A stretch of 64,000 nucleotides of DNA from Candidatus Latescibacterota bacterium (lineage in GTDB: Bacteria > Latescibacterota > UBA2968 > GCA-2709665), in assembly GCA_965208835.1 (NCBI GenBank), contig OZ242358.1, positions 960,001-1,024,000 of the forward strand, given 5' to 3'. Each line of letters opens with the position of its first letter. Within the stretch, counting starts at the first letter, position 1. Below the pieces are notes generated by a model. It ran no database searches, was not told where the DNA came from, and saw nothing but the letters and a program-made list of their open reading frames with translations. Shown piece after piece: positions 1 to 64,000 of the stretch. The translations under genes were made by a program, and so were the position numbers.

Positions 1-3000
1 AGGGCGTCCGTGTAGGACAAGCCCGACGGCAGGCCCGATACCGTCAGGGTCACCTCGTCACCGTCGACGTCGGTCACCTTGAAATCGATCGCGGTGATCG
101 TCTCCCCCTGCTCGTACGTCTTGTCGCCCGGCAACGTTATCTCCGGAAGCCTGTTCGCAGGCGGCGTGCCGGCCGCCGCTGTGACCGTGATCACGAAAGA
201 AGCCGTCACCGCCGCGTTCACGCCGTCACTGGCCGAAACCGTGACGGTGTAGTCCTGCGCGGTTGCGTCGGCGGAGACCGTGCCCTGCAACAGGGCGTCC
301 GTGTAGGACAGTCCGGAGGCCAGGCCCGACACGGTTGTGGTCACCTCGTCACCGTCGACGTCGGTCACCTTGAAGTCGATCGCGGTGATCGTCTCCCCTT
401 GCTCGTACGTCTTGTCACCCGGCACCGTGATCTCCGGAGGGCTGTTCGGCGGCGCCGTGGTCACGGGCTCGGTCACGGTGATCGTGAAGAACCCCGTGAC
501 TGCGGCGTTCACGCCGTCACTGGCGGAGACCGTGACCGTGTAATCCTGCGCCGCCGCATCGGCGGACACCGTGCCTTGCAGGAGCGAGTTCGTGTAGGAC
601 AACCCGGAAGGCAGCCCCGACACGGTTGTGGTCACCTCGTCACCGTCAACGTCGGTGACCTTGAAGTCGATCGCAGCGATGGTCTCGCCCTGCTCGTAGG
701 TCTTGTTTCCCGGTACCGAGATCTCCGGAGGGCTGTTCGCCGGCGGCGTGGTCGCGGGCTCGGTCACGGTGATGGTGAAGGACCCGGTGACTGCCGCGTT
801 CACGCCGTCATTGGCCGAGACCGTGACGGTGTAGTCCTGGGCCGTTGCGCCGGCGGAGACCGTGCCCTGCACCAGGGAGTTCGTGTAGGACAGCCCGGAT
901 GGCAGCCCGGACACCGTTGTGGTCACCTCGTCACCGTCTTCATCGGTCACCTTGAAGTCGATCGCGGTGATCGTCTCTCCCTGCTCGTACGTCTTGTCGC
1001 CCGGCACCGTGATCACCGGAGGCCTGTTCGCAGGCGGCGTGCTGGCCGACGCTGTGACCGTGATGGTGAAGGACCCGGTGACTGCCGCGTTCACGCCGTC
1101 ATTGGCCGAAACCGCGACGGTGTAGTCCTGCGCGGTTGCGCTGGAGGAGACCGTGCCCTGCACCAGTGAGTTCGTGTAGGCCAGCCCGGAGGGCAGCCCG
1201 GACACCGTTGTGGTCACCTCGTCACCGTCTTCATCGGTGACCTTGAAGTCGATCGCGGTGATCGTCTCTCCCTGCTCGTACGTCTTGTCGCCCGGCACCG
1301 TGATCACCGGAGGCCTGTTCGCAGGCGGCGTGCTGGCCGACGCTGTGACCGTGATGGTGAAGGACCCGGTGACTGCCGCGTTCACGCCGTCGTCGGCGGA
1401 GACCGTGACGGTGTAGTCCTGGGCCGCCGCGCTGGCGGACACGGTACCCTGCACGATGCCGCTGGTGTAAGACAACCCGGACGGCAGGCCAGACATTGTC
1501 AGCCTCACCGGGTCGCCGTCCGCGTCGCTCACAGTGGGCCAGAAAGCCTTGATCGTCTCTCCCCGCTCATACGTCTTGTCGCCCGGGACCGAGATCTGCG
1601 GCGGACTGTTCGCCGGCGGCGTGGTCGCGGGCTCGGTCACGGTGATGGTGAAGGACCCCGTCACGGCGGCGTTCACGCCGTCATTGGCCGAAACGGTGAC
1701 GGTGTAGTCCTGGGCGGTTGCGCTGGCGGAGACCGTGCCCTGCAGGAGAGAGTTCGTGTAGGACAGCCCGGATGGCAGCCCCGACACGGTTGTGGTGACC
1801 TCGTCACCGTCAACGTCGGTGACCTTGAAGTCGATCGCGGTGATCGTCTGGCCCTGCTCGTACGTCTTGTCGCCCGGCACGGTTATCTCCGGCGCCGAGT
1901 TCGGCACCGTAACCGTGATGGTGAAGGTCCCCGTCACGGCGGCGTTCACGCCGTCGTCGGCGGAGACCGTGACGGTGTAGTCCTGCGCCGCCGCGCTGGC
2001 GGAGACCGTGCCCTGCACCAGGGAGTTCGTGTAGGACAGCCCGGATGTTGTGGTGACCTCGTCACCGTCTTCATCGGTCACCTTGAAGTCGATCGCGGTG
2101 ATCGTCTGGCCCTGTTCGTACGTCTTGTCGCCCGGCACCGAAATCTGCGGAGGGCTATTCGCCGGCGGCGTGGTCGCGGGCTCGGTCACGGTGATGGTGA
2201 AGGACCCGGTGACTGCCGCGTTCACGCCGTCATTGGCCGAGACCGTGACGGTGTAATCCTGCGCCGTCGCGCTGACGGAGACCGTGCCCTGCACCCGGGA
2301 ATTCGTGTAGGACAGTCCTGAGGGCAACCCGGACACCGTTGTGGTCACCTCGTCACCGTCAACGTCGGTGACCTTGAAGTCGATCGCGGTGATCGTCTGG
2401 CCCTGCTCGTACGTCTTGTCGCCCGGCACGATTATCTCCGGCGCCGAGTTCGGCACCGTAACCGTGATGGTGAAGGACCCCGTTACGGCCGCGTTCACGC
2501 CGTCATCGGCGGAGACCGTGACGGTGTAGTCCTGCGCCGTCGCGCTGACGGAGACCGTGCCCTGCACCAGGGAGTTCGTGTAGGACAGTCCTGAGGGCAA
2601 CCCGGACACCGTTGTGGTCACCTCGTCACCGTCAACGTCGGTGACCTTGAAATCGATCGCAGTGATGGTCTCTCCCTGCTCGTACGTCTTGTCGCCCGGC
2701 ACCGAGATCTGCGGAGGGCTGTTCGCCGGCGGCGTGGTCGCGGGCTCGGTCACGGTGATGGTGAAGGACCCCGTCACGGCGGCGTTCACGCCGTCATTGG
2801 CCGAAACCGAGACGGTGTAGTCCTGCGCCGTCGCGCTGACGGAGACCGTGCCCTGCACCAGTGAGTTCGTGTAGGACAGCCCGGAGGGCAGCCCGGACAC
2901 CGTTGTGGTGACCTCGTCACCGTCTTCATCGGTGACCTTGAAATCGATCGCGGTGATCGTCTGGCCCTGCTCGTACGTCTTATTGCCCGGCACCGAAATC

Positions 3001-3580
3001 TGCGGAGGGCTGTTCGCCGGCGGCGTGGTCGCGGGCTCGGTCACGGTGATGGTGAAGGACCCCGTGACCGTCGCGTTCACCCCGTCGCTGGCCGAGACCG
3101 TGACGGTGTAGTCCTGCGCGGTTGCGCTGACGGAGACCGTGCCCTGCACTAGGGAGTTCGTGTAGGACAGCCCGGAGGGCAGCCCGGACACCGTTGTGGT
3201 GACCTCGTCACCGTCGAGGTCGGTGACCTTGAAGTCGATCGCGGTGATCGTCTCACCCTGCTCATACGTCTGGTTGCCCGGGATGGTTATCTCCGGCGCC
3301 GAGTTGGGCACCGTCACCGTGATGGTGAAGGTCCCAGTGACTGCGGCGTTCACGCCGTCATTGGCCGAAACCGAGACGGTGTAGTCCTGCGCCGTTGCGC
3401 TGGCGGAGACCGTGCCCTGCAGGAGGGAGTTCGTGTAGGACAAACCCGACGGCAGGCCCGACACCGTTGTGGTCACCTCGTCACCGTCGAGGTCGGTGAC
3501 CTTGAAGTCGATCGCGGTGATCGTCTGGCCCTGTTCGTATGTCTTGTCGCCCGGGACCGAGATCTCCGGCGGACTGTTCG
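1..3580 (-). repeat. About 13 tandem coding repeats of 291 or 273 bp (one of 258 bp)
   Basis: Equivalent positions recur at about 46, 337, 628, 919, 1210, 1501, 1792, 2050, 2341, 2614, 2905, 3196 and 3469. Confidence 0.92.
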
Positions 3581-3728
3581 CGGCCGCGCTGGTGGGAAGC
3601 GTCAACAGCATGACAGCTCCGAACAGGCACGCCAACACCCTGGCCCTGGAACGGCAAACCCGGGAGCGCTTCCGTATTGTTAACTGGTCTGAAAATTCCA
3701 AGAGACTTGCTGAACATCCAACGTGCAT
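1..3728 (-). CDS. Giant secreted/surface protein with tandem putative Ig-like (He_PIG/cadherin-like) repeats; 3' end outside window
   Basis: Manual translation from ATG 3728 (GGAG upstream): MHVGCS...RARVLACLFGAVMLLTLPTSAAA (signal-like), then repeats NSPPEISVPGDKTYEQGQTITAIDFKVTDxDGDEVTTTVSGLPSGLSYTNSLVQGTVSASATAQDYTVTVSANDGVNAAVTGSFTITVT. Same frame still reads DEVTLTVSGLPSGLSYTDAL at position 59-1. Absent from the ORF track because no stop lies in the window. Confidence 0.9.
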   Translation of the reverse strand, partial: MHVGCSASLLEFSDQLTIRKRSRVCRSRARVLACLFGAVMLLTLPTSAAANSPPEISVPGDKTYEQGQTITAIDFKVTDLDGDEVTTTVSGLPSGLSYTNSLLQGTVSASATAQDYTVSVSANDGVNAAVTGTFTITVTVPNSAPEITIPGNQTYEQGETITAIDFKVTDLDGDEVTTTVSGLPSGLSYTNSLVQGTVSVSATAQDYTVTVSASDGVNATVTGSFTITVTEPATTPPANSPPQISVPGNKTYEQGQTITAIDFKVTDEDGDEVTTTVSGLPSGLSYTNSLVQGTVSVSATAQDYTVSVSANDGVNAAVTGSFTITVTEPATTPPANSPPQISVPGDKTYEQGETITAIDFKVTDVDGDEVTTTVSGLPSGLSYTNSLVQGTVSVSATAQDYTVTVSADDGVNAAVTGSFTITVTVPNSAPEIIVPGDKTYEQGQTITAIDFKVTDVDGDEVTTTVSGLPSGLSYTNSRVQGTVSVSATAQDYTVTVSANDGVNAAVTGSFTITVTEPATTPPANSPPQISVPGDKTYEQGQTITAIDFKVTDEDGDEVTTTSGLSYTNSLVQGTVSASAAAQDYTVTVSADDGVNAAVTGTFTITVTVPNSAPEITVPGDKTYEQGQTITAIDFKVTDVDGDEVTTTVSGLPSGLSYTNSLLQGTVSASATAQDYTVTVSANDGVNAAVTGSFTITVTEPATTPPANSPPQISVPGDKTYERGETIKAFWPTVSDADGDPVRLTMSGLPSGLSYTSGIVQGTVSASAAAQDYTVTVSADDGVNAAVTGSFTITVTASASTPPANRPPVITVPGDKTYEQGETITAIDFKVTDEDGDEVTTTVSGLPSGLAYTNSLVQGTVSSSATAQDYTVAVSANDGVNAAVTGSFTITVTASASTPPANRPPVITVPGDKTYEQGETITAIDFKVTDEDGDEVTTTVSGLPSGLSYTNSLVQGTVSAGATAQDYTVTVSANDGVNAAVTGSFTITVTEPATTPPANSPPEISVPGNKTYEQGETIAAIDFKVTDVDGDEVTTTVSGLPSGLSYTNSLLQGTVSADAAAQDYTVTVSASDGVNAAVTGFFTITVTEPVTTAPPNSPPEITVPGDKTYEQGETITAIDFKVTDVDGDEVTTTVSGLASGLSYTDALLQGTVSADATAQDYTVTVSASDGVNAAVTASFVITVTAAAGTPPANRLPEITLPGDKTYEQGETITAIDFKVTDVDGDEVTLTVSGLPSGLSYTDA

Positions 3729-3799
3729 CGGCCCACTCCGTTTGGCAATGGATGATTGCAGCCCGCGAGGGCCGGCGGATTTATCGTTCCGTCATCGCA

Positions 3800-3816
3800 A
3801 GCACAAGCCGTGCCAA
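3800..3816 (-). promoter_or_regulatory. Sigma-54 (-24/-12) promoter of the Ig-repeat gene
   Basis: Minus strand TTGGCACGGCTTGTGCT has GG and GC at canonical spacing, about 70 nt upstream of the ATG. Confidence 0.7.
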
Positions 3817-3894
3817 AGCCGTCGGATATTCTCAAGTCTCTTTAAACAAGGAACTTATGAACATTTCTTCGCAGAGCAGCCAGGAGTCGATATC

Positions 3895-4022
3895 GTTTCA
3901 AAATGGAACGAAGGCGCAGCGATTACGCCAGTCGTAGTCCGCACAAGATAAATAAATACAGTTAGTTATACAGAAATCCATCTGGCCCCACACAAATCGA
4001 AACACGAGTCTCAATTTGAGAC
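3895..4022. promoter_or_regulatory. Candidate enhancer (UAS) sites for a sigma-54 activator
   Basis: Palindrome GTCTCA-ATT-TGAGAC (4008-4022) and similar GTTTCA-AAA-TGGAAC (3895-3909), 80-200 nt upstream of the -24 box. Confidence 0.45.
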
Positions 4023-4409
4023 AAACAACAACCGGAAGAATGAACCCTGACAGAAAGCAGGACAACCAGACCGGTCACTCGAGTGCGTGCCCGGCCGGCC
4101 CGGGAACGTGAACATGATATCGCCTCCCTGTTCTCGCGAGTTGCGATCCCCACGGCACGGAGTTTCAGGTCCAAAAGCGTGGCTTTTCTTGTAACAGGTG
4201 AATACACAATGCTGTCTTCTCAGTTCAGGCCCATCGAGACGGGATTCGCCAGGTCCCTGACGAACGACCCGGCGCCGATCCAGAACGTATATATTAAATA
4301 AGTTATGTCTATTCGAAAAACGAGAAAAAGGGATCAAAATGACATATTGTTTATAGTATGTATATGAATCGACCATCAATCCGGCGGCGCACATGATTGA
4401 CAGCACCTG

Positions 4410-4472
4410 ATTCTCTTCAAGATAAAGCCCGGTGCAATCTCTGATTGCACCGGGCTTTATCTTGAAGAGAAT
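4410..4472. terminator. Perfect 30-bp inverted repeat (3-nt loop); probable terminator or palindromic element
   Basis: ATTCTCTTCAAGATAAAGCCCGGTGCAATC-TCT-GATTGCACCGGGCTTTATCTTGAAGAGAAT, 50 nt downstream of the minus-strand operon. Confidence 0.6.
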
Positions 4473-4522
4473 GGCCGGACGACGCTTACATCCTCTCCCT
4501 TTCGGAATCGAGCCGGATCAGG

Positions 4523-4693
4523 TCAGGTCGGTGGTCCGGTTGCCTGAAGGAAGATCCACAGGACTCTCCATTTATGTTCCCTGCAGGGAGGAAATCGTTG
4601 TCCTTTTCGGACTACGATTCGATCCTTGCAGGGGCATAGGCCAAAGGCCCGGTAGGTCCCGGCGGTCTGACAGGTTTGTCCGGTTTTTGGCAT
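4523..4693 (-). CDS. YjzC-like small Cys-rich (putative zinc-ribbon) protein, copy 1 (56 aa)
   Basis: MPKTGQTCQTAGTYRAFGLCPCKDRIVVRKGQRFPPCREHKWRVLWIFLQATGPPT. KTG..GxY..GxxFPPC..W pattern; paralog of the same length at 10452-10622. Confidence 0.75.
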   Translation of the reverse strand: MPKTGQTCQTAGTYRAFGLCPCKDRIVVRKGQRFPPCREHKWRVLWIFLQATGPPT

Positions 4694-4719
4694 CTCTATG
4701 TTCTTAATTCTGTACTGGT

Positions 4720-6615
4720 TCAACCACGGTCAATCAGGTTGTATTTCTTCAATTTCCGGTATAGCGTTGCGCGACCGAGACCGAGGGCTCGCGCCGCTTC
4801 GGTTACGTTGTTGTCCGACGCCTCGAGGGCGTTGACCAGCGCCTGCCGCTCGACTTCCGCCAGAGGGAGGACTGACGCCGGCGCCGCGCCGCCCTTTCCG
4901 GAATCTACAATTGGCGAGAGTTGCGGCGGCAGGTTATTCACCTGCAGAACGTCGGTTGTCTCCAGCAATACGGCGCGCTCGATGGCGTTCTCGAGTTCGC
5001 GAACGTTGCCCGGCCAATTGTACTGCAACAACAGGCGCAGCGCGGCAGTGGAAATACCACTGATGGATTTACCGTTGCTTTTCGTGTGCTTTTCGAGGAA
5101 GTGTTTCGCCAATAACGGGATATCTTCGCGGCGCTCCCGCAGCGGGGGAATCGCGATCGGGAAGACGGAAACGCGATAGAACAGGTCTTCCCGGAACCTG
5201 CCTGTCTTAACCGCATCCTCCAGGTCCTTGTTGGTGGCAGCGACCAGCCGGATGTCTACAGGGATCGGAGTCGTTGTTCCGACGCGCTGTATCTCCCGCT
5301 CCTGCAGGACGCGCAGCAATTTGGCCTGCAGGGCCAGGTCCATGTCTCCGATCTCGTCGAGGAAGACCGTTCCCCCCATCGCTCGTTCAAAGACACCGAT
5401 CCTCCGCCTCGTCGCCCCGGTAAAGGCGCCCTCTTCGTGTCCGAACAATTCACTTTCGATAAGGGCCTCCGGAATGGCGGCACAATTGACGGCCTGGAAC
5501 GCCCCCCCTTTCCTCAAGCTGTTGAAGTGAAAGGACTTGGCGACGAGTTCCTTACCGGTTCCGCTTTCGCCCTGAATAAGCACGGTGATATCGCTCTCGG
5601 CAGCCTGCTTCACCAGCGCGTATACCTGCTGCATCGGAGGGCTGGAGCCGACCATGCCTGAGAAGGAATACGTCGTCTTGAGTTCGGTGCGCAAACGAAG
5701 GACTTCGGCCTTCATTCGCTCCACCTGGATCTCTCTGGACACGTCGCGGTAAACGTAAAGATCGCCGATGATGTCCCCCTCGACGTCACTCACCGGGGCC
5801 ACGGACCGATAGAACAGGCGCTCGCTGGGCAAGTTGCCCGACTTGGCCCTTTCCACGATCTTACCCTTGCTTCCGAAGATGAACCTCCCCTCCATATCAG
5901 TCAGATCGGGTTCGCGGAATCTCTCATCGAACCGCTCGCTGAAGGCTTGTGGAGACATCTTCCTCAATTCGCTCTTCGTGACGTCCAGGACCCTTTCGTA
6001 CCGGCGATTGGCGAACACCAGGTTTCCGGTGACGTCGTACATGGCCAGGGCGTCACCGGTTGAATCGAGCACAGCTTCGAGGCGGTCATGACTGGTGGTC
6101 AGCTGCCGTCGTTTTTGCTCCAATTCCTGTTCTACATTCCACTTTCCGACCAGTGAAAGCGTTATCTGCTGGATTTCCTCGCGGGCAAAGGGCTTTCGGA
6201 TATAGAGAACCTTATGGAGCAACTCCATATCCTCGATAATTTCCACCAGCGTCTTGTCCGTGTAGGCCGTCATGATGACAACCTCAAGGTCGCGGTCGAC
6301 TTTTCTTACGCGGCGGATCGTCTGGATCCCGTCAATCCCCGGCGGCATTCTGATGTCCACGAATGCGACGGCAATCGGTCGGCCGGCATCCTTCTCCGCC
6401 TCAACAACCTCACAGGCCTCCTCACCGCTGTTCACGTGCAGAAGCTCGAATTCAGGAAGAAACGACTCGTTCTTTTGCTGCGTGAACGCTGACGCCAGCT
6501 CATCCGTAACGGTTTCCACGAATCGGGGTTTCAACATTTCCGCAAAGTCGTCGTGAATTTCCTTCTGGTCATCCACAATCAACACGCGACGATTCCTGAG
6601 ATTACTGAAATCCAT
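4720..6615 (-). CDS. Sigma-54-dependent response regulator (REC-PAS-AAA+-Fis HTH)
   Basis: VLIVDD...FVDIRMPPG receiver, PAS-like segment, GESGTGKE Walker [30 protein letters not shown]. Confidence 0.95.
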
Positions 6616-6737
6616 CGAATACCTCTGTAATTATCGTCCTGCGTTGCGTATCGTTCGGCCGCGGCAGCAGTTCCTGGTTACGGCGGCGACGCAACGTCTG
6701 CCGTGGTGTCCCATCACACGTGACTACCGGCGGTGAC

Positions 6738-9700
6738 TCAAGAAAGCGAATCTCCCTCATCAGCCTCTGACTTGGGCATCAACGAGGAGAGCCGCAGCTT
6801 GACACGCATTGTGGTACCCTTGCCGTTACCGGCACTTATCGGGTTAATCTGCCCGCCGGAACCGATTATGAAATTCGCGATGGAGTGAAGACCCAGCCCG
6901 CTCCCCACCTCTTTCGTCGTGTATCCTGCCGCGAAGATGATCTTCAGTCGCTTTTCTTCTATGCCGATGCCGTTGTCAATCACATCGATGACAAGGTAAT
7001 CGTCCTGAATGTAGGACCGGATATGAATGCGGGGTTTCGCCTGGAGTCCGCCCGTTCTCTCGAGTTCGTCGATGGCTTCAATGGCGTTCTTGACGAGATT
7101 GACCAGCATCTGATGAAACTTGCTCTCCTGGATTCGAATCTCGTCCGGCGCATTCCCGCAGTCGACTTCGACCTGAACGCTTCTCTTATTGAGTGAGTCC
7201 TGTAGCAACGTGGTGGCGTCCGAGATGGCCTTGAGAAGGTCGACGTCTTTGCGCGCGAGGGCTCCCGTATCGAGTGCGCGTTGGGTTCGGATGATATCGA
7301 CGATATGCGCAGCACGGCTTTCTACACGTCCGACCGTCTGAACGAGCTGTTCATTCTGCGTGGCAAAGTCCCGGGCGAGGCCGAGAATGAACGGGAACAC
7401 CTTCTGACCCTGCGGGTCTGATTTCAAATAAGAGATCCAGTCGTCCCGATGTTCCTCTATCGCCGCCGCAAGCGCAGATATGCGATGAACGAGCTCGTTT
7501 CCCGACAACTCCCCTTGAATCGTCCCCAGACCTGTGGCGACGCTATTGATGGCGTTTCCGATGTTGTGGAGGATCGTATCCACAATTTCCAGCCTTCCCT
7601 GCGCGAACGCCTGAGAAAGGGCTTCTTCCGCGAGTATGCGCTCGGTGACGTCCCTGAATACGATCACGCCGCCCTTGGCGATACCCGACTCGTCGTGAAG
7701 GGGTCTCCCGCTGACGCTGATGTAGACGCCTTCCGGCACGCTCGGATTGCGGATGAACATCTCCACCTCATCGCATGGTTCGCCCTGGATGGCGCGGACG
7801 AGCGGAAGTTCGTCCATCGGATAGGGAGTCTCCCTGTCGGAAAAGAAAATACCGTACTGGTCCGTCCATTGATCGGGGGCCGTTTCCGTCATGCCGATTC
7901 CGACCATCCGCTCCGCACTTGGATTGAAGATCGTGAAGTTCCCGTTTTCGTCGGCCACGACCACGCCGTCGCTGATGCTGTTGAATATCGTTTCCATCGC
8001 CTGGGTCTGCGTCCGCAGATTTTCGGCCGTTTTCTGGAGATCGCTCTCCGCCGTCTTCAGCCTGGTTACATCCCGCAAGGTAATCACGCCGCCCCTGATC
8101 CTGTGTGAATCGTCCCGCAGGGGTCTCCCGTTTACGCTGATGTATACACCGTCCGGCCTTTCCCTGTTGCGGACGAACAGTTCGACGTTGTCCGTTGACT
8201 CGCCCTGAACCGCGCGGGTGAGCGGTAGCTTTTCCGTTGGAAACAGCGTTTCCGAGTCCGGATGGAAGAGGCCATATATGTGGGACCGTCTCGAAAAGTC
8301 GGCGTCCGGAATCTGCAATCCGAGGATGTTTCTCGCGCCCGGACTGAAAATCAGGTAGTCTCCCGCCTCGTCGACGACGATGACACCGTCGCTGATGCTG
8401 TTGAAGACCGTTTCCATGAGATGGGTCTGCTCCTGAAGGTCGCGGACGGTTGTCTTCAGCTTCGACTCGGTCGACTTCTGAACGGTGACGTCCCGCAGTA
8501 CGATGACGCCGCCCTCGATCTCGCCGGAATCGTCCTGAAGCGGGCGGCCGCTTACGCTGATGTATACACCGTCCGGTCTTTCCTGATTGCGGATGAACAA
8601 CTCGACGTCATCGGTTACTTCGCCATGCATGGCGCGGACGAGCGGAAGTTCGTCGGATGGAACGGGTGTTTTCTGATCCGGATAGAACGTTCCGTATTCC
8701 TTTGACCATTGATCGGTCGGGCTATCCGTCGGTCCCATGCCCACGATTTCTCTCGCGCTGGGATTGACGAAGAGGAACTCTCCTTCCTTGCCTGTCACCA
8801 CGATACCGTCGCTGACGCTTCTGAAAACCGTTTCCATGAGCAGGGCCTGCCTCTTCAGCTCGCTGATGGTTTCCAACAGTTTTGCTTCCTGCTCTTTGTG
8901 CCTTGTTATGTCGCTGAAAACGACCACAGCAGCTTTGACTTTTCCACCGGTACCGTTGGCGCCCCGTATAAACCGTCCCCTGGCGCTGACGTAGGTACCT
9001 CCCGGCTTTTTATCGTTGCGCACGAAGTATTCGAGATCGTCCGTATTTTCTCCCTTCAGAGCGCGTACAAGGGGCAGTTGTTCAGTTGGAACGGGAGTTT
9101 CCATATCGAGATAAAACGCGCCGTATGTGTCGGACCATTCATCGGGCGTTGCATCCATCTGACCCTTGCCGAGAATGCGCTCCGCACTGGGGTTGAACAG
9201 GAGCAGTTTACCCTCCGCATCGGCGACCACCACGCCCTCATCCATATTGTCGAAGACGGTTTTCATGAGCTGGCTCCGGTCGTGCAGTTCGGAGACCGTC
9301 TGTTCCAGACGGGCTTCGGTTTCAGTGATCTGTTCCAGGGCGCTCTCCAGTTGTTGCCGCTCGCTTTCGAGCTGTTCGTTGTTGGCCAGGAGGTGGTCAT
9401 ACAGACGTTGGCTGGAAAATTCGTGGCCCCACGCTATGATTGAAACGAAGACAAACCCGACGAGGAACCTGATAACTTGCTCGGTTTCGTAGGCGAACGT
9501 GCCGGCCAGCCCCGGCGCCAGCAACAACACGGCCGCTACCAGAGAGAAGAAACCTGTCAGAATTCCGCCTTCGCGTCTGCCAAGGAAAAAGAAAAACAGC
9601 AAGGGCATCAGGATGTGAAAATAGAGGAAGTTATGTGTGAAAGCGGAAAGCCAAAGCAGCCCGATCCCGACTCCCAACAGGACGACGCGATAGGATTTTC

Positions 9701-9896
9701 GAGCTTCCGCGCCCAGCAGGAGTCCGGCCAGGCCGCCAGCCACGAGCAACGTTATGACACTGTGGGTCCACATCGCCAGTAACTCACCGCTCAGGTAGTT
9801 GCGAACTGTATAGCCGACAAGGACCATCAAACCGACCGTGCAGGCGACAACGAAAACCTGTTTCCTGTGTCGGGCTTGCGCGTTCCTGGAATCCAT
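6738..9896 (-). CDS. Membrane sensor histidine kinase with four tandem PAS domains
   Basis: N-terminal TM helices; four repeats (METVFNSISDGVVV..FNPSAER..ELPLVRA..G..ISVSGRPL..GGVIV.RDVT); H-box ILHNIGN; NLVKNA, DNGIG, GSGLGL boxes. Start placed at ATG 9896 after GGAGG. Confidence 0.93.
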   Translation of the reverse strand: MDSRNAQARHRKQVFVVACTVGLMVLVGYTVRNYLSGELLAMWTHSVITLLVAGGLAGLLLGAEARKSYRVVLLGVGIGLLWLSAFTHNFLYFHILMPLLFFFFLGRREGGILTGFFSLVAAVLLLAPGLAGTFAYETEQVIRFLVGFVFVSIIAWGHEFSSQRLYDHLLANNEQLESERQQLESALEQITETEARLEQTVSELHDRSQLMKTVFDNMDEGVVVADAEGKLLLFNPSAERILGKGQMDATPDEWSDTYGAFYLDMETPVPTEQLPLVRALKGENTDDLEYFVRNDKKPGGTYVSARGRFIRGANGTGGKVKAAVVVFSDITRHKEQEAKLLETISELKRQALLMETVFRSVSDGIVVTGKEGEFLFVNPSAREIVGMGPTDSPTDQWSKEYGTFYPDQKTPVPSDELPLVRAMHGEVTDDVELFIRNQERPDGVYISVSGRPLQDDSGEIEGGVIVLRDVTVQKSTESKLKTTVRDLQEQTHLMETVFNSISDGVIVVDEAGDYLIFSPGARNILGLQIPDADFSRRSHIYGLFHPDSETLFPTEKLPLTRAVQGESTDNVELFVRNRERPDGVYISVNGRPLRDDSHRIRGGVITLRDVTRLKTAESDLQKTAENLRTQTQAMETIFNSISDGVVVADENGNFTIFNPSAERMVGIGMTETAPDQWTDQYGIFFSDRETPYPMDELPLVRAIQGEPCDEVEMFIRNPSVPEGVYISVSGRPLHDESGIAKGGVIVFRDVTERILAEEALSQAFAQGRLEIVDTILHNIGNAINSVATGLGTIQGELSGNELVHRISALAAAIEEHRDDWISYLKSDPQGQKVFPFILGLARDFATQNEQLVQTVGRVESRAAHIVDIIRTQRALDTGALARKDVDLLKAISDATTLLQDSLNKRSVQVEVDCGNAPDEIRIQESKFHQMLVNLVKNAIEAIDELERTGGLQAKPRIHIRSYIQDDYLVIDVIDNGIGIEEKRLKIIFAAGYTTKEVGSGLGLHSIANFIIGSGGQINPISAGNGKGTTMRVKLRLSSLMPKSEADEGDSLS

Positions 9897-10091
9897 TTTC
9901 AACTTCCTCCGCGGTCCGGCTTGCGCGGGACCATAGTCCTGTTTCCTGAATCTCCCGCCAGTTGGCAAACTGTCTCCGGGACAGCACCCCGGATCTCATG
10001 AAACCGGTATTTCCGGTCGATCCCCATCCAGCGGGTTTCACGACGGCTTGGTTGGAGACTTCCACGAGTCGTTCAATTGCAAGGTGATAAC

Positions 10092-10159
10092 TTAACGATT
10101 CTTTGTCGAATTATTGTTGAATTATTGAACCTTTCTGATGATTTATTGATGAATTTTGG
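10092..10159 (-). promoter_or_regulatory. AT-rich array of phased ~11-bp direct repeats upstream of the kinase (copy 1)
   Basis: Minus strand TCATCAATAAA TCATCAGAAAG GTTCAATAAT TCAACAATAAT TCGACAAAGAA TCGTTAA; homologous to 11221-11289. Confidence 0.55.
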
Positions 10160-10451
10160 CCGAATCTGCACCGCCGGGGCCCAAACCTGCGAAATACAGG
10201 TTGAAACAGCCTCAGGAGATCGACGGCTTCGCCAATACAAGGTGAAGAGGCAGGAGTGCGGGAGCACGGGGTGGAGCGCACGTAACTGACCGGCGGAATC
10301 AAGAAAGATGACAGGCTGCCTGGCGGCCTTTCCATATCGCACGACGGGTGCGGTGGATCAAGGGTCCTGCTGAATGGAGGTGAGGACAGGTGGGTGGGAT
10401 AAGACGATGAGGGTCCCGTGACGGTGCGCCGGCGTATGCCGCCGGATCAAG

Positions 10452-10622
10452 CTACGGACGTTGTCCGATTCCTTGAATAAACACCCACAGAACTCTCCAT
10501 CCATGTTCTCTGCATGGTGGAAAGCGTTGTCCCTTTTCAAGGATGACTCGATCCTTGCAGGGGCATAGGCCGAACGCTCTGTAAATCCCCGTTGTCTGGC
10601 AGATTTGTCCGGTTTTTGACAT
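10452..10622 (-). CDS. YjzC-like small Cys-rich protein, copy 2 (56 aa; below ORF-track cutoff)
   Basis: MSKTGQICQTTGIYRAFGLCPCKDRVILEKGQRFPPCREHGWRVLWVFIQGIGQRP*. All Cys/His conserved with copy 1. Confidence 0.75.
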   Translation of the reverse strand: MSKTGQICQTTGIYRAFGLCPCKDRVILEKGQRFPPCREHGWRVLWVFIQGIGQRP

Positions 10623-10944
10623 CCTTAACAAGCAAAAGGGAACGGCAGGTCAACGGTTGATTTTGAGGTGGCCTTCATAAACGCGGTTGCCCTACCGCGT
10701 GGATTGATGTATCGCAGCGGCCTGGTAGCGATATGATTCCGTGTACCGGAGTTAAAGTCCCGGCGTAGCCTGCTTGTCGCCGATTCGACTGGACGGTACT
10801 GTCATAGACTCCTTCTGACCATTCATGCAGGTCCAGCGTCCGCTCGACGGAGTCAACATTGGTTTCGGTGTAACCGACCTTTCTTGCTGCTTTTAGGGCA
10901 AGACCGCGCCCTTCCCGACTATACCTGGCACTGCTGGCCGAAAT

Positions 10945-11127
10945 CTACAATTCCTCCCCCGGCCCCTCCGCCCAATCTTCGTACTTTGATCGCTTTGTCT
11001 TATGCCTGTCACATATCCGGTTCTCAGGTCCGGTACTCTTAAACATCCTCCCGCAGCTCAGGCACTTTCGCATCTTGCGTTTGCCGCCGTCAATGAAATC
11101 TCTGCCGCGCCAGGTCGGACGGTTCAT
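10945..11127 (-). CDS. Small zinc-finger-like hypothetical protein (CxxC...CxxH)
   Basis: RKCLSCGRMFKSTGPENRICDRH motif; AGGAA upstream of ATG. Confidence 0.6.
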   Translation of the reverse strand: MNRPTWRGRDFIDGGKRKMRKCLSCGRMFKSTGPENRICDRHKTKRSKYEDWAEGPGEEL

Positions 11128-11220
11128 AGCGAGGGTTCCTGAAAAAAGCTGACGATGTGTTGACGCGGCAATCGGCTCGTTCAGCGCTCGGTTTTACGTG
11201 CTTGTCAAGGCTACGCCAAT

Positions 11221-11289
11221 TTAACGATTCTTTGTTGAATCAGTGTTGAAATCTTGGACGTTTTTGATGATTTATCGATGAATTCTTGG
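11221..11289 (-). promoter_or_regulatory. AT-rich array of phased ~11-bp direct repeats (copy 2)
   Basis: Minus strand TCATCGATAAA TCATCAAAAAC GTCCAAGATT TCAACACTGAT TCAACAAAGAA TCGTTAA, followed by TTGACA. Confidence 0.55.
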
Positions 11290-11676
11290 GTATTTTACCA
11301 AAGTCAGGCTCCCAATCCGCGAGCTGCACGTTGATTTGGCGGGGGGCGTCTTGCATCATCGACGATTCAGGCAGAACGGAAGGGAATACGGGGAATGGAA
11401 GTCCCGCATGCAACTGACCGACGGAATTCCGGCAGGGTACAGACCGTTTGGAGGCAATTCTGCAATCGGACGACGGGCGGGCTCACTGTACCCATAGAGC
11501 GCTGACGCACTGATCGCCAACGACTGTGCGAAGGCGGAGGGACGCCCACGCGGTCACGCGGCTGCATCGCATCGCCGTGGACCGCGCTCGCTGAAGAGCT
11601 GGCGATGACTTCAGGCTGGCGCTGGAAGGACTTAAAGATGAAAGGGGCGGGATAAGACGATGAGGGTTGTGTAAAG

Positions 11677-11704
11677 GCGGGACAGACGTTTATGTCTGTC
11701 CCGC
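11677..11704 (-). terminator. Hairpin terminator candidate
   Basis: GCGGGACAGAC-6nt-GTCTGTCCCGC perfect 11-bp stem, followed by CTTT on the minus strand, downstream of 11837-12745. Confidence 0.55.
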
Positions 11705-11836
11705 ATTAATGCGCTTCCTGACATTCTGGACGATACTGACGGAGCGTGTCATTCTGTATTCTCCTCATTTCGTGGCAGCCCGTTTTTGATTTTTCTTCCC
11801 TCTTCCATATCCCCGTCTCTTCGGTTACTCTTCCTT

Positions 11837-12745
11837 CTACCTCTTCCTCTTTCCCTCCATCCCTACCACCGGAAACGACTCCGTGAATTTCTGAAACTCC
11901 ATCCACGCATGGTCCGCCGCGTACCCGTTCGGAACCGCATCGGTCTTTTCGCAACGTTTGTAGACCACGCGGACGTGAAGCGAGACCGGTTCGTCTATCT
12001 CTAGTCCGCACGTCTCCCACGCGAAATCCCACGCCGGGTTGCTCTGCCCCGGCAGCAGGGATTGCCCCGCGCCCGAAGGCGAGATGAAGAACCGGAAGCC
12101 TGGATAATCGTCAGCCATAATCTGGAACATCATCCCGCGGATCATCCCGAAATAGAACGGATAATCGAAGGTACGACCGGAATCCGAGTGGCTGAAGTTT
12201 CTCCGCCCGTCAAGTGACGCCGTGGCCGGCTCCTGTCCCCAGGGTTCCCGTTCGGCCGCGTCCAGACCGGTCGGGAAAACCATCGCGCCCTGCCCGTGGA
12301 CCGGATTGAAGTAGTGCGTCCACAGGCCCCTTTCGATAAAGTGAATGCCCTTTTCCGCCGGCGAGTTTACGTAACAGCACCAGCTGAATGACGCGCGATC
12401 CTGCGGCCGGTGCCCGGAGCGGGCGGTCGCCGTCATCTCATAGTCGATGTAGTGCGGCGCGACGAGGCGATAGATCCCCCGCGTTTCCACATAGTTGCTC
12501 GCCTCGCCCGCTTCCTTGTACAACTCGACCGACGATTCGCCTAACCGCCGAACCGAAGGCCGGGTACCCCTGTGGTGACCGAAAAGTAGAATCCCGTTGC
12601 CCTGAGACACGGCCGTATGCCTGTCTTTGATGGATGTCAGAAACCAGACGCCGCTGTGCTCGTGTCGTCCCGCGCCGTGGTCCGTATCGTCCCCCACAAC
12701 CGCCCGCAGCTCACCGGCTGATATGAAGTGACAATGTTCGCTCAC
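11837..12745 (-). CDS. Hypothetical protein (beta-rich, possibly mutarotase-like fold)
   Basis: 302-aa ORF, AAGGAG RBS before GTG; no motif I can name with confidence. Confidence 0.75.
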   Translation of the reverse strand: MSEHCHFISAGELRAVVGDDTDHGAGRHEHSGVWFLTSIKDRHTAVSQGNGILLFGHHRGTRPSVRRLGESSVELYKEAGEASNYVETRGIYRLVAPHYIDYEMTATARSGHRPQDRASFSWCCYVNSPAEKGIHFIERGLWTHYFNPVHGQGAMVFPTGLDAAEREPWGQEPATASLDGRRNFSHSDSGRTFDYPFYFGMIRGMMFQIMADDYPGFRFFISPSGAGQSLLPGQSNPAWDFAWETCGLEIDEPVSLHVRVVYKRCEKTDAVPNGYAADHAWMEFQKFTESFPVVGMEGKRKR

Positions 12746-12892
12746 GTCGTTCTCCTTGTTGGCGAAGGAAGGAAGAAGGAAGAGGAAAAGGCGGTTAAAG
12801 CGAGGCGCCGAATTTTTAAAATCGCTATTGCGCCTTTCGTTTCTGGATTACTCTCCCGTCTTACCGCTCAAAATTGGCGCCCTGGCAGAACC

Positions 12893-13112
12893 CTAAAACT
12901 CAAACGACACCGGGGCTCGCATACCTCTGTTCAGCGACCGCCAGGGCATGGTCCCTCTCGGACAGGGGTTTCCGCAGGCTAAGCATCGTGGTTTTCGTGT
13001 CACCGATCTTATCGGGCTCTCCGTCGGGGAGTTCTTCGGCGAACACGGACACGCTCGGCGCAAGGATATCCAAAAGCATGCTTGCAATAAGAAGAGGCGC
13101 GGTTGATTTCAT
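12893..13112 (-). pseudogene. Internally deleted, frameshifted remnant of the secreted paralog family
   Basis: Signal peptide MKSTAPLLIASMLL.. resembles those of the two upstream paralogs. A second frame ends RGMRAPVSFEF*, matching KGLRAALSFNF* of 14267-15391. Confidence 0.6.
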
Positions 13113-13137
13113 GGAATCTCCGAGGTTGAGTCTGGCA

Positions 13138-14052
13138 TTAATGTGCCAAATGGAGGAAGATTATCGTGCTCCTTAGCAGTTCCGAAGTACGTGCTCGCTG
13201 ATCCCTGGAGACGATGACGGTCTCAATATCGTCAAATGTTATTTCAAGTTTTTGCCGGCGTCCAAATGAGTTCTTTCCGCCGACAAGGGATTGAATCACG
13301 ATTCTATCGGCATACCTGTCGACGATCCTTCCAGCTGCCCTTCGTCCTGCGCCGCCGGAAGTGTAGTCGACGTGAACAAACAACCCTTCCTCAAGCATCG
13401 AAGGATTCAGGTCCCAACGCGACATTTGGACGATGCTGCTTTCGTTCCACTTTTGCCACCGCTCCATGGCCTGCGGGGAATTGGCAGATGCGAGTGTGTC
13501 GATCTCAGCGGCCGCAATCTTCGCCGTCTCAGTCTGCTCGGTCCCGGATTCGACCCAAATGCCATCCGGCGCTACCTCCAGGACCTTTCCGAATGACGCC
13601 CTCTTGAGACCCCGCCACGTATAGGCCGCGTGCACATACGATCCGGATGCAAGCTTAGTCAGGTCGAGATCTTTGCGGGACATGACGGTGATCTTCTCCG
13701 CGGCCAGCCGGGCATTCAGCCACGATTCGAATGAAAGCCGGTTTTCCGCGACGGCCAGAATGTCAATTTCGCCGAACGCTATTTTTCGCGTTTTCGATGG
13801 CGCGGCCTCGGATTCGATAGTGATACCGTCCGGTTCGATTTGCACAATTCGGCCCCACGCGGACGCTTCGATTCCTTCCGCCTTGTAAGCGGCGTATGCG
13901 TACAAACCCATCTTGAGCGTCGTGGGGTCCACTTCTCCGCGCGACATTACCATTACACCCTTAACCTCGGGCTTCTGTGCGGCGTGCGAGACGGGCAGAG
14001 CGGCAATGCTCGTCAGGATGGCTGAGATCATTGTCGGGGCAGTTAACTTCAT
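13138..14052 (-). CDS. Secreted hypothetical protein with three ~80-aa internal repeats
   Basis: Signal peptide; repeat VMSRxxLDxxxLxxGxYxHxxY..G..A.G.I....D.I.I...I....I..L; GAGGTG RBS. Confidence 0.8.
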   Translation of the reverse strand: MKLTAPTMISAILTSIAALPVSHAAQKPEVKGVMVMSRGEVDPTTLKMGLYAYAAYKAEGIEASAWGRIVQIEPDGITIESEAAPSKTRKIAFGEIDILAVAENRLSFESWLNARLAAEKITVMSRKDLDLTKLASGSYVHAAYTWRGLKRASFGKVLEVAPDGIWVESGTEQTETAKIAAAEIDTLASANSPQAMERWQKWNESSIVQMSRWDLNPSMLEEGLFVHVDYTSGGAGRRAAGRIVDRYADRIVIQSLVGGKNSFGRRQKLEITFDDIETVIVSRDQRARTSELLRSTIIFLHLAH

Positions 14053-14266
14053 AGATCCACCTCGTTGAAATAACGTCCGTTCAGTCCGTCTCTACCAGGG
14101 TACAAAGAACGAGGGTCAATGGAAGAGGAAAACGCGGTTCTGTCGAGGCGCAGGACGCGGGAGTTCTCTCTCACTCCTTTCGTTCTGGACTTCCCCCGCG
14201 TCCTGCATCCCACGTCTTGCCGCCTTTCGCTTTTTTAGTGACTCGCCTCCGTCTCCCCGGCAGACG

Positions 14267-15391
14267 CTAAAAGTTGAACGACAGCGCGGCTCGAAGTCCT
14301 TTATCCCTTGTGGGCGCGATGCTCAGATTGATCCGCGAAGGAGAAACTTCGACCCATTTTTCATTAATTGTCCTGGCGCCGGCCAGGGTGCCTGAGACTG
14401 TCGCGAGAGGCACCACCAGTACGGCGTAGAAGAATCGGTCGGCGCGATCCCTCTCTCCAACTTCCCCTCTTCGATCGTCGTCAAATACATCATATGGATA
14501 TATCAGAAGTGCAGCGCCAAGTCCGGCAATAGCCCCTATGGCCATGCCCTTGATCGTGTTTCGATGACGACCCATGCTGACTTCCAGATCTTTGACTAAA
14601 GCACGGGGGACCCGTTCGGTACCGCGTTCGGACAGGATCTCAAGCGTGTCCTGGACGGAGCCTGCGAACCGTCCGATCATCCATTCCGGCGATATCGATG
14701 GCGCCTTCAGCCGGACCCTGGGACCCTGCAGTTCACGCATGGACTCTCTGGCTGTCCGCCAACGATTCATGTCGTCGCGTTTGCGGGTTACAATGAGTCG
14801 TTCGATTTCGTCTGAGCGGATCGTCCATGGGACTCCGGATCTCCTGTCGGGTTTGATTGCGATATGATTCGTGCCTTTGCGCACGATCACTCCCGTAGCT
14901 GAGCGGTCGATCCCGGTGGACCGGTAATCGACGTGTGCGTGCCATCCGATTCTCAGCTCTTCGAAATCGAGTTTTTCACCGGACAACACCGTCATCGAGG
15001 TCGCTTGTACCTGCAACATCTCACGCCTGGCCATTCGCCACAGTTCGATCGCTCCAGGGTTGTCGGAGACGGCGAGAACGGAAATATCGTCAAACGCGAC
15101 CTCCCACCCCGTCCCTCCACCCGCCGCGATGACGACACGTTCCGAATCGCAGGAGAAAATCCGGCCCATCGCCGCACTTTCGGCTTCATTCAAATTGAAT
15201 ACCACGTACGCATACAATCCGGGCGCCAGCTTATTCAAATCAAGTTCCGTGCCGGGCATTACCGTAACCGCCTTCGCATGGAGTCTCTGAATGGCCGCTT
15301 CCGCAGCCGAATCCGGGGCCGCTTGAACAACGGACGGGATAATCGCACTAAACACCATTGTCGCGGTAAGGACGAGTGCGGCAAACTTCAC
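14267..15391 (-). CDS. Secreted/outer-membrane-associated hypothetical protein, paralog of 13138-14052
   Basis: Signal peptide, two copies of the same repeat, Gly-rich hydrophobic hairpin (GMAIGAIAGLGAA) and C-terminal aromatic strand SFNF. Confidence 0.8.
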   Translation of the reverse strand: MKFAALVLTATMVFSAIIPSVVQAAPDSAAEAAIQRLHAKAVTVMPGTELDLNKLAPGLYAYVVFNLNEAESAAMGRIFSCDSERVVIAAGGGTGWEVAFDDISVLAVSDNPGAIELWRMARREMLQVQATSMTVLSGEKLDFEELRIGWHAHVDYRSTGIDRSATGVIVRKGTNHIAIKPDRRSGVPWTIRSDEIERLIVTRKRDDMNRWRTARESMRELQGPRVRLKAPSISPEWMIGRFAGSVQDTLEILSERGTERVPRALVKDLEVSMGRHRNTIKGMAIGAIAGLGAALLIYPYDVFDDDRRGEVGERDRADRFFYAVLVVPLATVSGTLAGARTINEKWVEVSPSRINLSIAPTRDKGLRAALSFNF

Positions 15392-15454
15392 GATCTTCCT
15401 CCAGTGTCTTTCGGGAAACGAACCGATGTACCGATCAATGAATTCTTACGATGC

Positions 15455-16486
15455 TTACCCGTGGTGCAATGACGCTGTCGTCTCCACTCGTTCGAGACCA
15501 TCTTTCTCCTTCGGCGTCCTGAACCGGATCGTGCGTGACCCCAGAAGGAGCAGAAGCAGGCCGAACAGCATCCAGAAGATCTTCCGGATCCGCCGGACGA
15601 TGCCCACGGCCAGTCCGGTCCCCGGTTCCAGTCCCATCAGATGGAAGAGAAACACGTGTCCGCCTTCGAAGACCCCCATGCCGTAGGGGACAAATCCGAA
15701 AACCACATTGATCACCATCATCAGCGAGTGGAACAGGTAAACCGAAACCAGCGGCATCGGCTCGCCCAGGACATGCAGGATCACGTAGATCTCCAGCGTT
15801 CCGAGGCCCCATGTCATCAGGTGCATCCCCAGCAGGCCCGCCAGACGCCACCCGTTCAGCCGGTAGAACGCAGCCAGATTCCGATCGATTTCCCCCACCC
15901 GGTCGCGGTAGCGCGCCACAAACGTGATCCGCATTCTAACCAGCAGGTTCACAAGCCCCGTGAAGGGATTGCGTCGCTGTCTCACGACGGCCAGGACGAC
16001 GCCGACGATCGCGATTGTCAGTGCGGCAAATAGCGCCCAACGGATTTCCTCCGGAAATACGTAGCGGTGAAGGCCCGCCAGAACGCCGCCCAGAACGAAG
16101 AGAACACCGCTGACCATCTCGCCCGTCTTGGTGAGCACGAGAGACGACACCCCGGCGGTCACGCCCATTCTCTCACGCAGCATCATGACCTTGGCGACTT
16201 CCTTGCTGATCTGCGATGCCGGCATCACGTTGCCCAGGGCTTCGCCGACCAGTTTCACCCAGAGCAACGGTCTCATTCGAGGCCTTTCGGTCCCGCTGTT
16301 AAAACTCTCTCTCCAGGCGCAGACGTTGTTAATATAGGCCGCCAGGGTAATTCCAATAATTGGGACATAACCCCAGCCCATCATCACCACGTGCTGCCAC
16401 ACCGCCGGTTCACCGAGCTGGTGAAGCAGCACGCCGAGGCATGCCAGGCCCAGCAGCCAGAGCAGTATATAGGCTTCCTGTTTCAT
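15455..16486 (-). CDS. Lysylphosphatidylglycerol synthase TM-domain (flippase-like) protein
   Basis: Multi-TM; GEALGNVMPA and FVPYGMGVFEGG motifs, GIVRRIR; start at ATG 16486 after GAGGAG. Confidence 0.82.
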   Translation of the reverse strand: MKQEAYILLWLLGLACLGVLLHQLGEPAVWQHVVMMGWGYVPIIGITLAAYINNVCAWRESFNSGTERPRMRPLLWVKLVGEALGNVMPASQISKEVAKVMMLRERMGVTAGVSSLVLTKTGEMVSGVLFVLGGVLAGLHRYVFPEEIRWALFAALTIAIVGVVLAVVRQRRNPFTGLVNLLVRMRITFVARYRDRVGEIDRNLAAFYRLNGWRLAGLLGMHLMTWGLGTLEIYVILHVLGEPMPLVSVYLFHSLMMVINVVFGFVPYGMGVFEGGHVFLFHLMGLEPGTGLAVGIVRRIRKIFWMLFGLLLLLLGSRTIRFRTPKEKDGLERVETTASLHHG

Positions 16487-16511
16487 CGCGTACTCCTCGG
16501 ATACCGATCCG

Positions 16512-17159
16512 TTAGATGACAACCCTCTTTGCCGCCGTGATCACCGGAATTCCCCGTATCGCGCAAAGGGCGACGGTCAGGTAGGTGGCCGCGAGCGCGA
16601 CCGTCTCCACTCCCGATTCCAGCCCGGGCGCCAGGCTGGACGAGTGTTGTGCCGCGTTCAGGATAAACAACGCGACAAACGCGATGACCTTCGCAACGCC
16701 GTACGTCGCCCTGCTTGTGCGGGAGGCGACCAGGCCGTGACCGATGCGCGACCGCATCATCGTAGTCTCTCCAAATGCGGTCTGGCCCTGCGAGAGCGCG
16801 CAACTCCGAATGGCGTCCGTCACGAATCCCCTGCTGAGTACGACCAGGGGCACCCAGAGGGGGACCAGATGCAGCCACGCGAACACCACCCACCACACGT
16901 TCTCCGCAATCCGGTCCCCCACGATGTCGAGCAGGCCGCCCACATTGCTTTCGCATCCCAGCCGGCGCGCGGCGTACCCATCCAACCAGTCCATCAACAG
17001 AGCCCCGAACGCCAGGGGAACCGCAATCCAGGCGAGCACGGTATCTCCGGTGACCGCAAAGGCCGCCGCCAGAAACAGGCAGACGACCCGGAAGACGGTA
17101 ATCAGGTTTGCAACATGGCGTTGAAGGGTGGCTGCGAACGTCGATGTTTGTGTTGACAT
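16512..17159 (-). CDS. CDP-alcohol phosphatidyltransferase family protein (PgsA-like)
   Basis: ANLITVFR and DWLDGYAARRLGCESNVGGLLDIVGDR signature; start at ATG 17159 after AGGAGGAGGT. Confidence 0.92.
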   Translation of the reverse strand: MSTQTSTFAATLQRHVANLITVFRVVCLFLAAAFAVTGDTVLAWIAVPLAFGALLMDWLDGYAARRLGCESNVGGLLDIVGDRIAENVWWVVFAWLHLVPLWVPLVVLSRGFVTDAIRSCALSQGQTAFGETTMMRSRIGHGLVASRTSRATYGVAKVIAFVALFILNAAQHSSSLAPGLESGVETVALAATYLTVALCAIRGIPVITAAKRVVI

Positions 17160-17188
17160 CACCTCCTCCTTTCCTGCAGCACACTCTC

Positions 17189-17205
17189 CGCAAACCCCGT
17201 GCCAC
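17189..17205 (-). promoter_or_regulatory. Sigma-54 promoter
   Basis: Minus strand TGGCACGGGGTTTGC is an exact TGGCACG-N4-TTGC match, 30 nt upstream of the start codon. Confidence 0.85.
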
Positions 17206-17396
17206 AACCAATTGGGCCCAACAACGAGCCGATATCAGGGAAATCCGACTCCAAAAACGGATGACAGGTGCCATCCGAAACTTGCACCTGCAATACGCGG
17301 GTTGCATGCAAAACGCCGCTGGAAGAAAAAAACCGGAGACACGAGATGTGTCTCCGGACGGAGATCGCCAAAAGGCGGTGAGACGGTAGAAAAAAT

Positions 17397-17523
17397 GCGG
17401 GTAGAGGGAAGAGGGTAGACGGGAGAAGAAGCCCTTGCCGGTTTGTTCCTCCGACTTGCCTGCGGCAAAAAAGAATTCCTTTACGGCATCCGATCTCTCC
17501 CCTCTCCCGTCTCACGTCTTCCC
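17397..17523. repeat. Heptamer-armed palindromic intergenic element, copy A
   Basis: AGAGGGA AGAGGGT AGACGGG AGAAGAA ... TTGCCTGCGGCAA ... TCTCCCC TCTCCCG TCTCACG TCTTCCC; homologs at 21168 and 50993. Confidence 0.75.
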
Positions 17524-17603
17524 GGTTTTTCAAGGAACGCGCCGTAGGCAGGGAATTTGGGGAGAGGTGGATTTTGAATCTGGTTTCCGCTTGTTGCTGA
17601 GAG

Positions 17604-19001
17604 CTATCTGTATATCTCTGGATCGATCCCGAGTTCCCTGACTTTCTGCTGCAGCGCCTGGCGTTTCATGCCGATTGCCGGCGCGGTTCGACTCATATTG
17701 CCCTTGTGGTGTTCCAGCGCCGACCGGATGAAAGCGGCTTCGAAGGCCTGCACGGACTCCTGTTTTGCGACCTGAAACAATACGCCTTTGCGCCAGCCGG
17801 TGGCTCCGGCGCCCCGGGATTCCGCACCGTCCGCCCGGATTTCCTCTGGAAGCAGGTCTCCGCTCAGCACCGAACCTTCGGCGAAGATGACCGCACGCTC
17901 GACGGCGTGCATCAGTTCGCGAATATTGCCGGGCCAGGCGTAGGCCGCCAGATTTTTCATCGTATCGACCGGAACCTCCGTAACGGCTTTCCCGTGCGTT
18001 CGATTGCAGGAATCCAGATAGTGCCGGACAAGCAGGGGGATATCCTCGCGGCGGTCGCGCAGCGGGGGGAGGAAGATATCCACCACTTTCAGGCGGTAGT
18101 AAAGGTCCTCCCGGAATCTCCCCCGCGAGATCTCGTCGGGAAGGTCCCGATTGGTGGCGCTGATCATCCGTACGTCCACCGCCACCGTTTCCGAGCCGCC
18201 AAGCCGTTCGAATCTCTGCTCCTGGAGCACGCGCAACAGCTTCGCCTGGGTTTCGAGATGCATGTCCCCGATTTCATCCAGAAAGAGCGTTCCGCCGTCC
18301 GCGAGCTCGAATTTGCCCTGCCGCCTTGACGCAGCGCCGGTAAATGCGCCTTTCTCATGTCCGAACAGTTCGCTTTCGATCAACTCGGTGGGCAGAGCTG
18401 CGGCATTCACCGCGACAAACGGGCGGTCTTTTCGCCCGCCCTGTTCGTGAATCGCCCGCGCCACGAGTTCTTTGCCCGTCCCGCTTTCGCCGTTAATCAG
18501 CACGGCGGCGTCGGTCCCGGCCACCTTGCCGATCATGTCGCAGACACGATCCATGGCGAGGCTGCGGCCAATCAACGATCCGAAACCGGAGTGTCGACGG
18601 ATCTCGTCGCGAAGCGTTTCATTCTCCCGCCGCAAACGAACGGTCTCGAGCACATTCTGCACGAGGCATCGAAGTTCATCCACGTCGTAAGGCTTGCTCA
18701 CGTAGTCGTACGCGCCTGCCTTCATCGCATCCACGGCAATGCGCTCCGATCCGTACGCCGTCATCATGATGACCGGCGGCGGGTTTCCCTGTTCGGCCAA
18801 CTGCTTCACCAGCGTCAGGCCATCCACTCTGGGCATCTGGATATCGCAGATCACCAGATCCGGACCGCCGCGCGCGATTTCCTCAAGCGCTGCCGTTCCG
18901 TCTTCCGCTTCGACAACCTCGCATGACAGCGCCGCGAGCGCCCGCTTCAGACCTAGCCTCGCGGCCGGTTCATCGTCAACAACCAGAATCTTATGCCGCA
19001 T
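17604..19001 (-). CDS. NtrC/AtoC-family sigma-54-dependent response regulator
   Basis: KILVVDDE receiver, [23 protein letters not shown]-terminal HTH; start overlaps the kinase stop. Confidence 0.95.
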   Translation of the reverse strand: MRHKILVVDDEPAARLGLKRALAALSCEVVEAEDGTAALEEIARGGPDLVICDIQMPRVDGLTLVKQLAEQGNPPPVIMMTAYGSERIAVDAMKAGAYDYVSKPYDVDELRCLVQNVLETVRLRRENETLRDEIRRHSGFGSLIGRSLAMDRVCDMIGKVAGTDAAVLINGESGTGKELVARAIHEQGGRKDRPFVAVNAAALPTELIESELFGHEKGAFTGAASRRQGKFELADGGTLFLDEIGDMHLETQAKLLRVLQEQRFERLGGSETVAVDVRMISATNRDLPDEISRGRFREDLYYRLKVVDIFLPPLRDRREDIPLLVRHYLDSCNRTHGKAVTEVPVDTMKNLAAYAWPGNIRELMHAVERAVIFAEGSVLSGDLLPEEIRADGAESRGAGATGWRKGVLFQVAKQESVQAFEAAFIRSALEHHKGNMSRTAPAIGMKRQALQQKVRELGIDPEIYR

Positions 19002-21114
19002 CGTCCACTCCAGGAATTTGAACCTCGAACACCGCCCCGGCCTGCTCTCCATTCACAACTGTAATCAACCCTCCCATGCGTTCCACGTCCCGTTTGACGG
19101 TAGCAAGCCCCAGGCCCGTCCCCGAAGCCTTTGTGGTATAGAACGGTTCAAAGACGTGCGAGAGTGCTTCCCGTGAAATCCCCGGGCCGGTATCCGAAAC
19201 CCACACCGAGACGCTCCCGTTCGAGCGCCCCGCCCTCACCGTAAGCCGCCGGTCCGCCGTCTGTTCCGAGTCATCCATCGCCTGGATTCCGTTCAGGATC
19301 AGATTGAAAAACACCTCTTTCAAATCTTCAGGATCTCCGGAAACCACCAGGCCGCCGACAACCTCGGACCGTATTTGCACATTACGCCGTTCCGCCTCGT
19401 GCGAAAGGATCAGGACGACGTCGTCGAGTACAACCTTGATGTCCACGGGCTCGAGTGTATCCCCGTGTTTCGGCTGTGCAAACCTGAGGAGCCGGTCCAC
19501 CACGCGGCCCAGCCGGTCGATTTCGTTCAACACGACTGTCAGATCGCCGGCCTTGTCCGGGTCGTTCTCCAGGTCTTCCCGAAGTACGGTGGTAATTGCC
19601 TTCATCGAGCTCAATGGGTTCTTCACCTCGTGAGCGATGCTCGCCGAAAGCAGTCCCAGCGCCGAGAGCCGCTCCGCCTCGTACATGCGCCGTTCCAGCT
19701 GCAGCCGCCGCTCCACGAGGCGTGTATTCTCCACCGCAAGCGCAACCTGATTGCACAGGGTGCCGAGCAGTTCCCATTCCTCCGATGAATACGGCACACT
19801 GCGTTTTTTCTCTCCGAGGCAGAGGAACCCGGCGAGCTTTTCCTCCTGCAACACGGGTATGCACAGACGGACGCCCTGTCCCTCGAGTACCGCGGCGAGC
19901 ACGGGACGATGCAACTCGCCCACGTCCAGTGCCCGCCGATGGACCAACATCCAATCCGCAACCTGCCGAACCTGCTCATGTTTCCCTTTACTTCGACTGA
20001 ACGGCGCCGCTGGCGGATCGAACCCGGTCAGTCCGCTTCCCGAGATTACCTTCACGTCATCGACGTGCCCGTCCTCGCTGTCGAACAACACCAGTGAAAC
20101 GACGTGCACCTTGAGCACGGTACCCACGGCGTCCACAACTGCCTTCAACCGGCTCTCCAGCGCATCCGGCACGTTCAGCGTCTGGCTCAGCGTCCTCAGT
20201 AGATGCTGGTACTGGTACCGTGCTTTAAAGAACAGCCGGTTGATTGCCCCCTGCAATCGATTCTTGACCGGCTGAAAGAGAAAGATCAGCAGCGAGATCA
20301 GCACCGCTTCAACGACTTCCACCCGGAACCCGCCGCCCAGGCGCCCGAGCTCTTCGGCGACGCGCCGGATCACAAGCAGATAGACGGTGAGGACGATACC
20401 GGTCAGCGCGGAATAGAGCAACGCGGGATTCACCACGATCCGGAAAAAGCTGTACCGATAGATGTAGTAGCCCAGAATGTAGGCCGGCGCGATGGGCGAC
20501 AGAAACAGCACCAGGTCGAGCGCCGGTCCGGCGAGAGGCAGGTTGATTCCCCCCAGGGGATATGCGATGCATGCCAGAATGGCGATACCGGTCAGCGCGA
20601 CCGCCGTGAGCCGGTAGAAGGACCGCTGAACTTCCGTAGTCAATTGCCTGGCAAAACTGCGGCATAGCAAGGCCGCGCACAGAAGCGCGGCAATGGCGTA
20701 TACGCTGAAGGCCACTCGCTTCAGCGGTACTTCCCACAGTCCTATTGCGAATACGATCAAGCCGGGGACGACCGCGACCGGGACGAGATTGCGCCGAAGA
20801 CCATCAACGATCCGGTTCTTTTGTTCATCCGCTGAAATCAGGACCGTCGCCAGCAAGGCTGAGGGTAGGAAGCACGTTCCGAAGCGTGCGACCTGGGACG
20901 CATAGGCCGCCGCGAGAGCGCCCGGCGCCGCCTGTTCTATCAGGATCCGCACCGCATCGCCCGTATACCACAGGGCACCCGCAAAAATCAACAGCAGCAG
21001 CGGAACCGGCGTGCCCCTGCGCTTGATGGCGGATACGAAGATACCCCAGAGCAGCCCGGCGGCGATGGCTCCGCCGACCAGCCAGATCGTGTCATATAGG
21101 GAGAGATTGATCAT
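18991..21114 (-). CDS. Multi-TM GAF-domain sensor histidine kinase
   Basis: About 8 TM segments, GAF region (LCIPVLQEEKLAGFLCLGEK), H-box AHEVKNPL, NLILNG, DTGPG, GTGLGL. Confidence 0.93.
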   Translation of the reverse strand: MINLSLYDTIWLVGGAIAAGLLWGIFVSAIKRRGTPVPLLLLIFAGALWYTGDAVRILIEQAAPGALAAAYASQVARFGTCFLPSALLATVLISADEQKNRIVDGLRRNLVPVAVVPGLIVFAIGLWEVPLKRVAFSVYAIAALLCAALLCRSFARQLTTEVQRSFYRLTAVALTGIAILACIAYPLGGINLPLAGPALDLVLFLSPIAPAYILGYYIYRYSFFRIVVNPALLYSALTGIVLTVYLLVIRRVAEELGRLGGGFRVEVVEAVLISLLIFLFQPVKNRLQGAINRLFFKARYQYQHLLRTLSQTLNVPDALESRLKAVVDAVGTVLKVHVVSLVLFDSEDGHVDDVKVISGSGLTGFDPPAAPFSRSKGKHEQVRQVADWMLVHRRALDVGELHRPVLAAVLEGQGVRLCIPVLQEEKLAGFLCLGEKKRSVPYSSEEWELLGTLCNQVALAVENTRLVERRLQLERRMYEAERLSALGLLSASIAHEVKNPLSSMKAITTVLREDLENDPDKAGDLTVVLNEIDRLGRVVDRLLRFAQPKHGDTLEPVDIKVVLDDVVLILSHEAERRNVQIRSEVVGGLVVSGDPEDLKEVFFNLILNGIQAMDDSEQTADRRLTVRAGRSNGSVSVWVSDTGPGISREALSHVFEPFYTTKASGTGLGLATVKRDVERMGGLITVVNGEQAGAVFEVQIPGVDDAA

Positions 21115-21167
21115 TGTTGGAATTGCAAGCAACTCGGCGAGGGGCCCGGGTGAGAGGCCGCCATAAA

Positions 21168-21298
21168 GCGGTTAGACGGTAGAGGGTAGACGGTAGAAGA
21201 AATCCTCGCCCGTTATGTAATTCCCTCTTGCCTCCGGCACGAGCAGAGACCTCACAAGGCAAGCTATCTCTCCCATCTATCGTCTCCCGTCTCCCCGC
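21168..21298. repeat. Heptamer-armed palindromic intergenic element, copy B
   Basis: AGACGGT AGAGGGT AGACGGT AGAAGAA ... TTGCCTCCGGCAC ... CCTCACAAGGCA ... TCTCCCA TCTATCG TCTCCCG TCTCCCC. Confidence 0.75.
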
Positions 21299-21407
21299 TT
21301 TTATGGAAATTAGCCAAATCCCCCGTTGATTTCAACTCAATCCGTCGGCAGCCAACGCGTCCGGTCTGCCGGACAGGCGCCCGCAAACCCGGGAAGTTGC
21401 GGGGGAA

Positions 21408-22211
21408 TCAACTCCCGGTCGACCGGTAGTGGCGGACTCCAAAGCTCCAGACGCGCAGGGCGACGAGCAGGAAGGCCAACCCCGCCATAGGGGACATCCA
21501 CTGCATCCATGTGGTGGACCCAAGGGGATCGGCACGGCCCAGTATTGCGAGGGCGGGAAAGTAGGAGATCCCGGCCAGAGGAACGACGTAGGTGAAGAAG
21601 CGACGGAACCACACGGGGTAGATCACCAAGGGGTACTGGGCGGTCTCCGTGCCGCCGTTGGTAAGGACGTTGGCGATTTCCAGGCCTTCCGTGGTCCAGA
21701 AGGCGAGCGTGGCCTGCAGGATGAACAGGCCCACGAAGAGGCCGACGCCGCCAAGAATTGTGCCCGCTGCGAGGGCGACCGTGGCGGCAGACCAGGTTAC
21801 CTCCAGCGCGTACTGCGCCCAGAGGAACACGGCAAAACCCTGGAGGAACCGTCCTATACGCAGGAGGTGGAGCTCCTGGCCGGCCAGTTGCAGTACGGTA
21901 CTCCGAGGGCGCAGCAACAGCCGGTCGAAATCACCGCTTCTCACCCACCTCCCAAAAGTGTCGAAACCCCGGGCTGTACTTTCGGCAAGGGCGAAGGCAA
22001 TATTGACTATGCCGTAGAGCAGAGCCACTTCGGGAAGGGTCCAGCCCCGGATGCTTCCGAAATGATCGAACAGCACCCAGAGCGCGGCGAAATCCAGACC
22101 GGTCATCAGAAAGTACCCTGCGGCCAGCATCACGAACGAGGCCTGGTATTGCATCTGGCCACGAACGGAGACCGTGATGTAGTGCAAATACAGTCGGAGG
22201 GCATTGCGCAT
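21408..22211 (-). CDS. ABC-2 family transporter permease
   Basis: 6 TM; SGDFDRLLLRP, QYPLVIYP, YRSTGS C-terminus typical of the ABC-2 (DUF990-type) family. Confidence 0.9.
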   Translation of the reverse strand: MRNALRLYLHYITVSVRGQMQYQASFVMLAAGYFLMTGLDFAALWVLFDHFGSIRGWTLPEVALLYGIVNIAFALAESTARGFDTFGRWVRSGDFDRLLLRPRSTVLQLAGQELHLLRIGRFLQGFAVFLWAQYALEVTWSAATVALAAGTILGGVGLFVGLFILQATLAFWTTEGLEIANVLTNGGTETAQYPLVIYPVWFRRFFTYVVPLAGISYFPALAILGRADPLGSTTWMQWMSPMAGLAFLLVALRVWSFGVRHYRSTGS

Positions 22212-22215
22212 CGCA

Positions 22216-23007
22216 TTATCCTCCCTGGATGACGAGCCGTCGTGTACCCCGGGCGAGCAGTAGGCGTCCCAGCGTGATCAGAACCAGAGTCCAGGCTATC
22301 TGGTGTACAAAAACCGGAACGATATCCGACGGAGAAATGTGACCCATATAGAGGCGGAATGGGACATCGACAAGGCCGCGGAACGGCAGTATGTTCAGGA
22401 CCGTCTGCGCCCAGTCCGGAAAAAACGGGAGTGGGACGTACATGCCGGAGAAGATCGCGACTGCGGCTACCATCAGCGTGGAGATGCCTTGTCCCGAGAT
22501 GGTCCAGAGCAAGGAGATGTTGAGCAGGTTTGCTATCGAGGCACCGAGCACAAGAGCCCCGAGAGTTGATAGGGCCCATGCGCCGGCAGATGACCATGAG
22601 GCCGGAGGCTGAAGGCCGAAGAAAAGCCCGGCGATGACGAACATCGGAACTGCCCGCAGCAGCGTCGGGGCGGTTCGCCTGGCAAGGTCCCGACAGAACC
22701 AGAAGGCGTACAGGTCCAGGGGCCGGACGAGTTCGTAGGCCACCTCGCCCGACCGGATCATCTCCCTCATTTCCCGGTCGATAATCCAGGGCAGCATGCC
22801 CAGAAGCGCCTGGCCGAGCCAGACGTAGGTGATTACCTCGGTCAGGCTCATCGGCTGCTGGGCCGTGGTGGAGTTGTAGAATGCTGCAAAGAACATCATG
22901 CGGATCAGGCCCCAGAATACCTGGGTGCCCAGTCCCGCAAGGGCCGCCACCCGGTATTGCAGCATCATCCGGAAACGGGCGCCGATCACGGCGGTGTAGG
23001 CTTTCAC
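22216..23007 (-). CDS. ABC-2 family transporter permease
   Basis: IRSGEVAYELVRPLD, PLPFFPDW, LVIQGG C-terminus; GTG start overlaps the ATPase TGA. Confidence 0.9.
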   Translation of the reverse strand: MKAYTAVIGARFRMMLQYRVAALAGLGTQVFWGLIRMMFFAAFYNSTTAQQPMSLTEVITYVWLGQALLGMLPWIIDREMREMIRSGEVAYELVRPLDLYAFWFCRDLARRTAPTLLRAVPMFVIAGLFFGLQPPASWSSAGAWALSTLGALVLGASIANLLNISLLWTISGQGISTLMVAAVAIFSGMYVPLPFFPDWAQTVLNILPFRGLVDVPFRLYMGHISPSDIVPVFVHQIAWTLVLITLGRLLLARGTRRLVIQGG

Positions 23008-23987
23008 ACCTTCTCCTTTTCGTACATGCGGGCGATGATTTCTTCGATGGGCGGGCTTTCGACGTAGAGATCCCGGACAGGGTGCCGGGCCACGATACGA
23101 CCGATGAGAGTTGCCGCAGATACCTGCTCCGGATCGAAGCTGAGGTGAATCCGGTGTCCAACCCGACTGATAACTTCGGCGTCCGGGTCGTGGACGGTTT
23201 CGGTACCGTCGACGAGGTCCAAGGTGAGCCGCCGTTCCCGGGTGACGCGTTCCGTCATGTCCTTGAGTGTACCGTCGGAGAGGATCCGTCCCTGGCCGAT
23301 GACCATGACGCGCGTACAAAGGGCTTCGATATCGTCCATGTCGTGCGTTGTGAGGATGACGGTAACGCCGCGTTCCCTGTTGAGGCGTTTGACGAAGTCC
23401 CGGACGCCTAGTTTGGAGACGGCGTCCAGACCGATGGTGGGCTCGTCCAGGAAGAGGAGCGGCGGCGAATGGAGCAGGGCCGCGGCCAGGTCGCAGCGCA
23501 TGCGCTGGCCCAGCGAAAGCTGACGAACGGGGACGTCAATCAGCGAGTCCAGGTTTAGCAGTGCTACGAGTTCGTCACGCGTGCGGTTGTACTCTGACTG
23601 CGGGACCCGGTAGATGTCGCGGAGCAGATCGAGAGATTCGATGACAGGCAGGTCCCACCACAGTTGGGTGCGCTGTCCGAAGACGACGCCGATCTCGCGA
23701 ACGTGGGCGATGCGTTCCTTCCATGGTACCCGTCCCAGGATCTCGCAGCGGCCCGAATCGGGCACCAGGATGCCCGAAAGGACCTTGACAGTAGTGGACT
23801 TGCCCGCGCCGTTCGGGCCGATGTAACCGACGAGTTCACCCGGCTGAATGGCAAACGAGATTTCGCCCAGTGCGGTTACCGAGCGATGGCGGCGGTGGAT
23901 TACGCTCCGGACCGCCCCCCATGTACCAGGTTTGCGTTCGGCGATGTGGAAGGTCTTCACGAGGTTTTCAGCGATTATCTGGTGCAT
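23004..23987 (-). CDS. ABC exporter ATP-binding protein
   Basis: GPNGAGKST, LSLGQ, LFLDEPT, TTH; start at ATG 23987 after GAGGAG. Confidence 0.93.
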   Translation of the reverse strand: MHQIIAENLVKTFHIAERKPGTWGAVRSVIHRRHRSVTALGEISFAIQPGELVGYIGPNGAGKSTTVKVLSGILVPDSGRCEILGRVPWKERIAHVREIGVVFGQRTQLWWDLPVIESLDLLRDIYRVPQSEYNRTRDELVALLNLDSLIDVPVRQLSLGQRMRCDLAAALLHSPPLLFLDEPTIGLDAVSKLGVRDFVKRLNRERGVTVILTTHDMDDIEALCTRVMVIGQGRILSDGTLKDMTERVTRERRLTLDLVDGTETVHDPDAEVISRVGHRIHLSFDPEQVSAATLIGRIVARHPVRDLYVESPPIEEIIARMYEKEKV

Positions 23988-24032
23988 TGTCCATCTCCTC
24001 CGTGGCCGGCGGACGGGGCAGGCGCCGAAGAC

Positions 24033-24071
24033 AAACAAAAAACCCGTTATCGAGATAACCTCGACAACGGG
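24033..24071 (-). terminator. Intrinsic terminator in the 5' leader of the ABC-2 operon (attenuator candidate)
   Basis: Minus strand CCCGTTGTCGAG-GTTAT-CTCGATAACGGG-TTTTTTGTTT, about 45 nt before the ATPase start, with no same-strand gene upstream. Confidence 0.7.
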
Positions 24072-24592
24072 CATTAGCGGACAACCGGGCCTGACCTTGG
24101 AAAGGCCGCCGTATGTTCAGCCTCCAGGGCACTTCGGTTTTTTCCTGGAGGCACAGGTTGACAATTTCATGTTAAGTATTTTCAAGGACTTATAGGTGAA
24201 CTCACTTATGTTTCGGAAATCTGATCAAGTCGATTGGGAACACTTGGGAAATATACCACATCTCGAAATCGGGGTCAAGACCAATCCTGTCCTGAAGTAG
24301 GAAGCCCTTACGACCTCCCGATCGTCAGATACCCATCCGAAGTGGTCCGCGAACCCACGTCGAGACCTGTCTGCGAGCGATGTACGGATGCGGTCGCGGC
24401 CACCCGAAATTCGCTCTAAATGCCGATACAGAAAACACTTGCGCGCATAATTCAGGCGTGTTATTTTTGTCGGCAACTAGATTAATAGAGTCTGTCGGAG
24501 GCTTTACGGAGCCGTCGCCATTTCGCCCGTTTCCAGTCCTGAAAAACAAAAAAGAGAACGACAGTGAAAGCCCGTCGTTGAATGGATATACG

Positions 24593-25600
24593 ATGAACTA
24601 CCATGCGTACATCACCGTTTCCAGCGAAGACAGGATTCTGAAGTGCCGGATGGATCCTGATACTGGAGACCTCGACTTCGAATACAGCATCCACGCAGAA
24701 GGCGGGCCGGGACCGCTTGCCGTCGACCCACGTCAGAAGTTCCTGTATCTGAGCAGACGCGGAGCGCGCGAGATCTCAGCTTACTCGCTCGATGCAGGCA
24801 CAGGCGGCGTTACCCTGCTGGGCTCGGTTTCCGTGGATGCCGACGCGTGTTATCTGAGTGTGGATCGAAAGGGACGCTTTCTGCTCTCCGCTTCCTATGG
24901 CGGAGGGATGGCGTATGTACACGCCATCCGACAAGACGGGACATTGAGCGAATCGCCCGTCGACTCGACCGTTACGTTGCCGAAAGCCCATTTCATTCTG
25001 ACGGACCCGTCGAACAGTCTTGCATTTTTGCCGCACGTGGGAGAATCCAACACCATTATAGGATTCCGTTTCGACGAGGATGCGGGCACGCTCCGTGAGG
25101 TCTCACGGACGTCCCACGAACCCGATGTGGGTCCCCGGCACCTGGCGTTCCATCCCGATCTGGATGTGGTTTATGCATCCAATGAACAGGGCAGCAGCGT
25201 AACCGCATATTCACTAGACGCCTCATCAGGGGTACTTGAACCTGTGCAGACACTGTCCACCCTGCCTGAAGGCTTCGGCGGTGAAAACACATGCGCGCAG
25301 ATCCACATCCACCCGTCGGGCAGCTTTCTTTATGTTTCCAACCGGGGCCACGACAGCATTGCGTGTTTTGCGGTTGACGGGACGGGCCGTCTCACGGGTA
25401 TCGGCATTCAGCGCACGGAACCGGTGCCCAGAGCATTCGGGATCGACCCCACGGGTAATTTTCTCTATGCGGGCGGCCAGGAGTCCGGCAGACTGGCATC
25501 ATACCGGATTGATGAACACAGCGGCCGGTTGTGTCCGCTAAGGACTTATTCCGTGGGTAAACAGTCCATGTGGGTCCTTATTCTGGCACTGCGGGCTTGA
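24593..25600 (+). CDS. Lactonase family beta-propeller (6-phosphogluconolactonase, Pgl-like)
   Basis: GPRHLAFHP, AQIHIHPSGSFLYVSNRGHDSI, PRAFGIDPTG motifs. Confidence 0.9.
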   Translation: MNYHAYITVSSEDRILKCRMDPDTGDLDFEYSIHAEGGPGPLAVDPRQKFLYLSRRGAREISAYSLDAGTGGVTLLGSVSVDADACYLSVDRKGRFLLSASYGGGMAYVHAIRQDGTLSESPVDSTVTLPKAHFILTDPSNSLAFLPHVGESNTIIGFRFDEDAGTLREVSRTSHEPDVGPRHLAFHPDLDVVYASNEQGSSVTAYSLDASSGVLEPVQTLSTLPEGFGGENTCAQIHIHPSGSFLYVSNRGHDSIACFAVDGTGRLTGIGIQRTEPVPRAFGIDPTGNFLYAGGQESGRLASYRIDEHSGRLCPLRTYSVGKQSMWVLILALRA

Positions 25601-25782
25601 TAAACGACTGTAGCTATTCGGGATTCTCTACGGCGGTCTCGACATCGCAATCCGGCAGGTTTCCGGCGTTCACGATGGCCGATTCCCTGCGCCCGTTGGC
25701 ACAGAAAATGGCGATTCCGTTCCGGAAAAACGAAAACGCAGTCTAAATGCCTTATTTCCCGTCAATAACGACCCTTAACCTA

Positions 25783-25828
25783 TTGACAAAGTCGGGTTTG
25801 TGACGTAATATATGGTATGATATATTAC
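25783..25828 (+). promoter_or_regulatory. Sigma-70 promoter with overlapping palindromic operator
   Basis: TTGACA-17-TAATAT; inverted repeat GTAATATAT-GGTATG-ATATATTAC (25805-25828). Confidence 0.7.
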
Positions 25829-25841
25829 TCACGATAACAAG

Positions 25842-26624
25842 ATGTTGCGACGGCTGGCCGTGTCCTGTTCGATTTCACGAATATTGCCATGTCTCTTCCG
25901 GTGTGTGGTGCTGGTTTTACTGGCGGCGTGCGCGACTCCAAGCCGGAGGACCGCTCCCCCGTCAGTGGTCGTTAACGAGGATTTCGATCCGCAACGACTC
26001 GACGACGACGACTTCCTGCTGAAACCGCCTGCCGGGGCAGAGACAGCTCAGGTCGATCAGACTGACGCGCCCGTTCCAACTTTCGTTAACGTAGACGGAT
26101 TTCGCGTGCAGATTGCGGTGGTATCCAGTCCGGACCGCGCCGCGACCGTCAAGGACGAGGCGGCAGCAATATTGGGCGCTCCAGTACATATCTACCGTGA
26201 TCCGGACACGGGTCTGTATAAAATACAGGCCGGAAACGGGCGTGCCGCGGCAGAGGTCGAAGCGCTGCTCCGGCGGGCCAAGAGCCAGGGGTACCCTGAA
26301 GCATTTATTGTGCGAACCCGGATCGAACTCCCTCGCGCCGCGGTTTACGGGCCGGAACCGGTGGTCGGATTCCGCGTTCAGGTTTTTGCGGCGTCGAACC
26401 GCGCCGCGGCTGAGAGCGAGATGGCCAACGTCCGGGACACCCTGGGACAGGACGACATTTATATAGAATCCGAGCCTCCGTACTTCAAGGTGCGGATTGG
26501 AAACTTCCGTACGCGGGAAGCCGCGGAAGGGTTCACGGAAAGGCTGCAGACTTACGGATACGATACACCCTTTGTAGTCCGGACACACATAGAAACAACC
26601 ACAGAACAGACAACCGACAACTGA
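25842..26624 (+). CDS. SPOR domain-containing lipoprotein (two SPOR domains)
   Basis: Lipobox LAAC; GFRVQI and GFRVQVFA..PYFKVRIGNFRTREAA repeats. Confidence 0.85.
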   Translation: MLRRLAVSCSISRILPCLFRCVVLVLLAACATPSRRTAPPSVVVNEDFDPQRLDDDDFLLKPPAGAETAQVDQTDAPVPTFVNVDGFRVQIAVVSSPDRAATVKDEAAAILGAPVHIYRDPDTGLYKIQAGNGRAAAEVEALLRRAKSQGYPEAFIVRTRIELPRAAVYGPEPVVGFRVQVFAASNRAAAESEMANVRDTLGQDDIYIESEPPYFKVRIGNFRTREAAEGFTERLQTYGYDTPFVVRTHIETTTEQTTDN

Positions 26625-26686
26625 ACGCGTACGGGGATGACCGCGAGCGGTCATGTTGTGGTGGCCGCCGCGAATGCAGGCCTGCT

Positions 26687-28621
26687 TTGCGCGACCGGTC
26701 CGCTACTCGTTCATCGGAGTCTCCGGTGGCCGTGTTTATGGATCGACTTTTCCAGAATGTCCAGATGAGAGTACGTTCGCTGAACCATGGCGTTGCGCAT
26801 TGCAGCCTTATCCTGGCGTTGCTGCTTTCGGGATGTTCGACCACGAAGCAGGTTTCAACGTTTCCCGAAGCGGAAGCGCCGGCGCAAGCCGCCGGGCCCA
26901 CGGCGACCGTCGCGGATTCCCCGGCGGTCAGAACAGCACGTCCTCGTACGGACCACGAACGACTTCAGCGAGCCCTGGACACACTTGACGAGGTTCGCCG
27001 GAACAGCGCGGCGATATCCGTGGAACGCGTATGTATTCTGCTCACCGATTCCACGGTCACAGGATCACTGACGCAGGTGCGCCACCTCGAACTGCTCAGG
27101 GCGACGTTAAAACGCTATCGGGATGTGCTGCCGCCGTCCGCGCTCGTGCGGCCGAATTCCGTACTGGGGCGGCTGATTGACGCGATTCCCGACAGCCTCG
27201 TTCCTCACTTGCGCGATGATGTTCATTACAAAGATCTCTATGTGCGCAAACTGGCAGGTTCCGCCGACATTCCGGTGGACTACAACGCCGAGGTCGTCAA
27301 GACTATCCGTTATTTCCAGACGACCGCCCGGAAGGCCTTCAAGGCCTGGCTTTCCCGTTCAACTCTCTATGAACCGATGATTCGCAGTTCTCTGCGTGAA
27401 GCGGGTTTGCCCGAGGATCTCGTCTATAAGGCAATGATCGAAAGCGGCTATAACCCGAGAGCCTATTCGCGGGCCAGAGCCGCCGGTATCTGGCAGTTTG
27501 TGAAAGGCACGGCGCGGCTTTACGGTCTCAAAAACAACGGCTGGATCGACGAACGCCGCGACCCCGACAAGTCCACGCGGGCGGCAATCAGGCATATTCA
27601 GCACCTTTACGGGTTGTTCGGAGATTGGCGCCTTGTCATTGCGGCATATAACTGCGGGCAGGGTCGCCTGGATCGTATTATCAGGCGTTCGGGCACGAAC
27701 GATTTCTGGAAGTTGAAGGGCCTTCCACGCGAAACACGCAGGCACGTGCCGCGGTTTATGGCGGCCCTGATTATCTCCAGAGACCCGGAGTGGTTCGGTT
27801 TTCATGACGTCGTCTACCAGGTTCCACCAGAGTACGATGTGGTACCTGTATCGGAGTACGTCCACCTTCGGGTGGCCGCCGAATGCGCGGGAACGACTTA
27901 CGCGCGAATGCGCAGTCTCAATCCCGAGCTCCGTTCAGGTTACACGCCGCCTTCGTCGCGCGGACCCTATGAACTTAGAATTCCCGCGGGTACCGCCGGC
28001 AGGTTCAAGGAAAACTATGCCCGCATTCCACCCGACCGGAAAGCGCGAATGGCCGAACATCGAGTGCGCCGGGGAGAAACCCCCGGCGGCATCGCGCGTG
28101 ACTGGGGCGTTCCAACTCGCACGGTGCTCGAGGCCAACAACATTAGGAATCCAAGACGTCTGCGCGTGGGCACGCTGTTGAAGATCCCGATCTTTCCGAA
28201 TAGCAAATCCAGGCGTACGGCAAGAAACCGTGCGCGCGTGACGGCGCCAGAACCGGACACCCACGGGAAAGTCTCGTACCGTGTAAGGAAGGGGGACACG
28301 CTGTGGGGAATCGGACGCAGGTATGGCGTCACTCCACGTCAGATCCGGGCGTGGAACAACGTCGGGAAGCATATTACGCCAGGAGACCGTCTGGTAATAT
28401 GGAGAAGTGACGCTCCTCAGGTTGCCCTGGCCAATCCTTCGGACCTGCATCGCGGAGATTTCTATATCGTGCGGCAGGGAGATACGCTCTGGGACATTGC
28501 CCGCAGTTTTCGCATCCGCGTCAACGACCTCAAGAAATGGAACCGTATCCGGAAGCCCGCAAGGCTCAGGGTGGGCGCACGGCTCCTGATACGACCATCC
28601 GGACTTCGGTCGGTGGACTGA
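26687..28621 (+). CDS. Membrane-bound lytic transglycosylase D-like protein with three LysM domains
   Basis: Lipobox LSGC; MIESGYNPRAYSRARAAGIWQF, AAYNCG; LysM repeats VRRGET, VRKGDTLW, VRQGDTLW. True start may be 26738 or 26765. Confidence 0.9.
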   Translation: MRDRSATRSSESPVAVFMDRLFQNVQMRVRSLNHGVAHCSLILALLLSGCSTTKQVSTFPEAEAPAQAAGPTATVADSPAVRTARPRTDHERLQRALDTLDEVRRNSAAISVERVCILLTDSTVTGSLTQVRHLELLRATLKRYRDVLPPSALVRPNSVLGRLIDAIPDSLVPHLRDDVHYKDLYVRKLAGSADIPVDYNAEVVKTIRYFQTTARKAFKAWLSRSTLYEPMIRSSLREAGLPEDLVYKAMIESGYNPRAYSRARAAGIWQFVKGTARLYGLKNNGWIDERRDPDKSTRAAIRHIQHLYGLFGDWRLVIAAYNCGQGRLDRIIRRSGTNDFWKLKGLPRETRRHVPRFMAALIISRDPEWFGFHDVVYQVPPEYDVVPVSEYVHLRVAAECAGTTYARMRSLNPELRSGYTPPSSRGPYELRIPAGTAGRFKENYARIPPDRKARMAEHRVRRGETPGGIARDWGVPTRTVLEANNIRNPRRLRVGTLLKIPIFPNSKSRRTARNRARVTAPEPDTHGKVSYRVRKGDTLWGIGRRYGVTPRQIRAWNNVGKHITPGDRLVIWRSDAPQVALANPSDLHRGDFYIVRQGDTLWDIARSFRIRVNDLKKWNRIRKPARLRVGARLLIRPSGLRSVD

Positions 28622-28672
28622 GTCAACCTCAAGGATTAAAGGGAGGATTCGCACACGCCTCATCAGTCGCTT

Positions 28673-29182
28673 GTGAAAGTCGTTCGAAATCTTCTGCTCA
28701 TCGCCCTGGCGTTGCTCATTCAGACTTCATGGGCGCATTCGGTCCGAATTCTGGATATCGGGCCGGACCTTGTGATCATCGTACTGGTTTACCTGGGCAT
28801 CTGCGGCGGACAGATTGAAGGCACGCTTTACGGATTCGCATCCGGCTTCCTGCTCGACATCTACAGCCCCGATACAATGGGAGTGAATGCGCTTGCAAAC
28901 AGCGTGGTCGGGTTTTCCGTCGGACACTTCCGGGCGGGCGTCAGTGTCGAAGATTTCCGGGTGCAGGCTTTGCTGCTGTTCCTGGCAGTTGTCTTACACG
29001 ATCTGATCTATTTTTTGTTCGCCAACATTCTCTCGAATCCAGATGCGATAGTGGGATTGATCTTCAGGTTCGGGTTCGGGACGGCATTATACACTGCAGT
29101 CGTTGGAGTCGGCATTTCGCTGGTATTGTCCATTCGCTTCAACAAAGGGATTTACCTCGATGCACGACGACTTTATGGATAA
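28673..29182 (+). CDS. mreD: Rod shape-determining protein MreD
   Basis: PDLVIIVLVY, GFASGFLLD; directly upstream of PBP2. Confidence 0.85.
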   Translation: MKVVRNLLLIALALLIQTSWAHSVRILDIGPDLVIIVLVYLGICGGQIEGTLYGFASGFLLDIYSPDTMGVNALANSVVGFSVGHFRAGVSVEDFRVQALLLFLAVVLHDLIYFLFANILSNPDAIVGLIFRFGFGTALYTAVVGVGISLVLSIRFNKGIYLDARRLYG

Positions 29183-31052
29183 CGGTTTTCGGAAGACCCG
29201 AACGCGATGGATGATGTCGGTGGTGATCTGCCTGTTCGCCATTCTATTCGTCGGGATATTTCGGCTGCAGATCACAGACAGCGAACGCTACCGCATCCAA
29301 TCCAAGAAGAATACGATGCAGGTCGTGCCCATCGATGCAGGCCGCGGCCTGATACGGGATCGTAACGGCGTGGTTCTCGTAGACAATCGTCCCTCGTACA
29401 CCATCTCCGTGCTTCCTCAGCGACTGCGTCGAAACACCGATCTGACGGTTCGCGGCCACGTAGTCAACAGGCTCAGTCAGGTTGCGGGTCTGCCGGTTCA
29501 ACACATCAACCGAAGACTCACGGACCGAAACCGTCGATTCCACGAGCCGGTAAGGATTTTGCGAGACGTTGGATTCAATATCGTGTCTGTCGTGGAAGAA
29601 GAGCGCCACGATCTGCCTGGCGTGGAGATACAATTCGAATCACGGCGGGGATATCTGAGCTACAATGGCGGCCTTCCCCTGGCGCCCCATATCATCGGGT
29701 ATGTCGGCCTGATGGATGCGAAGACCTATGAGCGCAAGCGTGAGATGGGTTACCGACTCGACGACCAGATCGGCAAGCGGGGCGTTGAACGCATGTGCGA
29801 GTCGGCGTTGAGGGGCCGGGAGGGCATGAGATTCATCGAGGTCGACGCCTTCGGCAGGGAAGTTGGCAGCTTTCCCGACAAGACAACCCGGCCCGTACGT
29901 GGCAACGACATCCTCCTGACCCTGGACTGGCGGCTGCAGCAGGCAGCGGAACTTGCGTTTACCGATTCGCTGAGAGGCAGCCTGGTGGCAATGGATCCGA
30001 ACAACGGAGAGATCCTTGCCATGGTCAGCAAACCCGGCTTTCATCCGCGGTCAATCCGTAACCTTAGCCAATGGCGGACCCTGCAGGCCGACACGTCAAA
30101 TCCCCTTCTGAACCGCAGCATACGGGGCGAATACCCGCCCGCGTCGGTATTCAAGATGATTGCGGCGATTGCCGGCCTGGAAACGGGCCTGATCGATTCG
30201 GAAACGGCGCGTTTCCGACCGTGCAGGGGCAAAATGCGATTCGGTGACAGGTTCTTCCGCTGCCACAACGCCTCAGGGTGTGGCCGGCTGTCGCTGCGAG
30301 GAGCGCTCGTCCGGTCCTGCGACGTTTATTTCTACCAGTTGGGACGCAAGGTTGGCATTGCCAACTGGAGTCGCTACACCAGAATGCTCGGATTCGGTCA
30401 ACCCACGGGGATCGACATCGCTGCCGGAGGCGACGGCGAGGCCGCGGGCCTGGTGACCGACCGTTCGTACTATAAGGAACGTTACGGACACTGGGCGGAA
30501 GGCTACATGTTGAATCTGACAATAGGACAGGGCGAGACATCTGTAACCCCTGTCCAGATTGCCCGTTATATCAGTGCGCTGGCCGTCGGAAAATTGCCCC
30601 GGCCCCACGTCCTTAAGGATACGGCGCGCGAGTCCACGCCGGTTCAGATTTCCGCGCAGACCCTGAAGACCATTCGAAGTATCATGCTGGACGTCGTCGA
30701 GGATCCGTACGGTACCGGAAAACGCGCAAGGGTGGAAGGCGTGCGTGTGGCCGGAAAAACGGGCACCGCACAGAATCCCCACGGTGAGGACCACGCGTGG
30801 TTCACCGCCTTTGCGCCTGCGCACTACCCTGAAATCGTCGTGGCGGTTGTGGTCGAAAACGCGGGTCACGGAGGCGCGGTTGCCGCCCCGATCGCGGGAA
30901 AGGTTCTGGATGCGTATTTTGAGCTGGCACGGCCGAAAAAGAAGGCTGACACCATTGTGGCCGCACGCGTCGATGCCGAAACTGCTCCGGAAGAGAAGGA
31001 CGCCGCGTCCGCACCGCCGGGCAACCCGGCCCCGGGCGTGGTCTTGCGATAA
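29160..31052 (+). CDS. mrdA: Penicillin-binding protein 2
   Basis: RGLIRDRNG, PPASVFK (SxxK), SCDVYFY, GKTGTAQ. Confidence 0.93.
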   Translation: MHDDFMDNGFRKTRTRWMMSVVICLFAILFVGIFRLQITDSERYRIQSKKNTMQVVPIDAGRGLIRDRNGVVLVDNRPSYTISVLPQRLRRNTDLTVRGHVVNRLSQVAGLPVQHINRRLTDRNRRFHEPVRILRDVGFNIVSVVEEERHDLPGVEIQFESRRGYLSYNGGLPLAPHIIGYVGLMDAKTYERKREMGYRLDDQIGKRGVERMCESALRGREGMRFIEVDAFGREVGSFPDKTTRPVRGNDILLTLDWRLQQAAELAFTDSLRGSLVAMDPNNGEILAMVSKPGFHPRSIRNLSQWRTLQADTSNPLLNRSIRGEYPPASVFKMIAAIAGLETGLIDSETARFRPCRGKMRFGDRFFRCHNASGCGRLSLRGALVRSCDVYFYQLGRKVGIANWSRYTRMLGFGQPTGIDIAAGGDGEAAGLVTDRSYYKERYGHWAEGYMLNLTIGQGETSVTPVQIARYISALAVGKLPRPHVLKDTARESTPVQISAQTLKTIRSIMLDVVEDPYGTGKRARVEGVRVAGKTGTAQNPHGEDHAWFTAFAPAHYPEIVVAVVVENAGHGGAVAAPIAGKVLDAYFELARPKKKADTIVAARVDAETAPEEKDAASAPPGNPAPGVVLR

Positions 31053-31121
31053 GCCGGGTCCGATGGGTCAATTCAAGCCCGGAATCCCATTCCCCAACTG
31101 ACGTTTCGCAGGAATCTTCAC

Positions 31122-32342
31122 GTGGTCCTTACGCGCATCTTCAAACAGGATTTCGACCTTCCGCTGCTGCTTGCAGTCGTTCTTGCCACACTGTTCGGAA
31201 TCGGTGCGATTTACAGCGCCACCTACAACTGGGAGTACGGCACCGCCGGTAGCATCTACGAAAGGCAGATCATCTGGAGTGCGATTGCCGTAGTCGCGTT
31301 TCTGCTCACCCTGTTCGTCCCGCCCAAATTTTATTACGCCTTTGCGTATATTCTCTACGGCGTTTCAATCTGTCTTCTGGTGCTGGTTCTGCTGTTCGGA
31401 GATAGTCGCTGGTTCGATCTGGGGCCGTTACATATGCAACCGTCCGAACTGGCCAAGATCGCAACCATTCTTGCCCTGGCAAGATACCTCTCCACGCGCA
31501 ATCTGGATCTGGACAGGCCTCGCTCACTTGTCACGTCCTTTTTTCTGGTCTTGCTTCCGGCAGTTCTGGTGTTCAGACAGCCCGATCTGGGCACCGCGCT
31601 GGTCTTCATTTCGGTACTCCTGCCTATGTTATACTGGGCCGGGATGAGACCTGTTGTGCTGTTTTTCCTGATTTCACCCTTCTTGAGCGTCATCTGCGCC
31701 TTCCATTACGTGGCGCTCGTTGTCCTGGTTTTGGCGATTGCCGCGGTCATTTTTCTGGTCCGGCCGCGTCGATTGATGACTGCCGCCATTGTCGTGGTCA
31801 ATCTCGTGGTCGCGGTCGGTGCACCGTATCTCTGGGAGCACAAGCTGCACGACTACCAGCGCAGGCGGATTCTGACCTTTTTGAACCCGGACATGGACAA
31901 ACTCGGCGCGGGCTACCAGGTCATGCAATCCAAAGTGGCAATTGGCTCGGGCGGTTTCAACGGTAAAGGATACTTGCAGGGTACGCAGACAAAACTCTCC
32001 TTCCTTCCGGAACAACATACCGACTTTGTGTTTTCCGTAATCGGTGAGGAGTTTGGTTTCGTGGGCGCAATGCTCGTACTCGCCCTGTTTTTGCTGATCA
32101 TCTGGCGTGCCATCCATATCGCCGGCCTTGTAAAGAGCCGGTTTTCGAGTCTGGTAGCCATTGGCCTGGCGACCGTGGTGACCTTTCACGTTTTTGTCAA
32201 TATAGGGATGACCGTGGGCGTGGTACCGGTTACCGGCCTTCCGCTGCCGTATTTCAGCTACGGAGGTTCGCAACTCGTGGTCAATCTGATACTCGCCGGC
32301 TTGCTGCTCAACATCTATGCCTACAGGCACGAATACTATTAG
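31122..32342 (+). CDS. rodA: Rod shape-determining protein RodA
   Basis: QPSELAK, QPDLGT, GYQVMQSKVAIGSGG, PEQHTDF, SYGGS. Confidence 0.94.
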   Translation: MVLTRIFKQDFDLPLLLAVVLATLFGIGAIYSATYNWEYGTAGSIYERQIIWSAIAVVAFLLTLFVPPKFYYAFAYILYGVSICLLVLVLLFGDSRWFDLGPLHMQPSELAKIATILALARYLSTRNLDLDRPRSLVTSFFLVLLPAVLVFRQPDLGTALVFISVLLPMLYWAGMRPVVLFFLISPFLSVICAFHYVALVVLVLAIAAVIFLVRPRRLMTAAIVVVNLVVAVGAPYLWEHKLHDYQRRRILTFLNPDMDKLGAGYQVMQSKVAIGSGGFNGKGYLQGTQTKLSFLPEQHTDFVFSVIGEEFGFVGAMLVLALFLLIIWRAIHIAGLVKSRFSSLVAIGLATVVTFHVFVNIGMTVGVVPVTGLPLPYFSYGGSQLVVNLILAGLLLNIYAYRHEYY

Positions 32343-32364
32343 TACGCACCGTCCTTATTCCGTT

Positions 32365-32408
32365 ACGCAAAGAAAGAGGCGACCGGACGGTCGCCTCTTT
32401 CTTTGCGT
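32365..32408. terminator. Bidirectional terminator between convergent rodA and dnaE
   Basis: ACGCAAAGAAAGAGGCGACC-GGAC-GGTCGCCTCTTTCTTTGCGT perfect 20-bp stem. Confidence 0.85.
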
Positions 32409-32481
32409 TCTCGCGTGCGCGAAATCATGTGCCCGCGTGCCGAAATGCAGGGCGCTGAACGGGCCGCCGTGAGTAGCGTAA

Positions 32482-35400
32482 TCAGGATTTCTGGGATACC
32501 CAGGCGCGCCGTTCTCCAAGAAATGCGCCGATTTCAGAGATCAACTCGTCAGAGGGGTTCACCGTCAGCGACCGGGAACGAATTATCTTCGTTTCCCCTT
32601 CGCGCAGTTCAAGGTGCAAATAAACCGTACACCCGCCCCTGTGACCTTCAAGCATCGCTTTCAGGTGTTCAAGCGGTTCCGATTTCAGCATCTCCGACGT
32701 AAGCTTGACGTTCAGCGCGTCCGCAAGCGTTTCCCTCGCGTGCTCCATCGCCAGGACCTTCTCTACTCGCAGCGATTGTCGACCATTCCGCCCGGAGAGC
32801 CTGCCCTGGATCACCACCATTGCGTCTGTTACAAACGAAGCCCTGACCTTCTCGAACGTGTCGGGAAACACAACGAGGTCCATGGCGCCTTCCAGATCCT
32901 CGATCGTGCCGAACGCCATTGGACGCCCGTTTCGGTCAGTATGCGACCTGGTTTCGGAAATCAGCCCTCCGAGTTTCACTTCCGCTCCCTCCGGGAGGGC
33001 GCCGACGTCCTGAGACGTACGGATTCCCAGCGCAGCCAGATCCGCCCGGAATCTTTCCAGCGGATGACCGGAGAGATAAAACCCGAGCATTTCCTTTTCG
33101 TGCGCAAGCCTTTCACGCTCCGTCCACTCCGGCTCCTCGGGAAGGACGTGGTTTTTGATGACCGCCGACTGGTCTGCAAGGCCTTCCATGTCGAACAGCG
33201 AAATCTGACGTCGCTGCCGGGTCGCCTGTGCGGACTGACCCGCGTCGAGTGCCCGGTCGAGCCCTTGTAGAAGCTGCGCACGATGCCCCTTCAGACGATC
33301 CATAGCTCCTGCGCGAATCAGGCTCTCGATAGCCCTGCGGTTCACCGCGCGCAAATCCACGCGCTCACAGAACTCGAACAGGGAATTGAACGGTCCGTCG
33401 GTCTCCCGCGCGCTGACAATGGCCTCTACCGCGCCGCGACCCACGTTTCGTACGGCCGCCATTCCCATCAGAATCGCCGTTTCTGAAGCCACGAAGTCCA
33501 CGTAAGAGGTATTCAAGTCAGGGGGCAGGACCTCCAGTTTCATTCGCCGGCACTCTTCAATCAGGACCACCATGCGCTCGATGTTGCCGATTTCACCGTT
33601 GAGGCTGGCGGCCATGTATTCCTGGGGATAATTCGCCTTGAGGTAGGCGTTCCGGTATGCGACAACCGCATACGCCGCCGCGTGTGCTTTGGGGAAAGCA
33701 TAGCCGGCGAATACTTCTATATCTGCGAAGATCTTTCGGGCGAGATTCAGATCCACGCCGTGGGCCTTGCACCCCACGATAAACGCGTCCTTCTGACGGG
33801 CCATTTCTTCGGGCTTTTTCTTGCCAATGGCGTCTCGAAGGATGTCGGCCTGGCCGAGGCTGAATCCCGCCAGAACCTGAACAATCTGCATCACCTGCTC
33901 CTGGTACACCATGATCCCGTATGTATCCTTCAGGATGGGCTCCATCCCGGGATGGTCGTAGACCACCTCTTCTTCTCCGTGTTTGCGTGCGACAAAGTTC
34001 GGAATGTACTGCATCGGTCCCGGTCGATAGAGGGCGTTCATCGCTATGATGTCCTCGATGCGGTCGGGCTTCAGTTGCATCAGGTATTCCCGCATTCCCG
34101 GACTCTCGAACTGGAATACGCCCACAGTTTCGCCGCGTCCGAAGAGTTCCAGCGTTTTCTTGTCGTCTTCAGGAATTCTTGTCAGGTCAAATGCCGGATC
34201 CTCTTTCTTAATCAGATCCACAGTCTCGTCGGCAAGCGAAAGCTCCTTGAGGCCCAGGAAGTCCATCTTCAAAAGGCCGATATCCTCACAAGTCGGCCCG
34301 TCGAACTGGGTTGTCAACTTGCCGTCCTTCGGTGCTTTGTACAAGGGTACGAAATTCGTCAACTCATCCGGTGCGATAATGACCGCGGCCGCGTGAACGG
34401 ACGCGTGGCGGGCCAAACCCTCAAGCCCCCGCGCATGTCGGATCAACTGCGCTTCCGGGCCATCGCCCTCGGCCATTTTCTTCAACTCCGGCACCTGTTG
34501 AATTGCCGTGTCGAGCGTCATCTTCAAGTCGTTGGGCACAAGATTCGCAATCCGGTCGACCTCGCCGAATGACATATCGTGCACGCGGCCTACGTCCCGG
34601 ATTACCGCCTTCGCCTTCAGTGTGCCGAACGTGATGATCTGACACACATTGCGCTCGCCGTACTTCTCAGATACGTACCTGATGACCTGATCTCGCTTCT
34701 TGTCCGAAAAATCGATGTCGATGTCGGGCAGGCTCACGCGTTCGGGGTTAAGGAATCTCTCAAACAGCAGATTGTACTTTATCGGGTCCAGGTCGGTTAT
34801 CCGCAGCGCATACGCCACCAGGCTCCCGGCGCAGGATCCACGTCCCGGACCTACCGAGATTCCGTGCTCCTTCGCGTAGTTGACGTAATCCCACACGATG
34901 AGGAAATATCCCGCAAGTCCCTTGCTTACAATCAGGTCAAGTTCAAATTCCAGCCGTTTGTGCAAGTCCTGCGAGATTGAATCGAATCGTTTCTCCAGCC
35001 CCTCCCGTGCGAGATGTTTGAGGTATTCGTCGGCCGACTCAAATCCCCCCGGCAATGGAAACTCAGGCGCAAGGTAGTCTCCGAACGTGAGTTCCAAGTT
35101 GCTCTTTTCGGCTATCTCCAGCGTCTTCTCCAAAGCTTGGGGAATGTCCGAAAAAAGCGTGTGCATCTCGTCCGCGGATTTGAAATAGACGTCTTCCGGA
35201 TAACACATTCTGCCAGGATCGTTCAGGGTTTTACCGGTCTGTAGAGCCACGAGAACGGCGTGAGCTTCGTGATCGTCGGCGCCTAGAAAATGGGAGTCGT
35301 TCGTCGCCACGAGCGGCACGCCCATTTCACCGTGAATCCTTATGAGGCCGTCGTTGATTCTTGGTTCTCTTTCGATGCCGTGCCGCTGGATTTCCAGGTA

Positions 35401-35916
35401 GTAGTCTTTACCGAAAATGTCGAGATACTCTTCCACGGCGGCCATCGCGACTTTCACGCCCTCGCGCTCGATCAGATGCGGCACCTCGCCGCTCACGCAT
35501 CCCGATAGACAGACCAGCCCCTCGGAGTGTTTTCGTAACAGTTCCTTGTCGATTCTGGGATGGTAATAAAACCCTTCCATGTAGCCGGCCGAGACGAGCT
35601 TTACCAGGTTCTTATACCCGCGCGTGTCTTTCGCAAGCAGCACAAGATGGTTCGCTCCACTGGGCACGCCGCGCGAGGGTTTCCTTTCGAACCGGCTTTC
35701 GATGGCGCAATAGACCTCGCATCCGATTATGGGCTTAACGCCCACCTCTTTCATCGACCTGTAAAAATCCACGGCGCCGAAGAGATTCCCGTGGTCCGTA
35801 ATGGCTGCAGCGGGCATCCCCCACTCGGCGGCCCTTGCGGCAAGGCTGTCAATCTTGCAGGTGCCGTCCAGCAGGCTGTACATACTGTGGCTATGGAGAT
35901 GCACGAATTCGGCCAT
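32482..35916 (-). CDS. dnaE: DNA polymerase III subunit alpha
   Basis: FVHLHSHSMYSLLDG PHP domain, GPGRGSCAGS, PDIDIDF, KMDFLGL, C-terminal OB fold. Confidence 0.97.
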   Translation of the reverse strand: MAEFVHLHSHSMYSLLDGTCKIDSLAARAAEWGMPAAAITDHGNLFGAVDFYRSMKEVGVKPIIGCEVYCAIESRFERKPSRGVPSGANHLVLLAKDTRGYKNLVKLVSAGYMEGFYYHPRIDKELLRKHSEGLVCLSGCVSGEVPHLIEREGVKVAMAAVEEYLDIFGKDYYLEIQRHGIEREPRINDGLIRIHGEMGVPLVATNDSHFLGADDHEAHAVLVALQTGKTLNDPGRMCYPEDVYFKSADEMHTLFSDIPQALEKTLEIAEKSNLELTFGDYLAPEFPLPGGFESADEYLKHLAREGLEKRFDSISQDLHKRLEFELDLIVSKGLAGYFLIVWDYVNYAKEHGISVGPGRGSCAGSLVAYALRITDLDPIKYNLLFERFLNPERVSLPDIDIDFSDKKRDQVIRYVSEKYGERNVCQIITFGTLKAKAVIRDVGRVHDMSFGEVDRIANLVPNDLKMTLDTAIQQVPELKKMAEGDGPEAQLIRHARGLEGLARHASVHAAAVIIAPDELTNFVPLYKAPKDGKLTTQFDGPTCEDIGLLKMDFLGLKELSLADETVDLIKKEDPAFDLTRIPEDDKKTLELFGRGETVGVFQFESPGMREYLMQLKPDRIEDIIAMNALYRPGPMQYIPNFVARKHGEEEVVYDHPGMEPILKDTYGIMVYQEQVMQIVQVLAGFSLGQADILRDAIGKKKPEEMARQKDAFIVGCKAHGVDLNLARKIFADIEVFAGYAFPKAHAAAYAVVAYRNAYLKANYPQEYMAASLNGEIGNIERMVVLIEECRRMKLEVLPPDLNTSYVDFVASETAILMGMAAVRNVGRGAVEAIVSARETDGPFNSLFEFCERVDLRAVNRRAIESLIRAGAMDRLKGHRAQLLQGLDRALDAGQSAQATRQRRQISLFDMEGLADQSAVIKNHVLPEEPEWTERERLAHEKEMLGFYLSGHPLERFRADLAALGIRTSQDVGALPEGAEVKLGGLISETRSHTDRNGRPMAFGTIEDLEGAMDLVVFPDTFEKVRASFVTDAMVVIQGRLSGRNGRQSLRVEKVLAMEHARETLADALNVKLTSEMLKSEPLEHLKAMLEGHRGGCTVYLHLELREGETKIIRSRSLTVNPSDELISEIGAFLGERRAWVSQKS

Positions 35917-36055
35917 CGTGAGTTTCTCCGAATGTGCCGGATTGGAAAGGTATTGTCGGGGAGAAGAGGGCTGTCTGGAATGCGGGGCCGTGCCGGGGGA
36001 GGGGGAAAACCGTTGCGTCAGTCGTGGCGAGCACGGATATCCCGGCGATGTAATA

Positions 36056-36084
36056 ATCTTACTTCCGGTCGAACCAAAAGTCAA
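36056..36084 (-). promoter_or_regulatory. Sigma-70 promoter of dnaE
   Basis: Minus strand TTGACT-17-TAAGAT. Confidence 0.6.
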
Positions 36085-36360
36085 GCGACAGATTGACAGG
36101 TTTGCTTCACTGAGACTCGCCGGAACAATCAGCTGGAATCACGGCCGTGGCGTTTTCACCCTGCGTACTGAACGGACTGTCACCAGCCGCGACACGTCGT
36201 CGCCGTTTGAGGGAAATCACCCGCAGCGCCGCGTCCGGATCTGCCCGGTGTTCGGGGTGTTTTGGCGGGCAAATGGCGTTTTTCAATTGGACTTCCCACG
36301 CCATTGCGTTACTTTAACGAGGTTGTGACGACACCCGCCCCTTAATCCGGTTTCCACACG

Positions 36361-37641
36361 ATGTCCGACATTCTTGAAGTCCATCCAATCCGGCGGCGCG
36401 TCGACGTCGACGTGTCAGTGCCGGGATCCAAGTCCTACACCAACCGGGCGCTGCTGATCGCGGCACTTGCCGACGGGCGGAGTCGCCTTCCGGGCGCACT
36501 CGAAAGCGACGACACCCGATATATGGCCCGCGCGCTTTCAGCCCTGGGCGTCCGTATTCGGATTGAAGGCGAGAGCATCCTCATTGTCGACGGCGCGGGG
36601 GGACGCGTTCCCGTACCGAGCGCCGAACTCTTCGTGGGCAACTCTGGCACTGCCGCCCGGTTTCTTACCGGTTATGTCTCGCTGGGAAATGGCACCTTTA
36701 CGCTGGACGGCGCTCCCCGCATGAGAGAGCGGCCGATCCAGGACCTGATCGACGGCCTGCGACCCCTGGGGGTTTGCGCGCGGAGCCTGGCGGGAAACGG
36801 GTGTCCGCCGGTCGTTGTCGACGGAGCCGGTCTCGAGGGAGGCCTGACGCAGATGCCGGGAGACCGTAGCAGCCAGTATCTTTCCGCCCTTCTCATGGTT
36901 TCGCCGTACGCGCGAAAGGACGTCGAGATCCGCGTTACCGGCAACCTGGTCTCCAGGCCCTACATCGACATGACCTTACATATTATGCGCGACTTTGGTG
37001 TGAATGTCGACACCTGCGACGCCGACATCTTCCACGTGAAAGCGGGACAGCGCTACACACCCGCGGAGTATCCCATCGAGCCGGACGCCTCCAACGCTTC
37101 GTACTTCTTTGCCGCCGCGGCGCTTACGGGCGGTCGGATCAAGGTGCGCAACCTCTCCCGGGCGTCCGCACAGGGCGACGTGGCATTCGTGGACGTTCTG
37201 GGCAGAATGGGCTGCGCCGTCAGTAACAGGCGGGACGGCATCGAAGTCCACGGCCCGGAACGGCTTTCCGGCATCGATGTGGACATGAACGCAATGCCTG
37301 ACGTGGTTCAGACCCTCTGCGCGCTCGCTCCATTTGCAACCGGGCCGGTAACGGTGCGCAACATCGCCAATCTGCGCATCAAGGAGACCGACCGCATCGC
37401 TGCTGTCGCGGCCGAACTGAACAAACTGGGGGTTCGTTCGGACGCCCGGCCTGACTCACTGACAGTTTATCCCTCTGCGCAAATTCGTCCGGCCGAACTC
37501 GACACGTACGAGGATCACCGCATGGCCATGAGCATGGCGCTGATCGGCCTTAAAGCGCCGGGCATCGCGATACGGAATCCGACCTGCGTCGATAAGTCCT
37601 TCCCGTCGTACTTTCAATGCCTCGACGCGTTGCGGAGATAG
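36361..37641 (+). CDS. aroA: 3-phosphoshikimate 1-carboxyvinyltransferase (EPSP synthase)
   Basis: PGSKSYTNRAL, GNSGTAARF, SSQYLS, RIKETDRI, DHRMAM. Confidence 0.96.
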   Translation: MSDILEVHPIRRRVDVDVSVPGSKSYTNRALLIAALADGRSRLPGALESDDTRYMARALSALGVRIRIEGESILIVDGAGGRVPVPSAELFVGNSGTAARFLTGYVSLGNGTFTLDGAPRMRERPIQDLIDGLRPLGVCARSLAGNGCPPVVVDGAGLEGGLTQMPGDRSSQYLSALLMVSPYARKDVEIRVTGNLVSRPYIDMTLHIMRDFGVNVDTCDADIFHVKAGQRYTPAEYPIEPDASNASYFFAAAALTGGRIKVRNLSRASAQGDVAFVDVLGRMGCAVSNRRDGIEVHGPERLSGIDVDMNAMPDVVQTLCALAPFATGPVTVRNIANLRIKETDRIAAVAAELNKLGVRSDARPDSLTVYPSAQIRPAELDTYEDHRMAMSMALIGLKAPGIAIRNPTCVDKSFPSYFQCLDALRR

Positions 37642-37668
37642 ATGCGACGCAAGGCCCGGACCGCGTCG

Positions 37669-38532
37669 CTATCGTCGCCGCCTTTCTGTCGAGCGCGCTT
37701 TTTTCCCTCGGCGGACACGGTCTCGTTCGAGGATCCTCTTCTTGATTTCCTGAAACCGCCGGGAATCTGACGTCAAGCCGGCCTTGGCGGGCAGTTCCCC
37801 AATCTGAGCCCGCACATTCTCAACACGCTCCCTGCTGGGAGGGTGCGTGGAAAACATAACCTCCAGCCTACCTGGCTCGTTCTCCCGCAAGGCCACCAGC
37901 TTCTGGAAAAACGTAGCAGTCCCTCTCGGATCGATCCCTGACGCGTAAGTAGCATCCACGGCAAACCGGTCGGCTTCCCGTTCGGCGTCGCGCCCGTACT
38001 TCAATTGCCCCATACCCTTCCAGAGAGCGGCGATCTGCCTGAGCGCATGCCGCCGCACCGACGCGTTCTCTCCGCCCAGAGTCGCGTCCAGAATCACCGC
38101 CGCGCCAAACTCCCTGCTGATGGCTCTGGCGCCGTGTTTCCTATCCACATGACCGATTTCGTGTGCGATGACCGCTGCCAGCTCCGATTCGTTTTCCGCT
38201 GTTGTAATTAGCCCACGGTTGACGTACAGCCAGCCGCCCGGAAGCGCGAAAGCGTTTACTTCGTCAGTATCCACGACCTTGAAAAAGTACTTCAGACCGG
38301 AACGACGCGAGTACCGCGCGAGCATCTGGCCGAGGCTGTTGATGTACGCCGTTACGGCAGGGTCGTTGTAGAGCGTGAGATCACGTTCGATCACCCGTGC
38401 CGTTTCGCGGCCGATCTGGACTTCCTCCTCGGTGGTCAATATGTTGAACCGGCCAATCGTCGCGCACGACGCCATCGATCCGACCAGGCAGACCGTAATC
38501 AACCGACGCAGGCAAGTCATCCCTGACATCAC
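37669..38532 (-). CDS. M48 family metallopeptidase lipoprotein (BepA/LoiP-like)
   Basis: MASC lipobox-like, VNAFALPGG, AHEIGH, EREAD, STHP. Confidence 0.9.
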   Translation of the reverse strand: MMSGMTCLRRLITVCLVGSMASCATIGRFNILTTEEEVQIGRETARVIERDLTLYNDPAVTAYINSLGQMLARYSRRSGLKYFFKVVDTDEVNAFALPGGWLYVNRGLITTAENESELAAVIAHEIGHVDRKHGARAISREFGAAVILDATLGGENASVRRHALRQIAALWKGMGQLKYGRDAEREADRFAVDATYASGIDPRGTATFFQKLVALRENEPGRLEVMFSTHPPSRERVENVRAQIGELPAKAGLTSDSRRFQEIKKRILERDRVRRGKKARSTERRRR

Positions 38533-38544
38533 GAGTGCGGCCTT

Positions 38545-39447
38545 TCACTGAGTGTCGATTTGCAGCGTTCCCCGACTTCCGTCCACGGTCGCCCGGAGGC
38601 CGATCGGCAGCACGCGCCGTCCCTCGCCGTGCCCATAAGGCAGTCCCTGGAAAACCGGTACGGCAACGGACGATGAAAAACCGCGCAGGACGTCGTCCAC
38701 GGTACCCTCCTCTTCCCGTTCCGGCTCGCAACCCTCGAATCTTCCGAACACCACGCCGGCCACGCGATCGAACACGCCCGCCATTCGGAGCTGCGTCAAC
38801 AGGCGGTCGACCCGGTAGGGGGCTTCGTTCACGTCTTCCAGAAAGAGAAGTGCACCACTCGTATCCGGCATATATCCGGTACCCATGAGCGAGGCGATCA
38901 CCGAGAGGCAGCCGCCCAGCAGCTTCCCTTCCGCGAATCGTCCCCTCATTGCGGCGACACCGACCATCTCCTCGAACCGCCCGCACATGAGCGCATTCCA
39001 GAGAGACGTTTCCGTTGCCTCCGGCATTCCTGATGCCGCAACGTCACCGCAAAGTGTCACGCCGGAATAGCTCACCAAACCGGTGCGGCCGTAAATCCCC
39101 AACTGAATCGCGGTCGTATCGCTGAAACCCACCAGGGGCTTCGGGCATTTCCGGATTCCCTCGTAGTCCAGAAGCCCAAGTACCCGCGCTGCCCCGAATC
39201 CTCCGCGGGTCACAAAGACGGCCCGGACCTCCGGGTCGGCGAACATGACGTTCAGGTCCTTCGCACGGTCCGGATCCTGTCCCGCGAGGTACCGGTCCCG
39301 GTCGTAGACCGCCGATCCGACCCTCACCCGGAAGCCCCTGTTCCGGAGATACGAGAGGCCCGGACGCAATCGCTCCCGTTCGAATGATCCGGAAGGCGAC
39401 ACGATTCCGATGAGGTCGCCAGGTTGTATATACGGCGGAACAACCAA
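38545..39447 (-). CDS. ldcA: LD-carboxypeptidase (S66 family)
   Basis: RGGFG, GFSDTT (catalytic Ser), LFLEDVNE, YGHG. Confidence 0.9.
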   Translation of the reverse strand: MVVPPYIQPGDLIGIVSPSGSFERERLRPGLSYLRNRGFRVRVGSAVYDRDRYLAGQDPDRAKDLNVMFADPEVRAVFVTRGGFGAARVLGLLDYEGIRKCPKPLVGFSDTTAIQLGIYGRTGLVSYSGVTLCGDVAASGMPEATETSLWNALMCGRFEEMVGVAAMRGRFAEGKLLGGCLSVIASLMGTGYMPDTSGALLFLEDVNEAPYRVDRLLTQLRMAGVFDRVAGVVFGRFEGCEPEREEEGTVDDVLRGFSSSVAVPVFQGLPYGHGEGRRVLPIGLRATVDGSRGTLQIDTQ

Positions 39448-39574
39448 ACAAACGCTCCCAAATTTAAATCAAGCGACTCCTGGTGTACTGTCCAGGAAAC
39501 AAGCTGCCTAAATTCGACTCGACGGTCGAATGGTGAGGAATTTTTGGGACAGGACACTCGTGGGCGAAGAAACG

Positions 39575-40939
39575 TCAGGACGCGATTGAGTTCAATATCC
39601 CATTGGCGAAATCAGTCAGCGTGTCGTCACGTGCGCCCATAATCACCACCCTGTCCCCGGGCCGCGCTTCTTCGGTGAACCGGCGCGCGATTTCTGCTCG
39701 CCCGTTGTAGAACGCCGCCTCGACACCCTGCCCCGAAATGGCTTCGACCAGGTCCCGAGACGAAATGTCGCGTACCGCGGTTCCGCCCGCGTAGAAAATT
39801 TCCGGCATGGCAAGCACGTCGCGACTTTCCAGTCCCTCCGCAAATGCGGCGATCAGTCCGTCCCTGAGGAACCGTGTGGGCTCAAATCCGGTTGGCTGGA
39901 ACATCACCAGCAACCGTCCGGGCTGTTCTCTCAGCGTTGATAGCGTGGCTGCAATCTTGTCAGGATTGTGCGCGAAGTCGTCGATCACCGTCACGCCGCA
40001 CGCGGTACCCAGCACCTGCAGGCGCCGCCGGATACCCGCGAAAGTCGCCAGCGCGGCGGCCGATTGCCGGACGGGAACGCCTAACGCCCAGCAGGCGGCC
40101 ACGGCCGCGACGGCGTTCGAAACATTGTGCCTGCCCGGCACCTTGAGGCGAAACCCGGTCCCGCCGACTTCAAACGCCACGCCATCCGCCATCGGCCGGA
40201 CATCTTCGGCGCGGACCTGCGCGCGGCAATTCTCCACGCCGAATCCGATACCCTCCACGTCGAGTTCCGCGGTTAGCTCGCAGTCCGTGTTGATGACGGC
40301 CCCCCGGCGGGCCTTTAGTACAAATTCCCGGAACATCTCACGCAGTTCCTCAAGCGGCTTGTGGTCCAGCGAAATATTGGTCAGAACCGAAATTGAAGGC
40401 TCGTACAAGACAATCGTGCCGTCGCTCTCATCCGCCTCGATCACCTGCAGACCGGGGTCGCCGCAGATGGCGTTACCCGTCGGAGTCGGCGAGTCGTTCA
40501 GGAGCGAACCCCCAAGAATCGCTGTTGGGTTTCGGCCCGCCTGCTGCAGGATGTGACCGATCATGCCCGCAACCGTTGTCTTTCCACTCGTACCGCCAAC
40601 GGCCACGCCCTCCACCCGGTTGAATAGTTCGGCCAGCACCTCCGCGCGCTTTCGCACCGGGATCGCCCGCCGCAACGCGGCGCGAACGTCGGGGACGTGT
40701 TCCTCCACCGCGGCTGACACGATCATTTCGTCCACGGAATCGTCAACGCCCGACCCATCCTGGGGAAACAACACGATGCCATGGGCGCGGAGCATCTCGA
40801 AGAGTTCCGCACTCTTGCCGTGATCCCGGCGCCGGTCGGACCCGCGCACCGCATGCCCGTGGTGGCGCAGCACCTGCGCCAGCGCGCTCATTCCACTTCC
40901 CCCGATACCGCAGAAAAAAAACGTCTTGATGGCCGCCAC
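39575..40939 (-). CDS. Mur ligase, MurC/Mpl-like
   Basis: GIGGSGMSALA, GTSGKTT, EADESD, DDFAHNP; AAGGAGAGG RBS. Confidence 0.88.
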   Translation of the reverse strand: MAAIKTFFFCGIGGSGMSALAQVLRHHGHAVRGSDRRRDHGKSAELFEMLRAHGIVLFPQDGSGVDDSVDEMIVSAAVEEHVPDVRAALRRAIPVRKRAEVLAELFNRVEGVAVGGTSGKTTVAGMIGHILQQAGRNPTAILGGSLLNDSPTPTGNAICGDPGLQVIEADESDGTIVLYEPSISVLTNISLDHKPLEELREMFREFVLKARRGAVINTDCELTAELDVEGIGFGVENCRAQVRAEDVRPMADGVAFEVGGTGFRLKVPGRHNVSNAVAAVAACWALGVPVRQSAAALATFAGIRRRLQVLGTACGVTVIDDFAHNPDKIAATLSTLREQPGRLLVMFQPTGFEPTRFLRDGLIAAFAEGLESRDVLAMPEIFYAGGTAVRDISSRDLVEAISGQGVEAAFYNGRAEIARRFTEEARPGDRVVIMGARDDTLTDFANGILNSIAS

Positions 40940-40981
40940 TTCCTCTCCTTTCGCCGTTCAGCCGAAACGCGATGTGACTCC

Positions 40982-41010
40982 ATACTAAAGACCTACGCAG
41001 GGATTGTCAA
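40982..41010 (-). promoter_or_regulatory. Sigma-70 promoter of the Mur ligase gene
   Basis: Minus strand TTGACA-17-TAGTAT. Confidence 0.65.
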
Positions 41011-41150
41011 GTGTACCGGAAAATCGACGGGAATCCGATACTCGAAGATCGACCGTCGCCTTGCGCGGCGGTAGCGGCGGCACAAGGGCGTCCGCTGGGC
41101 GGAGGAGGCCATGAGTCCGTTTCCGGACGGTTTTCGCGGGGCTTCTGTCA

Positions 41151-41179
41151 TTGACACACCGCCGGGTGTACAGTATATT
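41151..41179 (+). promoter_or_regulatory. Sigma-70 promoter
   Basis: TTGACA-17-TATATT upstream of AAGGAG and ATG 41241. Confidence 0.6.
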
Positions 41180-41240
41180 TGCACCTCTGGTCTTCAAGCA
41201 CGTCTCGTATTACAACCTCCTATTATACAAGGAGTTCGAC

Positions 41241-42443
41241 ATGGGCGGCGTGTTTCGTCACGTGCTAACCGACGCGGATCGCGGCCACTGGGTCGAGTCC
41301 GGATGCGTGGATGAGGAAACCCTTTCCCTGGGTACCGGATATGGGTGGAGGGTAGAAAAGAAAACCCTTCACGGCGGGCTGCAGGCGGGCATCGACCTCG
41401 TTGAAGTGGACAACGGCGCCTTCTCATTCACGATTGTGCCGACTCGCGGCATGGGCATCTGGAAGGGCGCCTACCGGGAAATTCCTCTCGGCTGGGAATC
41501 CCCCGTTCGGGACCTGGTTCACCCGGCACACGTCGACGCCAACGACCGGGGGGGCCTGGGCTGGCTGAAAGGCTTCAATGAGTGGATCGTTCGCTGCGGC
41601 ATGGAAAGCAACGGCGCGCCGACGAACGACGTGGTCATCGACAACAACGGCAACGAAGCCACGGTATTCCTTCCACTACATGGAAAAATCGCAAACATCC
41701 CCGCACGTCAGGTCGAGGTTCGCATCGACCTGTCCCCGCCGCATCGCATCACCGTGGTTGGCGTTGTGGACGAAGCCATGATGTTCGGTCCCGCGCTGCG
41801 GTTGACCACGCGTATTTCCACGGTTCCAGGGGCCAACACCTTTACCATTTCAGACCGGATCACCAATCTCAACAACAAGCCCGCCGAAATGCAGATGTTG
41901 TACCACTGCAATTACGGCCCCCCGCTGCTGGAAGAGGGCAGCACCCTGGTGGCGCCGGTGAGATCCGTATCCCCGAGAGACGTCACGGCGCAGAAGGGGG
42001 CCGCCGCATATAGCAGGTTCGGGGCGCCGGAGTCCGGCTTTGTCGAACAGGTCTACTTTTACGAACTGGCGGGAAAGCGGGGCAGCGGACAGACGGCGGT
42101 CTTGCTCAAAAACGCCAAAGGAGACCTGGGTTCCAGTCTGCACTGTTCGCTCAACCAGTTGCCCTGCTTTACACTCTGGAAAAATACCGCGGCAACCGAT
42201 GACGGATACGTCACCGGCCTGGAACCCGCCACCAACTATCCGAATCCGAAGCCTTTCGAACGCGAACAGGGACGGGTAATCAGGCTCGACGCCGGCGAGA
42301 CCCGCCGGATGGACCTTACCGTTGCTGTCCATGACGGCAGAAAGAAGGTCCGGAACGTCGAGCGGTCCATCAAGCAGATTCAGAAGAACGTAAAAGCCAG
42401 AGTTTCCACAACGCCCATCAAGAGGATTTCCGGGGCGAAGTAG
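41241..42443 (+). CDS. Aldose 1-epimerase family / DUF4432 protein
   Basis: [34 protein letters not shown]. Confidence 0.85.
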
Positions 42444-42549
42444 CGCCGCTGCGCGCTCCGCACGCCTGTGTCTTTCCGGGGTCCTTCATTTTGTTTCCCC
42501 GGCAGCTAACCGGAAATCGCGTGACGGATATTGCGAAAGGACAACAATC

Positions 42550-45546
42550 GTGAGTTCCACACCATCCTTCCAGGAACTCATTCTGCGCCTTGAACGATTC
42601 TGGGCGGATCACGGGTGTATCATCTGGCAACCGCTCAGCGAAAAGGTCGGCGCGGGTACATGGAACCCGAGCACCGCGCTTCGCGTGCTGGGGCCGGAGC
42701 CCTGGAACGTGGCCTACGTTGAACCCAGTTTTCGACCCGACGACGGACGATTCGGGGAGAACCCGAACCGGATGCAGATGCACACGCAGTACCAGGTTGT
42801 ACTGAAGCCTGAGCCAGGCAACCCCCAGGAACTCTACCTGGATAGTCTGGAAGCATTGGGACTGAGCCGGAGGCGCCATGACATTCGCTTCGTGGAGGAC
42901 AACTGGGAATCGCCCGGGCTTGGCGCGTGGGGCCTGGGCTGGGAGGTCTGGCTCGACGGCCTGGAAATCACACAGTTCACCTATTTCCAACAGGCCGGAG
43001 GCCTGCAGCTCGACCCGGTGCCCGTGGAGATCACCTACGGCATGGAGCGGATCGCCATGTATGTACAGGACGTGCGTGAAGTCTGGCAACTCCGCTGGAA
43101 CGAGCAGGTCTCCTATGGCGACATTCTAAGGCAGCAGGAAGTGGAGTATTGCAATTACGAGTTTCACCACGCCGACGTCGGGCGACTGCAGTCCATGTTC
43201 GATCTCTTCTATGAGGAAGCGAGAGCCGCGATAGGCCGCGGACTGGTCATTCCCGCCTATGACTACGTATTGCGTTGCTCTCACACCTTCAACCTGCTGG
43301 ACACCCGCGGCGCCATAGGCGTAACCGAGCGTGCGCGGTACTTCGCCCGCATCCGCGACCTCGCGAGGCAGGTCGCCGAAGGATTTCTGGAACAGCGTGA
43401 AGCGTCAGGCCACCCCCTGATCAGAAAACCCGGGGAGGCCGGCGCCCCGAAGGCCGGTGGGGATACCTGGTCACCGGAGCGCGCCGACCTGCTTCTGGAG
43501 ATCGGATCCGAAGAGCTCCCGCCTAATGACGTGCGGTCCGGCATCGAGCAACTCGAGAGGTTCCTTCCCGAGCTTCTGCGGGAGCAGAGACTTGGCTACG
43601 ACAAAATCGAAATAACGGGCACGCCCAGACGGCTTGTGGCCAGCGTCAGGAATCTCGAGGGACGCCAGCCGGATCAGGAACGCGAGGTACGCGGTCCGGC
43701 CGTCAGGGCGGCTTACGGCGACGACGGACAGCCGACACGGGCGTTGGAAGGGTTCTGTCGCGGTCAAGGTATCTCTACAGGTTCGGTGGAACACAGGAAA
43801 GACGAGAAGGGCGTTGAATATGTCTATGCCCGGCGCCACGAGCCCGGTCTCGCAACGACGGAAGTCCTGACCGAACTCCTTCCCGGGCTGATCTCCGGAT
43901 TGAAGTTCCCGAAGACGATGCGCTGGGACTCCGGCGGTTTCGACTATCCCCGACCTCTTCGCTGGATTGTCGCACTTTTCGGAAACCGGGTTATTCCGTT
44001 TTCCCTCGCACGGATCCGGGGCGGACGAACCAGCTATGGTCTGAGGCCCGAGGGCGATCCGCCCGTCAAGCTGGCGTCCTCCGACGCCTATTGCCCGCAA
44101 ATGGAAGAACTCGGCCTGATCGTCGACCGCAATCGGCGAAAGGAAGCGATCCGGAATCAGGTCTGCGAACGGGCGCGTGAAGTAGGGGGCAGCGTACAGG
44201 AAGATCCCGAACTGCTTGACGAAGTTACCGACCTGGTCGAAGCGCCCTTCGCGCTGCGCGGTGGTTTCGACGAAGCTCATCTCGAACTGCCCGAGGAGGT
44301 CCTGGTTACCGTACTCAGGAAGTACCAGCGCTACTTCCCCGTGGTACACCCCGAATCAGGCCGGCTGCTGCCCTGGTTTGTGGCCGTGTCCAACGGCCGG
44401 CAGGCCGATCCGGGGCCTGTCGTTCGAGGGAACGAGAATGTCGTGCGCGCCAGATTTGCGGATGCCGCCTTCTTCTACAGGGAAGACGGTCGAAAGGCCC
44501 TGGAGAACCACCTGCCGCGTCTGGATACGCTCACCTTCCAGGACGATCTGGGCTCCGTGAGGGACAAGAGCGCGCGAATCGAGCAACTGCTCCCGGCCAT
44601 CGGACCCGATCTTGGCCTGTCGGAAGGAGATATGATCACGGCCAAGCGGGCGGCACGGCTATGCAAAGCCGATCTGGCCACCGGTATGGTCGTGGAAATG
44701 ACGTCCCTTCAGGGCGTGATGGGCCGGTACTACGCCCTGTTGTCCGGGGAGACCGACGCGGTGGCGACAGCCATCCAGGAACACTATCTTCCCCGGTTCC
44801 CCGGCGATATGCTGCCTTCAAGCGAATCCGGATCCGCAGTCTCCATCGCCGACCGGCTGGACAGCCTGGCCGGCCTGTTCTGCGCCGGAGTCAAGCCCCG
44901 GTCGACCGCCGACCCCTATGGGTTGCGTCGGGACGCGCTGGGCCTTTTGGCGCTGCTTATAGGCAATCGCAGACACTTTTCCCTGAAGAAGGGCCTGGAG
45001 GCCGCGGCTGCCGGGCTTCCTGTCCGGGTGCATACCGATCGATTGAACGACGCGCATGCGTTCATCCTGCGGCGCCTGGGCGTACAGCTGAAAGAGGAGG
45101 GTTTTCGTCACGACGTTGTCGAGGCCGCGCTCGGGGGCGGATGCGATGACCCCTTCGGGCTCCGGACCATTGTGGATGGCCTCGATCAGATGGTCCGTTC
45201 GGAAGGCTGGACCGAGACCCTGCATGCATACGCGCGCTGTAAGCGGATTGTGCGTGATCTGGATGAACCCTGTCCGCTGAACCCGGAGGCGGATCCGGAT
45301 CCTTCCTCGCGCGCCCTGCACCTGAAATGGGAAGGAGCCCGACGTGTGATGGACCGATCGAATGACAGGATCGGTACCCTTGAAATCGTGCTGACAGATC
45401 TTCGCGGCCCGATCAACCGCTTCTTCGAGGAAGTCCTGGTGATGGATAAGGATCCGGTGCTTCGACAGGCGCGCCTGGCTCTGGTTCAGCGCATCGCCTC
45501 TCTCGCCGACGGCATCGCGGACCTGAGCAGACTGGAGGGCTTTTAA
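42550..45546 (+). CDS. glyQS: Glycine-tRNA ligase, fused alpha/beta subunits
   Basis: Alpha motifs ([27 protein letters not shown]) continue in frame into beta motifs ([18 protein letters not shown]). Confidence 0.95.
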
Positions 45547-45732
45547 GAAGCTGTCTTAAAATTCCCAGCGGTCTTCGCGCGGCTGCAAAAGCGCCGGTCA
45601 GCGTTGGTCAAACCCACCCGTCTTACCAGATCGAGGCTGCGCTTGCTCGCCTCTCATAGGTGGATTTTCCCGCCTTGAACGTCACTTTTTCGCTCGCGCT
45701 CTGGAACTCACCGGTAATTTTAAAACAGCTTC
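45547..45732 (+). mobile_element. MITE-like element family 1, copy 1 (186 bp), TAA on both sides
   Basis: Terminal inverted repeats GAAGCTGTCTTAAAATT / AATTTTAAAACAGCTTC; the left TAA is the glyQS stop; homolog at 52821-52982. Confidence 0.8.
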
Positions 45733-45812
45733 TAAAGCGGCAGGGAGCGGCACGAACCTCATTGATCACCCGCGGTGCCGCCTGCGTATGCCAACTCGTT
45801 CCTTTCATCCCT

Positions 45813-46394
45813 ATGCGTATAATCACGGGCAAACTGAAGGGCCGGATCATTCCGTTTGACGTCAGGAAACACGGCGACGCCCGCGTAACGCCGGCAAGGA
45901 TCAAGGAGGCCGCGTTTAACATTCTGGGCGCCAGGCTTGATCATATTCATTTCCTCGACCTGTTTTCCTGTTCGGGTCAGATCGGGCTGGAAGCGTACAG
46001 TCGTGGCGCCCGGGTGCTTCTGAACGAACCGGATCGTCGCAGGCACGGCTTTATTTCAAGGCTGCTGAAGGACTGGGGGGGGGAAAGACAGGTTCGCCTC
46101 ACGAATCAGCCCGTGGAACGACTCCTGCCGCTGCTGGAGTCGGAACAACAGGCATTTGACGTAATATATGCGGATCCGCCGTACCATCTGATGCATGACG
46201 ACGTCCCGTTCGCCCTTGCCATGCCCACCCGCCTGGGCGGATCGGTCCTCCTTGCTCCTTCCGCCCATATCCTCATTCAACATGCCGCAGACCTCGAGAT
46301 GCCCGTCACTTCCCGGCACCTTTCGCTATGCGTTCGGAAGACCTACGGGGGCACTTCGTTATCGATCTACCGTAACGTGTGCGGAGGAGAGTGA
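45813..46394 (+). CDS. rsmD: RsmD family 16S rRNA methyltransferase
   Basis: MRIITGKLKGR, FLDLFSCSGQIGLEAYSRGA, DPPY, YGGTSLSIY. Confidence 0.85.
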   Translation: MRIITGKLKGRIIPFDVRKHGDARVTPARIKEAAFNILGARLDHIHFLDLFSCSGQIGLEAYSRGARVLLNEPDRRRHGFISRLLKDWGGERQVRLTNQPVERLLPLLESEQQAFDVIYADPPYHLMHDDVPFALAMPTRLGGSVLLAPSAHILIQHAADLEMPVTSRHLSLCVRKTYGGTSLSIYRNVCGGE

Positions 46395-46413
46395 GCTCCT
46401 GACGTTTTTCAAC

Positions 46414-46442
46414 TTGCCTTTGTACGATGTTGCCTGTATTCT
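46414..46442 (+). promoter_or_regulatory. Possible sigma-70 promoter of the DUF5069-like gene
   Basis: TTGCCT-17-TATTCT. Confidence 0.4.
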
Positions 46443-46461
46443 TTGAATTGTCCAACTCTAT

Positions 46462-46644
46462 CAGCCCGTTGAAAAAGCCCATCCGGGCTACGGCCGGCCC
46501 TTGCGGTCGAAATACTGCGTTGCGCTCCCTCGCCGAATCCAGGGATGGGACTCAGTCGCGCGCCTTGTCTTCGGCCACAATGGCAATCTATTTCCGGGTC
46601 GGGACACCATACCTCGCCTGCAGAGCGACTTTATCAACGGACTG
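46462..46644. mobile_element. MITE-like element family 2 (183 bp)
   Basis: Imperfect 16-bp terminal inverted repeats CAGCCCGTTGAAAAAG / CTTTATCAACGGACTG with an internally palindromic, non-coding body. Confidence 0.6.
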
Positions 46645-46667
46645 CTTTTCAGAAAGGAGCCGAACAG

Positions 46668-46946
46668 ATGGATACCATGCACGAATCCATCGAATTCCGC
46701 CCGCGGGGCAGAACACTTGCCATGGGCGGTATTCCCTGGCTGCCAAGGATTACAGACAAGGCCCGGGCGATGCTGCGGAACAACATCGGCGACTACGTCT
46801 ACCCCTGACCGGCCGACCAGAAGTTCCTGGAGGAACTCGGCTTGCCGGCAGAGGAATTCACGCAAATCGTGTCCGAATGCAAACTGGACGCGGAAGTCAT
46901 TGAACGCGTGCGTCCTTTTTACGAGAAGGCCCGCAGGGGAACTTAG
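46668..46946 (+). CDS. DUF5069-like protein with in-frame TGA (candidate selenocysteine 47), 92 aa
   Basis: AAGGAG RBS; MDTMHESIEFRPRGRTLAMGGIPWLPRITDKARAMLRNNIGDYVYP-TGA-PADQKFLEELGLPAEEFTQIVSECKLDAEVIERVRPFYEKARRGT*. Family-like sequence continues past the TGA in the same frame. Confidence 0.75.
46809..46848 (+). promoter_or_regulatory. SECIS-like hairpin directly 3' of the in-frame TGA
   Basis: CCGGC CGACCAGA AGTTCC-TGGA-GGAACT CGGCTT GCCGG; apical loop contains G and lies about 19 nt after the UGA. Confidence 0.55.
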
Positions 46947-47006
46947 AATACCGCTGCCGCCACGCAACGCGTGGCGGCAGCGGACATTCTTCTCTGAATC
47001 ACGACG

Positions 47007-47942
47007 CTAACGCCTTCCGCCCTCCGGAAGCGCTTTCTTGGCAAGCGCGCGGACCTCTCCGGTTCCCATCTGCAGCAATCCGTCGATCCCGATTACATCC
47101 GCCGCGAAGAGCTGCGGACACTCCTGCGCCGCCAGGTCATATGCTTCCAGGACGTCGTAATTTACCCCCCGGTACCGGTAGAGTTGTCCCAAGCTCTCCA
47201 GCTGTCCGCTTCGTCTCAGGGAGTTCGTTACGCCCATCTTGAAATAATACAACTGTCGATCTCTCCTGTCGCCCCACCTCAACGTATCCGGCTCGGGGAT
47301 GTACGCCATCGACCTTTCCAGTTCCTCCTGGAAGGCATTGATCCGGGCGTCGACCATCTCCAGCAAACCCCGAAGGACTTCCCTTCGCGCGTCCTCCGTT
47401 TCATCCTGTAGCATATCCTGCAGAACCAGCGCAGCCTTCCCGTAGAATACGTAGCGGTCGCGCTTCCCGTCTCCGAACAGATCCATTTCAATGGCTTCGG
47501 CTTTGCGTACCAGCGCTTCCAGGTCCAGGTGGTCATCGCCCACGCCGGCGTAGTCATCGTCGGCGCGCGCCAACTGAATCCCCACGAGCAATGCCCGTTC
47601 TACAATCTGCATCATGTCTTCAGCAGGATCAAACAACCTCAGTTTCCGGGTGCTTTCGTCATCCGTCCTAATCGCTCCCGGGCCGTGCGCAAAGCCACGA
47701 TTGACCAGTACCTGCTCTGCATCTATCCCCAGGCGGTCCAGCAATTCGCGAAGCGCACCGCCCAATACCGGATGGCTTGCGGCGGGCAGGAATTCCGTGC
47801 GGCCTTCGACCACCAGGTCCGCCATGTCTGCGGCCAGTGCATCGTCTCCTTCCGAAACCTCTCTGCTTTGTGTCCCGCGTTCACGCGTCAGTGTGAAGAT
47901 AACCGCGAGCATTAAAAGGACAACGACAGCGATGTAGACCAT
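47007..47942 (-). CDS. Hypothetical protein with N-terminal membrane anchor
   Basis: 311-aa ORF, hydrophobic N-terminus, AGAGGGAG RBS. Confidence 0.75.
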   Translation of the reverse strand: MVYIAVVVLLMLAVIFTLTRERGTQSREVSEGDDALAADMADLVVEGRTEFLPAASHPVLGGALRELLDRLGIDAEQVLVNRGFAHGPGAIRTDDESTRKLRLFDPAEDMMQIVERALLVGIQLARADDDYAGVGDDHLDLEALVRKAEAIEMDLFGDGKRDRYVFYGKAALVLQDMLQDETEDARREVLRGLLEMVDARINAFQEELERSMAYIPEPDTLRWGDRRDRQLYYFKMGVTNSLRRSGQLESLGQLYRYRGVNYDVLEAYDLAAQECPQLFAADVIGIDGLLQMGTGEVRALAKKALPEGGRR

Positions 47943-48140
47943 CTTCGATGTTCTCCCTCTTATTGTTCAACCTGACCGTCTGACGACTCCTGGCAGGAGC
48001 ATTGATGCGTTGACAAGAGTCGGTTAGAGTGGAGACGTGAGACAGTAGAGGGCCGCACCGTTCCCCGTAAGTCTTTCGCGCTTTGCCTCTTCCAGGATCT
48101 CCCGACTCGCGTCTTCGCTCTTCCATTTCCTGACGTGATC

Positions 48141-49838
48141 CTACGCGCGGAACAGTTCCCCCATTCGCCTTCCCAGGAACCGTCCGGCCAGAAAGAGGCT
48201 GAACATGAGAAGCAGCATGCCCAGCATTCCCATTGCGCTGGCGATATATGGACCGTCCGCAATCCTGCCCATTAACGCGTAGATGGCCTTGGTAATGGGG
48301 AAATATTGTGCCTTCAGAGCAAGTATCAGGCTGTCGCTGACTTCCAGCATGGCAAAGGAAAAGCAGAGAATGGCGCCGGCGAACAGATTGGCGAGGATGA
48401 GCGGAAAGGTAATCTGCAGGGTGGCGCGCAGGGGCGAAGCACCCATATTCCTGGCCGCTTCTTCAAGGGAGACGCTCGTCTGCTGGAATCCGGCGTAGGC
48501 CGATCTGACCATATATGGCAGCCGCCTCACCGCGTACGCGATCACCAGCAGGGGGACGGGATTGTGCCTCGCGTCCAGAAAGGTGCCGGAATACCCGGCC
48601 AGATATCCGAAAGCCAGTACCGGGCCCGGCAGGGCCAGGGGCAGCATAGCGACCGCATCCAGCGCGCCTCTGAACGGGACCCGGGTGCGGGCAAGCAGAT
48701 AGGCAATGGATATGCCAAGTACCACGTCGCAAACCGTACTTAAAGAACTCAGCATCAGGCTCATTGTTATGCTGGGGCCCGCGATCGGATGCCGATAGAC
48801 GAGCGGGTAGTACTTGCCCGTGACTTCCTGCGGCCAGATCGCCATGAACCAACGCTCGGAGATCGATGTCAGGAATACGCTCAAGTGAGGGATCAGCGCG
48901 ATGGCTGTCAGTGAAATCATAACCGAATAGATAAACGCGGTCATCCCTGGCGACGCCCGGCGGGTAGCGGATCCGACGTGTCCCCGCGCGACCGTTTCAT
49001 ACCGCCGTTTACCCAGCATCAGCTTGGACAGGTAGAAAAACAACACGGTGAGCAATAGCAGAAAGACCACGAGCGCATACGCCATGGGATTTTCGTTGAT
49101 ATCTGAAATTGCATTGAAAATCTCGACCATCACCACCTGGCGATAGTTGAAAATCAGTGGAGTTCCCAGGTCCGTAAACGCCCAGATGAAGACGATGATC
49201 GCACCCGCGAAATAACCCGGCAACATCAGCGGAAAGGTTACGCTTCGAAACAGCCTGAATCCGCGGGCCCCCATATTGCGGGCGGCCTCTTCGAGGCTGG
49301 GGTCGATATTCGACAGCGCCGCTGCCACGTTAAGGAACATAATGGGATAGAGGTGCAACACCTGCAGAATGACCACGCCGGTAAACCCGCCGCCGAACCA
49401 ATCGATCGGTTGGTCGACGATTCCCAACTCCAGCAGCAGAAGGTTAATGGATCCGAAGCGGGCGAACATCTGTTTCATCCCGATGGCGCCCACGAATGGC
49501 GGGAGGACCATGGGTACCAGGATCAGACCGTTGAGGACGTTCTTGCCCTTGAAGTCATACCGTACCAGCAGGAACGCGATGGGCAGGCTCAGGAGCGTCG
49601 TTGCGATCGTGGTGAACATGCCAAGGCGGAAGCTGTTCAGAATCATCTCTTTGTAGACCGGATTGCTTGCCATCAGCTCGAAGAATACGAGCGAGATTTC
49701 GCCGTTCACCCACAGTGCACGCACAACGGCGTACCAGAGCGGATAGAACAGAAAAAAGACAAAAAAGGCAGACAATCCCGCCAGAAAGAGGATCCTGGAC
49801 CAGGTCAGGTCGTAACGATCAAGCAGAGTCTTCACCAT
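48141..49838 (-). CDS. Iron(III)/thiamine-type ABC importer permease (duplicated domain)
   Basis: Two EAA loops (SLEEAARNMGA), about 12 TM. Confidence 0.92.
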   Translation of the reverse strand: MVKTLLDRYDLTWSRILFLAGLSAFFVFFLFYPLWYAVVRALWVNGEISLVFFELMASNPVYKEMILNSFRLGMFTTIATTLLSLPIAFLLVRYDFKGKNVLNGLILVPMVLPPFVGAIGMKQMFARFGSINLLLLELGIVDQPIDWFGGGFTGVVILQVLHLYPIMFLNVAAALSNIDPSLEEAARNMGARGFRLFRSVTFPLMLPGYFAGAIIVFIWAFTDLGTPLIFNYRQVVMVEIFNAISDINENPMAYALVVFLLLLTVLFFYLSKLMLGKRRYETVARGHVGSATRRASPGMTAFIYSVMISLTAIALIPHLSVFLTSISERWFMAIWPQEVTGKYYPLVYRHPIAGPSITMSLMLSSLSTVCDVVLGISIAYLLARTRVPFRGALDAVAMLPLALPGPVLAFGYLAGYSGTFLDARHNPVPLLVIAYAVRRLPYMVRSAYAGFQQTSVSLEEAARNMGASPLRATLQITFPLILANLFAGAILCFSFAMLEVSDSLILALKAQYFPITKAIYALMGRIADGPYIASAMGMLGMLLLMFSLFLAGRFLGRRMGELFRA

Positions 49839-50907
49839 CGTCCCGTAGTATGGAAATCGCGTCCCGGGCGAACCGGATACGCACGCGGTCGCCCCCAATG
49901 GCTTTCTGAGTCACCGGATTACTGTCCACGAGTTTCACCTGTGTTCCGTCCGGAAGGTCCACAACATACTGTTCCATCTCGCCCAGGTATATCGCGTTCC
50001 GGACCGTCCCCGTTACGACATGGTCGGCCTCGCCCGGCGTGCCCGCGACGAATTCCATGGCTTCGGGGCGAATGGCGCACAATACGCGGTCGTCTTTCCG
50101 GATGCCGTCGTAGCCCGGGCGGCCGTACAGAATCCCAACCGGCGTCTCCACCCCGATTCTCTCGTCCAGCGCGATGACCTTGCCCGAAATCAGGTTAATT
50201 TCACCGATGAAGTCCGCGACAAACCGGTTGGCCGGCTGCGTATACAAGGTCCTGGGGGAACCGGACTGCACGACCCGCCCCGCCCGCATCACGGCGACGC
50301 GGCTGGCCATCGCCAGCGCCTCTTTCTGGTCGTGCGTGACATAGATCATGGTGATCCCGAGGCTTCGGTGCAGGGCCTGGATCTGTTCCCGCATCTCCAG
50401 CCGCAGTCTGGCGTCGAGATTGGAGAGCGGTTCATCCAGCAACACCACATCGGGTTCGATCACCAGGGCCCGAGCGAGCGCCACCCGCTGCTGCTGTCCG
50501 CCTGACAGCTGGTTGGGAGACCGGTCCCGGTAGGCTTCCATTCTCACCATCTGCAATGCCCGCCGGACACGATCAGTGCGGTTGCCGTGCGCTATGTCGC
50601 GCATCGAAAGGCCGTACTCCACGTTCTGCCAGACGGTCATATGGGGCCATAGCGCGTAGTTCTGGAAGACCATTCCCGTGTTCCGCTTTTCGGGCGGTAC
50701 TTCGGTAACGTCCCGGTCGTCAAAAAACACGCGGCCTCGTTCCGGCCTGTAGAACCCGGCGACCGTTCTCAACAACGTGGTCTTGCCGCATCCGGACGGT
50801 CCGAGCAGAAAGAAGAATTCGCCGTTCTCGATTTCGAGATCGACGGATTCTACCGCGACGACACTGCCGAATCGTTTTGTAACATCCTTCAGACGAACGC
50901 GAACCAT
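49819..50907 (-). CDS. ABC importer ATP-binding protein (FbpC/PotA-like)
   Basis: GPSGCGKTT, LSGGQQQR, LLDEPLSNLD, TOBE-like tail. Confidence 0.94.
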   Translation of the reverse strand: MVRVRLKDVTKRFGSVVAVESVDLEIENGEFFFLLGPSGCGKTTLLRTVAGFYRPERGRVFFDDRDVTEVPPEKRNTGMVFQNYALWPHMTVWQNVEYGLSMRDIAHGNRTDRVRRALQMVRMEAYRDRSPNQLSGGQQQRVALARALVIEPDVVLLDEPLSNLDARLRLEMREQIQALHRSLGITMIYVTHDQKEALAMASRVAVMRAGRVVQSGSPRTLYTQPANRFVADFIGEINLISGKVIALDERIGVETPVGILYGRPGYDGIRKDDRVLCAIRPEAMEFVAGTPGEADHVVTGTVRNAIYLGEMEQYVVDLPDGTQVKLVDSNPVTQKAIGGDRVRIRFARDAISILRDDGEDSA

Positions 50908-50992
50908 GTAACGACCTCATGTCCCTTGGATGCTGTTTTTAGCCTCAATTCGAAGAAAGACGACAGTTAAATTGGCCACAAAGAGCCTGAAT

Positions 50993-51121
50993 GCGGGGAG
51001 ACGGTAGAGGTGAGACGGGAGAAGAAGCCATGCCCGGTATGTTCTTTCTCCTCGCCTTCGGCACGATAAGAATCCTCACAAGGCAGGTAATCTCTACCCT
51101 CTCCCGTCTTACGTCTCACCC
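50993..51121. repeat. Heptamer-armed palindromic intergenic element, copy C
   Basis: AGACGGT AGAGGTG AGACGGG AGAAGAA ... CGCCTTCGGCAC ... CCTCACAAGGCA ... TCTACCC TCTCCCG TCTTACG TCTCACC. Confidence 0.75.
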
Positions 51122-51261
51122 GGTGGTCAGGCGGCCTGGGGGAGAGGTCCCGTTCACGTTCAGCGACCTGACATGTATCCTAGAAATTTTTCGTCTTATC
51201 GCCTTTATTAACAATCATATAATTGAATTAACATTCACGAGAAATCACGAATCAGATTTGG

Positions 51262-52680
51262 TTACCGTCGAAACCACGGAAGTGATATTTTCGCGAGGTA
51301 GATCACCATGGCGCCTGCAAGGCCCAACGGGAACAGGAATGTCAGCCTGTCCAGAAGACGCGTTCGAAACGGAGGCTGCACAGACCCGTATTTGTTCCGC
51401 GCGAATTCCGTCCAGGACGCCAGGGTCCTGTTGCGCAGCTCTGCATCCCGCCAACGGGCGCCCAGGCGGCCGCAGGCTTCTTCGCTGACGGGTACTCTCG
51501 AGAGGCGTCGAACACGTTCAGGTGTTACGCCTTTTGCAATCGCCGTTTTCCAGGCGTCTTGAAGCTGCTGGTGTGAATCGATCACCATGACGCCGATCAG
51601 ATCGTTTAACACGCGCCATCGGGTTGACGCCTTTTCGGAGTCATAGACGAGCTCCGATTTCCACTCGAACGGGTTCAACGAAACGGCGGCCTGATCGCGG
51701 AACCGCCGATAGAGGTCGGGCAATACCGTAAACCGGTTCAGCGCGGTTTCCACGGGGCCGCCCGTCGCGCCTCTTTTCAGAAACCAGAGTTTCTGGCCTG
51801 AATCCGACATGACGAAATCGACGAAACTCCGTGCCGCCTGCAGGTTGGATGCGCCTTTCAGGATGGCCACCCCGTCAGGATTGACGATGGTCAGGTTGTC
51901 GGGCATCGTGAATCCGATATAGTCTCCTCCAACCCGGCCGACCTGGGCCCAGGCGTAAAAGTCAATGGACAGACCGTAGGCCACCTCGCCGGCCGCGACG
52001 TCCTTGGGCGCCTGGGAGCCGCCTGAGGTGAAATCGCGGACATTGGCCCCCATTGTCGTGATGACCTCCCAGCCCCGCTCCCAGCCATATGCCTGCAGGA
52101 TCAACTCATAGGCCATGTGCACGCTTCCGCTGCTTCTGGGATCTCCCGACCCAACCCACGAATACAACACCGGATCTCCCAGGTCAGCCCACGTCCGTGG
52201 GACCGGCAGATTCACGAGGTCGAGGACGGCCCTGTTGTACACGATTCCGAAACCGGCCAGGGTGGCGCCGTACCAGCGATAGTCCGGATCGTACAGCGGT
52301 ATGCCTCCGATTTTTGGTGGCAATCGATCCAGCACGGCCTCTGGCAGGCGATGAGCCGAACAGAGGCCCATATCGGCGATTTCCATAAACGGGTCCATGC
52401 CTCCGCCGAAAAAGACATCGATACCAATCCCGCCCGGCGCGCGGCGGAATTCCGATTTGATATATCTCAGAATCGAGCTGGTGCCGCCCCCGACGTCAAG
52501 CCATTCCAGGACGACCTCCCTGCCGGTCAGGCTGGAATAGTGGGACCTGAAAGCCGCCTCAAACTCATTCTGTACGCCGTCCGGATGCGGTGAGATCAGG
52601 ACCAGCCGATCTGTCGCGGCCGGTGTTGCGGCGGGAATGAGCGTACAGAAGCAGAACAACGGTAGAATGCGGATCTTCAC
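51262..52680 (-). CDS. ABC substrate-binding protein (Fe3+/thiamine-like) with C-terminal TM segment
   Basis: Signal peptide, DVFFGGG, PRTWADL, DPRSSGS, NPDGVAILKGA; hydrophobic tail FLFPLGLAGAMVIYLAK. Confidence 0.88.
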   Translation of the reverse strand: MKIRILPLFCFCTLIPAATPAATDRLVLISPHPDGVQNEFEAAFRSHYSSLTGREVVLEWLDVGGGTSSILRYIKSEFRRAPGGIGIDVFFGGGMDPFMEIADMGLCSAHRLPEAVLDRLPPKIGGIPLYDPDYRWYGATLAGFGIVYNRAVLDLVNLPVPRTWADLGDPVLYSWVGSGDPRSSGSVHMAYELILQAYGWERGWEVITTMGANVRDFTSGGSQAPKDVAAGEVAYGLSIDFYAWAQVGRVGGDYIGFTMPDNLTIVNPDGVAILKGASNLQAARSFVDFVMSDSGQKLWFLKRGATGGPVETALNRFTVLPDLYRRFRDQAAVSLNPFEWKSELVYDSEKASTRWRVLNDLIGVMVIDSHQQLQDAWKTAIAKGVTPERVRRLSRVPVSEEACGRLGARWRDAELRNRTLASWTEFARNKYGSVQPPFRTRLLDRLTFLFPLGLAGAMVIYLAKISLPWFRR

Positions 52681-52737
52681 GGCTGGTTGACTCGCCTTGA
52701 TTCAGGTGTTAACTTCGCGCGCGCGGCGTCGGCCGGA

Positions 52738-52766
52738 ATGGTACCGAAGCTACCCCACCGTGTCAA
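52738..52766 (-). promoter_or_regulatory. Sigma-70 promoter of the ABC importer
   Basis: Minus strand TTGACA-17-TACCAT. Confidence 0.6.
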
Positions 52767-52820
52767 TTTCTTTCCATGGTCATCGGGATTTGCGAGCAAA
52801 AAAAACGCCGCAATCCGTAG

Positions 52821-52982
52821 GAAGTTGATTTAAAATTACCGGCGAGTTCCCGAGCGCGAGCGAAAAAGTGGCGGTCAAGGCGGGAAAACCCGCCCATATT
52901 TGTCTATACGGGTGGATTTGACCAACGCCGACCGGCGCTTTTGCAGCCGCGCGAAGACCGCTGGGAATTTTAAGACAGCTTC
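52821..52982 (-). mobile_element. MITE-like element family 1, copy 2 (162 bp, inverted)
   Basis: Reverse complement of 45547-45732 with a shorter centre; ends GAAGTTGATTTAAAATT / AATTTTAAGACAGCTTC. Confidence 0.78.
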
Positions 52983-53022
52983 TAAGATTGAGACGTATAC
53001 GTCGGGCAATGAGACGGACGAT

Positions 53023-54213
53023 TCAAGGACCGATGTCCTCCACGCTTCCGATCCTGTTGCCGGAAGGATCAGCAAACCAGATCTTTCCCAGCCGGTCCAC
53101 AGTCAGCCGCCCCACTCCCGATACCGCAACGGGAAGTTCAAGAATCCTGATGCTGGAAGCCTCCGGATCGAATCTGGCGAAATACCTGGACTGATCGGCC
53201 GCGTACCAGATTCGCCCGTTAAGGTCAACGGACAGCGAGGATGGATCCGGGCCTACTTCGGGCAGGATGTAACTCGCGAAATTCCCCGTCGCCAGAAGGT
53301 CCCACATGTGCAATTGGTACGAATTCGCGGCAAACCAGATCTGATCTCCGTCATCCAACACGAACTGCTTTATCGTCAGATCCTGGATGGGTATCTCGAT
53401 CTCCGCAATCTCTTTTGTTTCCGGATTCATCCGACCGAACTTTCCGACGGCGCGTTCCGAAAACACGAGAATGCCTTCGCTATCGATCAGTATCTCGTCC
53501 AGACCAGCGGATGGCGTGAACACGGGATACTCTTCGAACGTGCCGCGATCGGGATCGAGCCGGCCGATCTGGTTGCCGGATTCCTGTGTGAACCAGAGAT
53601 AACCCTTGCGGTCGAAAACCAGGCCGCTGGGCCGGCTTCCCGGGGTAGGAACGGAATACATCCTGACTTCCTCGGAAATCGGGTCGAGCCGGCCAATCGC
53701 ATTCGCAACAATATCCGTAAACCAGACGACCCCGCGGCCGTCAACGGCAAGACGGGCCGGTTGACCACCGGGGGTCGGCAACGGATATTCGACAAATGTC
53801 CCGGTTGAGGGATCGAAACGACCGATCTGGTTTGCACCCGTTTCTGCGAACCAGACGCGGCCAAGAACGTCGACCACGATATCCCGGGGCTGGCTTCCAA
53901 GTGTTGGTACGGAAAAGACATCGACGGAACCGACAGCGACATCCTCATCTACGTGAGAGTGCATCACCGAAACGTGGGCTCTGTCGTAAAGGCGCGCGAA
54001 GATCAGAAAATCCTGCAGATCAACGGCGCCGTCTCCGTTGAGGTCAAACTGCGTGTCTCCGGTTCCGAATGCCTGCGCCAGGAGGACGAAATCCCCGAAA
54101 TCGATCACGTCGTTGCCGTCGAAATCGATATCCGGAGTGGTCTGCGCCAATACCGTCGATATCAGGATACAGACCCCAAACAACCAGACCGGTATTTTGG
54201 AATGTATACGCAT
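53023..54213 (-). CDS. Secreted protein: N-terminal dockerin/EF-hand-like pair plus virginiamycin B lyase (Vgb)-like beta-propeller
   Basis: DFDGNDVIDFGDF..DLNGDGAVDLQDF; repeats G.VWF.E.G.NQIGR.DP..G.F.EY..PTP. Confidence 0.85.
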   Translation of the reverse strand: MRIHSKIPVWLFGVCILISTVLAQTTPDIDFDGNDVIDFGDFVLLAQAFGTGDTQFDLNGDGAVDLQDFLIFARLYDRAHVSVMHSHVDEDVAVGSVDVFSVPTLGSQPRDIVVDVLGRVWFAETGANQIGRFDPSTGTFVEYPLPTPGGQPARLAVDGRGVVWFTDIVANAIGRLDPISEEVRMYSVPTPGSRPSGLVFDRKGYLWFTQESGNQIGRLDPDRGTFEEYPVFTPSAGLDEILIDSEGILVFSERAVGKFGRMNPETKEIAEIEIPIQDLTIKQFVLDDGDQIWFAANSYQLHMWDLLATGNFASYILPEVGPDPSSLSVDLNGRIWYAADQSRYFARFDPEASSIRILELPVAVSGVGRLTVDRLGKIWFADPSGNRIGSVEDIGP

Positions 54214-54266
54214 CTGTCCTTCGCAACGGGAAAACCGCAGAATGTGTGCATTGAATGACGCCCGGT

Positions 54267-55748
54267 TCAACCGCGCTGAATTTCCGTTCGGGCGAGGTCA
54301 AAGATTCCCCTGGCGGCTTCCAGGCGCAAGCCCGGTTCGGCGTTCGTCAGAAAGGTGCGAAGCGTCTTCAACTGCTTCAGGTCGCCGGACTGCGCCAATC
54401 CCCTCAAAGCCGCCGCCTGCAGGCTCGCTTCTTCGTTCTGTGCAAGTATGTCGTTCAATGCTTCAGTCGCCTCTTTCAGCCCGAACTTCCCAAGTGCATC
54501 AATTATGGATTCCCTGATTTCCAGCGACGTGTCCTGATGAAAGGCCCGGACAAGTGCTTCAATCGACTCGGCCGTGCTGATTTTACCCAGAGCCTGCACA
54601 ACCGCCAGCCGAACGGAAAACTCCCTGTTTTGGGAAAACGCGTCCCTTAATGCAGGGATCCGTCGTTCATCAGCGATGATACCCAGGATCTCCGCGGCAC
54701 GCCTTCGAAACGGACGGTGCGTACTCTTCAGGTCTTTTTCCAGTTCCTCCGAAATGTCGAACCCGTGACCGAGCCTGGCCAGGGACCACGCCGCGCTGAG
54801 CCGAAGCGGTTGATTTTCGGGCCCGTAAAAGGCCGACCGCAGGAGTTCCACCGCCGTTGAATCCTGAATCCACCCCAATCCGTCCACAGCCAGCAACCGG
54901 TTCATCGGGTGTCCTTCTTCGAGCAACTGCTCTTTGAGGTACACTCCGATCGTCCTGGCGGACAGTCCTCCCAGCGCTTCCAGGCAGCGGATTCGCAGGG
55001 AATGTTGCCACGTTGTCTGTATCGCTACCGTTTCAAGATGGTCGATCGCCTCGGAGGTTCCAAATTCTTCCAGAGCCTCAACCATGACCAGCGAGGTGGA
55101 AAGCTGACTGGTTTTCAACAGGGTGTCGGCAATGGCGGGCAGACTCTGCAGATCCGCCAGCCTGGCGAGCGCCAATGCCGCGGAAGATCTGACAACAGGG
55201 TCCGGATCCTCTCCAAACGCCCGCCTGAGCACTGGGACAGCTGACGCGTTCCCCAGTTGACCGAATGCGGCGGCGGCCTTGGAACGAACCATGCTCATCC
55301 GGCCATTCCCGAGTGTTTCCGCCAACCAGGGACTCATCGTCTCCGGATTCAGACGTTCCAGCGCAGCCGCAACCTCCACTTTCACGAAAGCGCTCCCGGT
55401 ATTCTCGAAAACGCCCCTGAGTGCGTCGACGGCGCCGGGACCATTGTGTCTTCCAAGCGCTTCGACCGCACGCAGAACCACGATTTCGTCGGGATGGCCC
55501 AACAGGGTCAGGAATGCCGATTGAACATTCGCGCCATCCAACCCGCCCAGAACCGTTACAGCCTCCGCAACCAGGGCGCCGTCCAGCTCGCCGTCCTGAA
55601 CGAGACCCAGCACCGTGTTCAGCGCGTCTTTTTTGGCAAGATCCATTTCCTGACGACTGACGCCGCAACTCCAGGCCCCGACGCAGAACAAAATGAACCA
55701 GGTATACCGCCAGACCGCCCGCGTCCGCGGACGTTTTGAGTTACGCAT
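54267..55748 (-). CDS. HEAT/PBS-lyase repeat lipoprotein
   Basis: AWSC lipobox-like; many VR..AA.ALG.L repeats. Confidence 0.85.
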   Translation of the reverse strand: MRNSKRPRTRAVWRYTWFILFCVGAWSCGVSRQEMDLAKKDALNTVLGLVQDGELDGALVAEAVTVLGGLDGANVQSAFLTLLGHPDEIVVLRAVEALGRHNGPGAVDALRGVFENTGSAFVKVEVAAALERLNPETMSPWLAETLGNGRMSMVRSKAAAAFGQLGNASAVPVLRRAFGEDPDPVVRSSAALALARLADLQSLPAIADTLLKTSQLSTSLVMVEALEEFGTSEAIDHLETVAIQTTWQHSLRIRCLEALGGLSARTIGVYLKEQLLEEGHPMNRLLAVDGLGWIQDSTAVELLRSAFYGPENQPLRLSAAWSLARLGHGFDISEELEKDLKSTHRPFRRRAAEILGIIADERRIPALRDAFSQNREFSVRLAVVQALGKISTAESIEALVRAFHQDTSLEIRESIIDALGKFGLKEATEALNDILAQNEEASLQAAALRGLAQSGDLKQLKTLRTFLTNAEPGLRLEAARGIFDLARTEIQRG

Positions 55749-55750
55749 CC

Positions 55751-57127
55751 CTATTCGGCTCCCACCACACAGCGAAACCCGACGTCCGACCGTCGATCAT
55801 CGGGTTCTGCCCAACCTGCCCCAGTGCATTTCGCCCGCTTTTCGTCATCGAGCCACGAGCCACCGTATATTGCACGGAGTTCCCTGTTGTTTCCATACCA
55901 TCCGTCCACCCACTCCCAGACATTGCCCACCATGTCCTTAACGCCATAGACGTTGGGCTCCCCCCGGGCCACTTCCTCGGCCCCGGCGTACCAGGCATGA
56001 CCGGTCCGGGCCCGGGTAGGATCGTAGCGCTTGCCGTAGGAATAGATGTTGCCCGTATCACCCAGACATGCCGTAACCCATTCCTCCGACGTAGGCAGTC
56101 TCCTGCCGAGAGAGCCGCAGTATTCCTGCGCCTGTTCGTGCGTTATTCCGGTGGCCGGCATTCGAAGACCGTTGGAGAATTCATCCGGGTTGTAAGTCGG
56201 GTCGAACGCACGATACGCCGCGACGCTGACTTCGTGCGGATCGATGTAAAAGGTCTTGAAAGCGGAGGTCTCGATTTTAACCATGCCTTCGACCTTGCTG
56301 GCAAAAGCCTCCGCTCTTCGCGCCGCCTCTGCCGCCCGAGCCTGTTCTTCGGCAAGTTCGGCCTCCCGGGCCGTCTTTGCCTTTGCGTCGACTTTGGCCT
56401 TCCGGGCTGCTTCCGCGGCTTTGACCGCGGCCTTCCGCCGGGCGGCTTCCCTGCGGACCCGCGCCTGAATTCTGCGTCGCGCCTCCGCCTCCGCCCTGGC
56501 CAGGCGAGCCCGGTCGGCTTCCGTTAGCGAGCGGGCGCATCGAAAGCCATAGTTCAGCGACTTCAGATCGATTTTCGCCCGCCTCGCGGAACCGCACCGC
56601 GTCAACCTGGGACCGTCGGTCCATGATCCGCCGTACACCTTTTGCATCCCGCCTTCGCCGCCGCCGTCATCAACCCACTCCCACACGTTTCCGGACATGT
56701 CGTACAGTCCTGCCCTGTTTTTTTCGTAGTTCATCACTGCCTTGGGGCCGTCGGTCCAGTTTTTTCGGCCGACCCGCGCGTGGTTTGGGTCGTAGTTGTT
56801 TCCATACGCGTAGGCCGTCCCCTCCAGTCCGCCGCACGCACCGACCCATTCTTCGGACGTTGGCAACCGCTTGCCCTGGGCTTCGCAGTACGCTCTCGCC
56901 TGTGTGAATGTGATTGCGGTGGCAGGCATCCTGGCATCATCGAAATAGGTGTACGCCGGATGATAGTCCGGGTCGAACGCCTTCATCTGTTCGACTGTCA
57001 CTTCATGCCTGCTCATGTAGTAACGATCCTGGCCGGTCTGTACCAGAACCATTTCATCCCCGGGGGGCTGGGCAGGAACCGCCGCCGGAGTGAATGCGAC
57101 CAGAACCGCGATCCATAATCGTTGCAC
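55751..57127 (-). CDS. Secreted protein with two FGE-sulfatase (SUMF1-like) domains and an Ala/Arg-rich helical linker
   Basis: Two copies of HEV..RLPTSEEW..DM.GNVWEW..GGSW..GFRC; GTG start just after the upstream TGA. Confidence 0.88.
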   Translation of the reverse strand: MQRLWIAVLVAFTPAAVPAQPPGDEMVLVQTGQDRYYMSRHEVTVEQMKAFDPDYHPAYTYFDDARMPATAITFTQARAYCEAQGKRLPTSEEWVGACGGLEGTAYAYGNNYDPNHARVGRKNWTDGPKAVMNYEKNRAGLYDMSGNVWEWVDDGGGEGGMQKVYGGSWTDGPRLTRCGSARRAKIDLKSLNYGFRCARSLTEADRARLARAEAEARRRIQARVRREAARRKAAVKAAEAARKAKVDAKAKTAREAELAEEQARAAEAARRAEAFASKVEGMVKIETSAFKTFYIDPHEVSVAAYRAFDPTYNPDEFSNGLRMPATGITHEQAQEYCGSLGRRLPTSEEWVTACLGDTGNIYSYGKRYDPTRARTGHAWYAGAEEVARGEPNVYGVKDMVGNVWEWVDGWYGNNRELRAIYGGSWLDDEKRAKCTGAGWAEPDDRRSDVGFRCVVGAE

Positions 57128-57128
57128 C

Positions 57129-58124
57129 TCAAAATTCCCCGAGCAATTCCTGGCGTTCTTCACCTTCGCCCAGAATCAGGCTGATATCCCACTCGTACTG
57201 GCCGTTGGCCGGCACGACCCCGCACGCTTTCAGTCCCCACGCGGTATCCAGGCGGTCGACCTGCGACGTGGAGGGCTCCAGCGCCGCGTGGTGGAGGTTG
57301 TTCCATCCCCCCTCGTTTATCCATAAGCCCAGGTGGGGGAGCTTTTTGGCGGGAAACAGAAAACCGATAAACTCCCCGTTCGGGTAGACCAGCGCACAGC
57401 GGCCCTGCTCCAGACGCGTGGAGAAAATCTTCTCGGCTTCCTTCGTACGGCTGGACCGGATTGAAGATCGGTTATAGGCCTTGTCGAGCGTAACGTCCGT
57501 AACCTTGGGCCAGGTGTGTCTTGTCATCGGCGGTCCCAGGCGGTCGTCCGTACTCATGTAGGAAACCACGTCCGTTCCGGAAGGCATCAGGATGCGCGCG
57601 CGAGTTTCCACTTTAAACAGCGGGTGGAACGCGTACACGAACGGCATTTCGAACGGACTTTCATTCCGAACGATGTAAGAAAACCGGACATACGGCTTTT
57701 CACCGCGCGCCAACGTTTCAAAGCGGATGTCCCGCTGAAACACATATGGAAGCCGCACACCTTTCACCCACATCTGCAGGCGTCCCTGTTTGACTTCGTA
57801 CTGCCACGGCAACGTCCAGACCTCTCCGTGGTCCGGAACCGCTACCCCTTCCCAGGGAAAGGCGGGATACGGACAGTCCTCGACCGTGGGAAAACACTCG
57901 TCCGCGCCATCACGTTCGTAATTCTCAAACCTGTCCGCGTAGGTTCGCCTCCGGTGAGGAATATTGGTACGTGAAAGAAACTCCCGCCCGGTTGCCTTAT
58001 TTACAAGGGAGATTATCTTGCCGCCCAATTCGGGCGCGACAACGATCGAGAAATTATCGGTGTCCAGCTTGATTCCCGGTATTTCCGGCGCCAGTTCCAA
58101 CTCTTCCAGTTTGAATTTATCCAT
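57129..58124 (-). CDS. Galactose mutarotase/aldose epimerase-like protein
   Basis: PELGGKIISL, GADECFPT, PDHGEVW, YAFHP, ALEP. Confidence 0.82.
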   Translation of the reverse strand: MDKFKLEELELAPEIPGIKLDTDNFSIVVAPELGGKIISLVNKATGREFLSRTNIPHRRRTYADRFENYERDGADECFPTVEDCPYPAFPWEGVAVPDHGEVWTLPWQYEVKQGRLQMWVKGVRLPYVFQRDIRFETLARGEKPYVRFSYIVRNESPFEMPFVYAFHPLFKVETRARILMPSGTDVVSYMSTDDRLGPPMTRHTWPKVTDVTLDKAYNRSSIRSSRTKEAEKIFSTRLEQGRCALVYPNGEFIGFLFPAKKLPHLGLWINEGGWNNLHHAALEPSTSQVDRLDTAWGLKACGVVPANGQYEWDISLILGEGEERQELLGEF

Positions 58125-58186
58125 GGATCCGTATCCTGTTCTTCGGAAAAAGGACCGAACGGCCGGACGTAACGCCCGCGATCGTC

Positions 58187-58230
58187 CTTTGCAGCCGCGC
58201 TAAGACCGCTGGGAATTTTAAGACAGCTTC
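58187..58230 (-). mobile_element. MITE-like element family 1, truncated copy 3
   Basis: Minus strand GAAGCTGTCTTAAAATTCCCAGCGGTCTTAGCGCGGCTGCAAAG begins immediately after the TGA of 58231-59223. Confidence 0.7.
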
Positions 58231-59223
58231 TCACGGACGTCGGTCGGGAATTCTCTGTTGAACGATACGGCCAATTTTCGTGACGCCCAGCAGATCGAAA
58301 TATTCCCGATCGTCGTTTCCTGGGCGGAATGATACGTATTCGAGCATCCGTGCGAGTACGCTGTTCTGTTTGGCTACTTCCTCCGGGATGGGAATATTGA
58401 GACGCCCCATCACGTTTTTCAATCGCACCTTTCCCTTACGTATCCACCCGCCGTCGAATGTAATGTCGAGGGATCCCTGCGCCGTACGTATCACCGGGAC
58501 CGAATGCTCGGCCAGTTTCAAATCCCGCAGCGAGGTCCGGTAAACCGCGATCTTGTAGGCATTGGGGCTTCCATGGTCGTCGTAACCGTCCGGATAAAGC
58601 GGTTCCTCGGCCACGATCTCTCCGAGATTGGCATAGAGTTCCTCGGTCCCCAGCGCGGCGGCCTCAAAACTGTAAAGCGACGTGCGGCTCTCGACGTCGA
58701 AGAATTCCGCCCGTACATTCAGATGCATACCCTCGAACGGAGACGACCAGCTGAAGCCGTCGAAATCGCCGATCGTGTGGTTACGCTTTATATAGTAATG
58801 CGCGGCGCACACCACATCCACGTCGGCTGACTGGTCGATCACCTCTCCCAGACGCAATCCTTTCCAGTTGCCCAGATGTCTGACCACGTATCCCCTGGCC
58901 TGCAGCGCCGCACGGATGGCTTCGTATAAGCGGAGTTCGTACCTGCGCGGCATCCGAAACGGGTCTCCCTGCAACTGGCGCGAGAATCCCAGTACAACGC
59001 GACCCGCGTATTGGAGTCCGGGATCGGGGTTCCGGTCCGACGCCAAAACCATGAGCCCGATCCGTTTAGGGCGATATCTCGCAAACGCCTCCTCTGCAGA
59101 ATTCGTCCCTTCGGCGAACGACTCTTTTTTTATGCTCGCACCTTCGCACGGAATCGCGCCGACCCACAACAACCCGCACAAAAGCAGTACGCGCATTAAC
59201 GTGTCCCGTATCAGTCGTCGCAT
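58231..59223 (-). CDS. Hypothetical secreted protein
   Basis: 330-aa ORF with signal-like N-terminus, overlapping the upstream stop. Confidence 0.75.
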   Translation of the reverse strand: MRRLIRDTLMRVLLLCGLLWVGAIPCEGASIKKESFAEGTNSAEEAFARYRPKRIGLMVLASDRNPDPGLQYAGRVVLGFSRQLQGDPFRMPRRYELRLYEAIRAALQARGYVVRHLGNWKGLRLGEVIDQSADVDVVCAAHYYIKRNHTIGDFDGFSWSSPFEGMHLNVRAEFFDVESRTSLYSFEAAALGTEELYANLGEIVAEEPLYPDGYDDHGSPNAYKIAVYRTSLRDLKLAEHSVPVIRTAQGSLDITFDGGWIRKGKVRLKNVMGRLNIPIPEEVAKQNSVLARMLEYVSFRPGNDDREYFDLLGVTKIGRIVQQRIPDRRP

Positions 59224-60527
59224 TTCAACCCTTCCAGCAATTCGAGGGTCGCGGATTTGATCATACGTTCACAGGCCGACGTAATCATCAACGTCCCGTA
59301 ATATCGGAATGCGTGGTCAACTTCGTATCCCCCCTCAGGAAACGCCTTCGCCGTTGGCACATATCCTATGCATCCGTTGCTGTACGCCAGAGTGAACGTC
59401 TTTCTAAATGGTGACCCGTGATCCAGCTCCAGTTGATAATCCACGAACATTTCGCCCGGATACGCCACCAGCGCGACCTCTCCAATTCTCATCACCTGAA
59501 TCTCGAACGCCTCAGGCAGCGGCCGGCGGTTTCGAGCCGCACGCAGGTAATCTTCCGCCCATCTGATCTGACCACGGTACTGGCAGATCAGATATTCCGT
59601 GGCTTCGGGGTCCTGCTCTGCCTCCCTCACCCGCGCTTTCTGGTCCTCAAGGGCGCGTTCCGCCTCATCCACGGAAGGGATTCTCGTCGGAAGAAAGATG
59701 ACCTGGCGCGCCACCCCCAGCCCGTTCGACTGCAACGGCTCCGCGTGCCGGGCGGCGTTCACCGCAGCCCCTCCCAGCAGTTCACCCTGCCGAATGGTTG
59801 TCCGCAAGGCGCCGTCCATCGGGGTGCAGTTGATGTCGCCGCAGCAGCCCTGCGCAAACATCGGCAGCGCACCGTCGAGTTCTCGCCGGATCGTCCGCGC
59901 CGCATATCCGGGGAATTCCGCGCTGAACGCCAGACCCCGCAGATTCACGGGGTGGGCCGCCGTCATATACAGAAGCCCGAGCGGGGAACCTGACCGGGCG
60001 TCGACGCGCATGACGTCCACCCAGGGGGCTTCGGCGCCGTCCGGGTTGTGGCCGATCGTCATCCGTCCGTTACGGCGGGCGCGACGGTTTTGGGCGATCC
60101 TGACGGGAGCCCGGCCGACCCGGAGCGAAACCGGCTCCAGCCGGTCCGCCGCCATCCGGACGGCGCCGGCGACCTGCCGGCAAAGCACGTCCTCGTATGC
60201 GACGTCGCGCGATCCCATGCTGCGAAACGACATCACGGTGGGACCGGAATGGGAGTGCGATCCGTTCAGCAGCAGACCATCGCCCGGCACGTCCGCAGCG
60301 CGTTCGACCAGTCCCCGTATCCGATGAACCAGGTCCGGCGCGAATGAAACTAGATCCGACGTTACGATTGCCAGACGCGTCCGACCGTCGTCCAATACCA
60401 GCGCGCGTGCGAACAGGTCGTCGTCAACCGTTTCGGCCGGTCCCTTCCGGTTTCCGAATCCGCAAAGGGAAATGCCGATTGGCGGGGTAATATTGACCTC
60501 GGCAACGCCGGCCTTCAGTTCGCCCAT
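59211..60527 (-). CDS. Neutral/alkaline ceramidase-like hydrolase
   Basis: AGVAEVNITPP, DDLFARALVL, SHSHSGP, QGCCGDIN, PGEMF, GYVPT..GGYE. Confidence 0.85.
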   Translation of the reverse strand: MGELKAGVAEVNITPPIGISLCGFGNRKGPAETVDDDLFARALVLDDGRTRLAIVTSDLVSFAPDLVHRIRGLVERAADVPGDGLLLNGSHSHSGPTVMSFRSMGSRDVAYEDVLCRQVAGAVRMAADRLEPVSLRVGRAPVRIAQNRRARRNGRMTIGHNPDGAEAPWVDVMRVDARSGSPLGLLYMTAAHPVNLRGLAFSAEFPGYAARTIRRELDGALPMFAQGCCGDINCTPMDGALRTTIRQGELLGGAAVNAARHAEPLQSNGLGVARQVIFLPTRIPSVDEAERALEDQKARVREAEQDPEATEYLICQYRGQIRWAEDYLRAARNRRPLPEAFEIQVMRIGEVALVAYPGEMFVDYQLELDHGSPFRKTFTLAYSNGCIGYVPTAKAFPEGGYEVDHAFRYYGTLMITSACERMIKSATLELLEGLKCDD

Positions 60528-60568
60528 CAACGGGATCTCCCAGCCCGCTCGCGCAGACCGCTGAACCA

Positions 60569-61594
60569 CTAGAATTGCCCGTTCCGGGACTCGTACTTGG
60601 TGGGCTTGCCCAGCGTCGGGCCTCCATTCATCACCCAGGCGGCCACCCATTCCATCATCTCCCCGGACGTGACCCGGGGCAGGCCCATGAGATCGAACAG
60701 CTCACTCGCATTGCCCAGCAGGGCCGTCTGGCTCTCTTCGCCCTCAAAAACAGGTGTCCGCCCCATCAATACGCCCAGCTTCAATGCGACGTCGCGGATT
60801 CCCAGCTGATCGGACCCGGTCATATTGAGAACCCGGGCGGGGCTCTCGCACAGAGGAAAGCTCCGGGCAAGATACGCGTTTGCGTCTCCCTGCCAGATCT
60901 GGTTTACGTATCCCATGGTCAGGTCGATGGGTTGTCCGGTCCAGACCCGCTGGGCAATATCAAGAAATACGCCGTACCGCAACTCCGTCGCGTAGAACAA
61001 CCGGATAATCGCGAGCGGAGTACCGTTCCGTTCCGCGTAGTAGGCCGCCAGTCGCTCGCCTCCCAGGCGGGACTGCGCGTATTCTCCGATCGGATCCAGA
61101 GTCGACGACTCCACCGAGCCGCCCGAATTCGGTGGAACAAACCGGTAGACGTTTCCCGACGAGACGTAAACAACCCGGGCATCCGGAAACCGCTGCATCA
61201 CCTTGCCGGGAAGCAGCGCGTTCATGGCCCACGTCAGGGGTTCATTCCCGGTTGAACCGAATTTGTGCCCTGCCAGCAGGACAATGTGGCCGACCTCCGG
61301 CAGGCCGCGCAACGCATCGTCGTCGATCAGGTCGCACCGCACGGTCCGTATGCCCCTGGCTTCAAGGTATTCCCGATCACCCGGACTGGAGAACCGCGAG
61401 ACCCCGATGACGCCCCGGGCGCCGGAACGCACCAGGAGCTCGCCCAGCGTCAACCCCATTTTGCCGGCGATGCCCAGTATCATCACCTCGCCGTCGATTC
61501 TGGATACCGCATCCGTGACCTCGGGAACCGGTTCGGTCATCCGATCGACCAGGTCGGTTTCGGTCTCTATAGGATCAATGGTAAACTTCGACAT
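60569..61594 (-). CDS. NAD-dependent epimerase/dehydratase family protein
   Basis: LGIAGKMG, SSGNVY, GEYAQSRLGGER; start after AAGGGAG. Confidence 0.87.
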   Translation of the reverse strand: MSKFTIDPIETETDLVDRMTEPVPEVTDAVSRIDGEVMILGIAGKMGLTLGELLVRSGARGVIGVSRFSSPGDREYLEARGIRTVRCDLIDDDALRGLPEVGHIVLLAGHKFGSTGNEPLTWAMNALLPGKVMQRFPDARVVYVSSGNVYRFVPPNSGGSVESSTLDPIGEYAQSRLGGERLAAYYAERNGTPLAIIRLFYATELRYGVFLDIAQRVWTGQPIDLTMGYVNQIWQGDANAYLARSFPLCESPARVLNMTGSDQLGIRDVALKLGVLMGRTPVFEGEESQTALLGNASELFDLMGLPRVTSGEMMEWVAAWVMNGGPTLGKPTKYESRNGQF

Positions 61595-61890
61595 CTCCGC
61601 TCCCTTGATTGGTGGACCCATTACGCACCGCGTTCGGCAGACGGGTTGACCATTGTGGCCGATCTGTGCCAGGTGACGCCGATGCTTCCGGCCGGTGGAG
61701 GCCGTAACGTCCAAGTACCGGGTACGAAGTGCCTTGCTTTTGCGACCGGAATTCCATAAGCATATATTTTAAATTAGCGCACTTAGATATTAAAGTTACT
61801 AAATTCATGAGTACTGGACAACAATATAAAATGTAAGTTCTTCTTACACAAACGAAAATTCGAGCGCATACGCCCCCGCAGCCAAAGGAT

Positions 61891-61919
61891 TTGACTTTAC
61901 TTAAGTGGAAACCTAGGTT
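61891..61919 (+). promoter_or_regulatory. Possible sigma-70 promoter of the ABC exporter
   Basis: TTGACT-17-TAGGTT inside an AT-rich divergent intergenic region. Confidence 0.45.
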
Positions 61920-62018
61920 TAGGAACTCACGCATCGGTTCCTGAAGTACCAGAACGAACCGACATCCGGAGCGGCAAGTAGAAAGGTTCGCCTTTTCTAA
62001 CAGGAATTGTCCCTGACC

Positions 62019-63782
62019 ATGAAGTTTTTCGCGCAACTCTACAGCATTCTCGAGGGCAAACGCCTGCTCATCGCCCTCACCGTCGCCTGCGGGCTCCTCT
62101 TTGCCGCCGCGAACCTCCTGCCGCCGTTACTGATCAGAGAACTCATCCGATGGTTGACTGAGGGTGCACACGGCGCCGACCTGATTCGAATCAGTCTGCT
62201 GCTGGTCGGGGTCTACCTGTTTCGGGGCGTAACCCGGTACGGTTACGGTTACTTTTCCCATATTGCCGCCTATCGCGTGATGCACGACCTGATGGTGAGG
62301 ATCTATCGACACCTTCAGAGCCTGCCCCATCGCTTTTTCAACAAACAGCGGACCGGCAACCTCATTTCCCGTTCGATCAACGACGTTGAAGCCCTGGAGG
62401 ACTTTGTCGCTCACGGCATCCCGGAGACGGCGCTGGCCGCGATCATTCCCGTCTCGATGATTGTCGTTCTGTTCACGCTGAACCCGGAACTCGCACTCAT
62501 TACGCTGATCCCGATTCCGCTGACCACCCTGCTGATTTACCGTTACGTCTCAAAGGTACGCGCACTCTGGAGCGCCGTGCGCGCGCATCTGGCCGATCTC
62601 ATCGCCCTGGTCCAGGACAGCTTCTCCGGCATCCCGGTAATCAAGTCCTTCGTACAGGAAACCCGGCGCGTCCGCCTGATCGAAGCCCGGAGCCGGAGGT
62701 TCAGAGACAGCAGCGTAACCGCCAACCGCGTTTCCCTTCTTCCAGCCGGAATCATTGAGGCCGCGGGCGGCATCGGCATCGTTCTGGTCATCTGGAGTGG
62801 CGGCAATATGGCGCTGGAAGGCGTCATTTCAGTTGCGGACCTTTTTGTTTTCATCGTCTACATGGGCCACATCTACCAGCCTTTTCTTCAACTCGCCTCG
62901 TTCAACGACATCCTGCAGAAGGCCGTGGCCAGCACGGACCGTGTTTTCGAACTCCTGGCCGTCGAGTCGGACATTGTTGACGCCCCCGATGCCATTACGC
63001 CGAAAGCCATGAATCCGGACGTCAGGTTCCGAGACGTCACGTTCGGTTACGATCCCGAAAACCCTGTGCTCCACGGGGTCGAATTCGACGCCGAGGCCGG
63101 AGAAATCATCGCCCTTGTCGGCCCCACCGGGGCTGGCAAAACCACCGTCGCCAGTCTGATTCCTCGCTTTTACGATCCTCAGCAGGGTGGGGTCTTCATT
63201 GGCGGGCACGACGTACGCGCCCTTCGGCTGGTCTATCTGCGCTCGCAGATCGCAACCGTGTTCCAGGATGTTTTTCTCTTCCACGCCACGGTTCGCGAGA
63301 ACCTGCTCGTCGGCCGTCCCGATGCGACGGACGGTGAGGTCATGGAAGCCGCCCGTGCCGCGAACGCGGAGGACTTCATCCTGGATCTGCCCGAAGGCTA
63401 CGACACGCTGGTCGGAGAACGGGGCATCCGGCTTTCCGGCGGCCAGAAGCAGCGGCTGTCCATCGCACGAGCGGTGTTGAAAGACGCCCCGATCCTGATT
63501 CTGGACGAAGCCACCTCGTCCGTGGACGCGGAAACGGAGATCCTCATCCAGGAAGCCATCGCGCGCCTTACACGCCATCGCACAACGGTTGTGATCGCGC
63601 ACCGGCTGTCCACCGTACGCAATGCCGACAAGATTCTCGTTTGCGATGGCGGACGTATTGTCGAATCAGGCGCTCACGGGAACCTGATGGTTCAGGATGG
63701 TCTCTATGCCCGCATGGTGCGTACCCAGGAGATTTCGCGCGGCTGGCGCATCCCGCAGGCCCGCGAAAACGCCGCCGACTAA
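62019..63782 (+). CDS. ABC exporter, fused permease/ATPase (MsbA/MdlB-like)
   Basis: 6-TM domain, GPTGAGKTT, LSGGQKQR, ILDEATS, IAHRLST. Confidence 0.94.
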   Translation: MKFFAQLYSILEGKRLLIALTVACGLLFAAANLLPPLLIRELIRWLTEGAHGADLIRISLLLVGVYLFRGVTRYGYGYFSHIAAYRVMHDLMVRIYRHLQSLPHRFFNKQRTGNLISRSINDVEALEDFVAHGIPETALAAIIPVSMIVVLFTLNPELALITLIPIPLTTLLIYRYVSKVRALWSAVRAHLADLIALVQDSFSGIPVIKSFVQETRRVRLIEARSRRFRDSSVTANRVSLLPAGIIEAAGGIGIVLVIWSGGNMALEGVISVADLFVFIVYMGHIYQPFLQLASFNDILQKAVASTDRVFELLAVESDIVDAPDAITPKAMNPDVRFRDVTFGYDPENPVLHGVEFDAEAGEIIALVGPTGAGKTTVASLIPRFYDPQQGGVFIGGHDVRALRLVYLRSQIATVFQDVFLFHATVRENLLVGRPDATDGEVMEAARAANAEDFILDLPEGYDTLVGERGIRLSGGQKQRLSIARAVLKDAPILILDEATSSVDAETEILIQEAIARLTRHRTTVVIAHRLSTVRNADKILVCDGGRIVESGAHGNLMVQDGLYARMVRTQEISRGWRIPQARENAAD

Positions 63783-63783
63783 A

Positions 63784-63816
63784 CCAAAGGGGCGATCCAT
63801 CGGATCGCCCCTTTGG
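63784..63816. terminator. Bidirectional terminator hairpin
   Basis: CCAAAGGGGCGATCC-ATC-GGATCGCCCCTTTGG perfect 15-bp stem right after the stop codon. Confidence 0.8.
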
Positions 63817-63864
63817 CTGCCGCGCTTAATCTGGCGCCGTGCGCCGCTGCCTGCCGGTTCACGT

Positions 63865-64000
63865 TCACTTCTCCCACACCGTCACGTCGACGTATGCCGT
63901 TCGCGCTCTGTTCCGGGCGACGCGACGTCCGTACGTGACGGAAGGGCGGAATCCTGCCTGTGAAAGCGCCGCTTCTTTCGGTTCGAATCCCGCGTCGCAA
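63865..64000 (-). CDS. C-terminal fragment of a gene entering from the right edge
   Basis: Open frame ..CDAGFEPKEAALSQAGFRPSVTYGRRVARNRARTAYVDVTVWEK* ending before the terminator. Confidence 0.4.
   Translation of the reverse strand, partial: CDAGFEPKEAALSQAGFRPSVTYGRRVARNRARTAYVDVTVWEK

Follow-up and report, generated by a model that had tools for sequence, protein, structure and literature searches.

A short DUF5069 protein with an in-frame UGA at the conserved cysteine codon, a probable bacterial selenoprotein

Several predicted prokaryotic selenoprotein families are built on domains of unknown function that also have Cys homologs, namely DUF523, DUF1858, DUF166, DUF1573, and DUF3179 (PMC13188914, Table 1). 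For DUF523, no TGA-containing homolog is reported in other organisms. In the current model of the bacterial SECIS element (bSECIS), an apical loop of 3–9 nt with a G in its first two positions sits on an upper stem of 4–16 bp, 16–37 nt separate the UGA from the loop, and the minimum free energy is −7.5 kcal/mol or lower (PMC13188914). One structure of DUF5069 (Pfam PF16798) has been solved, but the family has no assigned function. Here we describe a short DUF5069 gene with an in-frame TGA at the codon of the family's conserved Cys; its product is very probably a selenoprotein and would add one family to the approximately 119 known in prokaryotes. It differs from the DUF-based families above in fold and family and lacks the partner residue of a CxxU or UxxC motif, and its TGA form, present in 243 genomes of uncultured bacteria from two phyla, recurs much more widely than that of several listed families, such as DUF523.

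The gene lies in a stretch of 64,000 nt, hereafter called the window (G000:C1:960001-1024000), which has a G+C content of 58.9%. On the forward strand, an ATG at 46668 is followed by 46 sense codons, a TGA at 46806–46808, 45 further sense codons, and a TAG at 46944–46946, giving a coding sequence (46668–46946, stop included) for a protein of 92 residues in which the TGA would encode selenocysteine 47 (U47). A Shine–Dalgarno-like AAAGGAG on the same strand (46653–46659) precedes the ATG by 8 nt, and sequence comparison revealed a GGAG-type motif at the equivalent upstream position in 37 orthologs. On re-reading of the sequence, the ribosome-binding site, both codon counts, and both stop codons given in the original prediction proved exact. 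A terminator-like forward-strand hairpin (46951–46983) with a 15-bp stem containing 13 G–C pairs follows 5 nt past the TAG, between convergent genes, a position that fits a gene end at 46946 rather than at the TGA.

The read-through product (P0001) matches the Pfam profile of DUF5069 with an E value of 1.5e-13 and a score of 51.5 bits, the cut-off being 27, and PF16798 is the only Pfam family that exceeds its cut-off for this protein. The match extends over residues 12–82 and profile positions 4–74 of 133 and thus crosses the TGA, in agreement with the family assignment originally proposed. A six-frame search of the genome with the same profile yielded 46.3 bits; when the ORF is ended at the TGA, the score drops to 21.7 bits, which is under the cut-off. 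The expected alignment of U47 with a conserved Cys was confirmed in all 24 full-length short-form homologs found in a collection of 5.8 billion proteins, in 75 of 82 wider DUF5069 relatives, and in PDB entry 3omd, where the residue is the Cys of "YNCPLDQ". One of the seven other relatives carries a Trp at the site and probably represents a TGA read as Trp, since the site is followed by the FLEE sequence characteristic of the Sec forms. The site motif is Y-P-C/U-P-x-D, reading Y-P-U-P-A-D in the window gene, and the near-invariant residues are P12, R13, L25, R27, D30, K31, R33, C/U47, D50, and D74. Residue 47 has no conserved Cys or His partner: among the 82 relatives, no other column contains Cys in more than 20% or His in more than 30% of the sequences. 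In a protein atlas, the natural Cys homolog P0007 retrieved DUF5069 clusters only, with scores below 0.9, and DUF5069 was absent from the 14 model genomes searched.

The TGA at this position is not rare. An ortholog is present in 37 of 41 related genomes, with TGA at this column in 35 and TGC in two. A scan of one genome per species returned 241 relatives, and the best 80 of these 241 comprise 57 with TGA, 17 with TGC, and six with TGT. In the window's phylum, orthologs counted at E ≤ 1e-15 are found in 118 of 168 genomes, all within four families of one class; 103 of them have the TGA and 15 have no stop. In a second phylum, that of genome G168 with locus L114 (NCBI title Poribacteria), 145 of 151 sampled genomes contain an ortholog, 140 with the TGA and five with no stop. 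NCBI titles are unsafe for taxonomy here, as some contigs that bear the name Gemmatimonadota or Planctomycetota match genomes assigned to the window's phylum. Twenty loci of the second phylum were read at the DNA level: TGA occupies the aligned column in each of the 19 that had been listed with a stop, and TGC does so in the single locus listed without one. Every no-stop ortholog read in this way, in whichever phylum, has TGC or TGT, and the only codons in this column across 117 loci are TGA, TGC, and TGT. The search for further UGA-containing homologs with a conserved downstream frame and hairpin, suggested along with the original prediction, thus returned many such genes in two phyla. A tree of 86 unique sequences implies about seven changes between Sec and Cys, of which well-supported branches force at least three. 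Such repeated exchange of Sec and Cys is usual in selenoprotein families.

Sequencing runs matching this stretch of DNA are mostly labelled sponge metagenome and come from 11 studies. A contig of X1, possibly the source sample, covers positions 46621–47100 with zero differences, and a contig of X5, from another study, covers 46618–46942 with three differences, none of them at the TGA. The reads at 46806–46808 had been named as a point to be checked; the TGA is unchanged in contigs of two studies, which excludes a sequencing error. A third contig, from the metatranscriptome library X19, is 153 nt long with a depth of 3 and spans the TGA and the hairpin (46774–46925). It shows two differences, one synonymous and one changing Glu to Asp, the latter also found in a close ortholog. 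This contig is a weak hint of transcription, with DNA carry-over being possible. Very deep coverage at 46500–46646, as well as the presence of uncovered parts, is a repeat effect unconnected with the gene.

Taken by itself, a single genome could not distinguish such a gene from a decaying one with a nonsense mutation or from an artifact of sequencing or assembly, and gene callers do treat the TGA as a stop. The same TGA is found, however, in 103 and 140 species-level genomes of two phyla, the frame downstream of it is intact and constrained, and the contigs of two studies agree at the codon. The comparative data refute this explanation, to which we attach virtually no probability.

Coding constraint was assessed in 63 unique Sec forms, where pN/pS is 0.27 before the TGA versus 0.41 after it, with a pS of about 0.7 on both sides. 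Judged by these ratios, the codons downstream of the TGA are under purifying selection. Three ORFs of 158–169 aa overlap the gene in this 59% G+C sequence, two on the forward strand (46427–46903 and 46501–47010) and one on the reverse strand (46488–46967). If one of these were the real gene, the similarity to DUF5069 would be incidental. None of them matches Pfam at E ≤ 0.1, though, and the ribosome-binding site, the terminator-like hairpin, and the variation among orthologs, most of which falls on third codon positions when read in the DUF5069 frame, all fit the DUF5069 gene, leaving a misassigned reading frame with a negligible likelihood.

A stem-loop starting immediately after the TGA had been proposed as a SECIS-like element. 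Its coordinates are correct: on the forward strand, the extended structure spans 46809–46848, with a lower stem formed by CCGGC (46809–46813) and GCCGG (46844–46848). This lower stem, however, is kept only in the genus to which the window belongs; elsewhere, other bases pair or none do. What is conserved is the upper hairpin, starting 13 nt past the TGA. This core (46822–46837, forward strand) has a 6-bp stem AGUUCC/GGAACU, in which AGTTCC at 46822–46827 pairs with GGAACT at 46832–46837, closed by the apical loop UGGA at 46828–46831. Folding of 71 nt of the window sequence gives −25.3 kcal/mol with a z score of −1.78, and 17 of 200 shuffled sequences fold at least as well. As the single-sequence fold is not significant alone, the significance of the hairpin rests on the comparison between orthologs.

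This comparison reveals constraint at the RNA level. The 12 nt TTCCTGGAGGAA, located at +18 to +29 counted from the T of the TGA, are at least 97% conserved in the Sec forms, third codon positions included; over the same interval, third positions are only 48–65% conserved in 23 unique Cys forms. Likewise, the six hairpin codons have a pS of 0.23 in the Sec forms versus 0.72 in the Cys forms. Of the 63 unique Sec forms, 62 keep both the 6-bp stem and its TGGA loop, as opposed to a stem intact in one of the 23 unique Cys forms, where the loop sequence is TACA. In the 63 Sec forms, the pair between +17 and +30 is G–C in 52 and, by compensatory change, C–G in 11 and is never broken, and the next pair outward is A–U in 46, G–U in 12, G–C in four, and an A·A mismatch in one. 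Overall, 92.6% of the cells of the alignment pair on the named structure, compared with 84.7% of those in shuffles. The corresponding covariation score of 0.217 exceeds the 0.097 obtained with shuffled data, and none of 500 shuffles attains it, a control that can overstate significance for related sequences; sliding the partner by one to three columns lowers the score to 0.10 or less.

The covariation extends to the protein, as it changes K-F-L-E-E-L into R-F-L-E-E-V/A. The Lys and the Leu change jointly, so that the base pair is retained, and the F-L-E-E between them follows the site in all Sec forms but is variable in the Cys forms. The element is thereby a case in which the structure of an RNA constrains the sequence of a protein. 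Of the 19 TGA loci of the second phylum read at the DNA level, six have lost the outermost pair and retain 5 bp, and three others contain a one-codon insertion that moves the hairpin by 3 nt. The stem in these insertion loci is GUAUUCC/GGAAUAC, which again is compensatory.

Compared with the bSECIS model outlined above, the hairpin has a loop of 4 nt with G in second place, a 6-bp stem, and a distance of 19 nt between UGA and loop, all within the stated ranges. For the energy, the outcome depends on the segment considered: the 60 nt starting at the TGA fold with −19.2 kcal/mol, which is well below −7.5 kcal/mol, but the 16-nt core reaches −5.8 kcal/mol and the consensus of 63 sequences −7.14 kcal/mol. 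The energy bound is thus reached only with the help of flanking pairs, which vary between lineages. In an Rfam scan of positions 46400–47200, nothing came near its gathering score.

The window's own genome provides two genes for comparison, selD and an fdhA-like gene, both with in-frame TGAs at known Sec positions; E. coli fdhF offers an additional bSECIS of this kind. The hairpins of the selD and fdhA-like genes begin 11–12 nt past the TGA and have a 6-bp stem capped by the loop GGUC or GGUCU. The DUF5069 hairpin resembles them in its location within the coding sequence, its start (11–13 nt after the UGA across the three genes), its 6-bp stem with CC before the loop, its small loop containing GG, and the energy of the 60-nt fold from the TGA (−19 to −26 kcal/mol). 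It differs in its loop sequence, UGGA as against GGUC or GGUCU, so that G occupies loop positions 2 and 3. It also shows no evident bulged U, and its core stem is richer in A–U pairs and weaker (−5.8 versus −8.0 kcal/mol).

The selenocysteine machinery is encoded in the same genome. The genes for selB, selA, and tRNA-Sec are clustered at C1:3536434-3539955, with scores over curated cut-offs, and selD, which has an in-frame TGA of its own, is located at C1:4401300, also over its curated cut-off. All four components whose presence had been put forward as a check (selA, selB, selC, and selD) are therefore found. TGA terminates 17 of the 36 long ORFs in the window; this codon has thus not undergone a genome-wide reassignment. 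Across genomes, selB accompanies the TGA form in 99 of 103 cases in the window's phylum and in 138 of 140 in the second phylum. The remaining four and two genomes, respectively, gave no selB match at E ≤ 1e-70; the four from the window's phylum comprise three that are 75–84% complete and G109, which is rated 98% complete. Among the 15 no-stop genomes of the window's phylum, three are without a selB match, including both genomes of genus g14, and in genus g6 the two Cys-form genomes retain selB.

These distributions bear on whether the UGA might be passed without selenocysteine, either by near-cognate read-through that the hairpin stimulates and that inserts Trp, Cys, or Arg, or with termination prevailing, so that a 46-residue peptide is the dominant product and the full-length protein a minor one. 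The UGGA loop would be compatible with this explanation, as selD and the fdhA-like gene of the window's genome have loops of the GGUC type instead. Against it stand the identity of the stop, which is TGA in all 63 unique stop-containing forms and never TAA or TAG, the identity of the alternative residue, which is always Cys, and the co-occurrence of the TGA form with selB just described; in genus g14, the two genomes lacking a selB match both have the no-stop form. In addition, the downstream half is under purifying selection and is required for the protein to reach the Pfam cut-off. We therefore regard passage of the UGA without selenocysteine as very unlikely. By the combined evidence of the recurrence of TGA in one column, the constraint downstream of it, the covarying hairpin, and the selenocysteine machinery, all of which support the interpretation first advanced from the window, the UGA is very probably read as Sec in a genuine short DUF5069 selenoprotein.

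In the mechanism we propose, a ribosome arriving at the UGA (46806–46808) would encounter SelB carrying Sec-tRNA(Sec) and recruited by the hairpin 13 nt downstream. Selenocysteine would be inserted at this codon, and translation would continue to the TAG at 46944 to yield the 92-residue protein. The predicted product is a short DUF5069 that corresponds to the 133-position Pfam profile up to position 74 and folds into four predicted helices. In it, Sec47 would take the place of the family's single conserved Cys and could serve as a reactive nucleophile or redox residue.

An AlphaFold2 model based on 82 aligned relatives is confident (pLDDT of 91) and all-helical, with predicted helices at residues 25–36, 48–57, 61–70, and 74–90, so that Sec47 sits just ahead of the second of these. 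Reactive Cys or Sec residues occupy a similar position in thiol oxidoreductases. The model can be superimposed on 3omd with a VIA-align Z score of 12.4 and an rmsd of 2.2 over 85 residues, the next chain reaching a Z score of 4.1, and Foldseek gives an E value of 2.8e-4 and a TM score of 0.78 for the same entry. The two search tools returned no fold relative in the PDB except 3omd, the only solved DUF5069 structure, which is deposited as an 'unknown function protein from Leptospirillum rubarum'; hence, no function can be transferred. The fold and the Y-x-C-P-x-D motif are common to both proteins. Relative to full DUF5069, the short form is without the C-terminal third and has Sec in place of Cys. 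It also differs from selenoproteins with a thioredoxin fold or a CxxU or UxxC motif, as it possesses neither that fold nor a second redox Cys two residues away.

What Sec/Cys pairs signify in other selenoproteins suggests that Sec47 is reactive, and on balance we favor a redox or nucleophilic role for it. The exchange of Sec and Cys marks a chemically reactive residue and would thereby provide a first functional clue for DUF5069, one that names residue 47.

Gene context supplies a lead and not a finding, since it varies by lineage and the gene cassette described below is absent around the window's gene. In the window, the neighbors are a fused GlyRS, an RsmD-like methyltransferase, and a convergent ABC transporter, and they are uninformative. 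Of 86 unique loci, 37 have RsmD upstream, and 24, nine with Sec and 15 with Cys, have an APH-like kinase (PF01636, E value of 4.6e-5) directly upstream; in most of these 24 loci, the kinase and DUF5069 ORFs overlap by a few nucleotides, the overlap in locus L120 being ATGA. An FNR-like NAD-binding oxidoreductase is found directly downstream in 12 loci, 10 with Cys and two with Sec. In the window's genome, the kinase ortholog lies at a distance of some 340 kb, flanked by a DUF362 gene and an AIR-synthase-like gene, and the FNR-like gene was not found with the query used. No neighbor is conserved across all lineages, and the neighbors tested against NCBIfam gave no match. Arg/Pro-rich ORFs in loci of high G+C content (e.g., P0180) are spurious and were left out.

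The occurrence in some lineages of the FNR-like gene downstream and the APH-like kinase upstream weakly supports the reactivity of Sec47. A functional link of short DUF5069 with the kinase and the reductase is conceivable but doubtful. Equally tentative is a wider reading, in which short DUF5069 would be a core, near-universal selenoenzyme of Poribacteria and one class of Latescibacterota, its single catalytic Sec, placed ahead of a predicted helix in an all-helical fold unlike thioredoxin, acting in an undescribed pathway together with the kinase and the FNR-like NAD(P)H oxidoreductase as operon partners in some lineages, and the conserved Arg, Lys, and Asp residues near the site binding a phosphorylated or otherwise anionic substrate.

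The original prediction did not count DUF5069 among the established selenoprotein families, and this is borne out by the catalogues. A review of May 2026 (PMC13188914) gives 119 prokaryotic selenoprotein families and subfamilies in its Table 1, and by comparison of Pfam and NCBIfam models, PF16798 is not among them. Neither 'DUF5069' nor 'PF16798' occurs in any paper of the literature searched. The families of two Haft papers carry NCBIfam accessions in the same table (PMC13188914), and NCBIfam release 20, which includes the models cited for recent families, gave zero matches to the short DUF5069 protein at E ≤ 1. DUF5069 is also not among the nine new families of deep-Sep (PMC12013277) or the 111 families of BSepDB (PMC13326102) as far as these are named in the portions of text available.

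The Sec family might still be real and already described under another name, the nearest candidate being 'Hypothetical protein GOS_A' (Zhang and Gladyshev 2008). GOS_A is described as having two Sec sequences and 155 Cys homologs without any recognized domain, and DUF5069 is not mentioned as a domain of it (PMC2398784). At the level of description, which is the level at which the two can be compared, both are small and domain-less, with few Sec and many Cys homologs and an origin in marine metagenomes; GOS_A is missing from Table 1 of PMC13188914 and thus offers no accession for comparison. The silence of the searched literature, of Table 1, and of NCBIfam on DUF5069 speaks against this possibility, as do the 29 matches to short DUF5069 in protein databases, none of which is called a selenoprotein by any source. 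We consider the Sec form of short DUF5069 new to current catalogues, with a slim chance of an earlier description under a different name.

The same 29 database matches illustrate how the gene has been treated by annotation. They consist of Cys forms, truncated forms, or one with Trp at the site. In the databases searched, P0022, P0026, P0029, P0034, P0042, P0049, P0116, P0130, P0134, and P0159 end at residue 46, and other database entries are C-terminal fragments of short DUF5069. Trp occupies the Sec site in P0006 and P0031. Gene callers had been expected to split or drop this gene, and every copy of the TGA form in the searched protein databases has indeed been cut at the TGA or has the TGA read as Trp; annotation pipelines could take up a model for short DUF5069.

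The genome that contains the window (G000) carries selA, selB and tRNA-Sec in a cluster on contig C1 (G000:C1:3536434-3539955). In the same genome, selD (G000:C1:4401300-4402223) is itself a selenoprotein gene, with the TGA in the motif C-G-U-A-A-K, and an fdhA-like gene (G000:C1:2632877-2633617) carries a TGA in C-S-R-A-U-H-A-P; this puts the number of selenoprotein genes in G000 at three or more.

At three loci of the second phylum (that of G168, titled Poribacteria at NCBI), L148, L150 and L154, one additional codon separates the TGA from the hairpin (P-M-D-Q-S/A-V-F-L-E-E-Y), and the hairpin is displaced by 3 nt, with a stem that now reads GUAUUCC/GGAAUAC. Judged from these sequences, the extra codon and the accompanying shift suggest that the UGA-to-hairpin spacing is somewhat tolerant. 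The contigs of loci L107, L134 and L141 bear the NCBI titles Gemmatimonas, Gemmatimonadota or Planctomycetota; their selB genes have contig coordinates identical to those of G079, G112 and G113, which are assigned to the same phylum as the window. The names under which these metagenome-assembled genomes were deposited contradict that assignment.

At locus L120 (128-2294), the short DUF5069 gene is the middle member of a three-gene cassette, preceded by an APH-like kinase gene, with which it overlaps as ATGA, and followed directly after its stop codon by a gene for an FNR-like NAD_binding_1 oxidoreductase. The same cassette is found at 11 more loci (L110, L117-L119, L121, L123, L125, L129, L130, L143 and L145); 10 of the cassette loci hold the Cys form and two the Sec form.

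A 431-residue paralog in G000 (L025:1060-2355, equal to G000:C1:276545-277840), preceded by a DUF433/PIN pair and followed by a creatininase-family gene, comprises three DUF5069 domains, each of full length, and the same three-domain gene is also present in relatives. Only the middle domain retains the Y-N-C-P-I-D motif, the outer two having Y-G/A-x-D-S-G-L-D instead. Several database proteins of 600-1400 residues (P0041, P0043, P0046, P0048, P0052 and others) give 6-10 separate matches to query residues ~4-40; the N-terminal part of DUF5069 (P-R...W-L-P-R-x-x-D-K-A-R) seems to form a tandem repeat within these large proteins.

In the window, a dispersed repeat (46540-46650) lies in the gap separating the selenoprotein gene from the RsmD-like gene. 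It has at least 56 matches in G000 (E<=0.001; 40 scored among 168 first-look candidates), often as two half-elements spaced by ~150 nt, and resembles a MITE or a REP-like element. In two sequencing runs, one labelled sponge metagenome, the repeat is covered to contig depths in the thousands, and joints and loose ends are numerous (at 46612 and 46644-46646). A 311-residue ORF (47007-47942, minus strand), convergent with the selenoprotein gene, has no match in Pfam or NCBIfam; since it adjoins two ABC transporter genes, one for a permease (48141-49898) and one for an ATPase (49819-50907), it may encode their substrate-binding protein.
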